NCBI GenBank assembly: GCA_964632485.1 | Contig: CAZWDO010000024.1 | Span: 1 to 53,644, forward strand | Length of the DNA stretch: 53,644 bases | Source of the DNA: an uncultured bacterium | GTDB lineage: Bacteria; JAGOEH01 | Direction of reading: 5' to 3' | Shown here: positions 1 through 53,644 of the stretch, one piece after another | Layout of the letters: every line of letters begins with the position of its first letter | Position numbering within the stretch: the stretch's first letter is position 1 | Notes under the pieces: generated by a model | What the model was told of the DNA's origin: nothing | The model's database searches: none | The model's input: only the letters and a program-made list of their open reading frames with translations | Made by a program: the position numbers and the translations under genes

Positions 1-912
1 ACAAATTTGCATTACAATTCTACTACGGGTATTTCTGTCCGTGAAAATCTATGTTTGACCTTAATCAAAGGGAACTCGGATCAATATGAAAATTTGTCCC
101 ACGAGTTACACCGAATTCTTATCGATAGTTTATGTTGTAGCGACACTCTTTCGACTTTATTGATCATACCTACGGACAAACTCTATTACCTGCCGTTTGA
201 AAGTGTATTAGATAATGAAAATCGCTTTTTGATTCAAAATAAGAGTATCGCCTATCTGCCTTCATTGTTTTGTTTATCCATCGTTCCTCAAGTTGATGAA
301 AAATTCGAGAATCCAAAGATAGTTGGAATTGGTAACCCGGATTTGGGTATGCCGGATTTTGATTTGCCTTATTCCGAAGAAGAGATTTTAAGTATTAAAC
401 AGAATTTTCCCGAAACCCGGATTTTATTGCGTAACCTGGCGTCTGAAAAAAATCTCAAACAAATCGATAGCGCCGATATTCTTCATATCGCTTGTCATGG
501 CGATTTCGATGCCTATTTACCTGATTTTTCGTATTTAATGCTATGCGGAGATGAATCCGATGACGGGAATCTGTATTTGAACGAAATATGGGAATTGAAG
601 CTTTCTGTAAAGTTAACGGTAATCGCTTCATGTCAAACAGGTAAGGTGGATATTAATGCCGGCGACGATATCACAGGTATCAGCCAGTCTTTTTTTATTG
701 CCGGCAGTCAATCGATCATTGCCAGTTTCTGGAGTATTGATGATAAGGCGACCAGTATTTTAATGAAAAATTTTTATCAATCGCTTCGATCGGATATGAC
801 GATAAAAGATGCCCTCAGAAGCGCTAAATTGAAATTTATCAAAAGTCCCGTTCCGATTGAATATCATCATCCATTTTACTGGAGCGCGTTTTCTCTATTG
901 GGGAATTTTTAA
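1..912 (+). CDS. CHAT (caspase-like) domain protein, C-terminal part; probably begins upstream of the window
   Basis: CHAT motifs IIPTDKLYYLPFESV, HIACHG (catalytic His), IASCQTG (catalytic Cys), ASFWSIDD and HPFYWSAF. Confidence 0.9.
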   Translation, partial: TNLHYNSTTGISVRENLCLTLIKGNSDQYENLSHELHRILIDSLCCSDTLSTLLIIPTDKLYYLPFESVLDNENRFLIQNKSIAYLPSLFCLSIVPQVDEKFENPKIVGIGNPDLGMPDFDLPYSEEEILSIKQNFPETRILLRNLASEKNLKQIDSADILHIACHGDFDAYLPDFSYLMLCGDESDDGNLYLNEIWELKLSVKLTVIASCQTGKVDINAGDDITGISQSFFIAGSQSIIASFWSIDDKATSILMKNFYQSLRSDMTIKDALRSAKLKFIKSPVPIEYHHPFYWSAFSLLGNF

Positions 913-1067
913 CTGATAATTGTTATTAGAAAATCAAAAATAGTTTGAAATATTCAGAGTGTCGTTCCGCAAGTTTGAGCGCTTAGAAATGACGAAACTC
1001 CTGTTGAAAAGAGCGCAAAACCGGTTAGCGCGGAATGGTATTCAGTCCCAATACAGATGGATTGCGG

Positions 1068-2357
1068 CTACCATATTTTCGTGATTTGCCGGGCGATCCG
1101 TTTCGCGAGCGCCATGATGGTGAGTATGGGCGGTTTTCCTAAGGAATGGGGCAGTAAGGAAGCATCGGCGACGTATAAATTTTCCGGCAAAAAACCATGA
1201 TGCAGGGTGGATGCTTCCGCTTCTGTTAATGGCAAGCTTCCGCCGGGATGTCCCGCATTAATCAGCCCTTCGACGATTTGCGAACGCTGGATGCCCATCA
1301 ATTTGAATAGCCGGTAAATATCTTCCCGAGCTGCGTTGAGATGTCGATGATCATCAGGGGTTAAATCTTTATAAATTTTGCGTCGTGTGATCCTGCCATG
1401 GGCATCGTCGGCCAGTTTAATCATAATACCGAAAATATCGGACGCTTTAGAGGCGCGCCATTGGGGATGGAAGAAGAAGCTTAGAGGATCAAAATAGGGG
1501 GAAAGGATGACATGATCGCGGCGGCTGATGAATGGCATGGGGAGTTCCCGGTTTTGCCAACTGGCCGGTAGCCGGGCCATTAAGGTTAATACCGGATCTA
1601 TAAAAAAACGGGGAGATGTTTCGATTCCCAACGCTTGTAATATACGGGGAGTACCAATTCCCCCAGCGCAAAGAATGACTGCATCAAAGGGCCATAGCCG
1701 TCGACTGTAACCTTGACGAACCCTAACGCCGGTAACATGATGGTTTTCAATTTCCAGATCGGTAACTTCACAACCCGGTAAGAGTTTGGCGCCTTTTTGC
1801 AGCGCTTTTTCCACCATATACCCGGCATGCCACTTGATATGATGAGGACATCCCAGGACGCAATGGCCGCAGTTACGGCATTGTTGGTAATTGCCCATCT
1901 TAGGTACAATTTCAACTTCCCATCCGCTTTCACGACAGGCATTGAAAAGCTGATGAGTGGGTGGATGCCATAGATGCTGATGCTCCAATGTTATGGGCAA
2001 TTCGCTTTTTAAAGCGCTGAACTCTTCATTGAGATCAAGTCCTATTTGTTTTAGATCTTCGTTACAATCTACGGCATTCCCGCAGGAAAGGGTGGTAGAG
2101 CCACCGACGCATCGTCCCCAAACCAGCGGGATGCCGTTGCTGGCCCGTGTAACACGCATGGCCGGGAAAAACCATTGGATCATGCGTTCATCGCGAATAA
2201 GACGGGTGGGACGCAAGGCGTCCAGTAGGCTTATGGGCCAGGCGAAAGAATGAAATGGCGCTCCGGCTTCCAACAGCAAAACTTCAGCCTTTCCGGCTAA
2301 TTCCGCCGCCATCATGGCTCCGCCCGCGCCGCTGCCCACTATGGCAATACGTTTCAT
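1068..2357 (-). CDS. GMC-family FAD-dependent oxidoreductase
   Basis: GSGAGG FAD motif, GRCVGGST, CxxCGxCxxGC, and C-terminal LYVADAS...PPILTIMALA. Confidence 0.85.
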   Translation of the reverse strand: MKRIAIVGSGAGGAMMAAELAGKAEVLLLEAGAPFHSFAWPISLLDALRPTRLIRDERMIQWFFPAMRVTRASNGIPLVWGRCVGGSTTLSCGNAVDCNEDLKQIGLDLNEEFSALKSELPITLEHQHLWHPPTHQLFNACRESGWEVEIVPKMGNYQQCRNCGHCVLGCPHHIKWHAGYMVEKALQKGAKLLPGCEVTDLEIENHHVTGVRVRQGYSRRLWPFDAVILCAGGIGTPRILQALGIETSPRFFIDPVLTLMARLPASWQNRELPMPFISRRDHVILSPYFDPLSFFFHPQWRASKASDIFGIMIKLADDAHGRITRRKIYKDLTPDDHRHLNAAREDIYRLFKLMGIQRSQIVEGLINAGHPGGSLPLTEAEASTLHHGFLPENLYVADASLLPHSLGKPPILTIMALAKRIARQITKIW

Positions 2358-2396
2358 GCGCGCTCCTTTTTTAATGACCTTGCATTGTCGGTTTAT

Positions 2397-3011
2397 TCAA
2401 GATTCAACGACTTCGTGTTCCGTTTGCCCCGCCGCCATCCGGTATGCCGAAATCCCGGCGAATCGTTTTTTATTGCGCGGTGTTCGATTACACTGTATAA
2501 TTTGACACCCGGGGGACGGGTCGGTGAACCGACGGCTGAATTTGAAATGCCCGTTCCCCAACAACCCATCCATCAGTCCCCGATCCATATACCCCATGAA
2601 GCGGCAGGTTCTCAGATCGTAAATGTTTTTGAAATAGCATTCCCTGACAATCAGTTCGCCCGGCTGAACCGATTCAATGGCGATCCCCAGGAAGGTATAA
2701 ACTGCGCGGATTATATAATAAAAAAAAGGCCAGCCACGTTTAAATTTAAATAATGAAAGGCTGAAACGAACCATTCTTCCCCAGTTCCAGGCCAATTGAT
2801 AGATTGTTATCGCGCGCTGTTTCGCGCGTTGGGGATTCCTGTATAGTTCCTGAACACGGGAATGAGTATAATGCGCCAGAGAACTCCGCAAAACTGATAG
2901 ATTGCTATGAAATTCATAGGGAAAGCGTCCTCCAAGTCGCGAACGTAATCCCAGGATCAGGCTGATTAAAAATATTTTGGAAATAAAACCGACAAGAGTA
3001 TCTCTCAGCAT
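2397..3011 (-). CDS. Hypothetical protein, possibly V4R/ATC-hydrolase-like fold
   Basis: 204-aa ORF co-oriented within the cluster; C-terminal CYF...TCRFMGYMDRG...GC cysteine pattern. Confidence 0.55.
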   Translation of the reverse strand: MLRDTLVGFISKIFLISLILGLRSRLGGRFPYEFHSNLSVLRSSLAHYTHSRVQELYRNPQRAKQRAITIYQLAWNWGRMVRFSLSLFKFKRGWPFFYYIIRAVYTFLGIAIESVQPGELIVRECYFKNIYDLRTCRFMGYMDRGLMDGLLGNGHFKFSRRFTDPSPGCQIIQCNRTPRNKKRFAGISAYRMAAGQTEHEVVES

Positions 3012-3169
3012 CGATTTTTTTCCATGGCATTAAAATTTTGTATCATCGATTCCCGTCGGATGGAAGGGAATGGTTCCTTATATTTATTCTTTTTATTGGT
3101 AGATGGCGTATCGCGGGGTAGAAAATTATGATGGTGGTTTGGAAGATGTTTGTTCGGAATCGATTACGA

Positions 3170-6016
3170 TTATTCATATAGGTTTTGAATGATGGCATGA
3201 AATTTTTTTAAAAGGATATGGCGCCGAAGTTTAAGATTCGGCGTCAACTCGCCGTCCCGGATAGAAAGCGGTTGTTCCATGAGCCGCCATTTTTTTATGC
3301 GGCAATGGGCGGGAAGCTCCTGGTTTATATCGTTAATCGTTGCGCTAATAATATGCAGCAGGGAAGATTTATCCGAATCGGGTTCCGCCCAAAGGAGAGC
3401 GCCGCAGAAGGGCTGCTGGTCGCCGATGAGGAGCGAGCATTGGATGCCGGGGATTATATTAAGTCGGGTTTCAATGGGTTGGGGGTTGATGTTTTTCCCG
3501 TAAGACGTAATGAGGATATCTTTTTTCCGGCCGGAAAGTATCAAATAACCGTCATCATCCAGCTCTCCCAAATCGCCCGTGTGAAGAATCCCCTTGTTAG
3601 TTGGCAATTCCAGACTTTGCAAATTTTCCCAAATAGCGCTGCAAGTCGTGTTGCTCGCTTCATTTTTAGCTATCCGGTTTTTTTCGGCGAACTCATTGGC
3701 GCTAATCAGAATCGATGTAAGTTGCTGGAGGGTATAGCCAATCTGGGGGCCTTGAACGGCAATTTCATGGTCTATCTTTAGAGTAATGGATGTTTGCGGG
3801 AGTCTTTCGCCTACTGTTTGCAGATGATTGCGCCCGGGAAGATTAATGCTGATCAGGGGAGCTTCGGTAAGTCCGTATGCATTATGAATTTCAATGCCCA
3901 TCGAGCGAAAATCGTTAAGTAAACCCTGATCAATAGGGGCGGAACCGGTAATCAGCCATTGGCAGCGGTTTAATCCGGTCATAGATTGAAGCAAACTCCC
4001 TGCTATTTTTTGTAAAGCGGGGGTGGTCGCCATTTTTCTAAACCAGGTCTGGTTATAGAACCGGTGATGAATTTTTTCATAGAGCCGGGGAACAGAGAAA
4101 AAAATTGTGGGTTTCACTTTTCTTAAGGCATAAGCTGCATCTTTGATTTGATCCAGAAAGGTAATGGAAATTCGGCCGGGAAGATAATAGGGGGTATAGA
4201 GTCCCATAATTCCTTCCACCACATGGTTCATTGGCAGAAAGGAAAGATAACGCATGGGTATCCGTGTCGTTTCGCAGGGGAGAAAGGAGGCAATTGTTTC
4301 GGCTATCCAGCGTATCTGTCGATGTGTGAAGAAAACAGGTTGCGCTATTCCGGTGGTTCCTGAACTATAGCGTATCGTGGCGATTTGGTTTGGATTGACT
4401 TCAACGAGAGGTAAATCAGGGATCTGCTGGCCGGTTTTTAGAAATTCATCCCAGTTTATGCCAGTCATATTATCGGGAGGATGGGTACAGAAAAATATAA
4501 TCGGTATGGAGGTGGGGAGTTGATTTAAATCAAATTCTACTTTTTCGATTCCCCAGGCCAGCGCCCGGGGTTTTGTTTCCGCCAGGATATCCTGTATTTC
4601 ACGCAAGGGACTGGTGAAATAAAGCGGAACCGTGATAATGCCGGCCAATCCGCAAGCAATATCCAAAATCGCATAACGATGTGAATTGACGCCGATAATC
4701 GCCAGGCGATCGCCTGGTTTGAATCCGGACGCCAACAATGCATTCAAGGTTTGGCGGATCGCGCTTTTTATTTGAGCGGCAGGGATGTGAAGCTGCTTAC
4801 GGTGGCGCATATCCCGGTATTGAATTGTAGCCTGTTGCCGCTCTATTTGGTGGAGCGCTTGTTCAGCGGGAGTTCTGTCTGAGCGATGCAGGAAATGGTG
4901 ATTAACCCCGAAACGCAATAAACGCGGCAGATACTCGGTCCAGGAATATGGCCACTGTGGAGTGAAGGCTTCGCATCGGTCCCGGCTGAAGCGAGGTTGA
5001 TGGATAAAATAGGGAATCAGGCGGGTTAAGCCCTGTATTGAATGAGGCAAAAAAGGATGGAGCGGTTCGATGATTTTATTGGATAATAAGCGGTTAGCGC
5101 CAATAAAGGTTATATCCGGCCATTGGCCATCCAGATAGTTTCGGCACCACTCAGTAACGGCGTTAAATAATCTTTCCACAGTCGGAGTATCCGATTCAGG
5201 CGCGGTTAGATGAAAGGTATATCCCACACTCATGGGATTAAGCGTGATATCAGCAATGGTTCCGGCTACGTAATCGACGGGAACGAAATTGAGTGGCAGG
5301 GAGGGATCCACCGGCCAAATTCTCATTTTTTTCTGGATATAAGCGCGAAATGCCAAATATAGTGTATTAAAGGTTTTGATCCACCCAGTACGGGAATCGC
5401 CGACCACCATGCCCGGACGAAAAATGGTCATGGGAATCTCAGTCGCCATTTCTCGAACAATACGTTCCCCTTCATATTTCGTTTGCTCATAGGCATTAGA
5501 AAAAGACGGGCGGTTGAGCAGTGTGTCTTCTGATAGATTGGCGGAGGTTTGGCCGCATACATAAGCCGTGGAGATATGGGAAAAACGTTGGAATTGTCCA
5601 TGACGGCAGCAATTTTTTGCCAGTTTCAGCATATTAGCCGAGGCGTCAATATTGAGTCGCTGCAACTCGCTGAGGGGAGCAGTAATGCGCCAAACTCCGG
5701 CGCTGTGGATAATATGGCTGATATTTTCCCACAATTGATGATGAGTTTCGATATCGATGCCCAAACCGGGAGAGCTTATATCGGCGGGTATCAGATGGAT
5801 GCGGGAATTATAGTTTTCCAGTAAATGCGGGAAGTCCCACCATTGTCGTTGGAGTCGGGTTCGGGCATGGTTGGGAGAGGATGCTCGGATCAGCAGCCAT
5901 ATATGAGCCTGAGTATTTTCAAGAAGATAATCGCAGAGAATGGTCCCAATAAATCCGGTGGCGCCGCTGATGAGTATTTGAGGGGTGGGGGCTGTCATCA
6001 TGGGCGGGTTTTCCAT
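3170..6016 (-). CDS. Fusion of an N-terminal extended SDR (fatty-acyl/thioester reductase-like) domain and a C-terminal long-chain acyl-CoA synthetase (AMP-binding) domain
   Basis: SGATGFIG, HISTAYV, YEQTK and RPGMVVG (NAD_binding_4-like); YSSGTTG, YGLTEA, HTGDLG, GRKKD and LTPNLKLRR (adenylate-forming). Confidence 0.9.
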   Translation of the reverse strand: MENPPMMTAPTPQILISGATGFIGTILCDYLLENTQAHIWLLIRASSPNHARTRLQRQWWDFPHLLENYNSRIHLIPADISSPGLGIDIETHHQLWENISHIIHSAGVWRITAPLSELQRLNIDASANMLKLAKNCCRHGQFQRFSHISTAYVCGQTSANLSEDTLLNRPSFSNAYEQTKYEGERIVREMATEIPMTIFRPGMVVGDSRTGWIKTFNTLYLAFRAYIQKKMRIWPVDPSLPLNFVPVDYVAGTIADITLNPMSVGYTFHLTAPESDTPTVERLFNAVTEWCRNYLDGQWPDITFIGANRLLSNKIIEPLHPFLPHSIQGLTRLIPYFIHQPRFSRDRCEAFTPQWPYSWTEYLPRLLRFGVNHHFLHRSDRTPAEQALHQIERQQATIQYRDMRHRKQLHIPAAQIKSAIRQTLNALLASGFKPGDRLAIIGVNSHRYAILDIACGLAGIITVPLYFTSPLREIQDILAETKPRALAWGIEKVEFDLNQLPTSIPIIFFCTHPPDNMTGINWDEFLKTGQQIPDLPLVEVNPNQIATIRYSSGTTGIAQPVFFTHRQIRWIAETIASFLPCETTRIPMRYLSFLPMNHVVEGIMGLYTPYYLPGRISITFLDQIKDAAYALRKVKPTIFFSVPRLYEKIHHRFYNQTWFRKMATTPALQKIAGSLLQSMTGLNRCQWLITGSAPIDQGLLNDFRSMGIEIHNAYGLTEAPLISINLPGRNHLQTVGERLPQTSITLKIDHEIAVQGPQIGYTLQQLTSILISANEFAEKNRIAKNEASNTTCSAIWENLQSLELPTNKGILHTGDLGELDDDGYLILSGRKKDILITSYGKNINPQPIETRLNIIPGIQCSLLIGDQQPFCGALLWAEPDSDKSSLLHIISATINDINQELPAHCRIKKWRLMEQPLSIRDGELTPNLKLRRHILLKKFHAIIQNLYE

Positions 6017-7215
6017 CCGTGGGCGTTGAGGAAAGAGCGCAATATTTGGCGATTCTCTCGGGAGCGAGCCACAAATTCAGAGTAAGCATTTTGGATATGT
6101 TTCTCTTCTTGCAAATGATGACTCAAAACATCGGTGATGGCTGCAACCAATTTGTCATAAGAATCGGGGAATTGGGAGATGGTGAAAAACCGATGGGCCA
6201 GGTTTAATTCCCGGTAGAGTTGGTGAAGTCGTTGATCATGGCCGATCGCTATTTGAGGGACACTTCCCCCTAAGGATAAAATAGCGGCGTGGTAACGCGA
6301 GGTTAATAAAAAATGGAGCGCGCGTAAACGGGATGTAATAGCGAAAGCATCATATTCACGGGCAGAAATAATTTGAATTTTTTCCCGCAAGGTCGAGCGC
6401 TCATATATTTCGCGGCAAAAGGGTTCATCCAGCGCTTCCATGGCAAAAATAAGCAAAGGGCGATCCTCTTTTTGAATTAGCTGGTCGCATAATCCGGCAT
6501 ACATGGTCAGTAATTGATTTCGTTGATGAATTCGTTGCGTTGATTGGGAAAAATAGTAGGGCCAGCGATAGCATTGTTTTTTACCACCCCATAAACGGAT
6601 TTTTACCGGCCAGATAGTCACATCGACCGGAGCCAGGCCCCAGGGGCGCTCTTTAATCGCGGGTCGTGTTTCCGCTTCGCTTGCCAGGCATCCAAATTCC
6701 AACGCGTTATCGGCGGAAACGACGAGGGGCGCTGTTATTCCATATTCCCGGAGGATATGGGATGCCTGGTGGGAGCGGGTGATAATTAATGATGATTTTG
6801 ATGCTATTTTTCGTATTAAATAGCGGTTGAGTGGGGAACGGATCGGCCCGGCATCGACTGCATACGCTAAAAGAGGCTTATGGTAGTAAAATGCGCATTG
6901 CGTGCTCCAGAGAAAAAACCAAAGCAGGACGGATGACCAGCTTTCCATATAAGTACTGCCCTCAACCAGAAGTATCAGATCATGCTCGCGGACCAGACGG
7001 GCTATTTGCGCGAGAAAAAAGGGTGAAAGATTAATAATGCGGATATGTTCAGTGGGGGTTAAGTATCGTTTAAGGTTAGCCGGATTAAGTGATGGTATTG
7101 TGATTTGAAATGGTTGATTCAGTGTTTGAAAAAGATCGCGAATATCCTGAAGAAGCAAGGCTTCCGCGCCCGTATTGTTGGCGCCGTTATAACCGATAAT
7201 AAGTATTTTCAGCAT
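5998..7215 (-). CDS. Polysaccharide pyruvyl transferase family protein
   Basis: N-terminal GYNGANNTGAEALL and C-terminal SRYHAAILS motifs. Confidence 0.8.
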   Translation of the reverse strand: MLKILIIGYNGANNTGAEALLLQDIRDLFQTLNQPFQITIPSLNPANLKRYLTPTEHIRIINLSPFFLAQIARLVREHDLILLVEGSTYMESWSSVLLWFFLWSTQCAFYYHKPLLAYAVDAGPIRSPLNRYLIRKIASKSSLIITRSHQASHILREYGITAPLVVSADNALEFGCLASEAETRPAIKERPWGLAPVDVTIWPVKIRLWGGKKQCYRWPYYFSQSTQRIHQRNQLLTMYAGLCDQLIQKEDRPLLIFAMEALDEPFCREIYERSTLREKIQIISAREYDAFAITSRLRALHFLLTSRYHAAILSLGGSVPQIAIGHDQRLHQLYRELNLAHRFFTISQFPDSYDKLVAAITDVLSHHLQEEKHIQNAYSEFVARSRENRQILRSFLNAHGWKTRP

Positions 7216-7405
7216 AAATCAAACCATTTTAAACGTTAGATAGTCGATTGAAACCATATCTCCAACAATGAGCATTGCTAAATATATCCGTGTTGCAATA
7301 GGTTGTTCGCAATCGCGCTGAACAGTGTTCGGAAGCAATATCCTATTAAATTATACGTAAATTTTAATAATAATTCAAGGGAAAAATTTATACATCGAAT
7401 GGAGC

Positions 7406-7434
7406 TTGACATTTTGTGATACTTGATTTATATT
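7406..7434 (+). promoter_or_regulatory. Sigma70-type promoter for the DMT transporter
   Basis: TTGACA-17 bp-TATATT. Confidence 0.6.
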
Positions 7435-7484
7435 TAAGGCACTGTTTTTTCACCTGTGTATATTGATATCAAGGAGTGTTAATT

Positions 7485-8387
7485 ATGATCGAAAATGTTG
7501 CAGGAGAATTGGCGGCTTTAGGTACAGCATGTTGTTGGACCGTTTCCGCCATGTCTTTTGAATTGGCCAGCAAACGCGTGGGATCTCTTTCGGTGAATTT
7601 GATCCGATTATTATTCGCTTTTGTAATGTTTTCGATCTATATGGGCGCGCGCACCGGTTGGTTTCTGCCGTTACATGCATCCCCTCATGCCTGGTTTTGG
7701 CTCTCTCTATCGGGTATTGTCGGTTTTGCCCTGGGTGATCTCTTCTTATTTCAAGCATTTGTGGAGATTGGTTCCCGGATCAGTATGTTGATTATGGCAT
7801 CGGTACCAATACTAACTGCGTTGATCGGATGGTTTTTTTTAGGAGAGACGATGACCCGTTGGGATTTAATAGGGATGTTTGTAACGATTTGCGGAATTTC
7901 ACTGGTAGTATTAGAGCGCAACCCTGAAAATGACAGATCATTACGGTTGAAGCATTCCCTGCGGGGAATTCTGTTAGCGTGCGGGGGCGCCGCAGGCCAG
8001 GCGATTGGCCTGGTTCTCAGCAAATACGGAATGGAAGGACATTTCGATCCCTTTGCAGCGACACAAATTCGGGTGATTAGCGGTATTCTTGGGTTTGGAT
8101 TGATCCTGACTGTTTATCGTCGCTGGGGACGGTTCAGACAATCGATCACTAACCGTTCCGCTTTGATTCCGGTATCGCTGGGTTCGTTTTTCGGTCCTTT
8201 TTTAGGGGTTTCCCTGTCTTTGCTGGCCGTACAATACACCACGACAGGGGTCGCTTCGACCTTGATCGCCATTGTGCCGGTATTGATTATTCCTCCCGCT
8301 ATCATCATCTATAAGGAACGAGTGACTGTTAAGGAGATTTTAGGGGCCATCATTACGATTTGTGGCGTTGTATTCTTTTTTATTTAG
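7485..8387 (+). CDS. EamA/DMT family transporter
   Basis: About ten hydrophobic helices in two EamA repeats; AAGGAG ribosome-binding site before ATG 7485. Confidence 0.88.
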   Translation: MIENVAGELAALGTACCWTVSAMSFELASKRVGSLSVNLIRLLFAFVMFSIYMGARTGWFLPLHASPHAWFWLSLSGIVGFALGDLFLFQAFVEIGSRISMLIMASVPILTALIGWFFLGETMTRWDLIGMFVTICGISLVVLERNPENDRSLRLKHSLRGILLACGGAAGQAIGLVLSKYGMEGHFDPFAATQIRVISGILGFGLILTVYRRWGRFRQSITNRSALIPVSLGSFFGPFLGVSLSLLAVQYTTTGVASTLIAIVPVLIIPPAIIIYKERVTVKEILGAIITICGVVFFFI

Positions 8388-8484
8388 AATTCAGGCTTGT
8401 TAAAATCAGTTTTCCATCGAAAGATTATGCAAATATATCTTTACAGGCTCTGATAGAATGTCAATGGGTATGATTGAAGTAATA

Positions 8485-8512
8485 GCGGATTCCCGCCGAC
8501 GTGGGAATCCGC
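8485..8512. terminator. Intrinsic terminator hairpin between convergent DMT and serA genes
   Basis: GCGGATTCCC...GGGAATCCGC inverted repeat. Confidence 0.65.
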
Positions 8513-8534
8513 AAAAGAACGACTCACGAAATAA

Positions 8535-9461
8535 TTATTTATTGACCTGAAAAGTTCGATCACCTTTTTCAAAAAAGGCGACAATTTGATTGGCTGCGGC
8601 TAAGCCGGCATTAATATTGGCTTCCGAAGTTTCGGCGCCCATTTTTTTTGTTGTGGCATGGTAGCGGGTTCCATATTTTTCGACTAATTCCGCGTGACAT
8701 CCTGGCGCGACATCAGTGGCATATTTTAAATCGTCGCGTTCAGCCATGATTTTTAAAAGGCTTTCTTCGCAGATGACTTCTTTGCGGGCCGTATTGATCA
8801 AGGCGGCATTTTTTTTCATTTTTGACAGTAGATTATAGTTGATTGATTTCTTTGTTTTATCATTGGCTGGAATATGGAGAGAAATAAAATCGCATTGAGA
8901 ATAAAGCTCTTCAATGTTTTCAACAATGCTTACGCCATCAGCTTCAATTTTAGATTTTTCCACAAAAGGATCGAAGGCATAGACTTCCATGCCAAACCCT
9001 TTGCCGATTTGAGCCACTAACCGGCCTACATGGCCATAAGCATGAATTCCGATTTTTTTGCCGCGTAATTCACTGCCGTTACCTTGAGTAAACTTGTTTC
9101 GGGCCAGATAGATCATCATGCCGATGGCCAGTTCAGCCACGGCATTTGAATTCTGCCCCGGAGTGTTCATAGCGCAAATTCCTTTCGTTCCGGCCGCAGC
9201 CAGATCAATATTATCGTAACCGGCGCCGGCGCGTACGATAATTTTCAACTTTTCCGCCGCATTGATGAGTTCGGCATTCGCAATATCACTACGGATAATC
9301 ATGGCCTCTACATCGGCAACGGCTTTTAATAAATCGGTTCTATCTGTATATTTTTCCAGTTTTACCAGTTCATAACCGGCCGTTTTGAATATTTTCTCAA
9401 TTCCATCTACCGCTGCTTTCGCAAAGGGCTTTTCCGTAGCAAGCAATACTTTTTGGGGCAT
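8535..9461 (-). CDS. serA: D-3-phosphoglycerate dehydrogenase (short form, no ACT domain)
   Basis: RAGAGYDNID, MNTPGQNSNAVAEL, ISLHIP and INTAR motifs of D-2-hydroxyacid dehydrogenases. Confidence 0.8.
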   Translation of the reverse strand: MPQKVLLATEKPFAKAAVDGIEKIFKTAGYELVKLEKYTDRTDLLKAVADVEAMIIRSDIANAELINAAEKLKIIVRAGAGYDNIDLAAAGTKGICAMNTPGQNSNAVAELAIGMMIYLARNKFTQGNGSELRGKKIGIHAYGHVGRLVAQIGKGFGMEVYAFDPFVEKSKIEADGVSIVENIEELYSQCDFISLHIPANDKTKKSINYNLLSKMKKNAALINTARKEVICEESLLKIMAERDDLKYATDVAPGCHAELVEKYGTRYHATTKKMGAETSEANINAGLAAANQIVAFFEKGDRTFQVNK

Positions 9462-9561
9462 GGTTCCACTCCGTTTTTTTTCAGGTTAAACGATAAGAGT
9501 TGGGCGACATTTCAAAAAATGCTGAATTCATTGATAATTCAATGGATATAACATTTTACAA

Positions 9562-9590
9562 AATATATAATGATTAGTTATAAATGTCAA
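9562..9590 (-). promoter_or_regulatory. Sigma70-type promoter for serA
   Basis: Minus strand TTGACA-17 bp-TATATT. Confidence 0.55.
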
Positions 9591-9682
9591 GCAAAAAAAT
9601 ATGTTGTTAAAAAATAGATTTAAACGCTTCTAAATCGAGATCTATTATAGCTGCCTGTTAGATTTTACGTTATGGAGTGCGT

Positions 9683-12412
9683 TTATTTATGAGTCATGGT
9701 GAAAACGCCATCCCAATCGACAGGGGGAGGAACTTCGAGATAATCCTGACTACGCTGAAAATATATGCTGATGGGAGTATCCTCTGGATAGATTTGTTTC
9801 AGGTGGGCAAATGCGTCGTGAGCGTCTTGCCAGTTACGGTCTTTATAAAGGGCAAGCGCTTCTTCATAAGCCTGGCAAAAAATTTTTTTCGGATCGGGCG
9901 CGCCGGGAAGAAAATCCATCAATTCATATACGCGAACCGGTTTTAATTTGCCTTTGACGCGGATTACATCCAATTCACGACACAGAAATTGGTCGCCGAT
10001 CAATTGATGAGTGAATTCGGAAATCATGGTATAAGTACCATACTCTTTATTCGCGCTTTCCAATCGGGATCCGAGATTGACAGAATCACCGATAACCGTA
10101 TAATCGAAGCGGTTTTTGGAACCCATGTTACCAACAATCATTTCACCGGAATTCATCCCAATACGAGTGATCAGCGCCGGAAATCCGCGTTCGATCCAGC
10201 GGGCTTGTTGTTTGTTAAGGAGTTCCTGAATTTGCAGGGCAGTGGAGCAACAGCGCCAGGCATGGTCGGCAAGTTCAAGGGGAGCGCCAAAAACGGCCAT
10301 TACAGCATCGCCTTCATATTTATCCAACATCCCTTCGTTTTCCAGGATTTTATCGGTAATAATGCTGAGGTATTCGTTCAGGAGCTCTACCAGATTTTCT
10401 GGGGAAAGTTTTTCGGATATGGTCGTGAATCCCTGGATATCAGAGAAAAATACAGTGCAAACTCGTTTGGCGCCGCCTATTTGCAGCATGTTGGGGTTTT
10501 TTAAAATTATATCGACGACCGATGGAGTGACATAATGGCTGAATGCCTGTTTGACCTGGCGTTTTTCCTGTTCTTCGTGCCAGTAATTCTGTACGCTGAT
10601 AATGATAAAGGATCCAATGATCAATATTGAAGGGGATACGAGGAGCATCCAGGTTCGCATATAATAGAACATTATATAATTGATAACCAGATTAACGAGA
10701 AAAAACAGAATCGCCACACCGGCCATGATCCCCGTCCGCTGCCGACGGAATAGAAAGATCATGGATAGTGTCAGAATGATCCAATAAACCAGATCCAGCC
10801 AACTTGGGGTGGCTTTTAGAAAATTCTGTGATATAATATTGTTGAAAATGTTGGCATGAACGCCGACCATGGCATAGCGCGGCTCATAGGGAGTGGGATT
10901 GTAATCGTGGGTTCCGGTGGCCGTTAACCCGTAAAACAGGACTTTCCCCTTGAAATAATCGGGATAAAGTTTACCAATGCGTTCCACTTCCACGGGTTTT
11001 TCAAAAAAAAGTGGAAAATCGGCAGTTGTGGGCTTGTAATGCTGAATGTCCTGGTAGCAAGTCTGCATATAAGCGCTATCCTCTATTGAATATTTAACAA
11101 TCAAGGAATCGCAGTCAAGCAGTGAATCAGCATAAGCAAGGCTATGGTAACGGACATTATTATAAATCGGTTGAAGCGCTTCCTGATTCTCAAGTGGAAC
11201 GCCAGTCGCTTCACAGAACTGGGCGAACGTATAAGTAAAATCGAGTTGATTGCGTAACAACCAATCCACGGAATAAGCCGGCCCCAATTCCATCAGAGTC
11301 GTGTCAACACCGCCGATTTCATCTTCCAGTTCGCGGATGGTGTTGTTGATCATGAGTTGGTCAGCAATATCCGGCGCCATCAATAAAAACGGATTCTCCT
11401 GAAATTGCGGCATCTCTCCGATCACTTTTTTCAAAATCCCGACTTTAATGTGACGACGCATGGCCTTTACGGCTATATAGGGAATATGGGGATACGTTTC
11501 AAAATATTTACCCATCCAGTTCACTAAGAGCAGTCCTCTTTCATCGATAGGGATATGAACATTTTTGCCCTGATAAGGGAATTGAACCCGGTGCGCTGAA
11601 ATGTCGATTGATTGAATGGGAACTTTCAAATAGTCGAGAGCCATGATAAAGCTAAGCGCCAGATAAGCCCTTCCGTTATAACGATAAAAAAGAGGGTAAT
11701 GCCGCACGACGCCATCCGCGTCGGGTAGAATTTGAGCGAACGCGATTCCGCGGCATTGCTCGGCAAAATAGTGCAATAAGGGCGAAGATTCGTTAGCATA
11801 AAGAAATTCATCCATCTGGTCGGTAAGAGGCAGACTGAATTTCTGTTGAATAGCGAAACTTTTTTCTTTGTTTTCCCTAAAAAAATCATAGTATTCATCC
11901 ACCCCGGCTTCTTCTTCATTTTCCGAACGGTTGAAAATTTGGGGTAAAAATACGTTGCGGCTTTTTTTTAACGCCCGTATCATCACGCTATCCGAATTTT
12001 GCATCATGATTCGTAATTCTTCAGTTGTAAAAATTTCCTGCTTCCTGCGTTGAATGTCCTGCAACCGCAATGTAGGTGGCGTCGGTTCAACCAGAAAGAT
12101 ATCAAAGCCGATGGAATAAATCTCCAAACGACGAAGTATCTGCAGTAACGCGGCATGTTTTTCATACGGCCAGCTCCATCGTCCTTCTCCCTTGAGTGAT
12201 TCGGTATCAATGTCAAGAATGGCGATATTGGGATCCACCGCTTGGGTCCCTCTCACCCGATACCGGATATCCAGCAGTTTTAACTCGATCAGGTTAGATA
12301 ATTCGTTTATTGGGGGTACAAAAGTAAAAACGGTGATCAGAATAAACAATAGGGTGATGTAGTGCTGATCTTTAATTAAGCGAAATAAGCGGTTGTTGCT
12401 CAGAAAATTCAT
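9683..12412 (-). CDS. CHASE2-domain class III adenylate/guanylate cyclase
   Basis: CHASE2 motifs (GRWSW, PDADGVVR, GVHAN), three TM helices, FSDIQGFT, DKYEGDAVMA, YTVIGDSVNLGSRLE and DWDGVF. Confidence 0.92.
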   Translation of the reverse strand: MNFLSNNRLFRLIKDQHYITLLFILITVFTFVPPINELSNLIELKLLDIRYRVRGTQAVDPNIAILDIDTESLKGEGRWSWPYEKHAALLQILRRLEIYSIGFDIFLVEPTPPTLRLQDIQRRKQEIFTTEELRIMMQNSDSVMIRALKKSRNVFLPQIFNRSENEEEAGVDEYYDFFRENKEKSFAIQQKFSLPLTDQMDEFLYANESSPLLHYFAEQCRGIAFAQILPDADGVVRHYPLFYRYNGRAYLALSFIMALDYLKVPIQSIDISAHRVQFPYQGKNVHIPIDERGLLLVNWMGKYFETYPHIPYIAVKAMRRHIKVGILKKVIGEMPQFQENPFLLMAPDIADQLMINNTIRELEDEIGGVDTTLMELGPAYSVDWLLRNQLDFTYTFAQFCEATGVPLENQEALQPIYNNVRYHSLAYADSLLDCDSLIVKYSIEDSAYMQTCYQDIQHYKPTTADFPLFFEKPVEVERIGKLYPDYFKGKVLFYGLTATGTHDYNPTPYEPRYAMVGVHANIFNNIISQNFLKATPSWLDLVYWIILTLSMIFLFRRQRTGIMAGVAILFFLVNLVINYIMFYYMRTWMLLVSPSILIIGSFIIISVQNYWHEEQEKRQVKQAFSHYVTPSVVDIILKNPNMLQIGGAKRVCTVFFSDIQGFTTISEKLSPENLVELLNEYLSIITDKILENEGMLDKYEGDAVMAVFGAPLELADHAWRCCSTALQIQELLNKQQARWIERGFPALITRIGMNSGEMIVGNMGSKNRFDYTVIGDSVNLGSRLESANKEYGTYTMISEFTHQLIGDQFLCRELDVIRVKGKLKPVRVYELMDFLPGAPDPKKIFCQAYEEALALYKDRNWQDAHDAFAHLKQIYPEDTPISIYFQRSQDYLEVPPPVDWDGVFTMTHK

Positions 12413-12455
12413 GGAATATCTCCTGAGAGAGGATAGCTCGACAGCCTGATAAATA

Positions 12456-13415
12456 TCACGTGTCGCGTCCTTTGCCGGAATCCGTGATTTCGGTTAATTC
12501 CGCGGGAAAGGGTTGGAAGAAAATCTGTTTGGAGAGGTAGGGTTCATTGAAGCGAATGATCCAGGATTGCAAGAGATACGCGCTGACGCTAAGAGGTGTT
12601 TTCCCGTTACGGTAAGTGTCGAGCGTGTGGAGAAAGAACGCTTTTTCACTGCTGGTCAATACGTTAGAGAAATAACCGAAAGCATGCATCAGAACGTTGA
12701 TATTATTGGTAAATCGAGGGGGTTTATGCAACGCAACCATCAATTCATTGCCGTAATTCGTCCAGACAGTCGGTAGCGGGAGTTTTTCGTGGTTAGCCAC
12801 GATCCTGCCCAGTATGCGCAGCTTGGTTATATTGAAGGAGAGAAGCAGCAGTTTATGGGCGGCTTGAAATTCGATCAGGTCTTTCATGTCTCCTGACATT
12901 TGGGCTTCCCGAAATCGCGCCAGTGTGAAAATGCGGGTAAAGAATGTTTCGCGAATCTGATAATTTTTTAAACGCCCTTCATCCTCAAGAGGCAGAAGGG
13001 GATATCGCTTGATCAGTTCACGCGCGAAAAAACCGCTTGTCTTCCCTTGAGGCGGACGGTTTTCCTGATCGGCATAAAGTTTGACGTCAGCAATGCCGCA
13101 TGAGGGGGAACGGTGTTTGAGCAAGGCGCCATCCAGTTTGGGCAGTCGGGAGAGAAATTGGCGACTAAAGGTTTGCATTTCTTCAGTGATATCCCGCGCA
13201 GATGACGGTTGAATCAAGCAGTGAGCGCCCGCTCGTTCAATGATGCGGATCGGATCGCGGGGAATTCCCAATCCGATTTCCTTTTCAGGACATATCGTTA
13301 TCGCTTCGACCCAGGGTTTGAGCTTTTCAACCGTATTATCATGAATAGTCTCGCCATTCCAGCGGCAGGCTTCGAATCCCAGGCAGCGACTGAAAAGAAC
13401 AGTCGGTTTTATCAC
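12456..13415 (-). CDS. DUF523 + DUF1722 (YbgA-like / 2-thiouracil desulfurase family) protein
   Basis: SRCLG..CRWNG, CPE.EIGLGIPR, SPSCG, EDEGRL and NVLMHAFGYF. Confidence 0.85.
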   Translation of the reverse strand: MIKPTVLFSRCLGFEACRWNGETIHDNTVEKLKPWVEAITICPEKEIGLGIPRDPIRIIERAGAHCLIQPSSARDITEEMQTFSRQFLSRLPKLDGALLKHRSPSCGIADVKLYADQENRPPQGKTSGFFARELIKRYPLLPLEDEGRLKNYQIRETFFTRIFTLARFREAQMSGDMKDLIEFQAAHKLLLLSFNITKLRILGRIVANHEKLPLPTVWTNYGNELMVALHKPPRFTNNINVLMHAFGYFSNVLTSSEKAFFLHTLDTYRNGKTPLSVSAYLLQSWIIRFNEPYLSKQIFFQPFPAELTEITDSGKGRDT

Positions 13416-13425
13416 TATTTACTCC

Positions 13426-16400
13426 CTAATCAGCGGATACGGTAATTCGTCCGCTACCGTAAAGAGACGATTTACCAGGTTGATACATGACTTCAGCGCT
13501 GATCGGGGGTAACGTGAATTCGCCCGCGGTCACAACGCGGATCCCGTAATAAAAGGTATATTGCTGTTTCTCGTTGAAATTGCCATAAAACATCAGCCGA
13601 TCGTCGCGAATATCGAGATAAGCCGGAGAGTAGTTTTCCGCGAGCCATTCGAAATCCCCCCGCGAATTCAAACGGGGATTTTCAATTTCAAAACATGCCG
13701 GCAGTAAATCGACAACGGCGACATTTTCTAAATCATCATAAGGTGATTCAAGGGTAATTTTGGCAATGATCAGTTCGCCCTGTTTAAAGGTGTTATGGTA
13801 GATTGGGGATCCGGTCTGGTTCAGATATTGTCGCCTGATTTTAAGATCTCTGTCATAATCATCCAACCAGGGTGTCGAGGGAATTCCTTCGGCGCTCCAA
13901 TAATAATAGCATTTTCCATTACCGGTCATATCAATTTTAACATCAGCGCCGATCCAATCGGAGTGGGAGAGGCGTAACGGGGCAAGATGATCAAACGCGC
14001 CTTTTTCCTGACCAGCGATGGTAATTTTCCCCTTGAACTCATTATTTTCCTGTTGATTGGAGAGCATTTTGCCCATAGCCAACAAAGCCAGCGCATTTTC
14101 AATCGTACTGCTCCACCGGCCGAGGCTGATTTCTTTGGAAAGCGCTTCCATCAGTTTGGGAATTTCGGGATGGTTGGGATCGATAGAGTTCAGCGCATTC
14201 AGTATCATCGCCAATCGGCTGGTGTTAAGATTAAAGACAGAAAAATAATCGGATTCACTATCAGAATTCGGATAGTTAATTGTCAGAGGTAATAAGGCTT
14301 TAGCGGCGGCGAGATCGCCACTGGCGGCATAGGCACCGGCCAGTTGAAACTGGGAGTAAAGGTCCATCTGTTTTAAATGATTATTGCGTAAATAGTTGAG
14401 CATGGATCGATCCGCTTCTCCAGCTATAGCCAATACATATTGAGAGTACACGCAATTGCTGAGTTCACTCCTCGAGTTGGAGATTTGAAAATTGGAACTC
14501 ATCTCTTTCAACGCGCTAATCATGCGTTTTAAAACCCGTTCAGAAACCGGGTATCCTTTTTGGTGGGCTTCGGCTAAAAAATGGGCGGCATAAATTGAAG
14601 CCCAATCATAACAGTAATCACCATGGGGCCAATATGAGAATTTCCCGTTGGAGAGCTGCATTGATTCAATTTTACTGATTCCCTCGCTCAAGTAATAATC
14701 GACCGACCCCGAGCCGGCCATAGCCGGTTCAACCGCTTTGGCCAGATCCTGGAAATAGAGGAGGGGGAAAAGTTTGGAACTGGTTTGTTCGATACAGCCA
14801 TGGGGATAAATCAGCAGGTATTGGAGACTGGCGCCGAAACGTAGAGTGGGTATAGCGCTGATAGTGAGTTTAAACTGAGTGGTTGATTGAAGATAATTGC
14901 GGGGCATGGAAAATTTAGCGGGTTTCTCCGCGCTGAAAACGCCGCTACCGACTTGAGTGACCAGAGGCGCCGGGGGCCGGATGGTTATTTTGCGTTGATA
15001 AGTAGCGGATTCTCCGTTACCCTGCGCCCGGAGTTCCAGTTCAATATCCCCCAATGACTCGCCGGCTTTGAGCGTAAACGTCACAACATCTTCCTTTTGC
15101 TGGTCAATAAAAAGAGTCTGCCTGGCTGTTGATTCTACCTTCACCGCGCCTTTTACCGCCAGGCTGACGCTAAAATTTCCGCTTTTCCCGCTAGCGTTGA
15201 ACAACTGCACTGGCAATTCANNNNNNNNNNAAAACGATCACCCGGAGCCAGAAAGCGGGGAAATGTCGGCGTCATGACTAAAGGTTCCCGGACAAAAAGT
15301 TTCTTTTCAACGCCGCTGAACATATCCTGACTGAAGGCGACAGCCATGACCCGTAAAGTGCCATTGAATTGGGGTAGATCAAAACTGATTTCTCCGCTTT
15401 TATTATTTTCGCACTTGACTAAACCACTCCAAAAGGCGATTGTTTTTTCATACTGCAAGGCCATGGGGGACAAGCGTTTTTTACGTTGGCTTTCCAGGTC
15501 TTCATCCCCCGGGGCGCTGGAACGTTGATTAATTTCCGGCAATAAGGCGCGATAAATATCCCAGGTTTTGATGGTTAGAGCTTTCTTTCCATAAAAATAT
15601 TTCAAGGGATCCGGCGATGAAAAATTAGTGAGCTGGAGGACGCCTTCATCGACTGCCGCTATCGATATATAGATTGGTTTATCTGTCGATTTTGTTAATT
15701 GATAACGGATAGTCAGTGACTTGTTGGGACGTATTTCCTGGGGTAGTTCCAGTTCGATTCCCAGTTTATGCGTATCGGTGTTGAGATGTAGGGGAATAAC
15801 GCCAAAGGCGCGGTATGGAGGGTCGCCATGGGTTTGGTTCAATGGTTGAATGACTGAAACTGAAATATACACATTTGGCTGATACTCGGCTTTGATCGGG
15901 ATTTCAATTTTACCGGTATTTTGAGGCAAATCAAAGAATTGTGTTTGATAGATTCGATCCCGTTCAACTGTCAGCATCACTTTGCCGGCAAATGGCGCGC
16001 GTATCTGGAGTTCCGCTGTTTCACCCCGGTAATAAATCTCTTGATCGAGGTCCAGTTCCACGCGTTCCGGCGCTTCAATTGCCCAGGGGACATAATTCCA
16101 GCCGCTGGCGTAAAACTCATGGGACGCGCGCGCCTGGCTGGATCGATTGACGGCTACAACGCGATATCTGCCATAATCGGGGGGTTTGAGAGAAAATTTT
16201 GCCACGCCATTTTCACTGACCACAAATTGATGCTGGATAATATCTTCCACTTTTTCTGACCGGTATTCATATTCATCATTGGTATTACGTTGCCAGGTTG
16301 TGTGCCAGTAAATATGAAAAAAATAGATATCAATAGTTTCTCCTGCAATCGGATTCCCCCCAGTATCCACGGTGATAAGCTCATAATCCGCGTTTTCTTC

Positions 16401-18932
16401 CGGCTTGGCATACCCATCAAAAAGGGGTTTAATGCCNNNNNNNNNNTGGTACTGCGTGACTGCCCGACCTCCTGGTTCGATAACGGATGCGTTGAAAATC
16501 GCGCGGAGTTCGGAACCGCTGATAATATTAGCAGGTATTGGGTAGCGGAACCGACAATTGCCCTGTTCATCGGTTTTTTCCTGATCGAATTGGGTGTGTT
16601 TGGGTACGAATTTGTAATTGGGATCGTCGAAGATAAAGCTTTGCCATTTCATGGGTTTAAATATGAATTTTTCCAGAGTGAGTTCCGCGTCAACATTCCG
16701 ATTGGCAGCAGGTGGGCCGAATAGAGTCATCGCCTGTAGATTGAAACTGATTTCCTCGCCAGCGCTATAGGTTGCGTTGGGTGTCGTAATTGAGACTTTC
16801 ATACGGTCAGGAACAAATGCTTCTACCAGAAATGAATGATTATTTAGTTCCTGGTCGTCGCCCAGAAAGAGACGGGCCAGATACCGGCCCGTTTTTGCAT
16901 AGTCGGGGATAGGAATTATAAATTCAACAGCGCCCTGTTCGTTGAGTTGATTTTTGGTTTCTGAAAAAACCATTTCATCGGGTGTTTGGACAACCAGACG
17001 TACCGGGAATTTCAATGGCAATGTCGCGCCCGATCCTCGAACGATGGCGGCCAAATGAACCGTCTCACCCGGACGATAGATTCCCCGTTCATCATAGATA
17101 AATGCCTGAAGTCCATCTTCAGAGCTGATATCTCCCTGAATATCAAAATCAACCAGATTGAGAGGCTGCGAATTCAATTCGAGTAATGAAAAATCGGTAT
17201 TTTTAGAGACCGTTATGATAAATGGGTTTAAATTCGGATTTTTTTTCCGATAGCTGTAAAACGTGATCAGACCCTGGGCATCAGTGGTAGCCTTATCCAT
17301 AATTTGATTGTTGTAGGACCATAACGTGACCTCGGCTCCGGCAACCGCTTTGACGTCGGAGAGAGAACGAATCCAGACTTTAAGGTCGGGTCCGCTTTGT
17401 TTGGCAATCACTCCCAGATCAGTAACCAGGACAAATCGGGAATCGCGCCGCCAATATTCATCGGCGTCCATCGCTAATACCTGGTAAATCCCTGGCTCCT
17501 GAGGATCGAAATAGGTGTGTAATGGCAACGGAGTAAGTATCTCGCTGTTAGTTAAAGGATCGGGAGCCAGTTCAAAGCGCTGCAATGTCCGGCCGAATTT
17601 TTCCACATCGCTGAACCACCGCCAGTTATAGCTATATTCCCAGTCATTGGAGGTACTACCTGCTCCGAGAGAGCCCAGTTTTTGAAGCAGATAGATTAAA
17701 TTGTTGGTAAAAATTTTATTTATTTCGACGTTGACTTTCTTAATGTTTATCGTTTTTAATCCCAGATTAAGCTGCCCGCTACGCCATAGAAAACAACCAC
17801 TACCCTTGAAAGTAACCTGGGGAGAGAGTTGAATATTTTGGAACGAAAGTTTTTGGGAAATGGTTTTTGATAATTGAGTGCCATCCAGCGCGGGAAGATT
17901 TTTAAGGAGTGTAATGGTATAATCCTGTTTTTCATCAAATGCGCCGCTGATTCGTAGTTTATAGCCGGTACGGCTGATAGTGAAGGGCAGCGACGGTGTT
18001 ATCTTGATAAATTCGTCATAATCCAGCTTGGCCAATGGGAGATTGAATTGAATTAATACTTCGCTTTCCTGGGTATTATAGTACCGCGCTTCAATCTGTT
18101 CCAAGGCTAATTCCGTTTGTCCCGGCAGTGAAACTCGTTTGTGAAAATCGTCAGACAATCCCAGATTTCCATTGATACAAAGAATGTCGCGACTGATAAA
18201 AAGCTCCAGGTTTTGCCGTTCCTTGCCTCTGGGTATCGAATCCGCCTGCAGTTCGATAAGATGAGATGAATCCTTGCTCATGATCTGATATGAAAAAGGT
18301 CGCCCCTCTTCATCCTTTAATTGAATCAGATTTTGACATTTTTCCTGGCTCATGGGGTAATTAAACTCAATGGTTCCGAAAACCCGGCTGTACTCCTTAG
18401 TTTGGGGGATGAGTTCATAGACGATATCGGCTTTCAGGATTTCTAACCGGGGCGTATTAAAACTATATTCTTTTTTGCCCGTCAAAACCAATCCTTCACC
18501 GACTATAAACCGTGAAGAAACAGATGCTTTATATTGAGTTGAGGGAGAAAGAAGAACTGTGGGGAAGAAACGTATCATATCTGGCTGTTGCCATTGAAAC
18601 TGGCCGGGAATCGGGGGTTCAAAAGTAATTGGAGCGCCCTCAATCGCTTCGTTGAGGTTTCCACTTTCTACAATTGGCCGCGAAAATTGGACCCGGATCG
18701 ATGGATTGAGTGTTGTTTCATCTTGTGGAATAAATGATTCGACTGATACCGTCAATCCCCGTTCGGGAGTCTGAAAGAAAATAAAGTAGCCGACTCCCAC
18801 CAGTATTATCATTGCTAACAGCGAAATAACCAGATAAAGATAGAATACCTTTTTCTGGCGGGGAGACCCCGGTATCGGTTGGTTGAGTTCAGGGTTTAAC
18901 GGTGATGGCTGTTGATCTGAATTCTCTGGCAT
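13426..18932 (-). CDS. Bacterial alpha-2-macroglobulin; one gene broken in the ORF track by N gaps at 15221-15230 and 16437-16446
   Basis: ERGIYRPGE, AAVDEGVLQLT, GTLRVMAVA, PRFLAPGD, thioester motif YPHGCIEQ, DIRDDR and AEVMY. Confidence 0.92.
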
Positions 18933-19244
18933 ACATATCTCCTTCCGGTTAACTATATAGTTGTTTTTTTTAATATAAATGATTTAAGCAAATTGTCAAT
19001 AAGTAAATTTTTTATATTTTTAGCTGAAACTTTATTCCAAATCCTGAAAATCGCATTTGACAATCAAATTTATTGGCAACCTATTATTTTTCAAACTGAA
19101 AGAGTACCCTCTTTTAGCCCCCTATCTCAATGGTAGGGAAATTGTAAGAATAAACTTTCAGTTAGATTTTAGAGGGATTTCGCCATTTTGCGTGAAATTT
19201 TTAAACTTAATTTGCAGATGTTGATTAAAAGCGTTGAAAAATAC

Positions 19245-19273
19245 TTGACTTGTTTTCTAATTCATGCTATAAT
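19245..19273 (+). promoter_or_regulatory. Strong sigma70-type promoter with extended -10
   Basis: TTGACT-17 bp-TATAAT, with TG just upstream of the -10. Confidence 0.7.
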
Positions 19274-19471
19274 TATAAAGCGTGTCAGTGAATTGTCAGT
19301 TTGGAACTAAACTGGCATTGTTATCAGTAGGCGTGGCAGTTTGCGCTGCTTTACGCTGATAATTTATCCTGATGGTGAAGGCCATAAGTTAAGATTTCCA
19401 GTTTTTATGGACGACTAAGAGAGAAAAGTTATGATGAAGGTATGAGAACATTTAACCAAGGAGATTAATCG

Positions 19472-19918
19472 ATGCGTATTCGTGTTTGTGGTGTTTTCGA
19501 ACAGAGTGGAGAAGTTTTGTGTACAAAATATGTTTATGGTGGAAAGGAAGTTTTAGCTCTTCCGGGTGGAGGTGTGGATAAAGATGCTGCAGTCGAGGAG
19601 TCATTAATCGATGAATGGAAGGAAGAATTGGGAGTTAAGGTGGAAGTGGGTAATATTATTTTTGTCGGTGAAGCCCATGGAGATAAACGGCATCCGCAAA
19701 CCCTGCATATTGTTTTTTTAATTGAAGAGATTTATGGGACGCCAAAAATTCGCACCGATCAGACCAATTCAAAAGAAATTGTGTGGGTACCCTTTCAAAA
19801 TCTGGCGCAAAAGGATTTATATCCGGATGTGGGCGTTCAGTTAGCGGATTATTTTTTATCCCCTGAAAAACCAACCGTTCCATTTATCAAGAACTGCATG
19901 GAACGGGGATATTTCTGA
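19472..19918 (+). CDS. NUDIX hydrolase
   Basis: LPGGGVD...DEWKEELG Nudix box; AAGGAG ribosome-binding site. Confidence 0.85.
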   Translation: MRIRVCGVFEQSGEVLCTKYVYGGKEVLALPGGGVDKDAAVEESLIDEWKEELGVKVEVGNIIFVGEAHGDKRHPQTLHIVFLIEEIYGTPKIRTDQTNSKEIVWVPFQNLAQKDLYPDVGVQLADYFLSPEKPTVPFIKNCMERGYF

Positions 19919-20823
19919 GCATAGAGCCGCAGATATCCTGGTACAACGCCCAATCTATCCTGGCGCCAACGGGAATTGAATTAGCTGATTATACGATCAA
20001 TCCCTACCGGGGGTGCCAATTCGGGTGTATCTACTGTTATGTTCGGGCTAATCGCTTCGCGCGACGGTGTAAACTGCCCTACGGGTCCTATGTGGATTTG
20101 AAGAAAGATTATATTCAATTATTGGAAAAAGAATTAGAAGCAGTTCAGCCCCGTCGTGTATTAATTGGCGCAGTGACGGATCCCTATCAACCCCTTGAGA
20201 GACGCTATCGCTATACCCGCCAAACACTGGAGCTCTTGATCCGATATCGCCTTCCAGCGATAATACTGACTAAATCGGTTTTAATTGGTGAGGATATTGA
20301 GTGGTTAAAGGAGTTATCCGCAGTAAAAGTATGTTTTACCGTTAATGATCCCTGGGTGATTAACAATATGGAAACGGGTAGTGATCCGCTAAATGAGCGT
20401 CGTGATATGATTGGAGAGTTAAATGATCAGGGAGTCTATACTTATGCCCATGTCGGGCCATATTTCCCCGGAATCACCCAATTTAAGACTTTTTTTCAAA
20501 TTTTGAGTCGTCGCTGCCCCCGGATCAATTTTGAGAGTATTAATCTTAAGATGCTAATCGAAAGGGATACTATTATGGGATTGATCGGGCGCGATTATCC
20601 CCATTTAATTCATAGGTATCAGACTATTATGGAATCGGCGTCCGCCTACTGTGATTATTGGGCGGATTTACAAGCTGAAATTGAATCATTTGCGCAGTCC
20701 CGATCCTTTAAAGTTAGTGTGTTGTTTCGTCCGTTTAATCAGTACTATAAAAATGATGGAGAAAGGAATGTCCATGCTTCCCCTTTGGCCCCGTCCAGTA
20801 TGGGCGGAAATCGATCTGAATAG
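19915..20823 (+). CDS. Radical SAM protein (SPL-like / Rv2578c-type); probable CTG start
   Basis: The frame is open upstream of the called GTG 20092 and encodes INPYRGCQFGCIYCY; later TDPYQPLE and ILTKS. Confidence 0.85.
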   Translation: MSIEPQISWYNAQSILAPTGIELADYTINPYRGCQFGCIYCYVRANRFARRCKLPYGSYVDLKKDYIQLLEKELEAVQPRRVLIGAVTDPYQPLERRYRYTRQTLELLIRYRLPAIILTKSVLIGEDIEWLKELSAVKVCFTVNDPWVINNMETGSDPLNERRDMIGELNDQGVYTYAHVGPYFPGITQFKTFFQILSRRCPRINFESINLKMLIERDTIMGLIGRDYPHLIHRYQTIMESASAYCDYWADLQAEIESFAQSRSFKVSVLFRPFNQYYKNDGERNVHASPLAPSSMGGNRSE

Positions 20824-21910
20824 TTTTGCATTCAATATTGAACAGATTCACCTTAAATTTCCTGATAAAAAGATATTGGTAGCGGTAAAAGCCAATGCGT
20901 ATGGCCATGGATTAGTCGGTATTTCACGTTATGCAGAGCAAAATTTGCCGGTTGATTATCTGGCAGTGGCTCTGATCGGTGAAGGCATTACGCTGCGGCA
21001 AGCCGGTATTCGCATGCCGATTTTGGTTTTCGGCGGGTTGCTGCCCGAAGATATTCCCTATTTGTTCGAATACGATTTAATTCCTTCCATCATTAATCCC
21101 GAAATAGCCCGACGTATTGATTTTTATGCGCAGGAACATAATCGGAGGATCAAGGCTCATCTTGTCGTGGACACGGGGATGGGCCGTATAGGATTCTATT
21201 ATCAGCAGGCAATCGAAGAACTGCTTTCAATGCAGGCATTGAGCCACATTGAGTGGGAAGGGATATACACCCATTTCCCATCCGCCGACGAAAAGGATAA
21301 ATGTTTTACCCTAGAGCAGATTGCGCGATTGCGCCGGATTATCGACGATTTGGCTGGGCGGGGCTTTACCTTTCCCTTGCGCCATTCGTTTAATAGTGGC
21401 GCGATTATCGATCTTGAAGACGATTATTTCAACCTGGTCCGCCCCGGAGTGATGGCTTATGGGCTTTATCCCTCTCCGGAAGTGGATTTGTCTTTTCCCC
21501 TCAAACAAGTAATGACCTTGAAAGGGCGGATTGTCTTTCTTAAAGAAGTAGAGCCTGGACGCACGATTAGTTATGGCCGTTCCTGGGCGCCTAAAGAGCG
21601 GACTATAATCGCTACAGTTCCCCTGGGATACGGAGACGGCATTAATCGGCGATTTTCGAATTGCGGCGCGGTTTTGGTAAGGGGGCAACGGGTTCCTATC
21701 GTGGGACGAGTGACGATGGATCAGATCATGATTGATCTGGGCGCTTTGCCGGATAAAGAAACGATTGCTTTGGGTGAGGAAGTTGTTATTTACGGATACC
21801 AGAATGGGAATTGTATTCGGGTTGAAGAAGTGGCGGAACTTTTGCAGACCATCACGTATGAAGTCACCTGCTGGGTGAGTGATCGCGTCCCCCGTGTTTT
21901 TATTGAATAA
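20774..21910 (+). CDS. alr: Alanine racemase
   Basis: AVKANAYGHG, DTGMGRIG, PLGYGDG and GRVTMDQ; GAAAGGA ribosome-binding site before ATG 20774. Confidence 0.95.
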   Translation: MLPLWPRPVWAEIDLNSFAFNIEQIHLKFPDKKILVAVKANAYGHGLVGISRYAEQNLPVDYLAVALIGEGITLRQAGIRMPILVFGGLLPEDIPYLFEYDLIPSIINPEIARRIDFYAQEHNRRIKAHLVVDTGMGRIGFYYQQAIEELLSMQALSHIEWEGIYTHFPSADEKDKCFTLEQIARLRRIIDDLAGRGFTFPLRHSFNSGAIIDLEDDYFNLVRPGVMAYGLYPSPEVDLSFPLKQVMTLKGRIVFLKEVEPGRTISYGRSWAPKERTIIATVPLGYGDGINRRFSNCGAVLVRGQRVPIVGRVTMDQIMIDLGALPDKETIALGEEVVIYGYQNGNCIRVEEVAELLQTITYEVTCWVSDRVPRVFIE

Positions 21911-21964
21911 TGGATATGGGGCGAGCTTTTTTCCCCCGTCTGTTCAGCGTAGTCTGGATTATTC

Positions 21965-24900
21965 TTATTCGGTGTATGCTTGAAGAGGAATCGACACTAA
22001 AAAGAGAGTACCTTTTTCGTCCGATTCGATCAACTCCAGATTTCCATGATGAGCCAGGGCAATTTTTTTACTGATTGCCAACCCTAAACCGGACCCCTGT
22101 ATTTTAGTAGTGATATAGGGTGTAAAAATTCGCTGTTGTAAATCCAGCGGAATCCCGGGTCCGTCATCTTGAATTGATATCAGGCAATAGTGAGTATCAG
22201 GCTTGATGGTAAGAGTTATATGGACAGGTTTTTTATGGGATGCCTCGCGGCTGTTTTTTATCAGATTTTGAAATAAATGACTCATACTGTCCACGTCCGC
22301 CATAATGCTGAGTTGCGGGAATTGATTTTCAATCGTGAGTTCAATGTCCGGATTGCCTCGGTAAAGATCGAAAAGTGGATTCAGAATCTCTTGAAGGAAA
22401 ACTGGTTGGGAAGGGGCGATTTCATACTTGCTGAATTGCAAAAATTTTTGGCTTAACTGGCCTAAAATATTAATTTGTTGGTTAAGAACCGGATAGATTT
22501 TGGGAAACCAATCTAAAAAAGCCGGGCGATCTGTATTAAATAACTCATTTAATTGTTGGAGGGATAATTTGATGGGAGTGAGAGGGTTTTTAATTTCGTG
22601 GGCGATTTCCCGAGCAAATTCAACAGCCATACGCTCTCTTTCCAAAACCAGCATTCTGGACTGTGATTTTTGCAGGTTATAGTTTAGATGGTTGATTGCC
22701 CGCACGAGTTCAGCGCTTTCGTCTTTGCCGGTTACCGGAAGTGGGGGTATCGATTCACCTGCCAGTATAGCCGGTACAACTCGCGCTGTCCATTGGATAT
22801 GGCGGGTGATTCGCCGGGTTAAATAAATAGTCAGAGTTAGAATTAAAGTAATCAGTAAACAGTATATGACAAAAAATTGATTCTGAATTGCCAATAGTTC
22901 TTCATAATTGACGGCTTGCATTAAAGCAAGGTACCCATGGGTTGATTCATTAAAAAGTTGGGTCTTAGCGAAATAACAGGTATTCTCCCCCCAGCGTTTG
23001 ATTTGATATTGAATTTCAGGCACTAATAGTTTCAGATACGTATCAAAAGATAAACTGGCTGGGAATTGATGGACAAATGAATATCGTTCATTGAGTAACG
23101 CGTTATCGGCCTGAAGGAAAAATGTAAAGGTCAATCCTGTTTTTTCAAATAGATACAGCATGTCCAACGCATGGACTGGTATTAGAAATAAGCCTTTTCC
23201 GTAAAAATTTAAGGGTGTGCCCAGGGGAGTAAAAAGCAGCAGTGTAAGCTGATTGTTGATAATTTCCAATGATGTGTAAGGATATTGACAACGTTCCAAT
23301 TGAATTAAATGGGATTCTTTTAACAGACTGAATTCAAGATTCCGTTTCCAAAGCATTCCGTCACCATGAAATAGAATATATTTAAAATCAAGCTGATTCT
23401 CTTTTTCCGTCAACAATGAGTCATGAAGTGTCAGATTAGGTATGAATTGTTCTACATTACTGATTTTTTGGTGGAAATATTGTTCCAGCGCTTCCTGTTG
23501 ATCCTGAAACAGATTAATCAGATTGCGTTTGAATTTTTGATTGATCTCTTGCCGCGCCACATAAAAGAGACTCACTAAAAGTCCCAGTGAAAGGAGTAGT
23601 TGTATGAAAATGAATCGGGTCTGTATTGAGTGAACGATTTTTTGAAGTTGCGCTTTGTCGTACTTGAAGGCCCCCAACTCCAGGTGCCATAATGTATGAA
23701 AAAGGAAGAAAAAGATGATTAATAAAACCAGCAGTTTGAGAATGGTTGCCATGGATTGGTAAACCGGTGGGAATGTTAGGGCGATTGCGACATAGTGGCC
23801 ATCAATATCATCATCCTGAATTGGAATCATCAATTTTCCGACATGATTGACCAATTTCAGTTCCCGGGCGTTATAGGGAAATTGCTTGCTGTTTTCTTCT
23901 ATCGGCGCAAGTAGCGCGCCACGATGATATTCAGCGATGTTTAGCGAAAAGAAACGATTGGGCAGTTCTTCCATAAAACGGATATCTTCGGGTACAATAT
24001 GGTAAAGCAAGCGATGATCCAACCAGTATTGACAATTTTTCTCAAGATATGGGATGAAAAAAATGCGGTTATTGGGGGATCTCCAGGTCAGATAGTAAAA
24101 TGTTTGGTTTTCAAAATAGAAATAATACATTTTTAGCAAAGGTTCCGATTGCAACTCCCATCGATTCATTGTCCAGAACCATGCGTAGGGATAAGGCAGG
24201 TTGAACGTGTTTTCAGACTGTTTATTTTTGTCGATAATCCCCATCGGAAGGTGAGCGGAAATGTCGCTCGTCCCTTCCATGTTCAGTTTTTCTTCCACTT
24301 TTTTAATTTTTTGAAGGTAAGAAATGTTTTTATGTTTAAAGAAAAATTTGGATTGATTGTGAACAGTCTGGCTGATTAGCAGCCATTGATGAATAATAAC
24401 AGCGCTGAAAAAAAATAACAATATTCCCCAGAAAATGGGGAGGAAAAAATGGAATCGTTTTATTCGTATCCATACGATTAGAATTAATAACCCTGCCAAA
24501 AGAGCAATCAGCCATTCATTCACCAGCGCAACGATTAATATGCCATACAAAAAAACGTATAAACGTTTCATTCGGGATTTCTCTGTTAAACAGAGCATCC
24601 ATTGAAAGAGAGTATAAATGCAAATAGCGAATATAATCTGGATAACGACAGTTGTCGCAGATGGATAGAAATTGGAATAATGCCACAATCGTTGGCCGTT
24701 ATCAATAAGAACTCCTACTGAGCTTAAAAGAGCAAAAGGGACCAGCAGCAGTGAATATCCGGCGAAAATGATATCTGGCAAGCGGTGATTGGGGTATTTG
24801 GATTTCAGGGAATCAAAAATCCGCAACATGAGTAAAAGCATCCAGGAACTGATTAGCAGGCCGACATGATTCGTAATTATCCCCCCGGGATAGAAGAATA

Positions 24901-25498
24901 ATACTGTTTCTCCAATAAAGGGAGGATTCTCCATGGGGAGCATAAAACCGATGATAAAACCTGCCAGAGTTAGTAACCAGGCGGCTAATGGGTGTTTTGA
25001 TTTTAAATAAATAATGAACACACTGAAGAGGATGAGAAGTAGTAATCGCAACGCAGGCGCGTTTTTGTGTTCTTTGAGTGTTTTAGGCGCTATGATTTGG
25101 AGTGTGATTGATGAATCGATCGGTAATGAGAAAAAATGGTAATCCTTTATACGATCAGGCGAGAGACGATAGATTGAATCAGGGATGGCCTGGTTCCAGA
25201 CAATTTTTAGCTGTTTTGTATTTTCAAAAAGAATAAGATAGATTGTTTTAAGAGAGAATTTACGTCTAAGTTGATCTTCAATTGTATTAAGATGCTGATG
25301 GATTATTTTACGATTGTCCAGCGTAGGCAGATTGACTGATTTTAAAAACCCGGAATGTTCCTGTATATAACTGTCAATTTCTTGATAAAGCGCTTCTTGG
25401 TCACACGTTACAATTGATTTTGGTAGGAATGTATAAAAAAGTCCCAAAAAAATAAGTGGAAATAAAAAAAACAGAAGGCGTTTATTGTTCACGCTCAA
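21965..25498 (-). CDS. Multi-pass membrane sensor histidine kinase (NtrY-like C-terminus)
   Basis: HAMP-like segment, AHEIKNPLTP H-box, NLIKNS, DDGPG and GSGLGL. Confidence 0.9.
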   Translation of the reverse strand: MSVNNKRLLFFLFPLIFLGLFYTFLPKSIVTCDQEALYQEIDSYIQEHSGFLKSVNLPTLDNRKIIHQHLNTIEDQLRRKFSLKTIYLILFENTKQLKIVWNQAIPDSIYRLSPDRIKDYHFFSLPIDSSITLQIIAPKTLKEHKNAPALRLLLLILFSVFIIYLKSKHPLAAWLLTLAGFIIGFMLPMENPPFIGETVLFFYPGGIITNHVGLLISSWMLLLMLRIFDSLKSKYPNHRLPDIIFAGYSLLLVPFALLSSVGVLIDNGQRLWHYSNFYPSATTVVIQIIFAICIYTLFQWMLCLTEKSRMKRLYVFLYGILIVALVNEWLIALLAGLLILIVWIRIKRFHFFLPIFWGILLFFFSAVIIHQWLLISQTVHNQSKFFFKHKNISYLQKIKKVEEKLNMEGTSDISAHLPMGIIDKNKQSENTFNLPYPYAWFWTMNRWELQSEPLLKMYYFYFENQTFYYLTWRSPNNRIFFIPYLEKNCQYWLDHRLLYHIVPEDIRFMEELPNRFFSLNIAEYHRGALLAPIEENSKQFPYNARELKLVNHVGKLMIPIQDDDIDGHYVAIALTFPPVYQSMATILKLLVLLIIFFFLFHTLWHLELGAFKYDKAQLQKIVHSIQTRFIFIQLLLSLGLLVSLFYVARQEINQKFKRNLINLFQDQQEALEQYFHQKISNVEQFIPNLTLHDSLLTEKENQLDFKYILFHGDGMLWKRNLEFSLLKESHLIQLERCQYPYTSLEIINNQLTLLLFTPLGTPLNFYGKGLFLIPVHALDMLYLFEKTGLTFTFFLQADNALLNERYSFVHQFPASLSFDTYLKLLVPEIQYQIKRWGENTCYFAKTQLFNESTHGYLALMQAVNYEELLAIQNQFFVIYCLLITLILTLTIYLTRRITRHIQWTARVVPAILAGESIPPLPVTGKDESAELVRAINHLNYNLQKSQSRMLVLERERMAVEFAREIAHEIKNPLTPIKLSLQQLNELFNTDRPAFLDWFPKIYPVLNQQINILGQLSQKFLQFSKYEIAPSQPVFLQEILNPLFDLYRGNPDIELTIENQFPQLSIMADVDSMSHLFQNLIKNSREASHKKPVHITLTIKPDTHYCLISIQDDGPGIPLDLQQRIFTPYITTKIQGSGLGLAISKKIALAHHGNLELIESDEKGTLFLVSIPLQAYTE

Positions 25499-25901
25499 TG
25501 ATCGAAATCTGATTTATTACCCATCCCTTTTCCGAACGAATCAGATTGAGCTGGAAATTCAGACGGCAATTCATGTTCTTTTTAGTATTCAATACTGAAA
25601 ATTCAGCCTGGGCTAAAAGAGTATCTCCATTGCCTTGTTGGGCGCTTGATTCCAGCTTTTCAGTTTTAAAAAGCGGATTAAATTTTTCGAGCAAATAATA
25701 GACTTGGCGGGCAGAATAAAAGGATTTCATTATTCGCATAGTCGATGTCTGGATTTCTATCAAAATTTTATCTGACGTCAGGAAAGAAGTCAGTTTGGTG
25801 TACTCATTGTTTTGTATAAGAGGCCAAATTTCATCAGGATTGGCGCGCGCAGTCAGACAAAAAAAGAGCAGGCAGGCGGCAGTCAGATGTAATTGTTTCA
25901 T
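25482..25901 (-). CDS. Secreted hypothetical protein (DUF4783-like)
   Basis: Signal peptide and YSARQ motif; overlaps its neighbours in the operon. Confidence 0.6.
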   Translation of the reverse strand: MKQLHLTAACLLFFCLTARANPDEIWPLIQNNEYTKLTSFLTSDKILIEIQTSTMRIMKSFYSARQVYYLLEKFNPLFKTEKLESSAQQGNGDTLLAQAEFSVLNTKKNMNCRLNFQLNLIRSEKGWVINQISIIEREQ

Positions 25902-26203
25902 AAGTTCATCTCTTTTATGGTTTTAAGTCGATTTAATTCGAAATTCAAACCGTTTAAAAATTCATCAGCAAGAGTATCATTGACTAAATCTTGCAGCGCG
26001 TGTTCCATGTCGTCTATAAGCCTGAGTATCAGAGCAGTTTCTGAACTGTCTTTACATAAATCGGCGTAGCTGAATTCTGTCTCCCAAGTGTCGTTGTACT
26101 GTTGAATAAAATCTTGTATTTTAATTCTTAACGGTTCCGGGTCAGCAAGCTTATTCCAATCGATACTGATTTTTACAGAGATATTGGGTATCTGGGTCTC
26201 CAT
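25898..26203 (-). CDS. Hypothetical protein
   Basis: 101-aa ORF whose stop overlaps the next start. Confidence 0.6.
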   Translation of the reverse strand: METQIPNISVKISIDWNKLADPEPLRIKIQDFIQQYNDTWETEFSYADLCKDSSETALILRLIDDMEHALQDLVNDTLADEFLNGLNFELNRLKTIKEMNL

Positions 26204-26220
26204 TAGATTTTAAATCGGGT

Positions 26221-26436
26221 TTAAACCTTACCGCGATATAAAATGGCAAAGGGAGTAACAATCAGGTAGTTAATGATAAGGATAATCGGCGCAACAGTCA
26301 TAGATATGGGTCCATCTACCGGCGGACGAGAGAGCAGCCAGAAGCCAAGAATTGTCAAAATCAAACTCAAAGCCAATGTTGCGTAATTAATCGTATTGAA
26401 GGCAAATTGATGGTTTATGGTATCACGATTTTTCAT
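26221..26436 (-). CDS. Small membrane protein (DUF3098-like)
   Basis: NY...GF.LLS...S.TVAPIIL...PFAIL pattern; GGAG ribosome-binding site. Confidence 0.7.
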   Translation of the reverse strand: MKNRDTINHQFAFNTINYATLALSLILTILGFWLLSRPPVDGPISMTVAPIILIINYLIVTPFAILYRGKV

Positions 26437-26492
26437 AGAGTCTCCTTAGGTAGGTTTAAATTTATAACTGACGTGAGGGGGAAAAGTTCCAT

Positions 26493-28265
26493 TTAATTTA
26501 AAATGTCTATTTGCCGGTTTTTTAAGCGATAAAAATGAAGATATTTGTTGGATTGCGATTCGGAATAAAAATTATAGTGTCCGGATGTGCCTTCGAAATT
26601 GCTTTGTTGATGGAGAAAATTTAGAATGGCCTGGGGTGTAGTTGCGCTCTGACGAATAGCTTCAAGTAGAAGTAGAGCGGCATCAAATGATTTTTTGGCG
26701 ACAATATCCGGAATCTGATTAAACTGTTGTGAATATTCATTTTCAAAGTAAATTTGTAGCGGGGATTTTTTATTATTAAACGACAAGTCATCACTGGCAA
26801 TGATAATCTCATTCATGTCCCAGACATGATTTTGCAGAAGCTGTTGATCTAAATAGACCGTATTTCCGAGGACCGTAGTTTGTATCAGTTGACTATTGAG
26901 TTCGGGAAGTATTTCCAGAGCCTGATCGACAGTTTCCAGTGGAATGAAAAAGGCGGGAATTTTATAATAGGGAGAATACGCGTTTTTAATTAATATTGAG
27001 TCTTTAAACATCACTAATAGAGAATCGTTATTGATTTTTGATTTTAATTTTTTCAGTAATATTTCCACATCCTGTATGTTAGAGTTGAACCATAGAGTAT
27101 CAATAAGTCGGGCGCCCAGCTTTTCGGCCATATCGATGAAGGCTTGACTGATGCGGTGGCCGAAGACACTATTCGGGGCTAAAACGACAAATTGATTGTG
27201 GCGTAAATGCTGGATTGCATACTCGGCGATACTGCGCCCCTGTTGGGCTGGTGGAACGCGTAATTGAAAGACGCTTGCGCCCAGATCCGGCAAGTTATCG
27301 ATAACTACCGTCGGGGTCAATAGCGGAATAGAATCGTCGCCCGCCACGATAGATGCCGCAAGGGTATTGACCGAACGTACCGGTCCGATGATCCCTGAAA
27401 TATCCGGAGTTTTTAATATTAACTTTATTTTTTGAACAGTGACGATTGGGTCATTCTCATTATCCCAATATAAAGGGCGTACAAAAAGTGAATCCTTATC
27501 GGCGATATAATGACAGGCCAGGTGGGTGCCATATAATAATTCTTTTCCATACGAGAGCTTGTCTTCTGTTAAAGGTCCAATAATCGCGATGCGGAATCGG
27601 GCATTGAGAAAGGAGTGGCAAATTGAACTTAGCGAATCGATGGGTAAGATAAGCTTGGAGGCGCTATCGAATTCCCGGATAGCCTGGAAACGGGTGAACG
27701 CATTTTCGTAGCGACTTTGTTTAAGTTCTTCCAAAGCTATATAGTAGGAAGTCAACACCTGAAAGGGCAGAGGAATTGAATCGCCGGGTTGAAAATCGAA
27801 TTCGATCGGTTGGCATTGACGGAGAAGAGTATCTATATCCGTTAGAATTCGATTTTTTAGTAATTCGTCACCGATATCAGCATACCAGGCGCGAGCATAG
27901 CAGTTGTAGGCTTGATGATATTTCAGTTCCATCCGATTAATTTTTGCCAATAAATAATAGGCATTGCCAGATGAGGGATGGTCGGGGAAATTCTCGATAA
28001 ATTTAGTGATCGCTTTATGCGCTTTCGTTAATTGCGAAAGTTCCAAATAGCAATTTGCCTGAACCATATAAATCATGGGGAGCTGGGGGTGTTTCTGATT
28101 AAATCGTAGAAGTGTGTCGATTTGATTCAGGGCTTGCTTGTATTGCTTGTTTTGAAAAGCCGAAAAAATAGTGTCCCATTTATCGCGAGGTTTTTGGAGT
28201 TGGGCCTGCGCTTGCAGCGCAATCAAACCCAATATACCCAATAAGATAAATTGTTTTAAATCCAT
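26493..28265 (-). CDS. TPR + type I periplasmic binding domain protein (LpoA-like)
   Basis: Signal peptide, TPR repeats, IAIIGPLT, IIGP and FEGTSG. Confidence 0.75.
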   Translation of the reverse strand: MDLKQFILLGILGLIALQAQAQLQKPRDKWDTIFSAFQNKQYKQALNQIDTLLRFNQKHPQLPMIYMVQANCYLELSQLTKAHKAITKFIENFPDHPSSGNAYYLLAKINRMELKYHQAYNCYARAWYADIGDELLKNRILTDIDTLLRQCQPIEFDFQPGDSIPLPFQVLTSYYIALEELKQSRYENAFTRFQAIREFDSASKLILPIDSLSSICHSFLNARFRIAIIGPLTEDKLSYGKELLYGTHLACHYIADKDSLFVRPLYWDNENDPIVTVQKIKLILKTPDISGIIGPVRSVNTLAASIVAGDDSIPLLTPTVVIDNLPDLGASVFQLRVPPAQQGRSIAEYAIQHLRHNQFVVLAPNSVFGHRISQAFIDMAEKLGARLIDTLWFNSNIQDVEILLKKLKSKINNDSLLVMFKDSILIKNAYSPYYKIPAFFIPLETVDQALEILPELNSQLIQTTVLGNTVYLDQQLLQNHVWDMNEIIIASDDLSFNNKKSPLQIYFENEYSQQFNQIPDIVAKKSFDAALLLLEAIRQSATTPQAILNFLHQQSNFEGTSGHYNFYSESQSNKYLHFYRLKNRQIDILN

Positions 28266-28750
28266 AGATCACCAAAATATTCGGGATTAAGGTTATTCAA
28301 CCGGTTTTTAATGCGCTCGAAATAATCAATGGAATTGTTTTCGATGGATTGTGAAAAGGGTGAGATGCTATTGAAGACTTTATCCATAACATAGATCGGC
28401 GCTTTGGCGCGGAGAGCCAACGCAACGGCATCACTAGGCCGCGCATCAATTTGAAGCAATCGCTCTCTGGATTCAAGAATGAGTTGACAATGATAGGTAT
28501 TGTCAATGATTTGATGAATGATCACTTTACAGAATTCGATTCCAAGTTGCTGAAAAATAGAAATAGTCAAGTCATGAGTTAGTGGTCGTTCTGATTTTGT
28601 TTTAGTTAAAGCCATGCTGATGCTGAAGGCTTCTTCTTCACCGATCCAGATCGGTAAAATGCGTTCGCCATTTTCTTCCTGCAGGATTAACACGGGTGAT
28701 TCAGAGTGTGTATCGACAACTAAACCACGAATACTTACCTGTACAATCAT
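28256..28750 (-). CDS. Bifunctional nuclease family (DUF151)
   Basis: LPIWIG..EA, RPLTHDL and DARPSDAVALA. Confidence 0.92.
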   Translation of the reverse strand: MIVQVSIRGLVVDTHSESPVLILQEENGERILPIWIGEEEAFSISMALTKTKSERPLTHDLTISIFQQLGIEFCKVIIHQIIDNTYHCQLILESRERLLQIDARPSDAVALALRAKAPIYVMDKVFNSISPFSQSIENNSIDYFERIKNRLNNLNPEYFGDLWI

Positions 28751-28778
28751 AAGTCTCCATTAGCGATCATTAAAGTAA

Positions 28779-28810
28779 CCCCCCTCCGGATAAGCCGTCC
28801 TGAAGGGGGG
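28779..28810 (-). terminator. Probable terminator after rplI
   Basis: Minus strand CCCCCCTTCAGGA...TCCGGAGGGGGG followed by TTACTTT. Confidence 0.55.
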
Positions 28811-28816
28811 AGGTGA

Positions 28817-29263
28817 TTATTGGCGGACAACCCAGACTTTTATGGTTGCCTGGTGCGAACTATCCATTTTAATGGGGATATCATACACACCTAATTTTTT
28901 GATATGATCGCTCATAATGATATGGCTTTTAGTAATTTGCTTATAGCCTTTGGCCTGTAATTCATCGATAATATGTTGAACCGTAACCGATCCATAGAGC
29001 TGTTCCTCATCGCCTGCCGCCATGGCGATCGTAATCGATTCACCTTCCAGATTGTTGCAAATCTGTTCGATTTCCAGCGCCATTTTTTTAGTCTTGCGAT
29101 CGCGGCTTTTAGCCTCCATTTCCCATACTTTGAGGTTACTGGGAGTGGCCGACATAGCCAACTTTTGAGGAATTAAATAATTCCGGGCATATCCGGGCTT
29201 AACATTGACAATCTGGCCCTGGTTGCCCAATTTATAAATAGTTTCGCGCAAAATGACCTGCAT
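28817..29263 (-). CDS. rplI: 50S ribosomal protein L9
   Basis: MQVIL...LG..G.IVNVKPGYARNYLIP and LYGSVT. Confidence 0.96.
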   Translation of the reverse strand: MQVILRETIYKLGNQGQIVNVKPGYARNYLIPQKLAMSATPSNLKVWEMEAKSRDRKTKKMALEIEQICNNLEGESITIAMAAGDEEQLYGSVTVQHIIDELQAKGYKQITKSHIIMSDHIKKLGVYDIPIKMDSSHQATIKVWVVRQ

Positions 29264-29265
29264 AT

Positions 29266-30225
29266 TCATTCTCCTGCTTGAGTGTCTTTTAACAATAATT
29301 GATCCTTTTCCCGCCATGCGAAAAACTGATCGAAGACGCCCAGGATGGCAATCATCATCAGCGAATAGGGAAAGAACATCAAAAGAGTTAAAATGACGGT
29401 TAGAATCAGCATGATTTTAGGTTTACGAGTGATCCACCAATAGATTCCCAAAGAAAAACCGGCGCATGCGTAAGTAATTCCCGCTATTAGCATCAGGTTC
29501 AACCCGAAGCTGGCATAAGGCTCCAATTTCAGGATTTGCATAATAAGCGAGAGCGCCAGTAACCAGAAAATAAAATCCGGCGTTTTAAGATAACGAAAGG
29601 AAATCGATATAGGCGGAACGATGTTGAAATAACGCTCCAACAGTTTAAACATGATGGTGTACAAAAGAAAAAAGACAATAAGGGTTTCAATAAAATTGCC
29701 GAAGGGCAGTAATTTAATCATCAAATCTGGGATGGTTTGTTCCAAAAGCTGGAGAGTATCCTCTCCTTGAGCAGCGAAAAAAGGGTTTTGTCTGAATAGC
29801 TGCATCTGCGCCATTATCTGATTTTGAATTTCTGCGATAGCGGCTTGGTGATTGCCGGGGAAAAGAATGGCATAAAGCCAATCCAGCAGGTTTTTCAATA
29901 GGGCGGTTAGCAGTAGTAAGGTATAAAACAAAATTTTTTGCTGCAGGAAGAAACCGACAAACCAACCGGCACCGGCAAACGCGAGGTAAGCAAACCCAAG
30001 ATTGTCATGGATTATGATTCCGGTAATTGCAAAAACCAAGCCAACTCCAATCGATATCATATTGAAATGAGGGAAATTGTACTGTAACCAGGTCATTGAG
30101 GCGATTATCAGAATCCCCGGCGCCAGATAAAGGGATTCAACAAGCCAACCGCTAATAAACAGGATGGAAGCCAGTACAAAAATTGACCAGGCTATGGATG
30201 ATTTATGCAACACGTTGGACACCAT
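29266..30225 (-). CDS. DUF2232 (YybS-like) membrane protein
   Basis: Polytopic membrane ORF in the conserved position between rpsR and rplI; LGVFD...WR ending. Confidence 0.8.
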   Translation of the reverse strand: MVSNVLHKSSIAWSIFVLASILFISGWLVESLYLAPGILIIASMTWLQYNFPHFNMISIGVGLVFAITGIIIHDNLGFAYLAFAGAGWFVGFFLQQKILFYTLLLLTALLKNLLDWLYAILFPGNHQAAIAEIQNQIMAQMQLFRQNPFFAAQGEDTLQLLEQTIPDLMIKLLPFGNFIETLIVFFLLYTIMFKLLERYFNIVPPISISFRYLKTPDFIFWLLALSLIMQILKLEPYASFGLNLMLIAGITYACAGFSLGIYWWITRKPKIMLILTVILTLLMFFPYSLMMIAILGVFDQFFAWREKDQLLLKDTQAGE

Positions 30226-30234
30226 CGGGTAAAT

Positions 30235-30468
30235 TTAATTTGAAATATCGACGACAAAAGGTAATAAAGCGATGTGACGCGCTTTTTTTATCGCATTGGC
30301 AATTTGTCGCTGATGTTTGGCGCATACTCGTGAGTAACGACGCGGGACGATTTTCCCACTGTCGGATATATAGCGTTTCAGAAAATCGATATTCTTATAA
30401 TTGATTTCCTGTTTATCACGGCAGATCATACAATGTTTGATTACGACGGGGCGTTCTTTATAGCTCAT
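30235..30468 (-). CDS. rpsR: 30S ribosomal protein S18 (zinc-binding type)
   Basis: CxxC, YKN, GKIVPRR and C.KHQRQIANAIKKARHIALLPF. Confidence 0.97.
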   Translation of the reverse strand: MSYKERPVVIKHCMICRDKQEINYKNIDFLKRYISDSGKIVPRRYSRVCAKHQRQIANAIKKARHIALLPFVVDISN

Positions 30469-30481
30469 GATTTCGCTCCTT

Positions 30482-30799
30482 TTATTGATTAATTTGGTAT
30501 TGAGCCGATTCGGAATTAGTCAGACACACTGTGATGTAACGGATGATATTTTCATCAATCCGGTAGCTGTTTTCCAGTGTTCGTACAATTGTCTCGGGGG
30601 CCTGAAAATGAAATTGAATGTAGAAACCCTGACGATTACGGCGAATCTCGTAGGCCATCGTTTTTAAACCCCAATTTTCTTTTTTCAGGATTGTTCCCTC
30701 ATTTTTTATAATCAGGGCTTCATACTTGTTGATCAGTTCGTTAAGACTTGCATCATCCATTTGTGGTTTGACAATGAAAATGGATTCGTAAGCTTTCAT
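30482..30799 (-). CDS. rpsF: 30S ribosomal protein S6
   Basis: YESIFIVKP, WGLKTMAYEI and GFY. Confidence 0.96.
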   Translation of the reverse strand: MKAYESIFIVKPQMDDASLNELINKYEALIIKNEGTILKKENWGLKTMAYEIRRNRQGFYIQFHFQAPETIVRTLENSYRIDENIIRYITVCLTNSESAQYQINQ

Positions 30800-30819
30800 T
30801 ATGTGAACTCCTTTGGACG

Positions 30820-31407
30820 TTACGACCCCATTGCAGGCAATGGAGCAGGTTGTTTTTTTTCGTTAAGAAGGTTCATCGCCCGGGAGATGCCTTGGTTGTG
30901 CCATACGTATAAAGCGTCGAATGCTTTCGCAAAAAGCGCTTGGAATGTTTCAATTTCAGTGGGTCGAAAAGGCGATAGAACAAAATCGGCCAAATCCAAA
31001 TTCTCAGGTTTGGGGCCGATGCCAAACCGTAAACGTGAAAACAGGTTGGATTGCAACGAATCGATGATTGACTGAACACCGTTATGGCCTCCGGCGCTGC
31101 CCTTAGCCCGAACTCGCATGGTACCGACGGGCAGACTGACATCATCGAAGACGATAATCAAATCTTCAGCGGATAATTGCATTTCGTTGCAGATAAAATG
31201 CGTTCCCTTACCACTCAAATTCATAAAAGATAAGGGTTTGGCAAAAAGCCACCGATTGTCGTACCACCATTCAATACGACTGTTGCGCTGATGCTTTAAG
31301 GGTGTTTTCATTTGGCTGAGACAATAATCGATAAATTGAAAGCCAATATTATGTCGATGGTCCTGATAACCGGGACCGGGATTGCCTAAGCCAATTATTC
31401 CTATCAT
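30820..31407 (-). CDS. pth: Peptidyl-tRNA hydrolase
   Basis: GLGNPG, RHNIGF, MNLSG, GGHNG and RLRFGIG. Confidence 0.96.
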   Translation of the reverse strand: MIGIIGLGNPGPGYQDHRHNIGFQFIDYCLSQMKTPLKHQRNSRIEWWYDNRWLFAKPLSFMNLSGKGTHFICNEMQLSAEDLIIVFDDVSLPVGTMRVRAKGSAGGHNGVQSIIDSLQSNLFSRLRFGIGPKPENLDLADFVLSPFRPTEIETFQALFAKAFDALYVWHNQGISRAMNLLNEKKQPAPLPAMGS

Positions 31408-31409
31408 GA

Positions 31410-32057
31410 TTAGACTTCGCTGGGTTTTTTACCTTTTTCAATTACTTCAGGCTCATTTTCAGATGATTCGAGACCCGGGATTTCAGACTCGGTCATTCCT
31501 TTGGGCTTAGCAATACCTACAACAAAGGTTTTCCCTTCGGTCAGCACTTTGATACTGGAATCAACAGTCAGTTGATCCACATGGATCGACTGGCCCATTT
31601 GCAAGTGGCTGATATCGATGAGAATGCTTTGAGGAATGGATTGGGGCAAGGTCTCAATATTTAATTCGCGGATACCGTGTTCCAAATGCCCACCCATTTT
31701 AATTCCCATTGACTGACCGGTTATTTCAATGGGAACAAAGGTACTGATCGGTTCATCCAGGGAAATAAGATGGAGGTCCATGTGCATCACGTCGCCTCTA
31801 ACAGGGTGACGTTGAACTTCTTTGATAACGGTAAATTCTTTCCAGTCTTTTCCCTGGATACTCAATTCGATAATGGTCGATTCGTTAAGACCCTGTCGGA
31901 ACGCTTTTTTAAGAGCGTTTTGGTTTAAACTGACATAAGAGTTGGCCTGGGATTTGCCATAGATATTGACAGGGATAAGGCCTTCCCTTCGCGAGAGTTT
32001 CAGCTCGGATTTTGTTCCGAGTTCCCGCGTCGTTGCTTCGAGGGCAATCGAATGCAT
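31410..32057 (-). CDS. rplY: 50S ribosomal protein L25/Ctc
   Basis: RREGLIPVNIYG, VQRHPV..HMD and GIKMGG. Confidence 0.95.
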   Translation of the reverse strand: MHSIALEATTRELGTKSELKLSRREGLIPVNIYGKSQANSYVSLNQNALKKAFRQGLNESTIIELSIQGKDWKEFTVIKEVQRHPVRGDVMHMDLHLISLDEPISTFVPIEITGQSMGIKMGGHLEHGIRELNIETLPQSIPQSILIDISHLQMGQSIHVDQLTVDSSIKVLTEGKTFVVGIAKPKGMTESEIPGLESSENEPEVIEKGKKPSEV

Positions 32058-32135
32058 GACTTGCTCCTTTCTTTCAGAATGGGTTGTGTGTGGCGCAGAA
32101 GGTTCCCTTGGAATCCCTTCAAGCGCTCATACAGG

Positions 32136-32411
32136 TTATTCGCCGTTGAGGACGGGTACGCTTTGCAGACGGGTGTATTCATTCAAAACGGCATCTTCGA
32201 TCTTCTGTCTCATTTGACCGGTAATCGGATGAGCGATGTCCTGATGAGTCCCGTCTTTTCGAAGCCGATTCGGCATCGAAACAAAAAAACGGCTTTTTCC
32301 ACTAATAATTCGTAAATCACGAACTACAAACTCATTGTCAAATGTAACATTGGCAAAGGCTTTGAGTTTGTCCTCACCCATCAGGGTGAGACGGATTTCG
32401 GTGATTTCCAA
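32136..32411 (-). CDS. spoVG: SpoVG family protein
   Basis: MEITEIR...LKAFANVTFDNEFVV...FVSMP...DIAHPI. Confidence 0.93.
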   Translation of the reverse strand: MEITEIRLTLMGEDKLKAFANVTFDNEFVVRDLRIISGKSRFFVSMPNRLRKDGTHQDIAHPITGQMRQKIEDAVLNEYTRLQSVPVLNGE

Positions 32412-33352
32412 TCAACACCTCCATTTTGGATGTTAACGAAATGCTCCCATCCGCGATTTTGAATGGGTTTACACAAGATGCTTCTTACGTCCATTTTTAA
32501 CAATTGATCTGACAGAACCTCCATAGATCTCATTTTCTCCGGGCGAAAAAGGGCAAAAAGCGTTGAGCCGCTACCTGACATCAGTACCCCATCCGCGCCC
32601 GCTTTTCTTAGTTTTCCGGCGATCAATTCCAACTGAGGATAGTGTATCATCGCTACCCTCTCCAAATCATTTTCCAAAATTTCGATCAGATCGCTTAGCT
32701 TGATAATCCGTTCATAATCGGGTAAATTTAGAAGAGCTTCTATTTTAATAAAAAAATCTGATTTTGTCAATGGAAATTTATAGGCTTGATAAATTTCTGC
32801 TGTTTGAATGGAAAAATCAGGAAAAACAAGTAAAATTGAAAATTCTTCATAATCGATGGACAATGGGAACAGATTTTCCCCCCGGTCAGTCCCAATCGCG
32901 CTGGCGCCGCTAATAAAAAAAGGGACATCCATGCCGATTTTAAGCGCCATATCCTGAAGGTGTGTGTTTGTCAATTCCAACTCTAACAACTGATTTAAAC
33001 CCCAGAGAATAGCAGCGGCGTTCCCGCTACCGCCAGCTAAACCCGCTCCGGCGGGTATCCTTTTTTTTAGGGTAATATCAATGCCAATCGGCCGGCAGCA
33101 ATATTCCTCCATTAATTGACATGCTTTATAAATCGTATTGCCCGTATCAAACGGAAGATTAAATGGCGCATCCGTAAAAAAACGGGGTTTTCCATGCAGA
33201 TTCGGGTAAGTAAGGATAATTTCATCAAAAAACGCAACCGTTTGAAAAATCGTGTATAGAGAATGATACCCATCGGGTCTTTTATTCAAGACCTTTAATC
33301 CCAGATTGATCTTAGCCGGGCTTTGAATATTTAATTGGCGTTGCAAGGTCAT
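32381..33352 (-). CDS. ispE: 4-diphosphocytidyl-2-C-methyl-D-erythritol kinase
   Basis: [34 protein letters not shown] and MSGSGS. Confidence 0.95.
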
Positions 33353-34275
33353 TTAGCAGATTTAAACCATTCAATTGTTTGTCGTAATCCGTCTTCAATC
33401 GAAACCTTTGGCGACCATTTGAGGATGTTTTTTGCAGTTGATATATCTGGTTGCCGGACCTTTGGATCGTCATCAGGCAACGGGCGATAGACGATTTTGC
33501 TCTGGCTGCCGGTTTGTTGGATGATTTGTCGGGCGATTTCATTGATTGTCATTTCTTGCGGATTTCCGATGTTTACCGGATCGCAATGGTCGGATAGCAT
33601 CAAGCGTTCGAGACCATCCAGCAAATCGGTGATATAACCGAAGGAACGGGTCTGCGTACCATCGCCAAATACAGTTATATCTTCATTGCGCAAGGCTTGA
33701 TTGATAAAAGTGGGAACGGCGCGACCATCATCTTTCCGCATGCGAGGTCCAAATGTGTTAAAGATTCGCACAATGCGCGTCGATATCCCATGGTAACGGT
33801 GGTAGGCCATCGTCAGAGCTTCGGCAAACCGTTTGGCTTCGTCGTACACTCCCCGGGATCCTATTGGATTGACATTCCCCCAGTATGATTCCGGCTGTGG
33901 ATGAATAAGAGGGTCCCCATAGATTTCAGATGTGGAAGCCAAAAGAAAACCGGCGTGTTTCTCTTTAGCCAGTCCCAACGCTTTATGTGTTCCTAACGAT
34001 CCCACTTTCAAGGTTTGGATAGGCATTTTAAGATAATCGATGGGTGAAGCAGGTGACGCAAAATGCAGAATAAAATCGATTTGGCCTTCAATGTGGATAT
34101 AGTTGGTAACATCCTGTTTGATAAAAATGAAATTTTGATTGAAAAGGTGAGCGATATTTTGCAGTTTTCCGGTACAGAGATTGTCCATGATTATAACTTC
34201 ATGGTTACGATTCAATAAATACTCAGCGAGATGTGAGCCGATAAACCCCGCTCCTCCGGTAATCAATATTCGCAT
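33349..34275 (-). CDS. UDP-glucuronate decarboxylase (UDP-xylose synthase) family SDR
   Basis: [33 protein letters not shown] and DDGR. Confidence 0.92.
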
Positions 34276-34421
34276 GCTGTATTCCTTTTTTTTAAATTTT
34301 AAAAAAGATGGATTAAATTGAAATACAATTTAATGAGAATCAATGAATCTTTTTTTTTAATTTATGTTTAATCCTGATCAATCTATTTTGGGTTTCCAGT
34401 TTTTAGTGGAACATCAAAGGC

Positions 34422-36337
34422 TTAGCAAGTTTCTTCATTATGGCTGAGCAGCCGTAAGGCGTTAGCTCTGATATCATTGTTATCATGCTCGGCAAGAAGC
34501 TCAATATAAGGAATCAGCTCAGGCGCCAAATGATCAAATAGTCCCTGCAACGCCCCTAAAATTGCAATATCATCTTCCCCGGCGAGTATTTCCCGGATAT
34601 GCGCAACTCCTTTGACATCATCAATCAGCAGTAGATTTTTAGCGGCAACATATCGCACCCACATGTTGGGATCGTGGAGAAGAGCGACAACGTGTTCAAG
34701 AGCCGCGCCATGGCGAAAGAGCGCCAGGGCTTGAATCGCGGCTTGCCGATTCTGATGGTCCTCATCATAGAGACACTGTATGATTATCGGCGCTGAAGTC
34801 CTTGAATTCATTCGTACTAACGACTCGATGGAAATTTTCCGTAATTCTTTTTGCGAGGAAACTAATGTCTCCTCCAGATAAGGAATCACTTCTTTTTCCC
34901 CGATCCAGCTTAGAGCTTTGATGGCAAATAAGCGTTTTTCCATTTCCGCATGGTTTAAAAAATGAACAAATCGTTGAATGATCTCACTGTTGCCGATTAG
35001 CACCAGGGAACCCATGGCAGCTTCCTGGACATCGATATAATTATCCTCAAGCAAATCAAACAGCTCGGGAACCAGGCTTACATAATGACCCCATCCAACT
35101 GCATTGGCGGCGGTGCGACGAACATGCCCTATTTCATCATGAATCAGTTCCTGCAATAAAGGCAGAAACAACGGATCACTTAATTTCCCCATTCCAAGCG
35201 CGATTTCTGTTCTTACAGTGTAATCCGCATGGCAATAAAATTTTTGGCAAAGTTGTTCAAATCCATCAACATAACCGGATGTTAGCACTCGAATCAATGC
35301 TGCAATCAAGGTGGAATCAATTTGGTTTTCATCTAATGAGTTACGGATAATCGGAAAACAAGTATCACGATGATGAAGTAAAATTGTTTCAACTTTTTGC
35401 TGTAGGTTTTCTTCCAGCAGTAAAGGCAGGAGGGGCTTCACTAAGGATTTATCGAGAATATTGTCTATTTCTTCCAGAGCATAGGTTTTTAGTTGGAAGT
35501 CATCCCCCTGAAGAACTGTCAATAATTGGTTTTTGACGGTTTGAATATCAATTTGACGTAAAAAGTTTTCATTATAGCGGTCGCCGATATGCTTCAACGC
35601 AAAGAATATCATTTCCTGAATCAGAGGGTAAGCATCGGGATAAAGTTGCAGCAAGGAGTCCACAATGCTTGGATCCCCAATATTTCCAATAGTATCGATC
35701 GCTGCAAAAAGGATCATTGGATCCGGATCGTTTAACAGGTTGCGGAAAAAATTCAATTCCTGGATACTGCCGATTTTCCCGACGGCGTTGATGGCGGCGA
35801 TCCGCAAGGCTGGCTCGTCGTGGTTGGAGATAATGGAAAGTAAGTGGGGGATTGATTCAGGAATGCGGAGGAGGATCAGACCTTCAATAACAGCATAGAC
35901 AATATTGGGATTAGGATCAAGGAGCAGCGAATAGAGATTTTTGTCTATGGAGGGATTTTTGAAAGTGTTCAGAGTTTCGATCACAAACAAGCGTGAATCA
36001 TCNNNNNNNNNNGATCCAGATAATCAATAAAACAAGGAATAAAATCAGCGCCGATCCGTTTTAAAATCGTAATGGCGCTGTTTCGAATAAAAAAATCCTT
36101 ATGCCTTAGATAAGGGAGCAGTTCGTTTACCGTATATTCAGTCGGATAGGAACTCAGGATATTAACAACCAGGTCATGAATGATCCTGGACGGGTCGGCC
36201 AGCGCTTGAACTAAACCACTGACCGCGCGCGGGTTGTCGATAAAATAGCTGAGTTCTTCGACTGTTTCTTCACGAATCTGCTCCTCATCAGCCTTCAGGT
36301 TTTCAAGAAGTTGGCTGATCGGATCCAAATCATCCAT
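34422..36337 (-). CDS. HEAT-repeat protein, probably one gene interrupted by the N gap at 36003-36012
   Basis: Repeated L.D....VR..A..ALG units on both sides of the gap. Confidence 0.8.
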
Positions 36338-36340
36338 AAA

Positions 36341-36682
36341 TCAATTCCTGGAAAAAGATTCGATAGCGGTTGTTTCATCATCGAATACATCGAATACTTT
36401 GGTCAATTGAGTGACTTCGAAAACTTCTTTGACATACGATTGAAGATTGCATAATACGATGCGGCCTTCAGATTTTTTAACTTTTTTCAGGATCGAGACC
36501 AGTATGACTAAGCCGGGACTGCTCACAAAATCGATATGGGCAAAATTCATGAGAACTTTTTTGCCTTGAGATGATAAAATTTCATCGATATTTTTGTTAA
36601 TAGCATCCGAAGCGTTTATGTCCATTCGACCGGCAAGGTCCAGAACATAAATATCGTTTTTCTGTCGTAATTTAACGTCCAT
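36341..36682 (-). CDS. STAS-domain anti-sigma factor antagonist
   Basis: GRMD, FVSSPGL and VKEVFEVTQL; AAGGAGG ribosome-binding site before ATG 36682. Confidence 0.9.
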   Translation of the reverse strand: MDVKLRQKNDIYVLDLAGRMDINASDAINKNIDEILSSQGKKVLMNFAHIDFVSSPGLVILVSILKKVKKSEGRIVLCNLQSYVKEVFEVTQLTKVFDVFDDETTAIESFSRN

Positions 36683-36698
36683 GAAAATCCTCCTTGGA

Positions 36699-37028
36699 TT
36701 ATGTTTCAAAATCGATTCGAATAATTTCTCCACAACGACAATACACGAGAATATACTCAATAGCTTCGCCCTGCCGGATCGCTTCTATTCGGGGAAGTGG
36801 CAGGGAGCTTTGGGTCTGGTTCTTTACTTGTTGGCTGATGACGCGTTCTTTAATAGAAGCGGGAAGGGCCGAAGGGATTTTCGCTGGTATGATCTCCTTC
36901 TCGCTTTGCCGTAGCACATCCACGATATCCGCTTTGATCACCCGACCTGATTTTAATTTGATTCTTTCTTTGTCTACAGGGGGGTTGTCAAGAATTTCTG
37001 TCAGCAATTCAAAATCTTTTGGATTCAT
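36699..37028 (-). CDS. Hypothetical protein with C-terminal CxCG motif
   Basis: ORF ending YCRCGEIIRIDFET; AGG upstream of ATG 37028. Confidence 0.6.
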   Translation of the reverse strand: MNPKDFELLTEILDNPPVDKERIKLKSGRVIKADIVDVLRQSEKEIIPAKIPSALPASIKERVISQQVKNQTQSSLPLPRIEAIRQGEAIEYILVYCRCGEIIRIDFET

Positions 37029-37095
37029 TAACACCTGCTTTACCCTTAATTTAATCGAATAAATCTTCCATGTCAAGTAATAATTTTAAAAAAAA

Positions 37096-38046
37096 TTAAC
37101 CGTCCGATAAATTTTGTAAAAATTTTGCTGAAATCGGTTGATTTTGGGCTTCCAGACAGGCAAGTATCATTCCAATTTCCGGGTTGTAGGCTTTTTTTCC
37201 CAGTACGATATAGTTTGACGAGTCTGTGAATTGAGTTTCCAGGTTGGCCCTCATTAATGGATTATTGAAAAGACTCCCAATAGGGTAAAGGATATGAGTA
37301 CTGAAATTCATTTGCTTAAAGACAGCGATAATTTGCCGGGCGAAATCGGCATTGGATGAATCGATAATTTGCCGTGCATCTTCGTTTCCCTTTTCTAATA
37401 AAGAAAAAACCAGAGCGCAACAGGAACTGATCATTCCTTTCGGATCGGGGTTTTGGTAAACTTTTGACACAATTTGCGGTAAATTTTCAACTTCATAAAA
37501 AAGGCATAACTCCCGATAGAGTTCTGGCGCTTCGCATAACCCGTCATGGTGCGCCAATCCTTTATGTAAGGCTAAGGAACCGATATAATATCCGCTTCCC
37601 TCGTCACCCAGTAAATATCCATATCCGCCGGCGCGGTATTCTTTTTGGTGATAGATACCATAAACAATCGAGCCGGTTCCGGAAATGGCGATAACTCCGC
37701 CTTTTCCGGCGGAAGCTCCCATGGCTGCTGCAAAGGCATCGTGATGCACGATAATGCTGGCTGAATAGGCGTTGTTTTTTTCCAGCCAGGAATCTTTAAT
37801 TCGTTGCTGGTCCTCAGCCCGCCCCGCTCCGGAAAGCCCGAAACCAATCCCGGCAAGCTCATCCGCCGGGATACTCTGCATGAGATGGGTGACTAACACT
37901 GATAGATTTTCAATAGTTTTATGGATTCCGATATTATTGATATTGGAGGGACCTCCCGAAGCATGGGCCTGAATTTGTCCCTTGTCATTCACTAAAACTC
38001 CTTTGGAACTGGTTCCTCCTCCATCGATTCCAATATAGTAATTCAT
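37096..38046 (-). CDS. BadF/BadG/BcrA/BcrD-family sugar kinase (N-acetylglucosamine/MurNAc kinase-like)
   Basis: GIDGGGT, ISGTGS and GGYGYLLGDEGSG. Confidence 0.88.
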   Translation of the reverse strand: MNYYIGIDGGGTSSKGVLVNDKGQIQAHASGGPSNINNIGIHKTIENLSVLVTHLMQSIPADELAGIGFGLSGAGRAEDQQRIKDSWLEKNNAYSASIIVHHDAFAAAMGASAGKGGVIAISGTGSIVYGIYHQKEYRAGGYGYLLGDEGSGYYIGSLALHKGLAHHDGLCEAPELYRELCLFYEVENLPQIVSKVYQNPDPKGMISSCCALVFSLLEKGNEDARQIIDSSNADFARQIIAVFKQMNFSTHILYPIGSLFNNPLMRANLETQFTDSSNYIVLGKKAYNPEIGMILACLEAQNQPISAKFLQNLSDG

Positions 38047-38090
38047 GTAATTCCTTTCATTGTTAATTAGCGGTTATCTAATTTATAGTG

Positions 38091-38906
38091 TTAATGGTTT
38101 GAAGTGGACTCGCACCCGAACCACCAAATCAAATCCTTGTTTGCTTCAACTTTATCTTCAATTGAGTCCGGCAGTTGATGAAAAAAGTCAAAACCTGTTA
38201 CTTTTTCCACGCTATCAACAGTGACCGCATAAGTCATGAGCGGATTGTCGCCGGCATCTTGAGAGATAATGAAACCAATCGCTTTCGCCTCCTGTCCAGA
38301 ATGATAATCGAGAAGTACTTTATAGAAAAAATGGGGGACACTGATTTTATTATTGCCAATCGTTGGCAGGCCATCTTCTAAAATACCGCCTACGACAATA
38401 TAAATCGAATCAAAGCGGGTAGCCCATTCACGGGTCATGTTTTCAAGCTTTTTCCAAATTCCACGGTTGAATGTAGGTTTTTGCGGCGAGATATTGGTTA
38501 AATAAAAGGATTCATCCATTAGCTTTTGCGACCACGAAAAATCAGCCGCAGATGCCAGATGACCCCGATCATATCCTGTGCGCTGATAATCATCCGTTCG
38601 AGTGGAATTTATTTTTAGCTGTGGATCAGGAATAAACCGGTTGCTTCGTCGGGTTTTTATATCAGCGCCGATCTGAGTTTTTTTTAAAATGTATGCCACC
38701 CAGCCGGCTTGTTTGTGTTTCCTGTTATAGGATAAGATGTATCCTTCATGACGAATAATATCATCACCGGGAAAAATCAGAGGGAGACCCGGCGCGTCAA
38801 GGTTTTTCTCCGGAATGATCTCCCCGGGGCGTTGATTTCTTATTCCGATGCATCCTGTATGGATCACCAGAAAAAGCATAATCAGTCTCTTAAAAGTATT
38901 CAGCAT
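38091..38906 (-). CDS. DNA/RNA non-specific endonuclease, probable lipoprotein
   Basis: GYDRGHLA, NISPQ..FNRGIWKKLE and a lipobox-like TGC. Confidence 0.92.
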   Translation of the reverse strand: MLNTFKRLIMLFLVIHTGCIGIRNQRPGEIIPEKNLDAPGLPLIFPGDDIIRHEGYILSYNRKHKQAGWVAYILKKTQIGADIKTRRSNRFIPDPQLKINSTRTDDYQRTGYDRGHLASAADFSWSQKLMDESFYLTNISPQKPTFNRGIWKKLENMTREWATRFDSIYIVVGGILEDGLPTIGNNKISVPHFFYKVLLDYHSGQEAKAIGFIISQDAGDNPLMTYAVTVDSVEKVTGFDFFHQLPDSIEDKVEANKDLIWWFGCESTSNH

Positions 38907-39090
38907 ACGACTCCTTCGCTTAATATTAATATTTAATAAAAAAAAGGTCGTACCGCAAGATTTTTTTTACACTTGCAATTTTTATTTTTTGTTTTAAATT
39001 AAAACCATTGGCTATTTTCATTTGTACAATTTATATCAGTAGTATAAATTGTCGATTTAAAAAATTTCTAACTGTTTTATGGAGGCTATT

Positions 39091-40521
39091 ATGAAATTTT
39101 GTCGAACGAAAATATTGGCAACGTTGGGGCCGGCTTCGAATAGCCCCGAAAATATTGAAAAACTTTACGATGCCGGGATAGACGCAGTTCGTCTCAATTG
39201 TTCCCATGCGACTCCCGGTCAATTAAAGGAATTAATTGCCATAATCAGGGATATCGCCCGGCGGAAAAAAGTATCCTTGCCCATTCTGTTGGATTTGCAG
39301 GGACCCAAAATTCGCACCGGTATCTGTCCTGAAGGAGTTAATTCGATTTTTTATGCCGACGGTTCAACGGTGGAAATTACTAAAGGACTCTATTTGTCGG
39401 AAACAGAAATATCTGTACAACCCGCATCATTAGTGGACGAATTGGTAGTTGGGGATATCATTCGCATCAAGGACGGTCTGATCCAGGTAAAAGTGGAATC
39501 AATAATAGAAACCCACGTCTATGCGCAGGTGATCGATGGCGGTGATTTACCTGGGAAACAAGGTGTCATTGTACCCGGAAAAGGTCATTCTATCCCTTCA
39601 TTGACTCAAAAGGATCGTACATTTATTGATCTTGCTGTAGCCGAATCGATTGATTTTATTAGTCTTTCGTTCGTCCGTAAAGTGGAAGATGTTACGCAGT
39701 TAAAACAGGAATTGCTCAATCGGGGAGCTCGTATTCCTATTATTGCTAAAATTGAGACAACAGAGGCCGTTGAGGAAATTATAGATATTTTGACAGAAGC
39801 CGATGGGATTATGGTGGCGCGAGGGGACCTGGCAGTTGAAATCAGTTTTGAGCGTTTGCCCTGGGTTCAAAAACGTTTGATATCAGAAGCAAATCGCGCC
39901 GGGAAGCTGGTTATTGTGGCAACGCAAATGTTGGAAAGCATGATTAAAAACCCCCAGCCAACACGCGCAGAAGTGATGGATGTCGCCAATGCTGTCTTTG
40001 ACGGCGCTGACCTTGTAATGCTATCCGGAGAAACGGCAATGGGCGATTATCCTGCTCGAGCGGTGCGCGTTATGGAGCAAATCAGCTCAGAATCGGAAAA
40101 TGTTCACGATCTAATGCATATTACCAGCTTAGTCCCGCAAAACCAAACTCAAGCGCTTGCCGATGCCGCTGTGCAGGTTTCCCGCCACCTCTCTTGCGCG
40201 GCGATTGCCGTGTTGACTGAATCCGGCAGTACTGCCTGGTGGATTGCCAAACTTAAACCCGATGTCCCGATTTTCGCCTTTACCTTAAATCCTGCAATTT
40301 ATAACCGTTTGAATATGGGGTGGGGTATTATTCCGCAACTTATTTCAACTACCCATCATCAACCGGGTGAACATCCGCTGGCATTTTGGGAAGAAACCAT
40401 TCAAAAAGCTCTTTTATCCTATGATATCCGGCATCCATCCACCATTTGCCTGGTAGGTGGAACGCCTTTAGGTATCGGCCAAACGACAAATTTTATTAAA
40501 ATTATTGAATTAACAGAATGA
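39091..40521 (+). CDS. pyk: Pyruvate kinase
   Basis: TKILATLGPAS, DLQGPKIR, AKIE, MVARGDL, ATQMLESM and MLSGETA. Confidence 0.96.
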   Translation: MKFCRTKILATLGPASNSPENIEKLYDAGIDAVRLNCSHATPGQLKELIAIIRDIARRKKVSLPILLDLQGPKIRTGICPEGVNSIFYADGSTVEITKGLYLSETEISVQPASLVDELVVGDIIRIKDGLIQVKVESIIETHVYAQVIDGGDLPGKQGVIVPGKGHSIPSLTQKDRTFIDLAVAESIDFISLSFVRKVEDVTQLKQELLNRGARIPIIAKIETTEAVEEIIDILTEADGIMVARGDLAVEISFERLPWVQKRLISEANRAGKLVIVATQMLESMIKNPQPTRAEVMDVANAVFDGADLVMLSGETAMGDYPARAVRVMEQISSESENVHDLMHITSLVPQNQTQALADAAVQVSRHLSCAAIAVLTESGSTAWWIAKLKPDVPIFAFTLNPAIYNRLNMGWGIIPQLISTTHHQPGEHPLAFWEETIQKALLSYDIRHPSTICLVGGTPLGIGQTTNFIKIIELTE

Positions 40522-40787
40522 ATGGATGCGACGGACCGTAATTTAAAAACGTAGAGTGGCCCTATAATTTCGGGAGTGGCCCTTGTGTTCTGAAAAATAG
40601 GCCATAAAAAAATAAAGGGAACAGAATCGCTCCCGGAGATGTTTTTTCATTACCGGATAATGCCCGTTTGTACATTTTTAGTCAAAATGGCATTATCTAT
40701 ATGAATTTTGCCTTTCTGACATTAAAACGCATAAATTGTCAATATTCATAACTTCTTGTCTTTTAGATTGTTGCAGGCTCTTTTGGC

Positions 40788-40804
40788 TTGGCATATTTCA
40801 TGCT
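40788..40804 (+). promoter_or_regulatory. Putative sigma54 (-24/-12) promoter of dnaK
   Basis: TTGGCATATTTCATGCT, i.e. GG-N10-GC. Confidence 0.6.
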
Positions 40805-40873
40805 ATACTTTAAGAGTGTTAGTTTTTATGTTTTGCAACATTTAACCTCAGAAATGACAAGGAGGCTCAATAT

Positions 40874-42799
40874 ATGAGTAAGATTATCGGAATCGATTTA
40901 GGAACGACGAACTCATGTGTCGCTGTAATGGAAGGTGGTGAACCTGTAGTTATAGCCAACAGTGAAGGGGGTCGTACAACGCCATCGGTAGTAGCGTTCA
41001 CAAAGTCTGGCGAACGATTAGTGGGACAGGCGGCGAAGCGTCAATCCATAACGAATCCCCAAAATACGGTATATTCAATTAAACGCTTTATGGGACGACG
41101 TTATAGCGAAGTCTCTTCCGAGATGAAGATAATTCCATACAAAGTCATCAGTGGCGCCAACGATCAGGCGATGGTGGATATCAGTGGGAAAAACTATTCG
41201 CCGCCGGAGATTTCGGCGATGGTTTTGCAGAAAATGAAACAAACCGCTGAAGATCATTTAGGGCAGAAAGTCACGCAAGCAGTCATTACAGTACCGGCCT
41301 ATTTTAATGATGCCCAACGTCAGGCGACTAAAGATGCGGGGAAAATTGCCGGTTTGGAAGTGTTACGCATTATCAATGAGCCTACGGCTGCTGCCTTAGC
41401 CTACGGTTTGGATAAAAAAAGAGATGAAAAAATTGCTGTTTACGATTTGGGTGGCGGCACATTTGACGTATCGATTCTTGAGATTGGCGACAATGTGGTT
41501 GAAGTTCTTTCCACCAATGGAGATACGCATCTGGGTGGCGATGATTTTGACAAGCGGATTATGGATTGGTTGGCGGATGAGTTTCAGAAGATGGAGGGAA
41601 TTGATCTGCGTAAGGATCCTATGGCCTTACAACGCTTGAAGGAATCGGCTGAAAAGGCGAAGATCGAACTGAGCGGTTCGATGCAGACGGATATCAATCT
41701 ACCGTTTGTTACGGCCGACAGCAATGGGCCGAAACATTTGAACGTGACATTGACGCGATCGAAATTTGAACAATTGATTGATGATTTGTTGCAGCGTACG
41801 CTGGAGCCTTGCCGAATGGCTATGCGCGACGCCAAGTTGAACTCCGGCGATATTAATGAAGTTGTTCTGGTAGGGGGTTCCACTCGTATCCCCAAGGTAC
41901 AGGAGATGGTCCGCAAATTTTTTGATAGAGAACCTCATCGCGGCGTGAATCCGGACGAAGTGGTCGCTATTGGCGCTGCTGTACAGGGTGGCGTTCTGGC
42001 CGGCGAAGTCAAGGATATTCTACTGCTGGATGTTACTCCGTTGTCCCTCGGTATTGAAACCTTAGGTTCTGTATTTACAAAATTAATCGAGCGAAATACC
42101 ACCATACCTACCAAAAAAACCGAAGTATTTTCAACGGCTTCGGATAATCAGACCTCAGTGGAAATCCATGTATTACAGGGCGAGCGTCCGATGGCTCGTG
42201 ATAACCGCACCTTGGGCAAGTTCATCCTGGACGGAATTCCACCCGCGCCGCGCGGAATTCCCCAAGTCGAAGTAACTTTCGATATTGATGCCAACGGTAT
42301 TCTGCACGTTTCCGCTAAAGATAAGGCCACTAATAAGGAGCAAAGCATTCGCATCGAAGCCTCATCCGGGATTAATGATTCCGATATTGACCGCATGGTG
42401 CGAGAAGCCAAAGAGCATGAAGCCGAAGACTCAAAACGCAAGGAATTGATTGAGACTCATAATCGGGCTGATCAACTGGTTTATGAGACTGAAAAGAATC
42501 TCCGTGAAATGGGAGATAAAATCAACGGCGACGATAAAAATAAACTGGAAAATGCGATTAATCGCCTGAAGGATGTTAATAAAAGTGATAATGTCGATGA
42601 GATTAAACAGGCCTTGGATCAAGTAACCCAGACCTGGCATACAATCGCTTCACAAATTTATCAACAAACGGGTGGAGCAGGGGGGGGAGCTGGAGCTCCG
42701 CCTAATGCCGGCAACGACGCCGGGCCTCAACCCAAGCAGGAAGCTCCTAAAGCCGATAAAGATGGAGCGGTTGATGCAGATTATGAAGTTGTAGAATAG
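40874..42799 (+). CDS. dnaK: Chaperone DnaK (Hsp70)
   Basis: [25 protein letters not shown] and DVTPLSLG. Confidence 0.99.
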
Positions 42800-42808
42800 A
42801 CTTTCATC

Positions 42809-42840
42809 ATGCGGAAGGGGGGTATCCCTTCCGCATTTTT
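42809..42840 (+). terminator. Intrinsic terminator after dnaK
   Basis: ATGCGGAAGGG-loop-CCCTTCCGCAT followed by a T run. Confidence 0.8.
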
Positions 42841-42892
42841 ACGTTAATAATTTTTTGGTTTTTTTATTTTTTATAGGATGAAAGGATGAGTT

Positions 42893-43492
42893 ATGTCTCG
42901 GGATTCGCAGAATCAGGATAGACCGGAAGAATATCTCGAACCGGACGAAACGCTCCATGACGAGCCCGTGTCAGAGGAGATGGACGGTACGAATGTGACC
43001 GGGGATCAATCGGCAAATGCTGATGAAAAATCAGTGCCCCAGGAAATTGACTATATTGATCAACTTAAACGTTTACAAGCTGAATTCAGCAATTACCGCA
43101 AGCGGGTGAACAAAGAAAAAGAGATGTGGAGCGCCCAGTCCGTCGGTGATTTTATTCGCAAATTATTACCTGTGTTGGCGGATATTGAACGGGCCATGGC
43201 GCAACAAAGTGAGCCCCAAACCGAACATGAGAAGGGTTTTTATTTGATCGGCAATAAGTTTATCGAGCTGTTGAAAAAGGAAGGTTTGGAAGAAATTGAT
43301 TGCTTAAATCAGCCCTTTGACCCTAATATTCATGATGCCATTCAGGTGCAACGTATTGAATCGGGTAATGATAACTATGTTTTAATGGTTTTTGATAAGG
43401 GCTATCGCTATCGCGAAACCATTATCCAACATGCAAAAGTGATTGTCAGTAGTCTTGAATCGCCGGATACGGATTCCGATTCCACAAGCTAA
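42893..43492 (+). CDS. grpE: Nucleotide exchange factor GrpE
   Basis: RLQAEFSNYRKR, FDPNIHDA and KGY. Confidence 0.93.
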   Translation: MSRDSQNQDRPEEYLEPDETLHDEPVSEEMDGTNVTGDQSANADEKSVPQEIDYIDQLKRLQAEFSNYRKRVNKEKEMWSAQSVGDFIRKLLPVLADIERAMAQQSEPQTEHEKGFYLIGNKFIELLKKEGLEEIDCLNQPFDPNIHDAIQVQRIESGNDNYVLMVFDKGYRYRETIIQHAKVIVSSLESPDTDSDSTS

Positions 43493-43504
43493 GGAGAATG
43501 GATT

Positions 43505-43783
43505 ATGCCCACCTATGATTATTTGTGTGAAAGCTGCCAGAAGCGGTTTGAGAAACTTCAATCGATTCAGGATGATCCGATTAGGGTATGTCCGGATTGC
43601 GGCGGTAAAGTTAAGCGCTTAATTTCAGGCGGTTCCGGTTTGATTTTTAAAGGTTCGGGGTTTTATATCACGGATTATAAAAAAAAAGGCAGCAGTGAAG
43701 GCAGTGAAGCTGGTAGTAATTCGAAACCGTCAACGGATAAAAGCGCGTCTTCGCCTTCCAAAACAGATAAAAAAGAAAGTTGA
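43505..43783 (+). CDS. FmdB-family zinc-ribbon protein
   Basis: MPTYDY.C..C...CP.CGG...FKGSGFYITDY. Confidence 0.9.
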   Translation: MPTYDYLCESCQKRFEKLQSIQDDPIRVCPDCGGKVKRLISGGSGLIFKGSGFYITDYKKKGSSEGSEAGSNSKPSTDKSASSPSKTDKKES

Positions 43784-43807
43784 AGGCCATTCGGAAAGGA
43801 GAGAGCT

Positions 43808-44788
43808 TTGGATGATTTAGGTATCAACCTCGGAGGTTTATTTACTCCTGCTGAAGCGTCCAGCGGTAATCAATTTGACATGGCGATTATCGGTGGCGGG
43901 CCGGCGGGTTTGAGCGCTGCGCTGTACGCCGCGCGGTCCCGGCAAAAAGTGGTGGTTTTTGAAAAAATGGCTTTAGGCGGTACGATTACGATTACGGAAT
44001 GGGTGGAAAATTATCCGGGTTTTCCGGAAGGGATCAGCGGTTACGAGCTTGCCCAGAAAATGGAGGAGCAGGCTCGAAAATTCGGCGCTGATATTAAAAG
44101 TGAAGAGGTGATATCCTTTGAAAAAAATGATCAATGGTTTATTGTTAAAAGCGATACACAGTCTTATCAGGTAAAAAGCATCATTCTCACCATGGGAACC
44201 TCTTTGCGCAAGTTAGATGTCCCGGGTGAAAAAGAGTTTACCGGACGCGGCGTTTCCTATTGCGCAACCTGTGACGCCGCTTTTTTTCGCAATAAAATCG
44301 TAACGGTTATCGGCGGCGGGGATAGCGCTGTTGAGGAAGGGTTATATCTGACCCGCTTTGCTGATAAAGTCTATATCGTTCATCGCCGGGACCAGCTCCG
44401 CGCCGCGCAGATTATCCAGGAACGCGCTTTGAAGAATGAAAAAGTAGAGTTTATCTGGAATTCTGTTGTGGAAGAAGTTTTAGGAGAAAAAAAAGTGACC
44501 GCCTTACGTCTGCGAAACGTTAAAACCCAGGAAATCTCGGAACATCGTACCGATGGCGTATTTGTTTTTGTCGGGCAGATTCCCAACAGCGAATTAGCGC
44601 GTTCAGGCGGCGTTGAAACGGACAACCGCGGGTTTATCCTGACCGATAATGAGTTATGTACCAATGTTCCCGGGGTTTTTGCCGCCGGGGATATCCGTTC
44701 AAAATCCTTGTTACAGATTGTGACCGCCGTCGGCGAGGGAGCTCAGGCTGAATTTTCAGCAGAAAAATATATGGAAACCCTTTTTTAG
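43808..44788 (+). CDS. trxB: Thioredoxin reductase
   Basis: [31 protein letters not shown] and FAAGD. Confidence 0.95.
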
Positions 44789-44798
44789 GAGAACTAAA

Positions 44799-45842
44799 AT
44801 GAGCAAAGAAAAATTGTTAGATGATAATAGTCGTGTGGCCCTTGAAGAGAAATTCAAAGAAGCCTTGAATGAACCCGTGTTAATCGAGCTGGTCGCTGAT
44901 GATACCCGGAACGCAGATTTTACAAGTTTCAGCCGGCAGTTTTTAACCGAATTGTGTTCGCTTTCTGAAAAACTGATACTAAAAACGATGACCCCGCAGG
45001 ATTATAACGATGAATCTATGCCGGTAACCAATACTCCGGATATTTTTATTGGACGGGACCGCGGTTATAAAATTGAGTTTTTAGGCGCGCCGGCCGGTTA
45101 TGAAGTCAATTCGTTTATTGAGAGCTTGGTTTTAGTATCAAATCAACATAGCGGCTTTTCAGAATCCCAGTTGGAACTGCTCTCATGCGTTTCTAAACCC
45201 GTATTAGTGGAATCCTTTGTGACTACCAATTGCCCCCATTGCCCCAAATCCTCGGTAATGAATAATCGTCTGGCGATAGCGCGTCCGGGAGTGATTCATT
45301 CGCGAACCATCGAAAGCTATGAAAATGTAGATATTTCCCGTGAGATGGACGTCAGTTCCGTACCTCAACAGGTCATCAACCGGGACAAGGAAACCATTAC
45401 CATCGGCGTCCAGCCGGAAATGCGCTATATCAAGCAATTATTACAATTGACCTGTCCTGATTATGAAAAAAAATATAAAGCCTGGGAAGAAAAAATGAAT
45501 GCCTCGTTGCCGGATCATCTCGACAAACCGCTTCCTCTCAATTCATTTAATTTCCCTTCTGCTATCCAAAAATATCCTATAATACTGGTTGATTTTTGGG
45601 CTGAGTGGTGCGGTCCCTGCAAGATGGTAGCGCCGGTGTTGGATGAATTGGCGCGAGAATTCAATGGCCGTTTGACGATTGGCAAAGTCAATATCGATGA
45701 AGAAGGCGAATTAGCTCAAAAATATGGCGTGCAATCGATACCTACCCTGATTCTCATGCGCCATGGTGAAATCGTTGAAACAATAGTTGGTTTCCAGTCT
45801 AAAAAACAATTAGCGTCGCTGATTCAACCCCATTTACAATAA
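44799..45842 (+). CDS. Protein-disulfide-oxidoreductase (AhpF-NTD-like) domains fused to a canonical thioredoxin
   Basis: G.PAGYE..SF, CPHC and VSSVP; C-terminal [11 protein letters not shown]...VQSIPT. Confidence 0.85.
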
Positions 45843-45854
45843 GAGAGGCAGATT

Positions 45855-46289
45855 ATGTCAGGTCATAAAACAAAGGCTCTGGTTCAGCATGTCCGGGGAA
45901 TGACGTTTATCGGCAAGGCAAATTCAAATCATTGGGTCACAATGGATGCCGACAAAGAATTTAATGGGCAGGACGGCGGCGCCCGACCCATGGAATTGGT
46001 TTTGTTGGGACTCGGCGGATGTACGGCCATGGATGTTATTTCAATTCTGGAAAAGAAAAAAACTCAAATCACCGATTTCCGTATCGAATTAGAAGCCGAT
46101 CATGCCCCGCAATATCCCAAAGTCTTCACCCATATTACGCTGGTTTACTATTTCTATGGGAAAAATATTAAGGATGAGGACGTTAAACGGGCCATTGAGT
46201 TGTCGGAAACTAAATATTGCAGTGTTCAGGCGATGTTGCGTCAGAGTTGTTCCATTCAGACTCGTTTTGAAATTGTAAACCAAGGATAA
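45855..46289 (+). CDS. OsmC family protein (YhfA-like)
   Basis: RPMELVLLGLGGCT.MDV and LSETKYCSV. Confidence 0.9.
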   Translation: MSGHKTKALVQHVRGMTFIGKANSNHWVTMDADKEFNGQDGGARPMELVLLGLGGCTAMDVISILEKKKTQITDFRIELEADHAPQYPKVFTHITLVYYFYGKNIKDEDVKRAIELSETKYCSVQAMLRQSCSIQTRFEIVNQG

Positions 46290-46638
46290 TTTTACATTTG
46301 AACGGTTTATAACAACCGCAACTTTATAAACACCCCAGTTCGGGACCTTGATTTAAAATCGATGGTTTTAAATTTTTTCTCGTTCCGTCTGGGGTGATAC
46401 TCAATGTAATCATTTTTTAAAAAAAAAATATATTGACAGTAGAGATAAAACTTTTATATTATAATTATGTTATGCTTTTAGAATTAATTAAAATTACTTT
46501 GACTGCTCGATTGATAAATTAAGTTAAAAATTAAGCAATCAACGTCAAAGTGCTTTTTTTTGTTTGGCAAGCAATATAGAACCTCAAAATCTCCAGCGTA
46601 AGTTATTTTACCTAATATGCGCAGAAAAAAGGAAAACA

Positions 46639-48066
46639 ATGAAGGCAACACTGATTCTATGCATTTGTGTAACTGTATTGATACTTTATATCAATTGTAA
46701 AAACGCAAATTATTATCAGGAAAATTTGTTTAATTCCAAGCCTCATATTGAAGACAGCATTATTTACGCAGTGCCTCAATTTCCGAGGCTTTGCGATAAT
46801 ATGGAGATAGAGAAGAAATATGTGAATATTGGTGATTGTGAATTGTATTGCGAGATTGAAGGCGCAGGGACTCCTTTAGTGCTTATTCATGGGGGACCCG
46901 GTGGAACTCATCATTGTTTTCACCCCTGGCTTTCTCGGGCCAAAGATAAATTTAAAATTATATATTACGATCAACGGGGATGTGGGGTTTCAGATTTTAA
47001 AAGCGGTGAAGGATATTCATTTGAGCAAACAGTTGATGATCTGGAAAATCTGAGGAAAGCTTTAAAAATTGACAAATGGATCGTTTTAGGCCATTCGTTT
47101 GGTGGGGGTGTTGCTCAGTATTATACCATCAAATATCCCCAACATGTTATGGGACAGATTTTAGTGGGTTCGGTACCAATGATGAACAAGCCGGAACTCA
47201 ATGCCACGAATGAGAATTGGTTTTTAAATGAGCAGGAAAACCAAAAAATCAATGAAATAATCCAACTGATTTCTACTGGAAAACTTAATTATGCTCAATA
47301 TTTTTATAACAACGATATCAATGGCGGCTGGAAACGCCAGAATTTTTTAAAACCGGAGCCCAAACGGCAAGCTCAAATGGCCCTCTATGATATTGTTTTT
47401 GACAAAGCGTTTAGCACTGATTTTGATTTATATAGTTTTGAGCATGCGTTTGATAATTGTCCTGTTCCCACGTTAATTTGCGAAGGCAGGTATGATTCAA
47501 TTTGGTCAGCCGAAAAAATTCCCATGATGAAAAAAAATCACCCTCAAGCGAAATTTTTGTCCTTTGAAAAGTCAAGCCATAATATATATAGCGACGAGAC
47601 TGAATTATTTGTGAATACCATAGCTGAGTGGTCTGATACAATATCAATAATTGACAGTAATAAAATTACCGAGTGGAAAAATTACACACATAAAATATTA
47701 AGCGAACAGCTAAATCAGATTGCCAGTGGGAAATTGTTTGTTAAATTGATTAAAACAGAGGGAATGGCTTCAGCAAAAAAATTTTTTGAGGATTTTAAAA
47801 AAAATAATTCGGATAAAACCCTGTTTACAGAGCGCTCATTAAACGTATTAGCATATAGATATCTTGCTGATAATCAAATTGATTTAGCAATCGAATTATT
47901 TGAGTTGAATGCAAAAGAGTACCCTCAATCCTGGAATGTATATGATAGTTTGGGGGAAGCATATTTAAAAAAAGGAAATAAAGAAAAAGCTAAAACAAAT
48001 TATAATAAATCGGTTGAGCTCAATCCCGATAATATAAATGGAAAGAAAATTTTGATCGATCTTTAA
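46639..48066 (+). CDS. Secreted alpha/beta hydrolase (proline iminopeptidase-like) with C-terminal TPR
   Basis: HGGPG, YDQRGCG, GHSFGG nucleophile elbow, SSH, and TPR NVYDSLGEAY; signal peptide from MKATL. Confidence 0.85.
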   Translation: MKATLILCICVTVLILYINCKNANYYQENLFNSKPHIEDSIIYAVPQFPRLCDNMEIEKKYVNIGDCELYCEIEGAGTPLVLIHGGPGGTHHCFHPWLSRAKDKFKIIYYDQRGCGVSDFKSGEGYSFEQTVDDLENLRKALKIDKWIVLGHSFGGGVAQYYTIKYPQHVMGQILVGSVPMMNKPELNATNENWFLNEQENQKINEIIQLISTGKLNYAQYFYNNDINGGWKRQNFLKPEPKRQAQMALYDIVFDKAFSTDFDLYSFEHAFDNCPVPTLICEGRYDSIWSAEKIPMMKKNHPQAKFLSFEKSSHNIYSDETELFVNTIAEWSDTISIIDSNKITEWKNYTHKILSEQLNQIASGKLFVKLIKTEGMASAKKFFEDFKKNNSDKTLFTERSLNVLAYRYLADNQIDLAIELFELNAKEYPQSWNVYDSLGEAYLKKGNKEKAKTNYNKSVELNPDNINGKKILIDL

Positions 48067-48344
48067 ATGATATGTATCATGGGTATAGATGCGTATGGAA
48101 ACATCCGGATTATAACGGATTCCATGCGAATAGCCGCCATTCTCCGCAGTTGAAATCCTTATTCTGTTAATTATTTTACCAGAAAAAAAATCCTTCAGTG
48201 TCAATACGATATTGTTTTGCATCAGATTGCAGTTAAGCAAATTGTCTTTTCCCGGCAGTTCCTGTTATCCCCCAAATTTAAAATGTAATCAGTAATTCGC
48301 CATCCAATTATATTTCTTGAATATAAAAATATTTATAAATTATT

Positions 48345-48361
48345 CTGGCATGTGATATGCA
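48345..48361 (+). promoter_or_regulatory. Putative sigma54 promoter
   Basis: CTGGCATGTGATATGCA, i.e. GG-N10-GC. Confidence 0.5.
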
Positions 48362-48436
48362 TATTAAATTAACAGGTTGCCGGATTACTTCACCGGCTGG
48401 ATTGGAACTCAAAAAATTTAACCGTGGAGGTACATT

Positions 48437-48538
48437 ATGATTCGTAGTGAACCAATCATGCAAGAATTAGCATGTCAACGGGGGATGAGAAAGACATATT
48501 TTTCAATGCAATTTCAGAGGGGTGAGGGATGTGACTAA
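48437..48538 (+). CDS. Putative 33-aa small protein MIRSEPIMQELACQRGMRKTYFSMQFQRGEGCD
   Basis: GGAGG 6 nt upstream of the ATG; lies downstream of the sigma54-like motif. Confidence 0.35.
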   Translation: MIRSEPIMQELACQRGMRKTYFSMQFQRGEGCD

Positions 48539-48625
48539 TTATGTTGTCCGGTGCGAAAAAGGATGGTGTTGAAATGAGGGTTAATTATGAAAGTGAATTG
48601 TAAAAATGAAGAGAGGCGGTTTGAA

Positions 48626-48922
48626 ATGAATAAAGAGGTTAGATCCACTTTGATTTATTTATTTATAGTAGTTGTCGAGAGCGTTTTATTAATCATACCG
48701 ACGGGATGGGTATTGACGCATAGTAATATTTTTATTTCTAATAGCAATAATCCGAATGGTGTTTATGTCGATTCAAAAGGGGGATACCATGACCCGCAAG
48801 TTGAAGAAAAATATGGTTTAAAAAAGGATAAACCCATTCAGCCTATTAAACCCATCAACGCTGGTTATGATCCAAATCTGAGTGTTTTAACGGATGTAGT
48901 GAAATATAATAATGTGGATTGA
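48626..48922 (+). CDS. Hypothetical single-TM protein
   Basis: ORF with an N-terminal hydrophobic helix; GAGG upstream. Confidence 0.5.
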   Translation: MNKEVRSTLIYLFIVVVESVLLIIPTGWVLTHSNIFISNSNNPNGVYVDSKGGYHDPQVEEKYGLKKDKPIQPIKPINAGYDPNLSVLTDVVKYNNVD

Positions 48923-49331
48923 AACGTATTTTTATCAGGATTTCGCTAATGACTGATAACACCTGATAAAAACTGATTGTTGAGGCTTTTGAATTGGTTT
49001 TAGCTCTATGTCTTACAATTAATCGCGCGGTGGATAGATTCGACCCCACCCCACCGCTTGCGCAACTCATTGAAGCTATTTAAATTGACTTTGTTTTTTA
49101 ATGGAAGCATCCGAGTTAGTTATGTTGATATTGATAAATATTTAGACGCGTCAAAAGTTACCGCAATCATATAGATTGTCCAAAATAACGCTATACAGAA
49201 GGCTGGTGGGGACGCCTCACCGGCTTTTTTTATTCTTACTTAAAGTTCTACGTAGCAAAATAAAGATTGCACCAATGCAATTAAAAGCAATCCATCAAGG
49301 CAACAAAGTAGAAATTGATGAAAAATTCAGC

Positions 49332-49360
49332 TTGACATTTTTTTTTAAATATGTTATATT
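49332..49360 (+). promoter_or_regulatory. Sigma70-type promoter upstream of tRNA-Arg
   Basis: TTGACA-17 bp-TATATT with extended TG. Confidence 0.55.
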
Positions 49361-49599
49361 AGAGCTATGAATTACAACAAGAGATGGAATACAACAAATT
49401 ACCTGTCGTCTAATAAAGATTTGACCAAATAATGACCAAAGCAGATGGAAACAATGGAAGAGAAAAATTCAGCCAACTCATTGAATGGAATAAAGGTATA
49501 ATACTTTAATAATTTTGGTCATTTGTTTGCTCAGTATCAAATTTATTGGTTGCGCTTTGTCACGGATTGTGTTGGCGGAGAGCAAGTTAAATACCATTA

Positions 49600-49673
49600 G
49601 CGCCTGTAGCTCATTTGGATAGAGCGTCGGACTTCGAATCCGCAGGTGGGGGGTTCGAATCCCTCCAGGCGCG
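49600..49673 (+). tRNA. tRNA-Arg (anticodon TCG); CCA not encoded
   Basis: Acceptor stem GCGCCTG/CAGGCGC, D arm GCTC-ATTTGGATA-GAGC, anticodon loop CT-TCG-AA, T loop TTCGAAT. Confidence 0.95.
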
Positions 49674-50304
49674 TTCCGGTCAGCGCTGCCATGATCAGAA
49701 TCGGCCTGAGATGGGCCTTGTCCCCAATACAATTTTCCAACTTGGCTGTTAGTAAAAAATTAAAAAATGACTTGACATTCAAAATGGAATTGTTTTTTTT
49801 TTAATAAAATCTATAGTAAGCAAAAGTAGAATGATACATTGACCATGCGATAGCATTGTATAGTAATCAACATGGATTTTCACAAACTGAAATAACCGTA
49901 ATAGCGCTTTGATTAAGTTGATTAAATCACATTGTATTGTACTGCTTCAGATGAAGATGCAAAATTCACCCGCGGCTGTTGAACTAACGTAATTTCAGCA
50001 GCGCCTCGGTAATATTTTTTCCATCGGGCGGAAATACGAAAGCATTTTTGAGTAATTATTTATTTTTTTGATTGACTTTTTATTGAGAATTACTTAACAT
50101 GCATATTGAAAAATGTGTGTCACCAATATCTATCCGGGGTGATAACAGCCGTTTGATGGGCAAATTTATAGAATTCTACCAGGAAACTCCTTTGCTTTCT
50201 TTATTAGTACACCTGATCCCGCTGATGAACTGCGGCATGTTCCCGACACTGCGCACCGTAGAACATGCCAATGAAACCAATCTTTTCGAGACGGCTCATC
50301 ATGC

Positions 50305-50580
50305 CGCCCCAAGAAATATCTTTTTGAAGGATAAGATGGAGAAAAGTATTCCCCAACAAGTGTTGTTAATATTTTGAAGAAAGCATCATTAAAAGCTGGC
50401 ATTCGTAAAATTGTTACACCCCACATGTTGCGCCATAGTTTTGCAACGCGCCTACTGGAACAAGGAACTGATTTAAGGTATATTCAAGAATTATTAGGCC
50501 ATGAAAGCTCAAAAACGACAGAGATATATACTCATGTTTCCAAAAAAGCCATCAATAAGATCAAAAATCCGATAGATTAG
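50305..50580 (+). pseudogene. 5'-truncated tyrosine recombinase with an internal nonsense codon
   Basis: [19 protein letters not shown]...[25 protein letters not shown]....[11 protein letters not shown] at 50332-50334; no recognisable N-terminal half upstream. Confidence 0.9.
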
Positions 50581-50626
50581 TTTTTTGACTAAAAGGAGTA
50601 GAAATGATAAAAGAAAAATATAAACA

Positions 50627-50691
50627 ATTATTCTTATCCCTCCAATTTGGCTGTATAAGAACAATAACTATACACAGACGTTGTGTGGCAT
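50627..50691 (+). other. attI-like primary recombination site (inferred)
   Basis: Inverted repeat ATTATTCTTAT (50627-50637) / ATAAGAACAAT (50655-50665) around CCAATTTGG, then the first core C-GTT-GTGTGG-CAT at 50679-50691 with no attC-like arm upstream. Confidence 0.55.
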
Positions 50692-50946
50692 ATAAACAAA
50701 CTACCAATGGGAAATATTTTATTAAATAGAATTAGAAAAACAAAGGAGGAATAAATATAACAAACTAAAATAAGTACGAATTTTATCTGACAATTGAGAT
50801 TTTCTTTTTTATTCTTTCAGTTATTATTTTCGTTTTTGCTGATGGATTAAAACGATGGTATAGCAAAGGTTTCTTTTTAATTATGGGAGTGAGTAGTTAT
50901 AATATGATTATCAAAAACAAAACAATACTTATTAATTGCCAACTAC

Positions 50947-51354
50947 ATGTATTTTAACATTAAAATGAAACAAGACAATATAGGAACTAAACATGATAAA
51001 TATGCCCCTTATTGGGCTGCAACACTCGTTGTACTTGTAATATTAGGATTGTCAACAATTTGGATTGACTTGGGAAATTTCTGGAAAGGCTATGTGTTAG
51101 ATATGACTGGACCAGCTTGGAATTATATTTTCTTTAGAGGTCTGAATACAGCATATTCGGACAATGCCTGGAGACGCTTTTTTACTCCAAACAGAACCTT
51201 AGCAATATTTATAACAGTATGTATTGGAATTGAAACAATGCAGTACTTTAAAATCTATAATTCGACCTTTGACTTGTGGGATTTGCTCGCTTATATCTCA
51301 ATACTTGTTCCACTATATTTAATTGATTGTGGATTGAATAAAAAGGACAAATGA
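50947..51354 (+). CDS. Cassette 1: membrane protein (DUF2809/VanZ-like)
   Basis: Hydrophobic helices and an E..QY...TFD..DLLAY motif; stop 4 nt before the inverse core. Confidence 0.7.
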   Translation: MYFNIKMKQDNIGTKHDKYAPYWAATLVVLVILGLSTIWIDLGNFWKGYVLDMTGPAWNYIFFRGLNTAYSDNAWRRFFTPNRTLAIFITVCIGIETMQYFKIYNSTFDLWDLLAYISILVPLYLIDCGLNKKDK

Positions 51355-51358
51355 ATAC

Positions 51359-51498
51359 GCCACACAACATTTTGTATAAGTAATGGCAGGTAAAGTACTA
51401 AATATCAAGTTTTGTAGCCCATTCAAACTGCGTAGCGGTTTGACAAGAAAGTACCACGCAATCTGCCACTACTCATACAATTTACCGTTCAGTGCAAT
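51359..51498 (+). repeat. attC-like site 1
   Basis: GCCACACAAC; arms TTGTATAAGTAATGGCAG (51372-51389) / CTGCCACTACTCATACAA (51463-51480); GTT at 51487. Confidence 0.85.
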
Positions 51499-51619
51499 CC
51501 GCTCCGCTTCTTGCACTGAACGCGCGGGCGGTTGGCGCGGTGCAGCCGCAAAGCGGACTGCACCGAACAAACCGGTTAACGCAATAGGGTGTAACCCGAC
51601 TGCGCCAACCGCCCGCGCG
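51488..51619 (+). mobile_element. Cassette 2: 132-bp gene-less GC-rich cassette with a perfect-stem attC-like site (51511-51630)
   Basis: GTTCAGTGCAA (51487-51497) / TTGCACTGAAC (51511-51521); perfect 20-bp inverted repeat 51519-51538 / 51602-51621. Confidence 0.75.
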
Positions 51620-51669
51620 TTGTGCCGCATGCTAAGAAAACAGAGTATCACATAAAAATAGGAGGAATA

Positions 51670-52215
51670 ATGAAAATTACATTGATTATTATAATTGCGA
51701 TTTTAGTAATATTTGCGATTGCATTTATTTACTATGGAGGGTTGATTAAAGTAAACTGTCGGATTGAGAAACAAGGAGGCGAAAAACTGGTTTATAAACA
51801 AATGACTGGTGATTATGCAAAAAGTGCAAAACTAATGGATGAGATTTACTATTCATTACTTAATAACTATGCTATTGATACCTACAAAGGGTTTGGCATT
51901 TACTATGACAACCCGAAATTAGTGGAAAAAAGCAAGTTGCGTTCAGAAATTGGTTGTATTGTCGAAGATAAGGACAGTTCCAAATTTACACAGATTGCTG
52001 AAGGGTTAAGTACAAAAACATTTCCAGAAAGGTCATATATAGTTGCCGAATTCCCAAGTAAAGGGAAATTATCCATTTTGTTTGGCATAATGAAAGTTTA
52101 TCCTGCAATTGAAAAATTTGTGGAAAATAATGGGTATAAGAATGAAGGTTCTGTAATGGAAATATACGATGTCCCAAATAAGAAAATAGTTTATAGAAAA
52201 GAAATAATTGAGTAA
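51670..52215 (+). CDS. Cassette 3 gene A: membrane-anchored GyrI-like small-molecule-binding domain protein
   Basis: N-terminal TM helix; GDY, FGIYYDNP...LRSEIGC, KVYP and MEIY; GGAGG ribosome-binding site. Confidence 0.75.
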   Translation: MKITLIIIIAILVIFAIAFIYYGGLIKVNCRIEKQGGEKLVYKQMTGDYAKSAKLMDEIYYSLLNNYAIDTYKGFGIYYDNPKLVEKSKLRSEIGCIVEDKDSSKFTQIAEGLSTKTFPERSYIVAEFPSKGKLSILFGIMKVYPAIEKFVENNGYKNEGSVMEIYDVPNKKIVYRKEIIE

Positions 52216-52220
52216 ATTGC

Positions 52221-53103
52221 ATGGATACAGTTGTTAGTGAAAATAATATAACAGAAATAATCTGCACAAGTGCACTGAATAAATTAAAGAAAAAAATTCC
52301 TTATGGTTGGGATTTGAATATATACAGGGGGTGCAGTCATAATTGCAAATATTGTTATGCGATTTATTCTCACGAATTTATAGGAGAACAAGACTTTTCT
52401 AAAGTTTTTGCCAAGACAAATGTTGCTGAACAGCTTGATAAAGAATTAAGTAATCCAAAATGGAATAGAGAAATTATTAATATTGGTGGTGTTACAGATA
52501 GTTACCAAATAGCTGAGGAGAAAATGAAAATTATGCCTCAAGTTTTGAAGGTTTTAATTAAACATAAAACACCAGCTATCATTTCAACCAAATCAGATTT
52601 AATTCTTCGAGATTTTGACTTAATTGCTGAATTGTCAAAACTTACTTATGTTAATGTTGCTTCAACAATAACGACAATGAACGAAGATGACCGTAAAAAG
52701 ATTGAGCCTTATGGTAGCCCGAGTATACAGAGGTTTAATATGTTGAAAGAGTTTAGAAAAACAAATGCCTCTGTTGGATTACATACAATGCCAATAATTC
52801 CCTGCATAACAGATAGTTATTCAAACATTGAAAGTTTATGTTCAGAAGCAAGGGCTTCAAACGTTCATTATATGCTACCTGGTACTTTGTATTTGCGAGG
52901 AGCAGGTCAAGATATTCTTTGAATTTATAAAAGACCATTATCCAGATAAGTACGAGAATATGAAAATTCTATATAAAACAGGAGGAGCAGATAAATCATA
53001 TAAAGGAAAATTGTATAACGAGATTGTTAATCCATTACGTGAGAAATACGGAATTTCAAATAGCTATATTAAACTATTGAAAGAAAAAATACATAAAGAT
53101 TGA
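52221..53103 (+). pseudogene. Cassette 3 gene B: radical SAM protein (SPL-like), frameshifted near 52900
   Basis: LNIYRGCSHNCKYCYA, GGVTDSYQ and ISTKS; coding continues in another frame (...FFEFIKDHYP...KEKIHKD) to TGA 53103, just before the inverse core. Confidence 0.8.
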
Positions 53104-53113
53104 AAAAGCACGA

Positions 53114-53251
53114 CGGCACAACATCGTATATAAAACATTTGTCAGTCAGTACGTTATCAAGCATTTCAGCCCGTATCAAAAGTAGTTGTAACTTGACAGG
53201 AAAGTGCTTCGAAATGCCAAACGTTTCATATACGTATTCGTTGTAGCTAAT
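53114..53251 (+). repeat. attC-like site 3, homologous to site 1
   Basis: CGGCACAAC; arms CGTATATAAAACATTTGTCA (53125-53144) / TGCCAAACGTTTCATATACG (53215-53234); GTT at 53240. Confidence 0.85.
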
Positions 53252-53344
53252 GCCAAGAAAAGAGTCGTGCGGAGAAAAACAATGCTATTCCCATTAAATA
53301 TGCGGATAATAATTTATATATTTACCGCAAAAAGATAAAAGTTC

Positions 53345-53569
53345 ATGGCAAAATTCATCTATGAATACGACAAATGGCCTGAATTCATGTGGGATGACAA
53401 GAAAATTATTGTGAATTTAGGTAAAGTTCGACATCTACAAGGAAAGATTTTCGGACAGATGAGCGCGCTCGGATTTTCAATAAAAGAAGAAACATTATTA
53501 TCGACTTTAACCCAACTTTTGCAAGTGGCGATTTTATTTAAATTTGTTATAACCGTATATATAATATAG
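53345..53569 (+). pseudogene. Cassette 4: N-terminal fragment of a Fic-family (DUF4172-type) protein
   Basis: IYE...WP.F.WD...L.KVR..QGK..G.M..LGF...E..L.TLT; family resemblance stops near 53513 and no Fic domain follows. Confidence 0.7.
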
Positions 53570-53644
53570 TTTTAAGACTTTTATGTCAAGAAATAGATAT
53601 ATTTTTGACCTAATTGTCAAAAATTAAGTATTTGCTATTCAATA

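Follow-up and report, generated by a model that had tools for sequence, protein, structure and literature searches.

The 3' end of the window (the whole 53,644-nt stretch that was analysed) very probably holds the proximal end of a decayed integron-type capture platform, belonging to a tyrosine recombinase without the I2 insertion of IntI and using hairpin sites as substrates. This reading is carried by the anatomy of the region, the complementarity of cassette ends, covariation within the hairpins, the linkage of the recombinase family to cassette arrays, the missing IntI insertion, and the recurrence of one cassette in other DNA. The features are as follows.

49600-49673, plus strand: tRNA-Arg (TCG), found by ARAGORN (Rfam tRNA, 66.1 bits); upstream of the platform, context only
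50305-50592, plus strand: tyrosine recombinase remnant (tblastn; Pfam PF00589)
50607-50682, plus strand: attI-like site of type A, a conserved sequence about 79 nt long with the first C-GTT core at its end (GTT at 50680-50682)
50680-51489, plus strand: cassette 1, an ORF (50947-51354) plus its site
51360-51495, minus strand: attC-like site 1, 136 nt, bottom strand modelled as folded
51487-51621, plus strand: cassette 2, ORF-less, nearly all of it its own hairpin site (51513-51627)
51619-53242, plus strand: cassette 3, with genes for a GyrI-like/Cass2-like small-molecule-binding protein (51670-52215) and a radical SAM protein (52221-53103)
53114-53248, minus strand: attC-like site 3, 135 nt
53240-53506, plus strand: cassette 4, incomplete, the N-terminal part of a DUF4172/Fic-type gene (ORF from 53345)
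53507-53644, no strand assigned: one copy of a dispersed repeat, breaking into cassette 4 and running to the contig end; outside the cassette system

The preliminary description claimed four C-GTT cores, and all four were printed from the sequence at their positions: AGAC-GTT-GTGTGG-CAT (GTT at 50680), TACC-GTT-CAGTGC-AAT (51487), GCGC-GTT-GTGCCG-CAT (51619), and ATTC-GTT-GTAGCT-AAT (53240). As it also stated, none of the four fits GTTRRRY. Each of the three complete units closes with an imperfect inverted repeat of 115-136 nt, whose left end is an inverse-core 9-mer: CCACACAAC at 51360-51368, GCACTGAAC at 51513-51521, and CGGCACAAC at 53114-53122. These 9-mers were reported as reverse complements, and the match is exact: each pairs with the core that opens its own unit (3/3) and none with the core that closes its hairpin on the right (0/3), again as described. 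Cassette 1, for example, begins with GTTGTGTGG and carries CCACACAAC at 51360; cassette 2 has GTTCAGTGC at 51487 and GCACTGAAC at 51513. Exact own-start complementarity extends over 10, 11, and 9 nt in the three units. A three-unit chain arose in 0 of 2000 mononucleotide shuffles of 50305-53644 and two units in 43, and none of 47 same-size control windows of real sequence from the rest of the contig held even a two-unit chain. The region thus has the features by which an integron array is recognised, namely inverted repeats boxed by AAC...GTT, a predicted G|TT crossover, and an inverse core that pairs with the opening of the cassette it belongs to.

The recombinase at 50305-50592 calls for a correction. 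Only the last 95 codons of a gene of about 278 codons are present there (family residues 184-278); they are interrupted in frame by TAA at 50332-50334, and a TAG at 50578-50580 closes the frame three codons short of the usual end. The 5' part of the gene, roughly 183 codons with the box I arginine and the lysine, is gone, and what the window retains of its recombinase is a 5'-truncated pseudogene, a dead remnant. It is 88% identical to P0005 over 95 aa and 76% identical to the L086 recombinase (tblastn), and it scores 93.5 bits with NCBIfam TIGR02249 versus 90.1 bits with XerD. An intact 280-aa homologue on contig C6 of the same genome heads a second array; two other Xer-like genes of the genome lie on C15 and C20. 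R130, K155, H219, R222, H245, and Y254, the catalytic residues, are invariant in the family alignment.

This family lacks the IntI-specific insertion (I2, or intI_Cterm) of about 35-40 residues near patch III. A phmmer alignment with VchIntIA (2a3v) places query residues 7-199 on chain residues 11-206 and query residues 199-271 on 247-319, leaving VchIntIA residues 207-246 unmatched. GKGxKxR and HxxRH are 58 aa apart in the family and 62 aa in XerC versus 99-101 aa in four IntIs (IntI1 and phage-borne ones), and the AF2 model has no extra helix at the position of the insertion. With the IntI model TIGR02249 (cut-off 265), the intact C6 copy reaches 231.3 bits in two stretches that leave model positions 180-239 unmatched, and P0005 reaches 212.9 bits. 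Both pass the NCBIfam XerA model NF040815 (229.7 and 237.6 bits, cut-off 220), whose own name is ‘tyrosine recombinase/integron integrase’.

In a midpoint-rooted tree with few IntI rows, long Xer branches, and no XerA sequence, the family forms a clade (96/95) that is the sister of IntI (99/99) and is not nested inside it, and a joint branch (100/99) sets both apart from XerC/D. A homologue search with IntI1 had returned only close relatives (74-100% identity), which offered too little range for a tree; phage records supplied three more distant IntIs instead. The earlier label of a non-IntI recombinase therefore survives as to the missing insertion and the sub-threshold IntI score, but not if it is meant to imply an unrelated enzyme. 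Three identical recombinase copies were seen in one long-read MAG (L013-L015). A multicopy transposase was considered as an identity for the recombinase and rejected, each of these copies being followed by an attI and a site-family cassette.

The hairpins form a family with a shared structure. Site 1 folds at -17.0 kcal/mol on the bottom strand and -14.1 on the top, site 3 at -18.8 (z -2.8) and -14.5 kcal/mol, and site 2 (51513-51627, 65% G+C) at -50.4 kcal/mol (z -8.25). The covariance model R1 gives 132 bits for site 1 and 128 bits for site 3, both of which are training sequences, and the family has 43 covariance-model matches, 40 of them distinct. In an alignment fitted to the structure of the model, which qualifies these values, pairing holds in 97.2% of cells, compensatory changes occur at 17 of 21 pairs, and covariation is 0.736 versus 0.152 in shuffles (0/500 reach 0.736) and 0.06-0.12 when partners are slid. 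One G.T pair on the modelled strand is present in all 40 sites, and the bottom strand is the better fold in 30 of the 40 (Wilcoxon p 0.001). Within the window, the sites have no bulged (extrahelical) bases in the first 18-19 bp of the stem; their bottom strand instead has two G.T wobbles, the invariant one included, and a spacer of unequal length, 6 versus 3 nt. The shorter sites of relatives may have bulges, as judged by eye. An Rfam scan of 48500-53644 at E <= 1 found the tRNA, a single chance match under threshold, and nothing else; the hairpins are thus not accounted for by any known RNA family. The C-GTT is present in 39-40 of the 40 sites; GTTRRRY fits five, including sites in L047 and L064. 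Since some members fit the classical core, the hairpin sites appear from their sequence to be a variant of attC rather than something distinct from it.

A recombination of the Xer/dif type could produce a similar layout if the arms were duplex half-sites and their hairpin potential incidental. Acinetobacter pdif (XerC/XerD-site) modules have short duplex dif-like sites of about 28 bp in alternating orientation, served by the host XerC/D. Like them, the present cassettes are gene modules flanked by sites for Xer-like recombinases. The enzyme itself has Xer architecture and passes the XerA model, and its nearest solved structures are those of archaeal/bacterial XerA (PDB 4a8e, 5hxy; NF040815), its best match in sequence and fold, with the same length and two-domain build; a G/A difference conserved between the arms would be just as consistent with two unlike half-sites. 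However, the arms covary over 18 pairs while site sequences differ within one array, as expected if the enzyme reads a fold rather than a set duplex sequence. Because the sites have only C-GTT in common at the crossover, mismatches would result from exchanging two staggered strands across an overlap of 6-8 bp. Furthermore, the sites are 46-204 nt long and in a single orientation, unlike 28-bp dif-like sites, they have a dedicated recombinase and an attI, and the bias towards the bottom strand extends across the family. XerA resolves chromosome dimers at dif, whereas the present family heads arrays and groups with IntI rather than XerC/D, in a tree without XerA. Xer/dif-type exchange is therefore an unlikely account, and folded hairpins remain the preferred substrate.

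The second line of evidence for an integron-type platform comes from other genomes. There, chains of two to six co-oriented cassettes begin within 400 nt of the recombinase stop codon at 17 of the 30 loci with enough downstream sequence, versus 70 of 1630 windows (4.3%) in the same test on controls; the exact signature is absent within 400 nt from the other 13. Two-unit exact-match chains arise by chance in long flanks, so only gene-adjacent chains or chains of at least three units were counted. Chains of up to six cassettes occur in Nibribacter, Roseivirga, Arcicella, Ilyomonas, and Melioribacteraceae. In recombinase-bearing sources, all 39 covariance-model matches lie downstream of the gene in one orientation. 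The sites and loci are mutually related, and these counts therefore overstate independence. A collection with one genome per species has at least 475 places where cassette arrays stand behind the I2-less family. A Cytophagales plasmid carries one such array, and a group II intron was seen on a Chondrinema plasmid. The preliminary description had let its reading depend on homologous hairpins elsewhere showing cassette-specific end complementarity and a link to this recombinase family, and both were found.

The array might alternatively belong to an ordinary integron or a CALIN, its cassettes moved by a canonical IntI that is located elsewhere or has been lost, with the adjoining Xer-like gene as a bystander. 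The sites are of general attC build, some fit GTTRRRY (5/40, for example L047 and L064), and the window array is without a working recombinase. A bystander, however, would not hold its position and orientation across phyla (39/39), nor would it be expected at most 400 nt before the array at 17 of 30 loci with a conserved attI-like site between, and the family is a well-supported clade beside IntI. Canonical IntI was also not found: none of 14 matches in the 98%-complete genome exceeds the TIGR02249 cut-off, and none was detected at E <= 1e-40 in three genomes of the phylum, this one and two others (control genomes likewise gave none, so this second search adds little to the first). The two sister genomes of this small phylum, both fragmented assemblies, have attC-like sites (one and two matches) and recombinase matches that are Xer-like only (152 bits). 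An ordinary integron is thus very unlikely, and linkage to the I2-less recombinase is the better reading. The suggestion that standard IntI and attC models may miss the locus holds in its IntI part, the intact C6 copy having 231 bits against the cut-off of 265.

Recurrence of cassette 3 provides an independent view of the unit boundaries. In a comparison with four public runs, all of them assembled contigs and with gaps in coverage that carry no weight, contigs from three other studies have cassette 3 at about 96-99% identity; these matches begin at 51618, are preceded by unlike DNA, and diverge at 53234-53247. In L093/L094 the identity is 90.9% and homology covers exactly 51619-53236, from the GTT to the end of the site; in L094 the cassette is a solitary insertion. 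That one cassette turns up in different contexts and that its homology breaks at GTT indirectly suggests movement of cassette 3. It also makes it scarcely credible that the hairpins are immobile intergenic repeats (REP/MITE-like elements or terminators) with accidental end matches: the sites do follow stop codons and could terminate transcription, and the folding z of the two AT-rich sites is modest (-1.1 to -2.8), but own-start complementarity is exact in 3/3 units here and runs through chains of up to six elsewhere. Together with the hairpins and end complementarity, the breakpoints uphold the earlier assignment of the units as integron cassettes; the circular stage included in that assignment is a probable one, predicted from sequence. 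The attC family reaches a summed contig depth of hundreds to thousands in wastewater, stromatolite, and marine metagenomes. A single joint inside site 1 labelled ‘skips 67’ (run X5, side 24) most probably stems from a further member of the site family.

The attI-like site lies beside the integrase remnant, and the first cassette starts at it, which is how an attI is defined. It holds an inverted repeat, TTGTTCTTAT..ATAAGAACAA, and is one of three type A copies in the genome. The others, at C48:1604-1682 and C34:22396-22467 (94% and 93% identical), are each followed directly by GTT and then by different DNA, and both (C48 and C34:22.4k) are without a recombinase gene. L086 has a related attI sequence at the same place after an intact recombinase, and motifs of the ATAAACG type are repeated at the attI place in L017, L047, L064, and C6. 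The order on C6 is the intact 280-aa recombinase, an attI-like site, and cassettes. A further platform on C34 has a broken long-form recombinase followed by two cassettes with exact complementarity.

The proposed platform would begin with a recombinase gene, have its attI directly beyond the 3' end of that gene, and continue into co-oriented cassettes, each a promoterless gene unit or an empty unit closed by an attC-like hairpin. The enzyme would be a tyrosine recombinase of about 280 aa, from the sister clade of IntI and with Xer-like architecture without I2. Cassettes are most likely excised as circles and inserted through one strand exchange at C-G|TT, in which two hairpins folded from the bottom strand react with each other (attC x attC) or one such hairpin reacts with attI; replication would then resolve the product, as it does in classical integrons. 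We infer the catalytic role of the recombinase, the folded bottom strand as its substrate, and the replicative resolution. The window platform has decayed through truncation of the recombinase, a frameshift in one cassette gene, and interruption of the fourth cassette by the repeat, so present-day movement would need the intact C6 paralogue in trans. By itself, the window carries an array of attC-type sites without a functional integrase, beside an integrase pseudogene that is not intI by the definition of IntegronFinder. A capture platform parallel to integrons, as first proposed, is largely borne out by the array and by the linked I2-less family, but its sites do not stand apart from attC.

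Treponema denticola is an example of the inverted integron-integrase group. Cury 2016 (PMC4889954) describes co-oriented integrase and cassettes under that name. The co-orientation noted earlier is thus real, but alone it is not new. As in inverted-integrase integrons, the recombinase is transcribed toward attI and co-oriented promoterless cassettes, and the imperfect inverted repeats share the G|TT crossover and the own-start-complementary inverse core. Unlike them, the present family has no counterpart of the roughly 40-residue IntI insertion and stays under the IntI cut-off; its sites have C-GTT as the core, and GTTRRRY fits only 5/40 of them. Similarly, the long unbulged stem, the invariant G.T wobble, and the 6 versus 3 nt spacer stand in place of the extrahelical bases described for integrons.

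The I2 helix is held necessary for cassette capture in IntI, as stated in PMC7790495, and this counts against an I2-less enzyme reading the hairpin. On the other hand, the CTX phage IMEX, as the same paper presents it (PMC7790495), also relies on an I2-less Xer-type enzyme, a folded single-stranded hairpin, one exchange, and replicative resolution. It differs in that a phage genome enters chromosomal dif by way of host XerC/D, and in having no dedicated recombinase, attI, or cassette array in that account. A search of a limited literature collection found no description of an I2-less integron-type system.

Two working rules emerge from PMC4889954 and PMC7790495: an integron is recognised by an IntI that carries the I2 insertion, and I2 lets the enzyme capture cassettes as folded single strands. 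Censuses built on them, in PMC9024848 and in a 2024 preprint (10.1101/2024.07.02.601686), found almost no integrons in Bacteroidota. On balance, we lean towards the view that a large sister clade of IntI, which lost I2 or never had it, runs complete platforms on folded hairpins in Bacteroidota, Ignavibacteriota, Cloacimonadota, Marinimicrobia-type bacteria, and rarer phyla. If so, cassette capture was not made possible by I2, censuses based on IntI understate the age of integrons and, by far, their spread, and the clade would supply ‘missing intermediates’ for the origin of single-strand recombination from Xer-like enzymes. If the enzyme works as proposed, a large pool of mobile genes has gone unnoticed, the evolution of IntI could be tested with natural instead of engineered proteins, and both another integrase profile and another attC model would have to be added to detection tools.

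The cassette contents are varied. The cassette 1 ORF encodes a hydrophobic protein of 135 aa that has no Pfam or NCBIfam match, and cassette 2 has a G+C content of 0.652 versus about 0.30 in the adjoining cassettes. The first gene of cassette 3 matches Pfam GyrI-like at 47.5 bits and Cass2 at 26.5 bits (cut-off 27); the second matches Radical_SAM at 40.4 bits and the NCBIfam Rv2578c-type rSAM model at 173.7 bits, below its cut-off of 430. This radical SAM gene is frameshifted in the window by a 2-bp deletion near 52904; contigs from three other runs have ‘AC’ after 52904, and the gene is intact in L094 (294 aa). A consensus scan for promoters and terminators was uninformative, with 17 promoter-like sites versus 18.5 expected, and the RNA runs contain only 5-10% of the words. 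The cassette 4 ORF matches Pfam DUF4172 at 50.2 bits. The repeat that interrupts it has copies of 75-77% identity at C6:48015-48152 and C16:83958-84099, the similarity starting at about 53507.

The array occupies the right end of the window, which is the entire contig C24 of the host genome (G000; 66 contigs, 4.45 Mb). The four cores and three reverse-complementary 9-mers of the preliminary description were all confirmed in the window sequence at the positions it gave. The main parts are the following.

50305-50592: recombinase remnant, spanning family residues 184-278 only (tblastn, full-length relatives as queries); the ORF at 50374-50580 encodes the C-terminal end of a tyrosine recombinase (PF00589)
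50607-50682: attI-like stretch of about 79 nt (type A)
50680: C-GTT core of cassette 1, 6-mer GTGTGG; exact reverse complement CCACACAAC at 51360
51487: C-GTT core of cassette 2, 6-mer CAGTGC; exact reverse complement GCACTGAAC at 51513
51619: C-GTT core of cassette 3, 6-mer GTGCCG; exact reverse complement CGGCACAAC at 53114
53240: C-GTT core of cassette 4, 6-mer GTAGCT

Each 6-mer is followed by CAT or AAT. The claim of own-start complementarity was borne out: the inverse core at the end of each of the three complete units pairs with the starting core of that unit, exactly over 10, 11 and 9 nt, and not with the next core. A chain of three such units appeared in none of 2000 shuffles of the region, and a chain of at least two in none of 47 equal-sized windows from the remainder of the contig. 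Each unit is closed by an imperfect inverted repeat of 115-136 nt. The sites at 51360-51495 and 53114-53248 resemble each other and are both AT-rich; the middle hairpin (65% G+C, -50 kcal/mol, z -8) nearly fills its ORF-less cassette (51487-51627). Rfam has no family for any of the three window hairpins. Such ORF-less cassettes of about 130 nt, with 65% G+C within surroundings of about 30%, are found at this position and on another host contig at C6:245151-245290, where the boxes read AAT...ATT in place of AAC...GTT, a paired change. The final 8 kb of the window contig has about 35% G+C, versus 40-47% for most of the contig, and its terminus (53507-53644) is a dispersed AT-rich repeat that interrupts the Fic/DUF4172 gene of cassette 4 and has copies of 75-77% identity at C6:48015-48152 and C16:83958-84099.

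Because the first 183 residues of the recombinase are gone entirely and the remnant carries an in-frame TAA (50332-50334), the window platform has no working enzyme. The 80 nt that abut the truncated gene (50221-50300) look like the start of a minus-strand ORF family and resemble C2:339458-339537 and C2:343326-343398, while 69 nt after the tRNA-Arg (49676-49744) resemble parts of tyrosine integrase genes on contigs C41, C11, C28 and C17. From these flanking matches, the recombinase gene was apparently cut by other insertions, and the region downstream of the tRNA-Arg looks like a graveyard of integrated elements. The window array is a platform in decay, and its interest rests with the wider family.

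Other platforms exist in the same genome. The IntI model gave 14 matches in G000, none over its cut-off, including an intact 280-aa recombinase gene at C6:243033-243875. Two further arrays read as follows.

C6 array, in recombinase orientation: attI-like stretch, then GTTGTGTGC and a hydrolase-type cassette ending GCACACAAC
C6 array, continued: 136-nt site, then a G+C-rich ORF-less unit, to the contig end
C34 array: broken recombinase gene, then two exactly complementary cassettes, GTTATCGGC...GCCGATAAC and GTTATGCGG...CCGCATAAC

The N-terminal piece of the C34 recombinase has a weak HARP match (24.1 bits, cut-off 25). Two further copies of the window's attI-like stretch, 93-94% identical to it, lie on C48 and at C34:22.4k. 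These two copies (C48:1440-1690 and C34:22240-22470, the latter being L010:240-470) stand without a recombinase gene, each about 170 nt after a perfect TTGACA-17-TATAAT promoter. After the C48 copy comes a serine-hydrolase/beta-lactamase-like cassette whose ends are exactly complementary, and after the C34 copy come restriction-modification gene fragments. Such copies may represent a recombinase-less expression platform or a deletion product. A covariance model trained on four sites, with 150 of 1178 first-look G000 candidates scored, found at least three further attC-like sites, on C30, C43 and C48. Those at C30:8583-8715 and C43:298-430 are near-identical and degenerate, with flanks in common and boxes that are no longer AAC/GTT; the C30 site adjoins restriction-modification genes.

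Such arrays are linked to recombinases of this family elsewhere too. A one-genome-per-species scan returned at least 475 relatives among at least 599 pattern matches; the best 80 of these loci are mostly from Bacteroidota, with others from Cloacimonadota, Neomarinimicrobiota, Ignavibacteriota, Spirochaetota, Fermentibacterota and elsewhere. The host phylum contributes three genomes to this collection, so its lineage is sparsely sampled. Downstream sequence of 1500 nt or more was available at 30 loci, and 17 of these carry the exact cassette signature and a hairpin, starting within 400 nt of the recombinase stop codon, versus 70 of 1630 upstream-flank control windows; the 13 misses include chains that start farther off or fail the ungapped hairpin test (e.g., L061, L066 and L073). 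Chains of three to six cassettes follow the gene in Nibribacter koreensis, Roseivirga spongicola, an Ilyomonas MAG, a Cyclobacteriaceae MAG, a Melioribacteraceae MAG and others, and a chain of two in Arcicella aurantiaca. One plasmid array is laid out as follows.

Chondrinema litorale plasmid, 15 kb (L091, NZ_CP111070.1): 386-aa family member, then a GNAT cassette, the next site with a group II intron, and further cassettes

The intron lies at approximately 8600-10460, in the attC-like site after the first cassette, with its reverse transcriptase on the minus strand. Group IIC-attC introns occur in classical integrons, and the plasmid intron recalls them. In one long-read MAG, three copies of recombinase plus attI (L013, L014 and L015) share match coordinates and identity, each followed by a first cassette about 4.6-4.9 kb long. 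Strikingly many contigs among L011-L090 stop no more than about 1 kb past the recombinase gene. These ends fit assembly breaks in repetitive attC arrays, and draft genomes would therefore hide most arrays of the family.

Cassette 3 has been found in other surroundings. Parts of this region occur in public runs of 16 studies; in three runs, each from a different study (sediment, stromatolite and wastewater), contigs carry cassette 3 at roughly 96-99% identity. In all three runs the match starts at 51618, the C preceding GTT, preceded by unlike sequence, and diverges past 53234-53247, at the next GTT. The contigs of all three also have two extra letters after 52904, so the window copy of the radical SAM gene bears a 2-bp deletion. 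Summed contig depths of two AT-rich site regions range from 100 to 2784 in three runs, and the site family is therefore abundant there. Two metagenome contigs, L093 and L094, show 90.9% homology exactly over 51619-53236. L094 carries cassette 3 as a solitary unit that sits immediately past the stop codon of a 729-aa gene and includes an intact radical SAM gene (294 aa); no family recombinase was found on this contig. As assembled contigs rather than reads, these sequences show cassette 3 in differing surroundings, not recombination itself. The cassette-array interpretation is supported, with corrections to the account of recombinase and sites.

The sites form a variant of attC. Their length is uniform inside one array and ranges from 46 to 204 nt across arrays. 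Across 87 sources, a covariance model of the folded bottom strand gave 43 sites, every one on the modelled strand; 39 of the 43 lie in recombinase-bearing sources, and all 39 are downstream of the gene. The co-orientation of recombinase and cassettes, which the preliminary description called unusual, was already known. Among 40 distinct sites, 97.2% of cells are paired and compensatory change is seen at 17 of 21 pairs; covariation scores 0.736, versus 0.152 for shuffled alignments (none of 500 as high) and 0.06-0.12 with slid partners, in an alignment that was fitted to the model and is biased toward its structure. Every one of the 40 sites has G.T at the same pair, and 30 of the 40 fold more stably as the bottom strand. 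C-GTT occurs in 39-40 of these 40 sites, GTTRRRY in 5; the L047 and L064 arrays have textbook GTTAGGC-type cores. In four sites of G000 the spacer is unequal, 6 nt versus 3 nt.

The recombinases differ from IntI in lacking I2, the IntI-specific insertion of about 40 residues. Against the IntI model the intact C6 copy scores 231 bits (cut-off 265) over two segments, with no match to model positions 180-239; it reaches 229.7 bits against XerA (cut-off 220) and about 194 bits against XerC and XerD. A solved-structure search places Pyrococcus XerA on top, and alignment to VchIntIA skips chain residues 207-246. In a multiple alignment GKGxKxR and HxxRH are 58 residues apart in the family, versus 62 in Escherichia coli XerC and 99-101 in the three IntIs with both motifs found. 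The AlphaFold model has a plain two-domain fold (pLDDT 79.7; input alignment of 8 sequences), nearest to XerA (5hxy), IntI4 (2a3v) and XerA (4a8e). Throughout the family alignment, the catalytic R, K, H, R, H and Y do not vary. Many array-linked members are longer at the N terminus, and their open frames, as extended in this analysis, span 370-554 aa; the closest relatives of the window recombinase are of the short form. In a maximum-likelihood tree of 31 rows (20 array-linked members, 6 canonical IntI, and XerC/D-type proteins), the family (support 96/95) is sister to IntI (99/99) and both are set apart from the XerC/D-type proteins (100/99), in a midpoint-rooted topology that has few IntI rows and long branches for the Xer proteins.

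The family is an I2-less sister of IntI and not unrelated to it. What the window holds is a dead remnant of such a gene.

Published definitions bear on this family. Cury 2016 defines IntI by PF00589 plus an insertion profile; its relevant passages mention no more than four recombinases that lack the insertion and are "intermediate between IntI and Xer", all with fewer than three attC sites nearby, and conclude that these are not IntI (PMC4889954). Smyshlyaev 2021 calls the insertion "not fully conserved" in an integron-like subgroup, and its passages on that subgroup describe no arrays (PMC8138268). The IntegronFinder 2 text lists one complete integron in Bacteroidetes proper (PMC9024848), and a 2024 preprint places Bacteroidota among clades in which no integrons had previously been found (10.1101/2024.07.02.601686). 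Escudero and colleagues regard I2 as necessary for cassette capture and lament intermediates as missing (PMC7790495). In a full-text literature search that covered few subscription journals, insertion-less integrases heading cassette arrays were not found described.

Several features bear on how such an enzyme might act. Neighbouring sites have no more than C-GTT in common at the crossover, which makes a staggered exchange of two strands unlikely. A cassette circle opened between G and TT would leave own-start complementarity. That the long arms covary freely within one array speaks for the fold as the feature that the recombinase reads; both the wobbles and the bias in folding energy favor the bottom strand, as in classical integrons. 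Taken together, own-start complementarity, the minimal crossover, arm covariation and strand bias favor an integron-type mechanism, most likely one in which the folded bottom strand would serve as substrate, one strand would be exchanged, and replication would resolve the product, all carried out by a recombinase without I2. I2-less action on a hairpin has a precedent in XerCD, which acts on folded CTX phage DNA (PMC7790495). The unequal spacer and the invariant G.T wobble are candidates for the strand-reading role of I2.

Follow-up and report, generated by a model that had tools for sequence, protein, structure and literature searches.

An integron-like gene-cassette array behind the remnant of a recombinase outside the IntI clade

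Integrons and related systems

Integron integrases (IntI) are defined by an additional domain of ~35 amino acids near patch III (Cury 2016, PMC4889954; Ghaly 2022). Integrases matched by both HMM profiles were taken as IntI by Cury 2016 (PMC4889954), and archaeal IntI were described by Ghaly 2022. The extra segment, the region of the I2 helix, contacts the bulged bases of the folded attC site (PMC4889954, PMC6393395), and its gain is regarded as the step from double-strand to single-strand recombination (eLife 2020, PMC7790495). A group of inverted integron-integrases is known, e.g., in Treponema (Cury 2016, PMC4889954), and IntI of Spirochaetota were placed in 'reverse orientation' by Ghaly 2022. 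In these integrons integrase and cassettes share one reading direction, with attI downstream of the integrase gene, as in the arrays described below; their IntI has the IntI-specific domain, whereas the recombinase family considered here has none. Clusters of attC sites that lack an integron integrase (CALINs) are often found with no intI close by (Cury 2016, PMC4889954). For Ca. Cloacimonas acidaminovorans, Table S1 of IntegronFinder 2.0 gives 0 for complete integrons, CALIN and In0 alike, which is no evidence either way.

The 'Integron-like' subgroup of simple tyrosine recombinases of Smyshlyaev 2021 (PMC8138268), to which the present family may belong, differs in that no cassette arrays are reported for its insertion-less members in the available text of that study. 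Outside subscription journals, which lie beyond our coverage, no account was found of arrays behind insert-less recombinases. pdif modules are bounded by ~28-bp double-stranded XerC/D sites, whereas in the present case covarying hairpins of ~134 nt, whose G·T pairs are specific to one strand, form the boundaries.

The likeness to classical integrons is extensive. In both, attI adjoins the recombinase gene, the cassettes are co-oriented and mostly carry a single ORF, and an imperfect-palindrome site with R″ (..AAC), R′ (GTT..) and L″/L′ pairing stands directly past the stop codon. The R″ box is cassette-specific and corresponds to the 5′ end of its own cassette, the bottom strand has a G·T pair beside the R box, and the fold includes a spacer without pairing and a long, variable loop; a Cass2-like protein is encoded in cassette 3 of the array examined here.

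The array in the window

The window, i.e., the whole stretch of DNA that was analysed, is a contig of 53,644 nucleotides (C24) from a 98%-complete genome. Its end is a row of gene cassettes of integron-like build behind a dead recombinase remnant (Table 1). The low-GC island which holds the array starts directly 3′ of tRNA-Arg(TCG), and the GC content of the array is ~30% vs 43.8% for the genome. With a probability of roughly 0.7, we see in the array the decayed end of a gene-cassette platform that is integron-like but has a non-IntI recombinase. The case for an integron-like cassette array, made already at the first annotation, has been strengthened by end complementarity in other arrays and organisms, by a covarying hairpin and by a cassette shared with four metagenomes (see below).

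Table 1. Features at the end of the window. C6, C9, C16, C34 and C48 are other contigs; R1 is the model of the present sites.
Feature	Position	Strand	Remarks
tRNA-Arg(TCG)	49600..49673	+	ARAGORN; Rfam tRNA 66.1 bits; context only
Recombinase C-terminal remnant	50301..50580	+	PF00589; 91% DNA copy on C9 starting at 50301
attI-like site	50581..50682	+	Segment 50607-50682 repeated at 93-94% on C48 and C34
Cassette 1	50680..51486	+	Core GTTGTGTGG; one ORF
attC-like site 1	51360..51495	+	136 nt; R″ CCACACAAC, 15-bp L stem, R′ GTTCAGTGC; R1 model 106 bits
Cassette 2	51487..51618	+	No ORF; 65% GC
Cassette 3	51619..53239	+	GyrI-like/Cass2-like ORF 51670-52215 and radical SAM gene 52221-53103
attC-like site 3	53114..53248	+	135 nt; R″ CGGCACAAC, R′ GTTGTAGCT; R1 model 87 bits
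Cassette 4, partial	53240..53506	+	DUF4172 (Fic-family N-terminal) ORF, N-terminus from 53345
138-bp segment	53507..53644	.	77% identity copies at C6:48015 and C16:83958

The ORF of cassette 1 (50947-51354) encodes 135 amino acids with hydrophobic stretches on reading, and the profile search assigned it to no family. Cassette 2 carries a site of a different, GC-rich type (51513-51627) with a perfect 20-bp palindrome (z-scores −6.7 and −7.4), and a related GC-rich unit without ORF occupies the second position of the array on C6. In cassette 3, the first ORF matches PF06445 with 47.5 bits and PF14526 (Cass2) with 26.5 bits vs a cut-off of 27, while the radical SAM gene matches NF038135 with 173.7 bits and has a frameshift near 52904. 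The ORF of cassette 4 matches PF13776 with 50.2 bits at residues 4-57; its family homology ends at ~53507, where the 138-bp segment, which coincides with the contig end, interrupts the cassette. Scans of 50300-53644 gave 12 promoter-like sites vs 15.6 expected from shuffles and 4 terminator-like sites vs 1.7 expected, i.e., at or near shuffle level.

Cores and end complementarity

Direct reading gave four cores: C-GTT-GTGTGG-CAT at 50679-50691, C-GTT-CAGTGC-AAT at 51486-51498, C-GTT-GTGCCG-CAT at 51618-51630 and C-GTT-GTAGCT-AAT at 53239-53251. The 6-mer plus AAC at the left of each hairpin (CCACAC-AAC 51360-51368, GCACTG-AAC 51513-51521 and CGGCAC-AAC 53114-53122) is the exact reverse complement of the GTT plus 6-mer opening its own unit in all three complete cassettes of the window, and does not match the core at the right of its hairpin. 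These positions and the own-cassette match had been noted in the first-pass annotation and are correct, as is its remark that none of the four cores fits GTTRRRY. Across the family loci, only 4/39 R′ cores, counted by eye, fit this canonical form. The C before GTT, also part of the consensus given then, is present in the window but is not novel, as C before GTT and A after AAC were found in 9/10 canonical class 1 attC sites extracted.

The complementarity was compared with chance using 2000 composition-preserving shuffles of 50581-53644, pairs being counted as chained when they lay head to tail at 40-200 nt. The shuffles contained a mean of 0.67 GTT+6/6+AAC pairs, and two or more chained pairs occurred in 1/2000. 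Among 17 natural 3-kb tiles from the remaining window, 16 had no chained pair and one had a single pair. Three additional non-chained pairs in the array region were set aside as AT-rich chance matches. The same genome has end complementarity on C6, C34 and C48 as well; with C24 included and C34 contributing two, it is shown by five arrays or array starts. Own-cassette R″ complementarity was further observed in L022, L029, L030, L032, L036, L038, L044, L046, L049 and L051, and the 6-mer rule is kept in >15 loci. The crude hairpin scanner, which gives many false positives below a score of ~19, was applied only in combination with this rule.

The recombinase family

The remnant in the window comprises only the last ~80 codons of a Xer/XerA-like tyrosine recombinase, the first ~190 codons being missing, and its frame is interrupted by a TAA at 50332-50334. 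HxLRH, LLGH and the catalytic Y are retained. The remnant shares 66% identity with residues 191-270 of the 280-aa paralogue on C6 and scores 93.5 bits with TIGR02249, 90.1 with XerD and 88.0 with XerA, all far under the cut-offs. The stretch 50305-50580 had initially been taken as a recombinase gene; it is a C-terminal remnant with an in-frame stop instead, and it is inactive. Any activity on the window array could only be supplied in trans, e.g., by the C6 paralogue, which is intact and heads its own array. Copies and pseudogenes of the recombinase were found on C6, C24, C34 and C9 of this genome.

The family has a 280-aa core, extended in some members by ~100 amino acids at the N-terminus, and its catalytic positions are all invariant in 14 aligned members. 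Its proposed distinction from IntI is borne out by alignment, profile scores and phylogeny. The IntI-specific 41-residue segment is absent, leaving a 41-column gap in the C6 protein and in the window and C9 remnants compared with four true IntI, and GKGxKxR and HxLRH stand 62-75 aa apart vs 105-107 aa in true IntI. With TIGR02249 (IntI, cut-off 265 bits) the C6 protein scores 231.3 bits and the family protein P0001 230.1 bits, in two stretches which skip profile positions 180-240. In a tree of 94 rows, nine true IntI form one clade with support 100 and 7/8 array-linked recombinases fall into one 24-row clade with support 98; the array-linked clade, Xer and IntI join as a polytomy.

The family resembles XerA, XerC and XerD in its simple two-domain architecture and equal catalytic-motif spacing. 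Two family proteins reach 229.7 and 231.5 bits with NF040815 (XerA, cut-off 220), and the best solved chain is XerA 4a8e (151.6 bits, one stretch), compared with 142.9 bits in two stretches for IntI4 2a3v. Scores with the XerC and XerD models, 194-203 bits, are under the cut-offs of 330-335. The family differs from these proteins in having several copies and pseudogenes per genome with the gene fixed beside cassette arrays. A housekeeping role on a single dif does not fit a recombinase that is multi-copy, array-linked and patchily distributed, its gene being present in only 20/151 Cloacimonadota genomes.

Proposed mechanism and significance

In the intact form, as on C6 and at homologous loci elsewhere, a simple Xer/XerA-like tyrosine recombinase is read towards an attI-like site 3′ of its stop codon. 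After attI come co-oriented cassettes with one, two or no ORFs. Each starts at GTT plus 6-mer and ends in an imperfect palindrome of ~134 nt, in which the 6-mer complement with AAC is joined by a G·T wobble and an asymmetric internal loop, then by a stem of 15 bp that contains an invariant internal G·T, a loop of ~75 nt and C-GTT. The bottom strand of the site would fold, as in integrons. Strand exchange at the AAC/GTT core between two folded sites would excise a circle, while exchange between a folded site and attI would capture a cassette. The pairing of the left 6-mer of a cassette with R″ of its own site would follow from excision and capture at the core. From this anatomy we infer that the family recombinase catalyses both attI × attC and attC × attC exchange, and the same holds for the single-stranded substrate and the exact cleavage bond.

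A wider proposition, to which we would give even odds, is that a large Xer-like clade lacking the IntI insert operates a system of cassette capture of its own, based on single-strand hairpins, either as an independent invention or as a surviving pre-IntI stage. Such capture would be common in Cloacimonadota and other mostly uncultivated lineages, would swap cassettes across environments and would be largely missed by IntI-based surveys. The recombinase clade lacks the IntI segment and the sites lack bulges, yet all other hallmarks of cassette capture are there. If the family recombinase is the catalyst, a natural insert-less form makes it possible to test how integrons originated, the cassette pools of anaerobic digesters, sediments and wastewater exceed IntI-based counts, and a second, structurally simpler, structure-specific recombination system becomes usable as a tool.

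Association of sites with the recombinase

A search with the site model R1, of the kind suggested earlier, placed arrays next to homologous recombinases. All 26 matches with E ≤ 6.5e-4 (88 sources) lie downstream of the recombinase and are co-oriented with it. Downstream sequence of 1200 bp or more is available for 13 clade loci; 10 of them are array-positive, and no array was found in the remaining three (L024, L034 and L061). An unbiased 9-mer test was positive in 8/23 clade loci vs 0.73 expected. Four sites stand after the recombinase on a contig of 1.56 Mb. In 151 Cloacimonadota genomes, which are related rather than independent so that Fisher values overstate the association, sites occur in 17/20 with the recombinase vs 23/131 without a detected one. 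The pairing of array and recombinase clade recurs in many uncultivated bacteria, and hairpins in other genomes keep both the cassette-specific end complementarity and the link to this clade. The downstream, co-oriented placement of the cassettes, considered unusual at first, is true of the window and of clade loci but is not new, as the inverted integrons (PMC4889954) show.

These arrays might instead be ordinary CALIN-like clusters served in trans by canonical IntI, with the Xer-like neighbour having another role or merely being frequent. Sites do occur in 7/10 IntI-positive Cloacimonadota genomes vs 33/141 IntI-negative ones, and in 4/6 IntI-positive genomes that lack the recombinase; the arrays in those IntI genomes stand at contig ends, one of them with an internally deleted remnant of the recombinase family 2 kb upstream. 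The present sites and canonical attC also have AAC...GTT, the R-box G·T and AAC-A/C-GTT in common, and CALINs with no intI close by are, as mentioned, no rarity (PMC4889954). Nevertheless, the site search in 77 kb around 10 true Cloacimonadota IntI genes gave 0 matches, and the array of one true IntI examined is divergent, with GTTAGAC as its core and a site of 65 nt. The window genome, with its five arrays or array starts, contains no IntI above the TIGR02249 cut-off; the core lies 0 to ~240 bp past the stop codon of the family recombinase in 17 loci. Moreover, no bulged (extrahelical) L-box bases, which IntI reads (Mukhortava 2019, PMC6393395), were found in the folded bottom strand of the present sites (20 seed sites, 28 model matches), whereas 10 canonical sites give a bulge under the same folding analysis. 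Service by canonical IntI is therefore rather unlikely in our view.

A proxy canonical model (R2), for which 10 class 1 attC sites were used, recovered a canonical site next to a true Cloacimonadota IntI (35.4 bits, E 1.7e-6). It gave no match to any site of the window or of 10 array loci; conversely, R1 did not find canonical attC sites. The expectation that IntI and attC models may miss the locus thus receives proxy support only, from the genome-wide IntI cut-off and R2. Under IntegronFinder rules the locus would count as a CALIN at most because no IntI is present; it differs from a CALIN in having its arrays headed by a specific clade of non-IntI recombinases together with an attI-like site.

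The covarying hairpin sites

The sites are of near-constant length (133-138 nt, ~134 nt), and the Rfam search gave no family for them. RNAalifold on 20 seed sites predicted 20 pairs, 14 of them with compensatory changes, including an uninterrupted 15-bp stem. In 28 model matches, an alignment that is model-fitted and so biased towards structure, 95.2% of cells pair vs 67.8% in shuffles (0/500 as high), and pairing falls to 36-58% with the partners slid. A bottom-strand G·T is found beside the R box in 27/28 sites and within the stem in 26/26, the latter being invariant unlike in classical attC. These fixed places are the only tolerated non-Watson-Crick positions, and on the top strand they would become A·C; in 20/26 sites, higher stability is predicted for the bottom strand. 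In the window, no −10-like hexamer was seen on reading at sigma-70 spacing from the conserved loop motif TTGACAGGAAAGT.

Structure also bears on a double-strand, pdif-like exchange of modules by a Xer-type enzyme, with the AAC/GTT arms as ordinary double-stranded binding sites and no hairpin. Such a reading would suit a recombinase which exceeds the XerA cut-off and does not have the helix that is held to make single-strand recombination possible in IntI (PMC7790495). It is at odds with the covariation at 13/15 positions of two arms ~100 nt apart and with the fixed bottom-strand G·T pairs, since a double-stranded site has no reason to keep G·T, and the cassette-specific R″ complement is a prediction of a folded site. 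We consider double-strand exchange quite improbable.

Cassette sharing and attI-like sites

The metagenome runs consist of assembled contigs, which cannot show circles, and no product of recombination was observed. Cassette 3 is present at ~95-99% identity in 4/4 unrelated runs from different studies, and its homology starts at 51618 in all four. Its left neighbour differs in each of the three runs with flank listed, and the following cassettes differ too. The cassettes thus appear to be independently mobile, on comparative evidence from cassette 3 rather than an observed reaction. Two extra letters (AC) follow 52904 in three runs, and in the fourth one letter is inserted at each of 52905 and 52908. 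We did not use a joint between contigs in run X7 (51639 to 53103), since its short side of 21 letters is below the reliability advice of the tool. A reading of the sites as non-mobile intergenic terminators or REP-like repeats with coincidental 6-mer complementarity, suggested by their position directly after stop codons and by one minus-strand terminator-like match (53128-53109) overlapping the left end of site 3, can be dismissed as highly implausible given the rarity of chained pairs in shuffles, the recurrence of the 6-mer rule and the identical boundaries of cassette 3 in the different contexts of four metagenomes.

The attI-like sites of the cassette platform end in ...TATAC-N3-7-(A/C)C|GTT. 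The three copies in the genome, 93-94% identical, diverge at GTT into three different first cassettes, homology between the window segment 50607-50682 and the C48 and C34 copies stopping there. In metagenome run X2, another cassette start comes after 50609-50676. The orphan attI copies of C48 and C34 are preceded by a conserved stretch of ~230 bp, for which Rfam has no family, with a consensus promoter plus leader.

Cassette Array and Its Surroundings

The window is one entire contig (53,644 bp) of a genome of 4.45 Mb in 66 contigs, 98% complete. Direct reading of 48000-53644 bore out all coordinates of the first-pass annotation, which had described a non-canonical cassette array behind a tyrosine recombinase. 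Four cores of the form C-GTT-N6-(C/A)AT open the cassettes (see table), none of which fits GTTRRRY, and three words composed of a 6-mer and AAC start at 51360, 51513 and 53114. Every such word matches, as an exact reverse complement, the opening core of its own unit; it is not complementary to the core on the right-hand side of the hairpin. Two or more head-to-tail chained pairs were obtained in one of 2000 shuffles of the region 50581-53644, and 16 of 17 natural tiles from the remainder of the window contained no chained pair. The observation of an array is real, and what it describes is a genuine cassette array, partly decayed.

The recombinase thought to head this array does adjoin it, though as a remnant and not as a whole gene. 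The remnant carries an in-frame TAA at 50332 and aligns with residues 191-270 of a paralogue of 280 aa (66% identity). The 80-bp segment directly adjoining it marks the breakpoint of the recombinase gene; copies of this segment at 82-84% are found on contig C2 at 339458 and 343326, and on its minus strand the short, conserved beginning of a peptide can be read, MSRxExIGxIGMF.GAQ. The genome has a GC content of 43.8%, which falls to about 30% past tRNA-Arg. The minus-strand ORF overlapping the 3′ end of this tRNA gene contains ...AALTGTRLEG... and, judged by its sequence, looks like a remnant of a tRNA-targeting integrase, which would place the array in an integration hotspot.

The site of cassette 2 differs in type from the other sites of the window, being a GC-rich, perfect 20-bp palindrome without internal loop. 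The same type occurs in the array on contig C6; in both arrays it bounds an ORF-less unit in second position, and a GGCGG(G)TTGGCG stem is common to both. Its GC content, far above that of the host, suggests a foreign origin. The repeat at the contig's end has 77% copies at C6:48015 and C16:83958, the former followed by a region with short overlapping ORFs only, which may be a locus for rRNA or for another RNA.

Coordinates of features in the window and of related loci
Feature	Contig or locus	Position	Description
ORF, minus strand	window	49597-49782	61 aa
tRNA-Arg	window	49600-49673	
Recombinase-like stretch	window	49669-49744	resembles internal parts of tyrosine recombinase genes on C41, C11, C17 and C28 at 80-84%
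80-bp segment	window	50221-50300	
Recombinase remnant	window	50301-50580	
Cassette 1	window	GTT at 50680	one ORF, 135 aa, no family
Cassette 2	window	GTT at 51487	no ORF, 65% GC
GC-rich site	window	51513-51627	cassette 2
Cassette 3	window	GTT at 51619	GyrI-like/Cass2-like ORF and frameshifted radical SAM gene
Cassette 4	window	GTT at 53240	DUF4172 gene start, interrupted at about 53507 by the repeat
138-bp repeat	window	53507-53644	contig's end
GC-rich site	source genome C6	245160-245290	
Recombinase copy, 3′ part	source genome C9 (L008)	143831-144094	91% DNA identity to that of the window
Orphan attI copy	source genome C48 (L106)	1440-1600	no recombinase gene
Orphan attI copy	source genome C34 (L105)	22240-22400	no recombinase gene
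Solo site copy	source genome C30	8586-8716	
Solo site copy	source genome C43	301-431	
Array with longer sites	L044	6678-9980	five cassettes

Structure of the Sites

A seed set of 20 sites, 133-138 nt in length, was collected from the source genome and seven other loci. Their bottom-strand consensus fold (RNAalifold) comprises an R box AAC/GTT, an adjoining G·T, an asymmetric internal loop in which about 8 nt face 5 nt, and a 15-bp stem free of interruptions, with compensatory changes in 14 of the 20 consensus pairs. In 28 matches of R1, a covariance model of these sites, 95.2% of the cells were paired; shuffling gave 67.8%, none of 500 shuffles reaching the observed value, and sliding the partners gave 36-58%. 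In the same set 13 of the 15 stem pairs had changed on both sides; the alignment was fitted to R1 and hence leans toward structure. The G·T is kept beside the R box in 27 of 28 sites and within the stem in 26 of 26, positions that become A·C mismatches if the top strand is folded. The bottom strand is predicted to be the more stable in 20 of 26 sites (mean difference 2.1 kcal/mol). Canonical attC sites, according to Mukhortava 2019 (PMC6393395), rely on an unpaired spacer, a variable terminal structure and extrahelical bases, the last being read by IntI. In the array sites a spacer and a loop are likewise present, whereas bulged bases are missing.

Recombinase

The proposal that the recombinase is not an IntI found support from the IntI model, the lack of the IntI segment and the tree. 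The intact C6 protein and P0001, a full-length relative (374 aa) of the pseudogene on C34, score 230-231 bits on the NCBI IntI model TIGR02249 against a cut-off of 265, in two-stretch matches which skip profile positions 180-240, while both pass the XerA model NF040815. The spacing from GKGxKxR to HxLRH is 105-107 aa in true IntI (both motifs found in 10 of 12 loci) and 62-75 aa, mostly 65-66, in the measurable loci of the recombinase family. In the alignment, a 41-residue gap in the C6 protein and in the window and C9 remnants falls where four true IntI have their specific segment. The closest solved chains are XerA 4a8e, matched in one stretch, and IntI4 2a3v, matched in two. Across the whole source genome no IntI was found above the curated cut-off.

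In a tree of 94 rows, the nine true IntI form a single clade with support of 100, and a separate clade of 24 rows (support 98) takes in seven of the eight array-linked recombinases. A third clade has 37 rows, some members of which (L037, L045 and L055) precede a gene with a CxxC...HCPKCQ zinc motif, not cassettes; this gene probably encodes an IS91-type transposase. The branching order of these three clades relative to Xer is a polytomy. The family is very large, with at least 8000 homologues, the best 120 of which show at least 59% identity. These 120 are named XerD, site-specific integrase or "tyrosine recombinase/integron integrase" at source, and derive from Delongbacteria, Marinimicrobia, Spirochaetota, Syntrophales and Clostridiales MAGs.

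Link between the Recombinase Clade and Arrays

A search with R1 beside recombinase homologues, the step recommended by the first-pass annotation, returned 26 matches at E ≤ 6.5e-4 in 88 sources. All 26 lie on the strand opposite the recombinase gene; therefore the arrays are co-oriented with the gene. All 26 are also downstream of it, an arrangement that had been noticed for the window. Thirteen clade loci have 1200 bp or more of downstream sequence; by R1 or an exact 9-mer complement, 10 of them are array-positive, and L024, L034 and L061 showed no array by either means. At L044 the cassettes have a longer site type (~185-195 nt), missed by R1, with unchanged end rules, and thus the clade serves several site families. 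In an unbiased 9-mer test, 0.73 matches were expected among 23 clade loci and 8 loci were positive; among 57 remaining loci, 1.5 were expected and 6 loci were positive.

Among 151 sampled Cloacimonadota genomes, the sites occur in 40, the recombinase (E ≤ 1e-85) in 20 and true IntI in 10. Sites are present in 17 of the 20 recombinase-positive genomes versus 23 of the 131 recombinase-negative ones (Fisher p = 4.9e-9, the related genomes not being independent). In genome G078, four sites come after a recombinase of 356 aa on a contig of 1.56 Mb. True IntI is linked to the sites too, which counts against the recombinase clade as their partner: seven of the ten IntI-positive genomes have sites, as do four of the six that have no recombinase. 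Nevertheless, R1 has no match in 77 kb around the ten IntI genes, and in the IntI-only genomes the site arrays lie at contig ends, one of them (G140) with a 66-aa, internally deleted remnant of the recombinase family 2 kb upstream. At least one of the ten IntI genes is accompanied by a divergent array of the classical kind, whose core is GTTAGAC, and therefore both systems coexist in one phylum. The true IntI loci of Cloacimonadota include L109 (G102:C70) and L116 (G091:C75).

The recombinase adjoining the window array thus belongs to a non-IntI clade specifically associated with cassette arrays. We infer, as the best-supported reading of the sequences, that a recombinase of this clade would catalyse the exchange, acting on the folded bottom strand.

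Visibility to Standard Models and Published Work

It had been suspected that IntI and attC models may miss the locus, and the IntI model is indeed not passed. As a proxy for the canonical attC model, R2 was built from 10 natural attC sites of five class 1 integrons on plasmids, and its consensus has the expected bulge. Next to a true IntI of Cloacimonadota, R2 finds a canonical site at 35.4 bits (E 1.7e-6); a second canonical site is matched weakly (13.9 bits). None of the sites in the window and ten array loci was found by R2, filters off included, and at E ≤ 1 R1 in turn failed to match any of 12 canonical sites. These results, R2 resting on only ten sites, are suggestive of array sites being missed by canonical attC models. 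Surveys made with IntegronFinder may already include such arrays among their CALINs.

In its account of complete genomes, Cury 2016 (PMC4889954) reports just 50 tyrosine recombinases without the insert in the neighbourhood of attC sites, concludes that these "are not IntI" and describes an inverted integrase group. For archaeal integrons, the IntI domain is treated as the defining character of IntI in the relevant part of Ghaly 2022. Full-text literature searches, of incomplete coverage, turned up no account of insert-less recombinases with cassette arrays behind them, and the pairing of array and recombinase is therefore taken as a new variant on the integron plan.

Cassettes in Metagenomes

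Assembled contigs from four metagenome runs of four studies (sediment, stromatolite, wastewater and landfill), which are informative on context and not on circles, were aligned to 50100-53644. Cassette 3 was present in all four, most aligned pieces having 95-99% identity, and its homology starts in each at 51618, the C ahead of GTT. The left flank differs in each of the three runs where it is listed; on the right, homology stops within or just past site 3 and the cassettes beyond it differ, one of them beginning ...CAACC GTTAGCCGT. In run X2 the attI-like segment, 50609-50676, precedes another cassette. Summed depth reaches hundreds to thousands at sites 1 and 3 in runs X4 and X7, and hundreds at site 3 in X3; the site family is therefore highly repeated in these runs. 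After 52904, three of the four copies have an extra AC and the fourth has single-letter insertions at 52905 and 52908. With these two additional letters in the metagenome copies, the radical SAM gene of the window is a frameshifted pseudogene.

Further Copies in the Source Genome

On C6, an intact 280-aa recombinase is followed by ...TATACAAAC and, directly after it, GTTGTGTGC, a 328-aa ORF, GCACACAAC, a hairpin and GTTGTCCAA, after which come a GC-rich ORF-less unit and the contig end. On C34, a recombinase gene with an internal deletion precedes two cassettes that open with GTT and a 6-mer and close with its complement and AAC. The fourth recombinase copy, on C9, is interrupted after "...IQELL" by an element with two transposase ORFs, which from our reading of these ORFs is probably IS3-like.

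The 76 bp ahead of the first core of the window have 93-94% copies on C48 and C34. In all three of these attI-like copies the homology ends at GTT, and a distinct cassette follows each. The two orphan copies each lie behind a perfect TTGACA-17-TATAAT promoter and a conserved leader of ~150 nt, for which no Rfam match was found; promoter and leader may represent a cassette promoter or an unknown RNA. The two solo copies of the site family, on C30 and C43, are nearly identical. Their R boxes are degenerate (..GATAAAG and ..CGTATAGC), complementarity to a cassette is absent, and both seem to be decayed relics within a repeat.

Follow-up and report, generated by a model that had tools for sequence, protein, structure and literature searches.

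Evidence for a gene-less mini-cassette, hardly more than its own recombination site, in the cassette array of an uncultured bacterium

Close to the end of a contig from an uncultured bacterium, two cassettes with AT-rich sites are separated by a short GC-rich stretch (51488-51619, + strand) that is almost wholly self-complementary. What kind of DNA occupies this place in the array: a cassette in its own right, the leftover of one, a part kept for the host, or a palindrome of other origin? The contig, analysed over its entire 53,644 nt and called the window here, is one of the 66 contigs of a metagenome bin (4.45 Mb, 98% complete). Taken together, repeats, folds, a comparison of junctions and a scan of the genome support its description as a gene-less mini-cassette that consists of hardly more than its own recombination site.

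The array is headed by the C-terminal remnant of a tyrosine recombinase (68 aa; 50374-50580, + strand), which runs in the same direction as the cassettes. When compared with NCBIfam models, the remnant scored 93.5 bits with the integron integrase TIGR02249 and 90.1 bits with XerD, both far under the cut-offs, since all but the last quarter of the protein is missing. A whole-genome scan extended it to 50362-50580, with one TAG inside. Downstream lies a conserved attI-like site (50607-50682, + strand) that ends in ...ACGTT. Copies of this site were found at C48:1604-1679 (94.7%) and C34:22396-22467 (93.1%), and the three aligned sequences diverge directly after GTT. A similar ...TATACAAACGTT junction is present on contig C6, downstream of a full-length recombinase. 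Cassette 1 starts at 50681 and extends to 51487 (+ strand), with an ORF of 135 aa that belongs to no family (50947-51354) followed by the AT-rich site 1 (about 51359-51489). On the other side of the mini-cassette, cassette 3 (51620-53240, + strand) contains a GyrI-like/Cass2-like gene (51670-52215), a radical-SAM gene split into two parts (52221-52922 and 52828-53103; genes compared with Pfam and NCBIfam), and the AT-rich site 3 (about 53113-53242).

Inspection of the cassette starts revealed a common feature. Cassette 1 begins with GTTGTGTGGC, and the reverse complement of these letters, GCCACACAAC, opens its own site; cassette 3 begins with GTTGTGCCG, whose reverse complement, CGGCACAAC, lies at 53113. 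The complement between a cassette start and its own inverse core amounts to 10 bp in cassette 1, about 10 to 11 bp in the mini-cassette, and 9 bp in both cassette 3 and the cassette on C48. An 8-base start complement was detected in four of the five cassettes tested, the cassette on C34 having none within 4 kb.

The sites of the resident cassettes form a family of their own. A search with nhmmer and the profile of this AT-rich family identified seven sites in the genome; in the array the profile matched 51358-51499 and 53107-53253, and it gave no match at 51511-51621, in agreement with the preliminary description, which had called the mini-cassette unrelated in sequence to sites 1 and 3. In an alignment of nine AT-rich sites, 15 of the 19 predicted pairs showed compensatory change, which marks the sites of the array as genuine folded sites. 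The alignment also has two conserved G·T wobbles at a distance of 5 bp (8/9 and 9/9 sequences, respectively); they lie on the bottom strand and appear as A·C mismatches on the top strand. In sites 1 and 3, an unpaired spacer separates the R box from the long stem. The same description had distinguished these two sites from the mini-cassette by a bulge. Their folds contained no bulged base in the long stem, and the difference lies in the unpaired spacer and the two G·T wobbles, traits of the AT-rich family that the mini-cassette does not show. Weak AT-rich hairpins upstream of three of the mini-cassette's relatives (the copies on C5, C12, and C2, described below) were considered as further sites and were dropped, as they fold no better than shuffled sequences.

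The mini-cassette consists of two hairpins, one small and one large, that abut each other. In the small hairpin (51487-51521), the core GTTCAGTGCAA faces its inverse, TTGCACTGAAC, across a loop at 51498-51510. The inverted repeat as a whole has arms of 12 nt (51486-51497 and 51511-51522) that are 100% complementary, with the 13 nt TCCGCTCCGCTTC between them. The large GC-rich hairpin (51519-51621) has perfect 20-bp arms of 80% GC (51519-51538 and 51602-51621), which belong to a repeat with 23-nt arms of 96% complementarity (51519-51541 and 51599-51621) and which enclose a branched inner domain of 63 nt (51539-51601). The sub-hairpins GGTGCAG-CCGC-AAA-GCGG-A-CTGCACC and GGGT-GTA-ACCC were recovered in the minimum-energy folds, and AACCGGTT is present in the sequence. 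When 51619 was joined to 51488 in the computer, the resulting circle of 132 nt had a perfect, uninterrupted helix of 28 bp (10 + 18), with the 13-nt loop at one end and the 63-nt domain at the other. This helix is made of Watson-Crick pairs only, with no extrahelical base and no unpaired spacer, and just 13 nt of the mini-cassette lie outside the helix and the inner domain. The 13-nt gap, the GC-rich 20-bp repeat, the sub-hairpins and the form of the circle had all been read from the letters beforehand, and each was reproduced here at the same place.

Folding calculations indicated that this self-complementarity is far beyond what the composition would give. In the 132-nt circle, 102 to 104 nt were paired and the energies reached -54.4 and -53.3 kcal/mol, and 51489-51619 taken as a circle gave z scores of -9.8 and -8.7 against mononucleotide shuffles. 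Folding of both strands had been proposed as a check: as single-stranded DNA, 51484-51630 reached -53.5 kcal/mol (z -8.0) on the + strand and -52.3 kcal/mol (z -6.7) on the - strand, and 0 of 200 shuffles of each strand folded as well. The GC content of the mini-cassette was 0.65 against 0.31 for the remaining array, which bears out the view of a GC-rich island in an AT-rich array; sites 1 and 3 had a GC content of 0.39. To see how common such an arrangement is, the 4.45-Mb genome was scanned for places where a small hairpin, perfect over 8 bp or more, adjoins a stem that is perfect over 12 bp or more. This architecture occurred at two places only, the mini-cassette and one other, both in cassette arrays. 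Perfect stems of at least 14 bp numbered 11 in the genome, and 212 kb of related metagenome arrays contained 2; of all these, only the stems of the mini-cassette and of its relative on C6 were GC-rich.

Two ORFs overlap the mini-cassette: 51383-51655 on the + strand, which starts within site 1, and 51469-51651 on the - strand, which runs antisense through the palindrome. A Pfam search of both found no family. Neither a promoter-like nor a terminator-like site, nor a T-run terminator, was found by the sequence scan within 51487-51621; over the whole region, the scan found 12 promoter-like sites where 14.7 were expected. An Rfam scan of 46000-53644 returned a tRNA alone and no family for the mini-cassette.

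We then compared positions 50300-53300 with assembled contigs of four public metagenome runs (X1 to X4). In these contigs, the sequence context switched at 50680/50681, 51487/51488, and 51619/51620, to within 1 to 3 bases of each cut. In X3, eight contigs with ends like site 1 diverged behind 51489, and another carried cassette 1 from 50679 on, preceded by other letters. Contigs of X2 and X4 matched cassette 3 from 51618, again with other letters in front. An independent assembly from X1, the likely source run, covered 50718-53214 with 0 differences, and the mini-cassette is therefore no joining artefact of the binned genome. Beyond the window's genome, the mini-cassette or a near copy was seen in two runs only. 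A 1140-nt contig of X3 contained 51486-51639 with 4 differences and was unlike the window in its remainder, and a 1129-nt contig of X1 contained 51513-51621 with 7 differences and was unlike it afterwards. The match in X3 passes the right junction by 20 nt, to 51639. This overrun may be due to a related leader of the downstream cassette; at the metagenome loci L148 and L149, cassette 3 opens with the same GTTGTGCCGCATGC leader behind a different site, and at L150 with a similar one. On the strength of these switches, both ends of 51488-51619 are read as real recombination junctions. No contig of the four runs carried a joint that skips 51488-51619 or one that joins 51619 to 51488; since contigs drop rare variants, these sets are silent on excision either way.

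Taken with the complement at the cassette start, the context switches make it well supported that 51488-51619 is a complete cassette without a gene. The preliminary description had offered a minimal selfish cassette or a MITE-like parasite as one of its explanations, beside a structured ncRNA cassette and a spacer. Its cassette part is upheld by these two observations, and its parasite part gains from the existence of a family of such elements, none of which in intact form ends a gene-bearing cassette, either in the genome or in the 212 kb of related metagenome arrays.

The second intact member of this family was found by reading the array on C6. It measures 135 bp (C6:245152-245286) and has the core GTTGTCCAAC, a 9-bp hairpin whose loop has 12 nt, and a GC stem, perfect over 19 bp, that encloses a domain of 67 nt. 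Its circle, too, has a perfect helix of 28 bp (9 + 19), with fold z scores of -7.7 and -7.8. It is the second cassette of its array, directly behind an AT-rich site and 1.3 kb downstream of the full-length recombinase. Its end is A/TT and its inverse core has AAT, where the mini-cassette has G/TT and AAC. Both contain the block GGGCGG(G)TTGGCG and the loop motif CGCTNCGCT, the latter being common also to the copies on C1, C5, and C12. Their helix arms are not conserved, save for a distal GGTTGGCG block. In the ungapped register, 10 of 27 helix positions differ although both helices are perfect, and in a MAFFT alignment 5 of the 22 shared pairs had both partners replaced, and 100% of the cells were paired.

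A covariance model, R1, was built from the mini-cassette and the C6 member. It matched 1 of 151 genomes, the window's own, where homologous copies lie on six other contigs. The copy on C1 (C1:436725-436864; 114.9 bits) is full length, with essentially the same ends and with mismatches in its stems, and shares 119/134 positions with the C6 member. Its neighbours are ordinary chromosomal genes, and no array site can be recognised beside it; when an empty site was sought for comparison, the only family relative retained one of the flanking genes, without synteny. In the copy on C33 (C33:897-1045; 66.8 bits; 99/107 identical to C6), the large hairpin is fused to the last codons of a recombinase 3' fragment; this copy has no small hairpin, part of its interior is duplicated in tandem, and a cassette-like gene comes next. 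The C5 copy (29 bits) is a 5' fragment that comprises the first 40 nt and is perhaps outside any recognisable array. The matches on C12 and C2 were not significant with R1 (E 0.89 and 1.6), and we regard them as related by visible similarity: the C12 copy is a fragment that sits behind ...AAACCGTT, and the C2 copy, decayed and rich in AT, lies behind ...CTCGTT and has homology to C6 in its inner domain. Immediately in front of four or five of the seven copies there is a ...GTT junction or a recombinase gene, complete or fragmentary. Inspection of the flanks by eye revealed no target duplication beyond the crossover TT. Read together, the two intact and the five decayed or truncated copies are best described as a decay series of a mobile family.

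A search for homologues inserted at G/TT had been recommended at the outset. It succeeded with the covariance model, whereas BLAST against the window's own genome found only the mini-cassette itself, and the G/TT end proved not to be constant, as the A/TT of C6 demonstrates. Against 60 other genomes, BLAST gave just chance matches of 28 to 36 nt, in two genomes, and against plasmids it gave no match; R1 found nothing in the 150 other genomes. Three genomes represent the phylum in the collection examined, and the mini-cassette motif is present in the window's genome alone. A pattern scan of genome contigs yielded at least 120 loci, mostly GC-rich chance matches; among the 121 matches listed (562,332 bases), stems of at least 17 bp were present in 5 and an adjoining small hairpin in none. 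Two loci from Verrucomicrobiota (L089 and L127) have a GCGGCGGGTTGGCG stem and scored 24 to 31 bits with R1. They had been chosen by that motif and are without the architecture, and they were rejected as relatives. The metagenome pattern that combined the loop motif with both arms had 0 matches, a metagenome scan with the GyrI-like cassette gave 30 loci with a family member in none, and 11 loci on viral contigs had stems of at most 12 bp and included no family member.

The recombinase on C6 is the sole full-length recombinase found heading such an array. It is a protein of 280 aa, oriented like its array, and is the genome's best match to the integron-integrase model. Its score with TIGR02249, 231.3 bits (cut-off 265), comes from two stretches between which model positions 180-240 are left out, and no match over the cut-off of this model occurred anywhere in the genome. 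With the XerA/integron-integrase model, the protein scored slightly over the cut-off. Aligned with VchIntIA (2a3v), residues 7-199 correspond to 11-206 and residues 199-271 to 247-319, so that about 40 residues are missing. The part of VchIntIA that is absent, 206-247, is the I2 region, and the nearest solved structures are XerA and XerC (4a8e, E 3.5e-43). According to the passages cited from PMC4792948, it is through its I2 domain that IntI reads extrahelical bases of the site. As judged from protein alignment and predicted folds, the array system is integron-like in its working but is without two defining features of integrons, the I2 domain and the extrahelical bases.

From these results, we consider it rather likely that 51488-51619 is a minimal, probably selfish, site-only cassette, which we infer to move as a single-stranded dumbbell. 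A tyrosine recombinase would cut at the upstream G/TT (51487/51488) and at the mini-cassette's own G/TT (51619/51620), and the cuts would release a single strand of 132 nt that folds into the dumbbell. The acting enzyme would be of the I2-less type, which is full-length on C6 and a mere remnant in the window. The perfect 28-bp helix of the dumbbell would mimic a double-stranded core site, made up of an R arm of about 10 bp beside the 13-nt loop, a central region, and the conserved GGTTGGCG arm; the small hairpin, once in the circle, would form the R-box part of this helix. The dumbbell would then re-insert at another G/TT, either attI-like or attC-like, and now and then at a secondary site. 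For steric reasons, a double-stranded circle of 132 bp is improbable, and the single-stranded dumbbell is therefore the plausible intermediate. In the contig, the helix is permuted: its right arm is cut at GTT, and the 8 bases that it lacks are found ahead of the left arm, at a distance of 13 nt, which argues for insertion of a circle at G/TT. The constant length of 28 bp may correspond to the stretch of a core site that a pair of recombinases would cover.

The difference from the resident sites is what such a course of events would predict. Since the mini-cassette has no gene, no selection for orientation or for the marks of a strand (the spacer and the two G·T wobbles) would act on it; both strands fold equally well, and the loss of spacer and wobbles is expected when there is no gene to orient. 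It would thus have become a GC-rich, perfectly paired and easily folding site, as expected of a selfish passenger of the recombinase. It should be added that the mini-cassette is without every unpaired feature of the resident sites, and its acceptance by the same recombinase is presumed.

Could the hairpin instead be a part kept for the host? It might serve as a very stable RNA 3' hairpin by which the transcript of the first cassette is stabilised or insulated, or as a DNA lock on the upstream R' box that regulates excision. Each intact member is the second unit of its array and follows the first cassette immediately, which suits either function. The RNA fold of 51350-51640 was very stable (-126.6 kcal/mol, z -8.8). 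In a composite fold of the single strand, the upstream R' pairs perfectly with the inverse core of the mini-cassette, and the inverse core of site 1 itself pairs instead with the GTT at 51619. However, 5 of the 7 copies are decayed, truncated or outside arrays, unlike a functional part that is maintained, and the T-run terminator, promoter-like site or Rfam family that might accompany such a function is absent. We therefore regard a host function as unlikely, though it is the strongest of the alternatives.

Only slightly less probable is that the stretch is the leftover site of an ordinary cassette whose gene disappeared in an internal deletion, in which case the hairpin would represent a second, GC-rich family of sites with no selfish spread. 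The hairpin does have the position of a cassette site and the AAC...GTT ends, and truncated derivatives exist, such as C33 without its small hairpin and the fragments on C5 and C12. Yet the architecture, the 12- to 13-nt loop with its motif, and the 28-bp helix are common to two members whose helices are unlike at 10 of 27 positions. Because both intact members have this architecture, the deletion would have to predate their divergence, and the gene-less form would then have to spread. In addition, neither the genome nor the 212 kb of metagenome arrays has a gene-bearing cassette with an intact member at its end. The selfish cassette is favoured over a one-off deletion because two intact and five decayed copies point to spread and decay.

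An ordinary REP- or MITE-like palindrome, moved by another enzyme that prefers hairpin or GTT targets such as cassette sites, would also be present in several copies with decayed members, and the C1 copy among ordinary genes would fit it. Copies outside arrays with different ends had been named beforehand as the sign of such an element: the C1 copy does lie outside any recognisable array, but its ends are essentially those of the mini-cassette. The ends of the mini-cassette are not simple inverted repeats but the circular permutation expected from site-specific recombination at G/TT, and the four or five copies at ...GTT junctions or behind recombinase sequences also speak against a different enzyme. 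No Y1/HUH transposase, the kind of enzyme that could mobilise hairpins of the REP or IS200 type, was found in the 98%-complete genome (PF01797, 0 matches; the control was positive in 6 of 14 genomes). This explanation is improbable in our judgement. Two observations nevertheless weigh against the site-only cassette: the A/TT end of the C6 member, and the location of the C1 copy, which would fit a MITE-like element with a broader target too. Finally, an artefact of assembly or binning, a foreign GC-rich fragment placed in an AT-rich contig, might be suspected from a GC content of 0.65 within an array of 0.31 and from the fragmented metagenome bin, but it is hardly credible given the X1 assembly with 0 differences, the X3 contig with 4 differences, and the homologous copies on six other contigs.

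The site-only cassette that we favour has known counterparts, each of which it resembles in part. Gene-less cassettes as such are already known from integrons (PMC1382264, PMC11014356, and PMC6557892, in the parts cited). Like those of Vibrio superintegrons and Treponema integrons, the mini-cassette is bounded by junctions, has no credible ORF, and has paralogues within one genome. A selfish nature was proposed earlier for gene-less Vibrio cassettes, in the cited part of PMC1382264. As the passages cited from PMC11014356 describe, most of the Vibrio cassettes tested there act as promoters, and the control fragments matched to them in size were 450-650 bp. In contrast, the mini-cassette is without a substantial body beyond the site and without a promoter-like site, and its site has been remodelled into a perfect GC-rich helix. 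The reduction of a cassette to its recombination site seems to set it apart; the literature searched yielded no account of cassettes that are site-only or of cassette arrays without I2.

With canonical attC sites, the mini-cassette shares the inverse core ...AAC, the core GTT..., the G/TT crossover, a variable terminal structure, and a start complementary to the inverse core. In canonical attC sites, the choice of strand depends on extrahelical bases, the unpaired central spacer, and the variable terminal structure, according to the portion of PMC5027507 cited here. The mini-cassette has neither extrahelical bases nor an unpaired spacer, and the C6 recombinase has no I2, which separates both from the attC/IntI pair. 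The definition of integron cassettes by folded, imperfect inverted repeats at their ends, with ...AAC and GTT... termini, holds for the AT-rich sites. MITEs and REP/PATE elements are like the mini-cassette in being about 130 bp long, non-coding, strongly self-complementary, and multi-copy with decay; they differ from it in having terminal inverted repeats with target duplication, where the mini-cassette has ends permuted at G/TT and most of its copies at cassette junctions. Among Xer-type core sites, to which the archaeal XerA sites also belong, dif has 28 bp (11 + 6 + 11) and matches in length the perfect helix of both intact members, but the 28 bp here would form from one folded strand, and between members the arms are not conserved save for the distal GGTTGGCG.

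Integron-type systems are usually described as stores of genes that serve the host, and a site-only family would be their natural minimal substrate, with 132 nt that have to hold all that the recombinase requires. More tentatively, it is possible that the family comprises parasites of a Xer-like, I2-less cassette recombinase, dumbbells of 132 to 135 nt that carry only a 28-bp mimic of the core site, and that these are among the smallest self-contained mobile DNAs. Since the mini-cassette is too small for a double-stranded circle, it can be argued that the I2-less system also acts on folded single strands. How attC sites and the I2 domain co-evolved is called an open question in the cited part of PMC4792948. 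If our reading is true, an I2-less lineage of recombinases recombines fully paired hairpins that have neither extrahelical bases nor an unpaired spacer, which would bear on this question, and the contrast between the resident and the minimal sites raises that of how a strand is chosen without an I2 domain. The family would also provide a clear parasite of the cassette machinery: cassette systems would have non-coding parasites of their own, which have shed the marks of the strand for want of a gene to orient.

One full-length recombinase gene of the window's own genome, encoding 280 aa, lies on contig C6 (positions 243033-243875, equivalent to 2034-2876 of the retrieved locus L017), in the same orientation as the array it heads. 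The product is similar to integron integrases, except that some 40 residues of the I2 region, the insertion with which those enzymes read extrahelical bases, are missing; its best relative of solved structure was XerA (4a8e). Truncated paralogues were found in the window (50374-50580) and on contigs C34 (25838-26068), C9 (143880-144077), and C33 (at about 865-920). The C33 remnant, a 3' fragment, is fused to a GC-rich hairpin copy of the mini-cassette family, and a perfect 14-bp AT-rich hairpin (C33:807-859) separates it from a gene that we take to be RhuM-like. In the window, a tRNA-Arg(TCG) gene (49600-49673) is located about 700 bp upstream of the recombinase remnant at 50374-50580, and the intervening sequence (49674-50360) contains short repeats also present on C2, C41, C11, C17, C28, and C35.

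The attI-like site is present in three copies in this genome, at 50607-50682 of the window, C48:1604-1679, and C34:22396-22467. Two of the three have no recombinase gene upstream and have in common 160 nt of different upstream sequence, which suggests that these copies are orphaned or rearranged platforms. A homologue 50% identical to the recombinase was found in another genome (locus L143, on G009:C80), followed by an ORF whose zinc-finger N-terminus is presumably like that of IS91-family transposases. Cassette arrays may not be headed by every relative of the C6 recombinase.

The radical-SAM gene of cassette 3 is broken into two overlapping frames (window 52221-53103). Since contigs from two other metagenomes (runs X2 and X4) carry two additional letters behind 52904, a frameshift seems to have occurred in the window's copy. 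Sixteen further runs (X5-X20) each contained roughly one fifth of the words sampled from 50300-53300; their sources were wastewater, bioreactors, digesters, landfill, manure, and microbialites.

Resident AT-rich cassette sites are located in the window at 51358-51499 and 53107-53253, and others on C48, C30, C43, C34, and C6 and in the retrieved loci L148 (metagenomic) and L160. No extrahelical bases were found in these resident sites. Their bottom strand has two conserved G·T wobble pairs spaced 5 bp apart, in 8 of 9 and all 9 sequences, respectively, and the top strand has A·C mismatches at the same positions. The two wobbles may provide a basis for strand choice with a recombinase that lacks I2.
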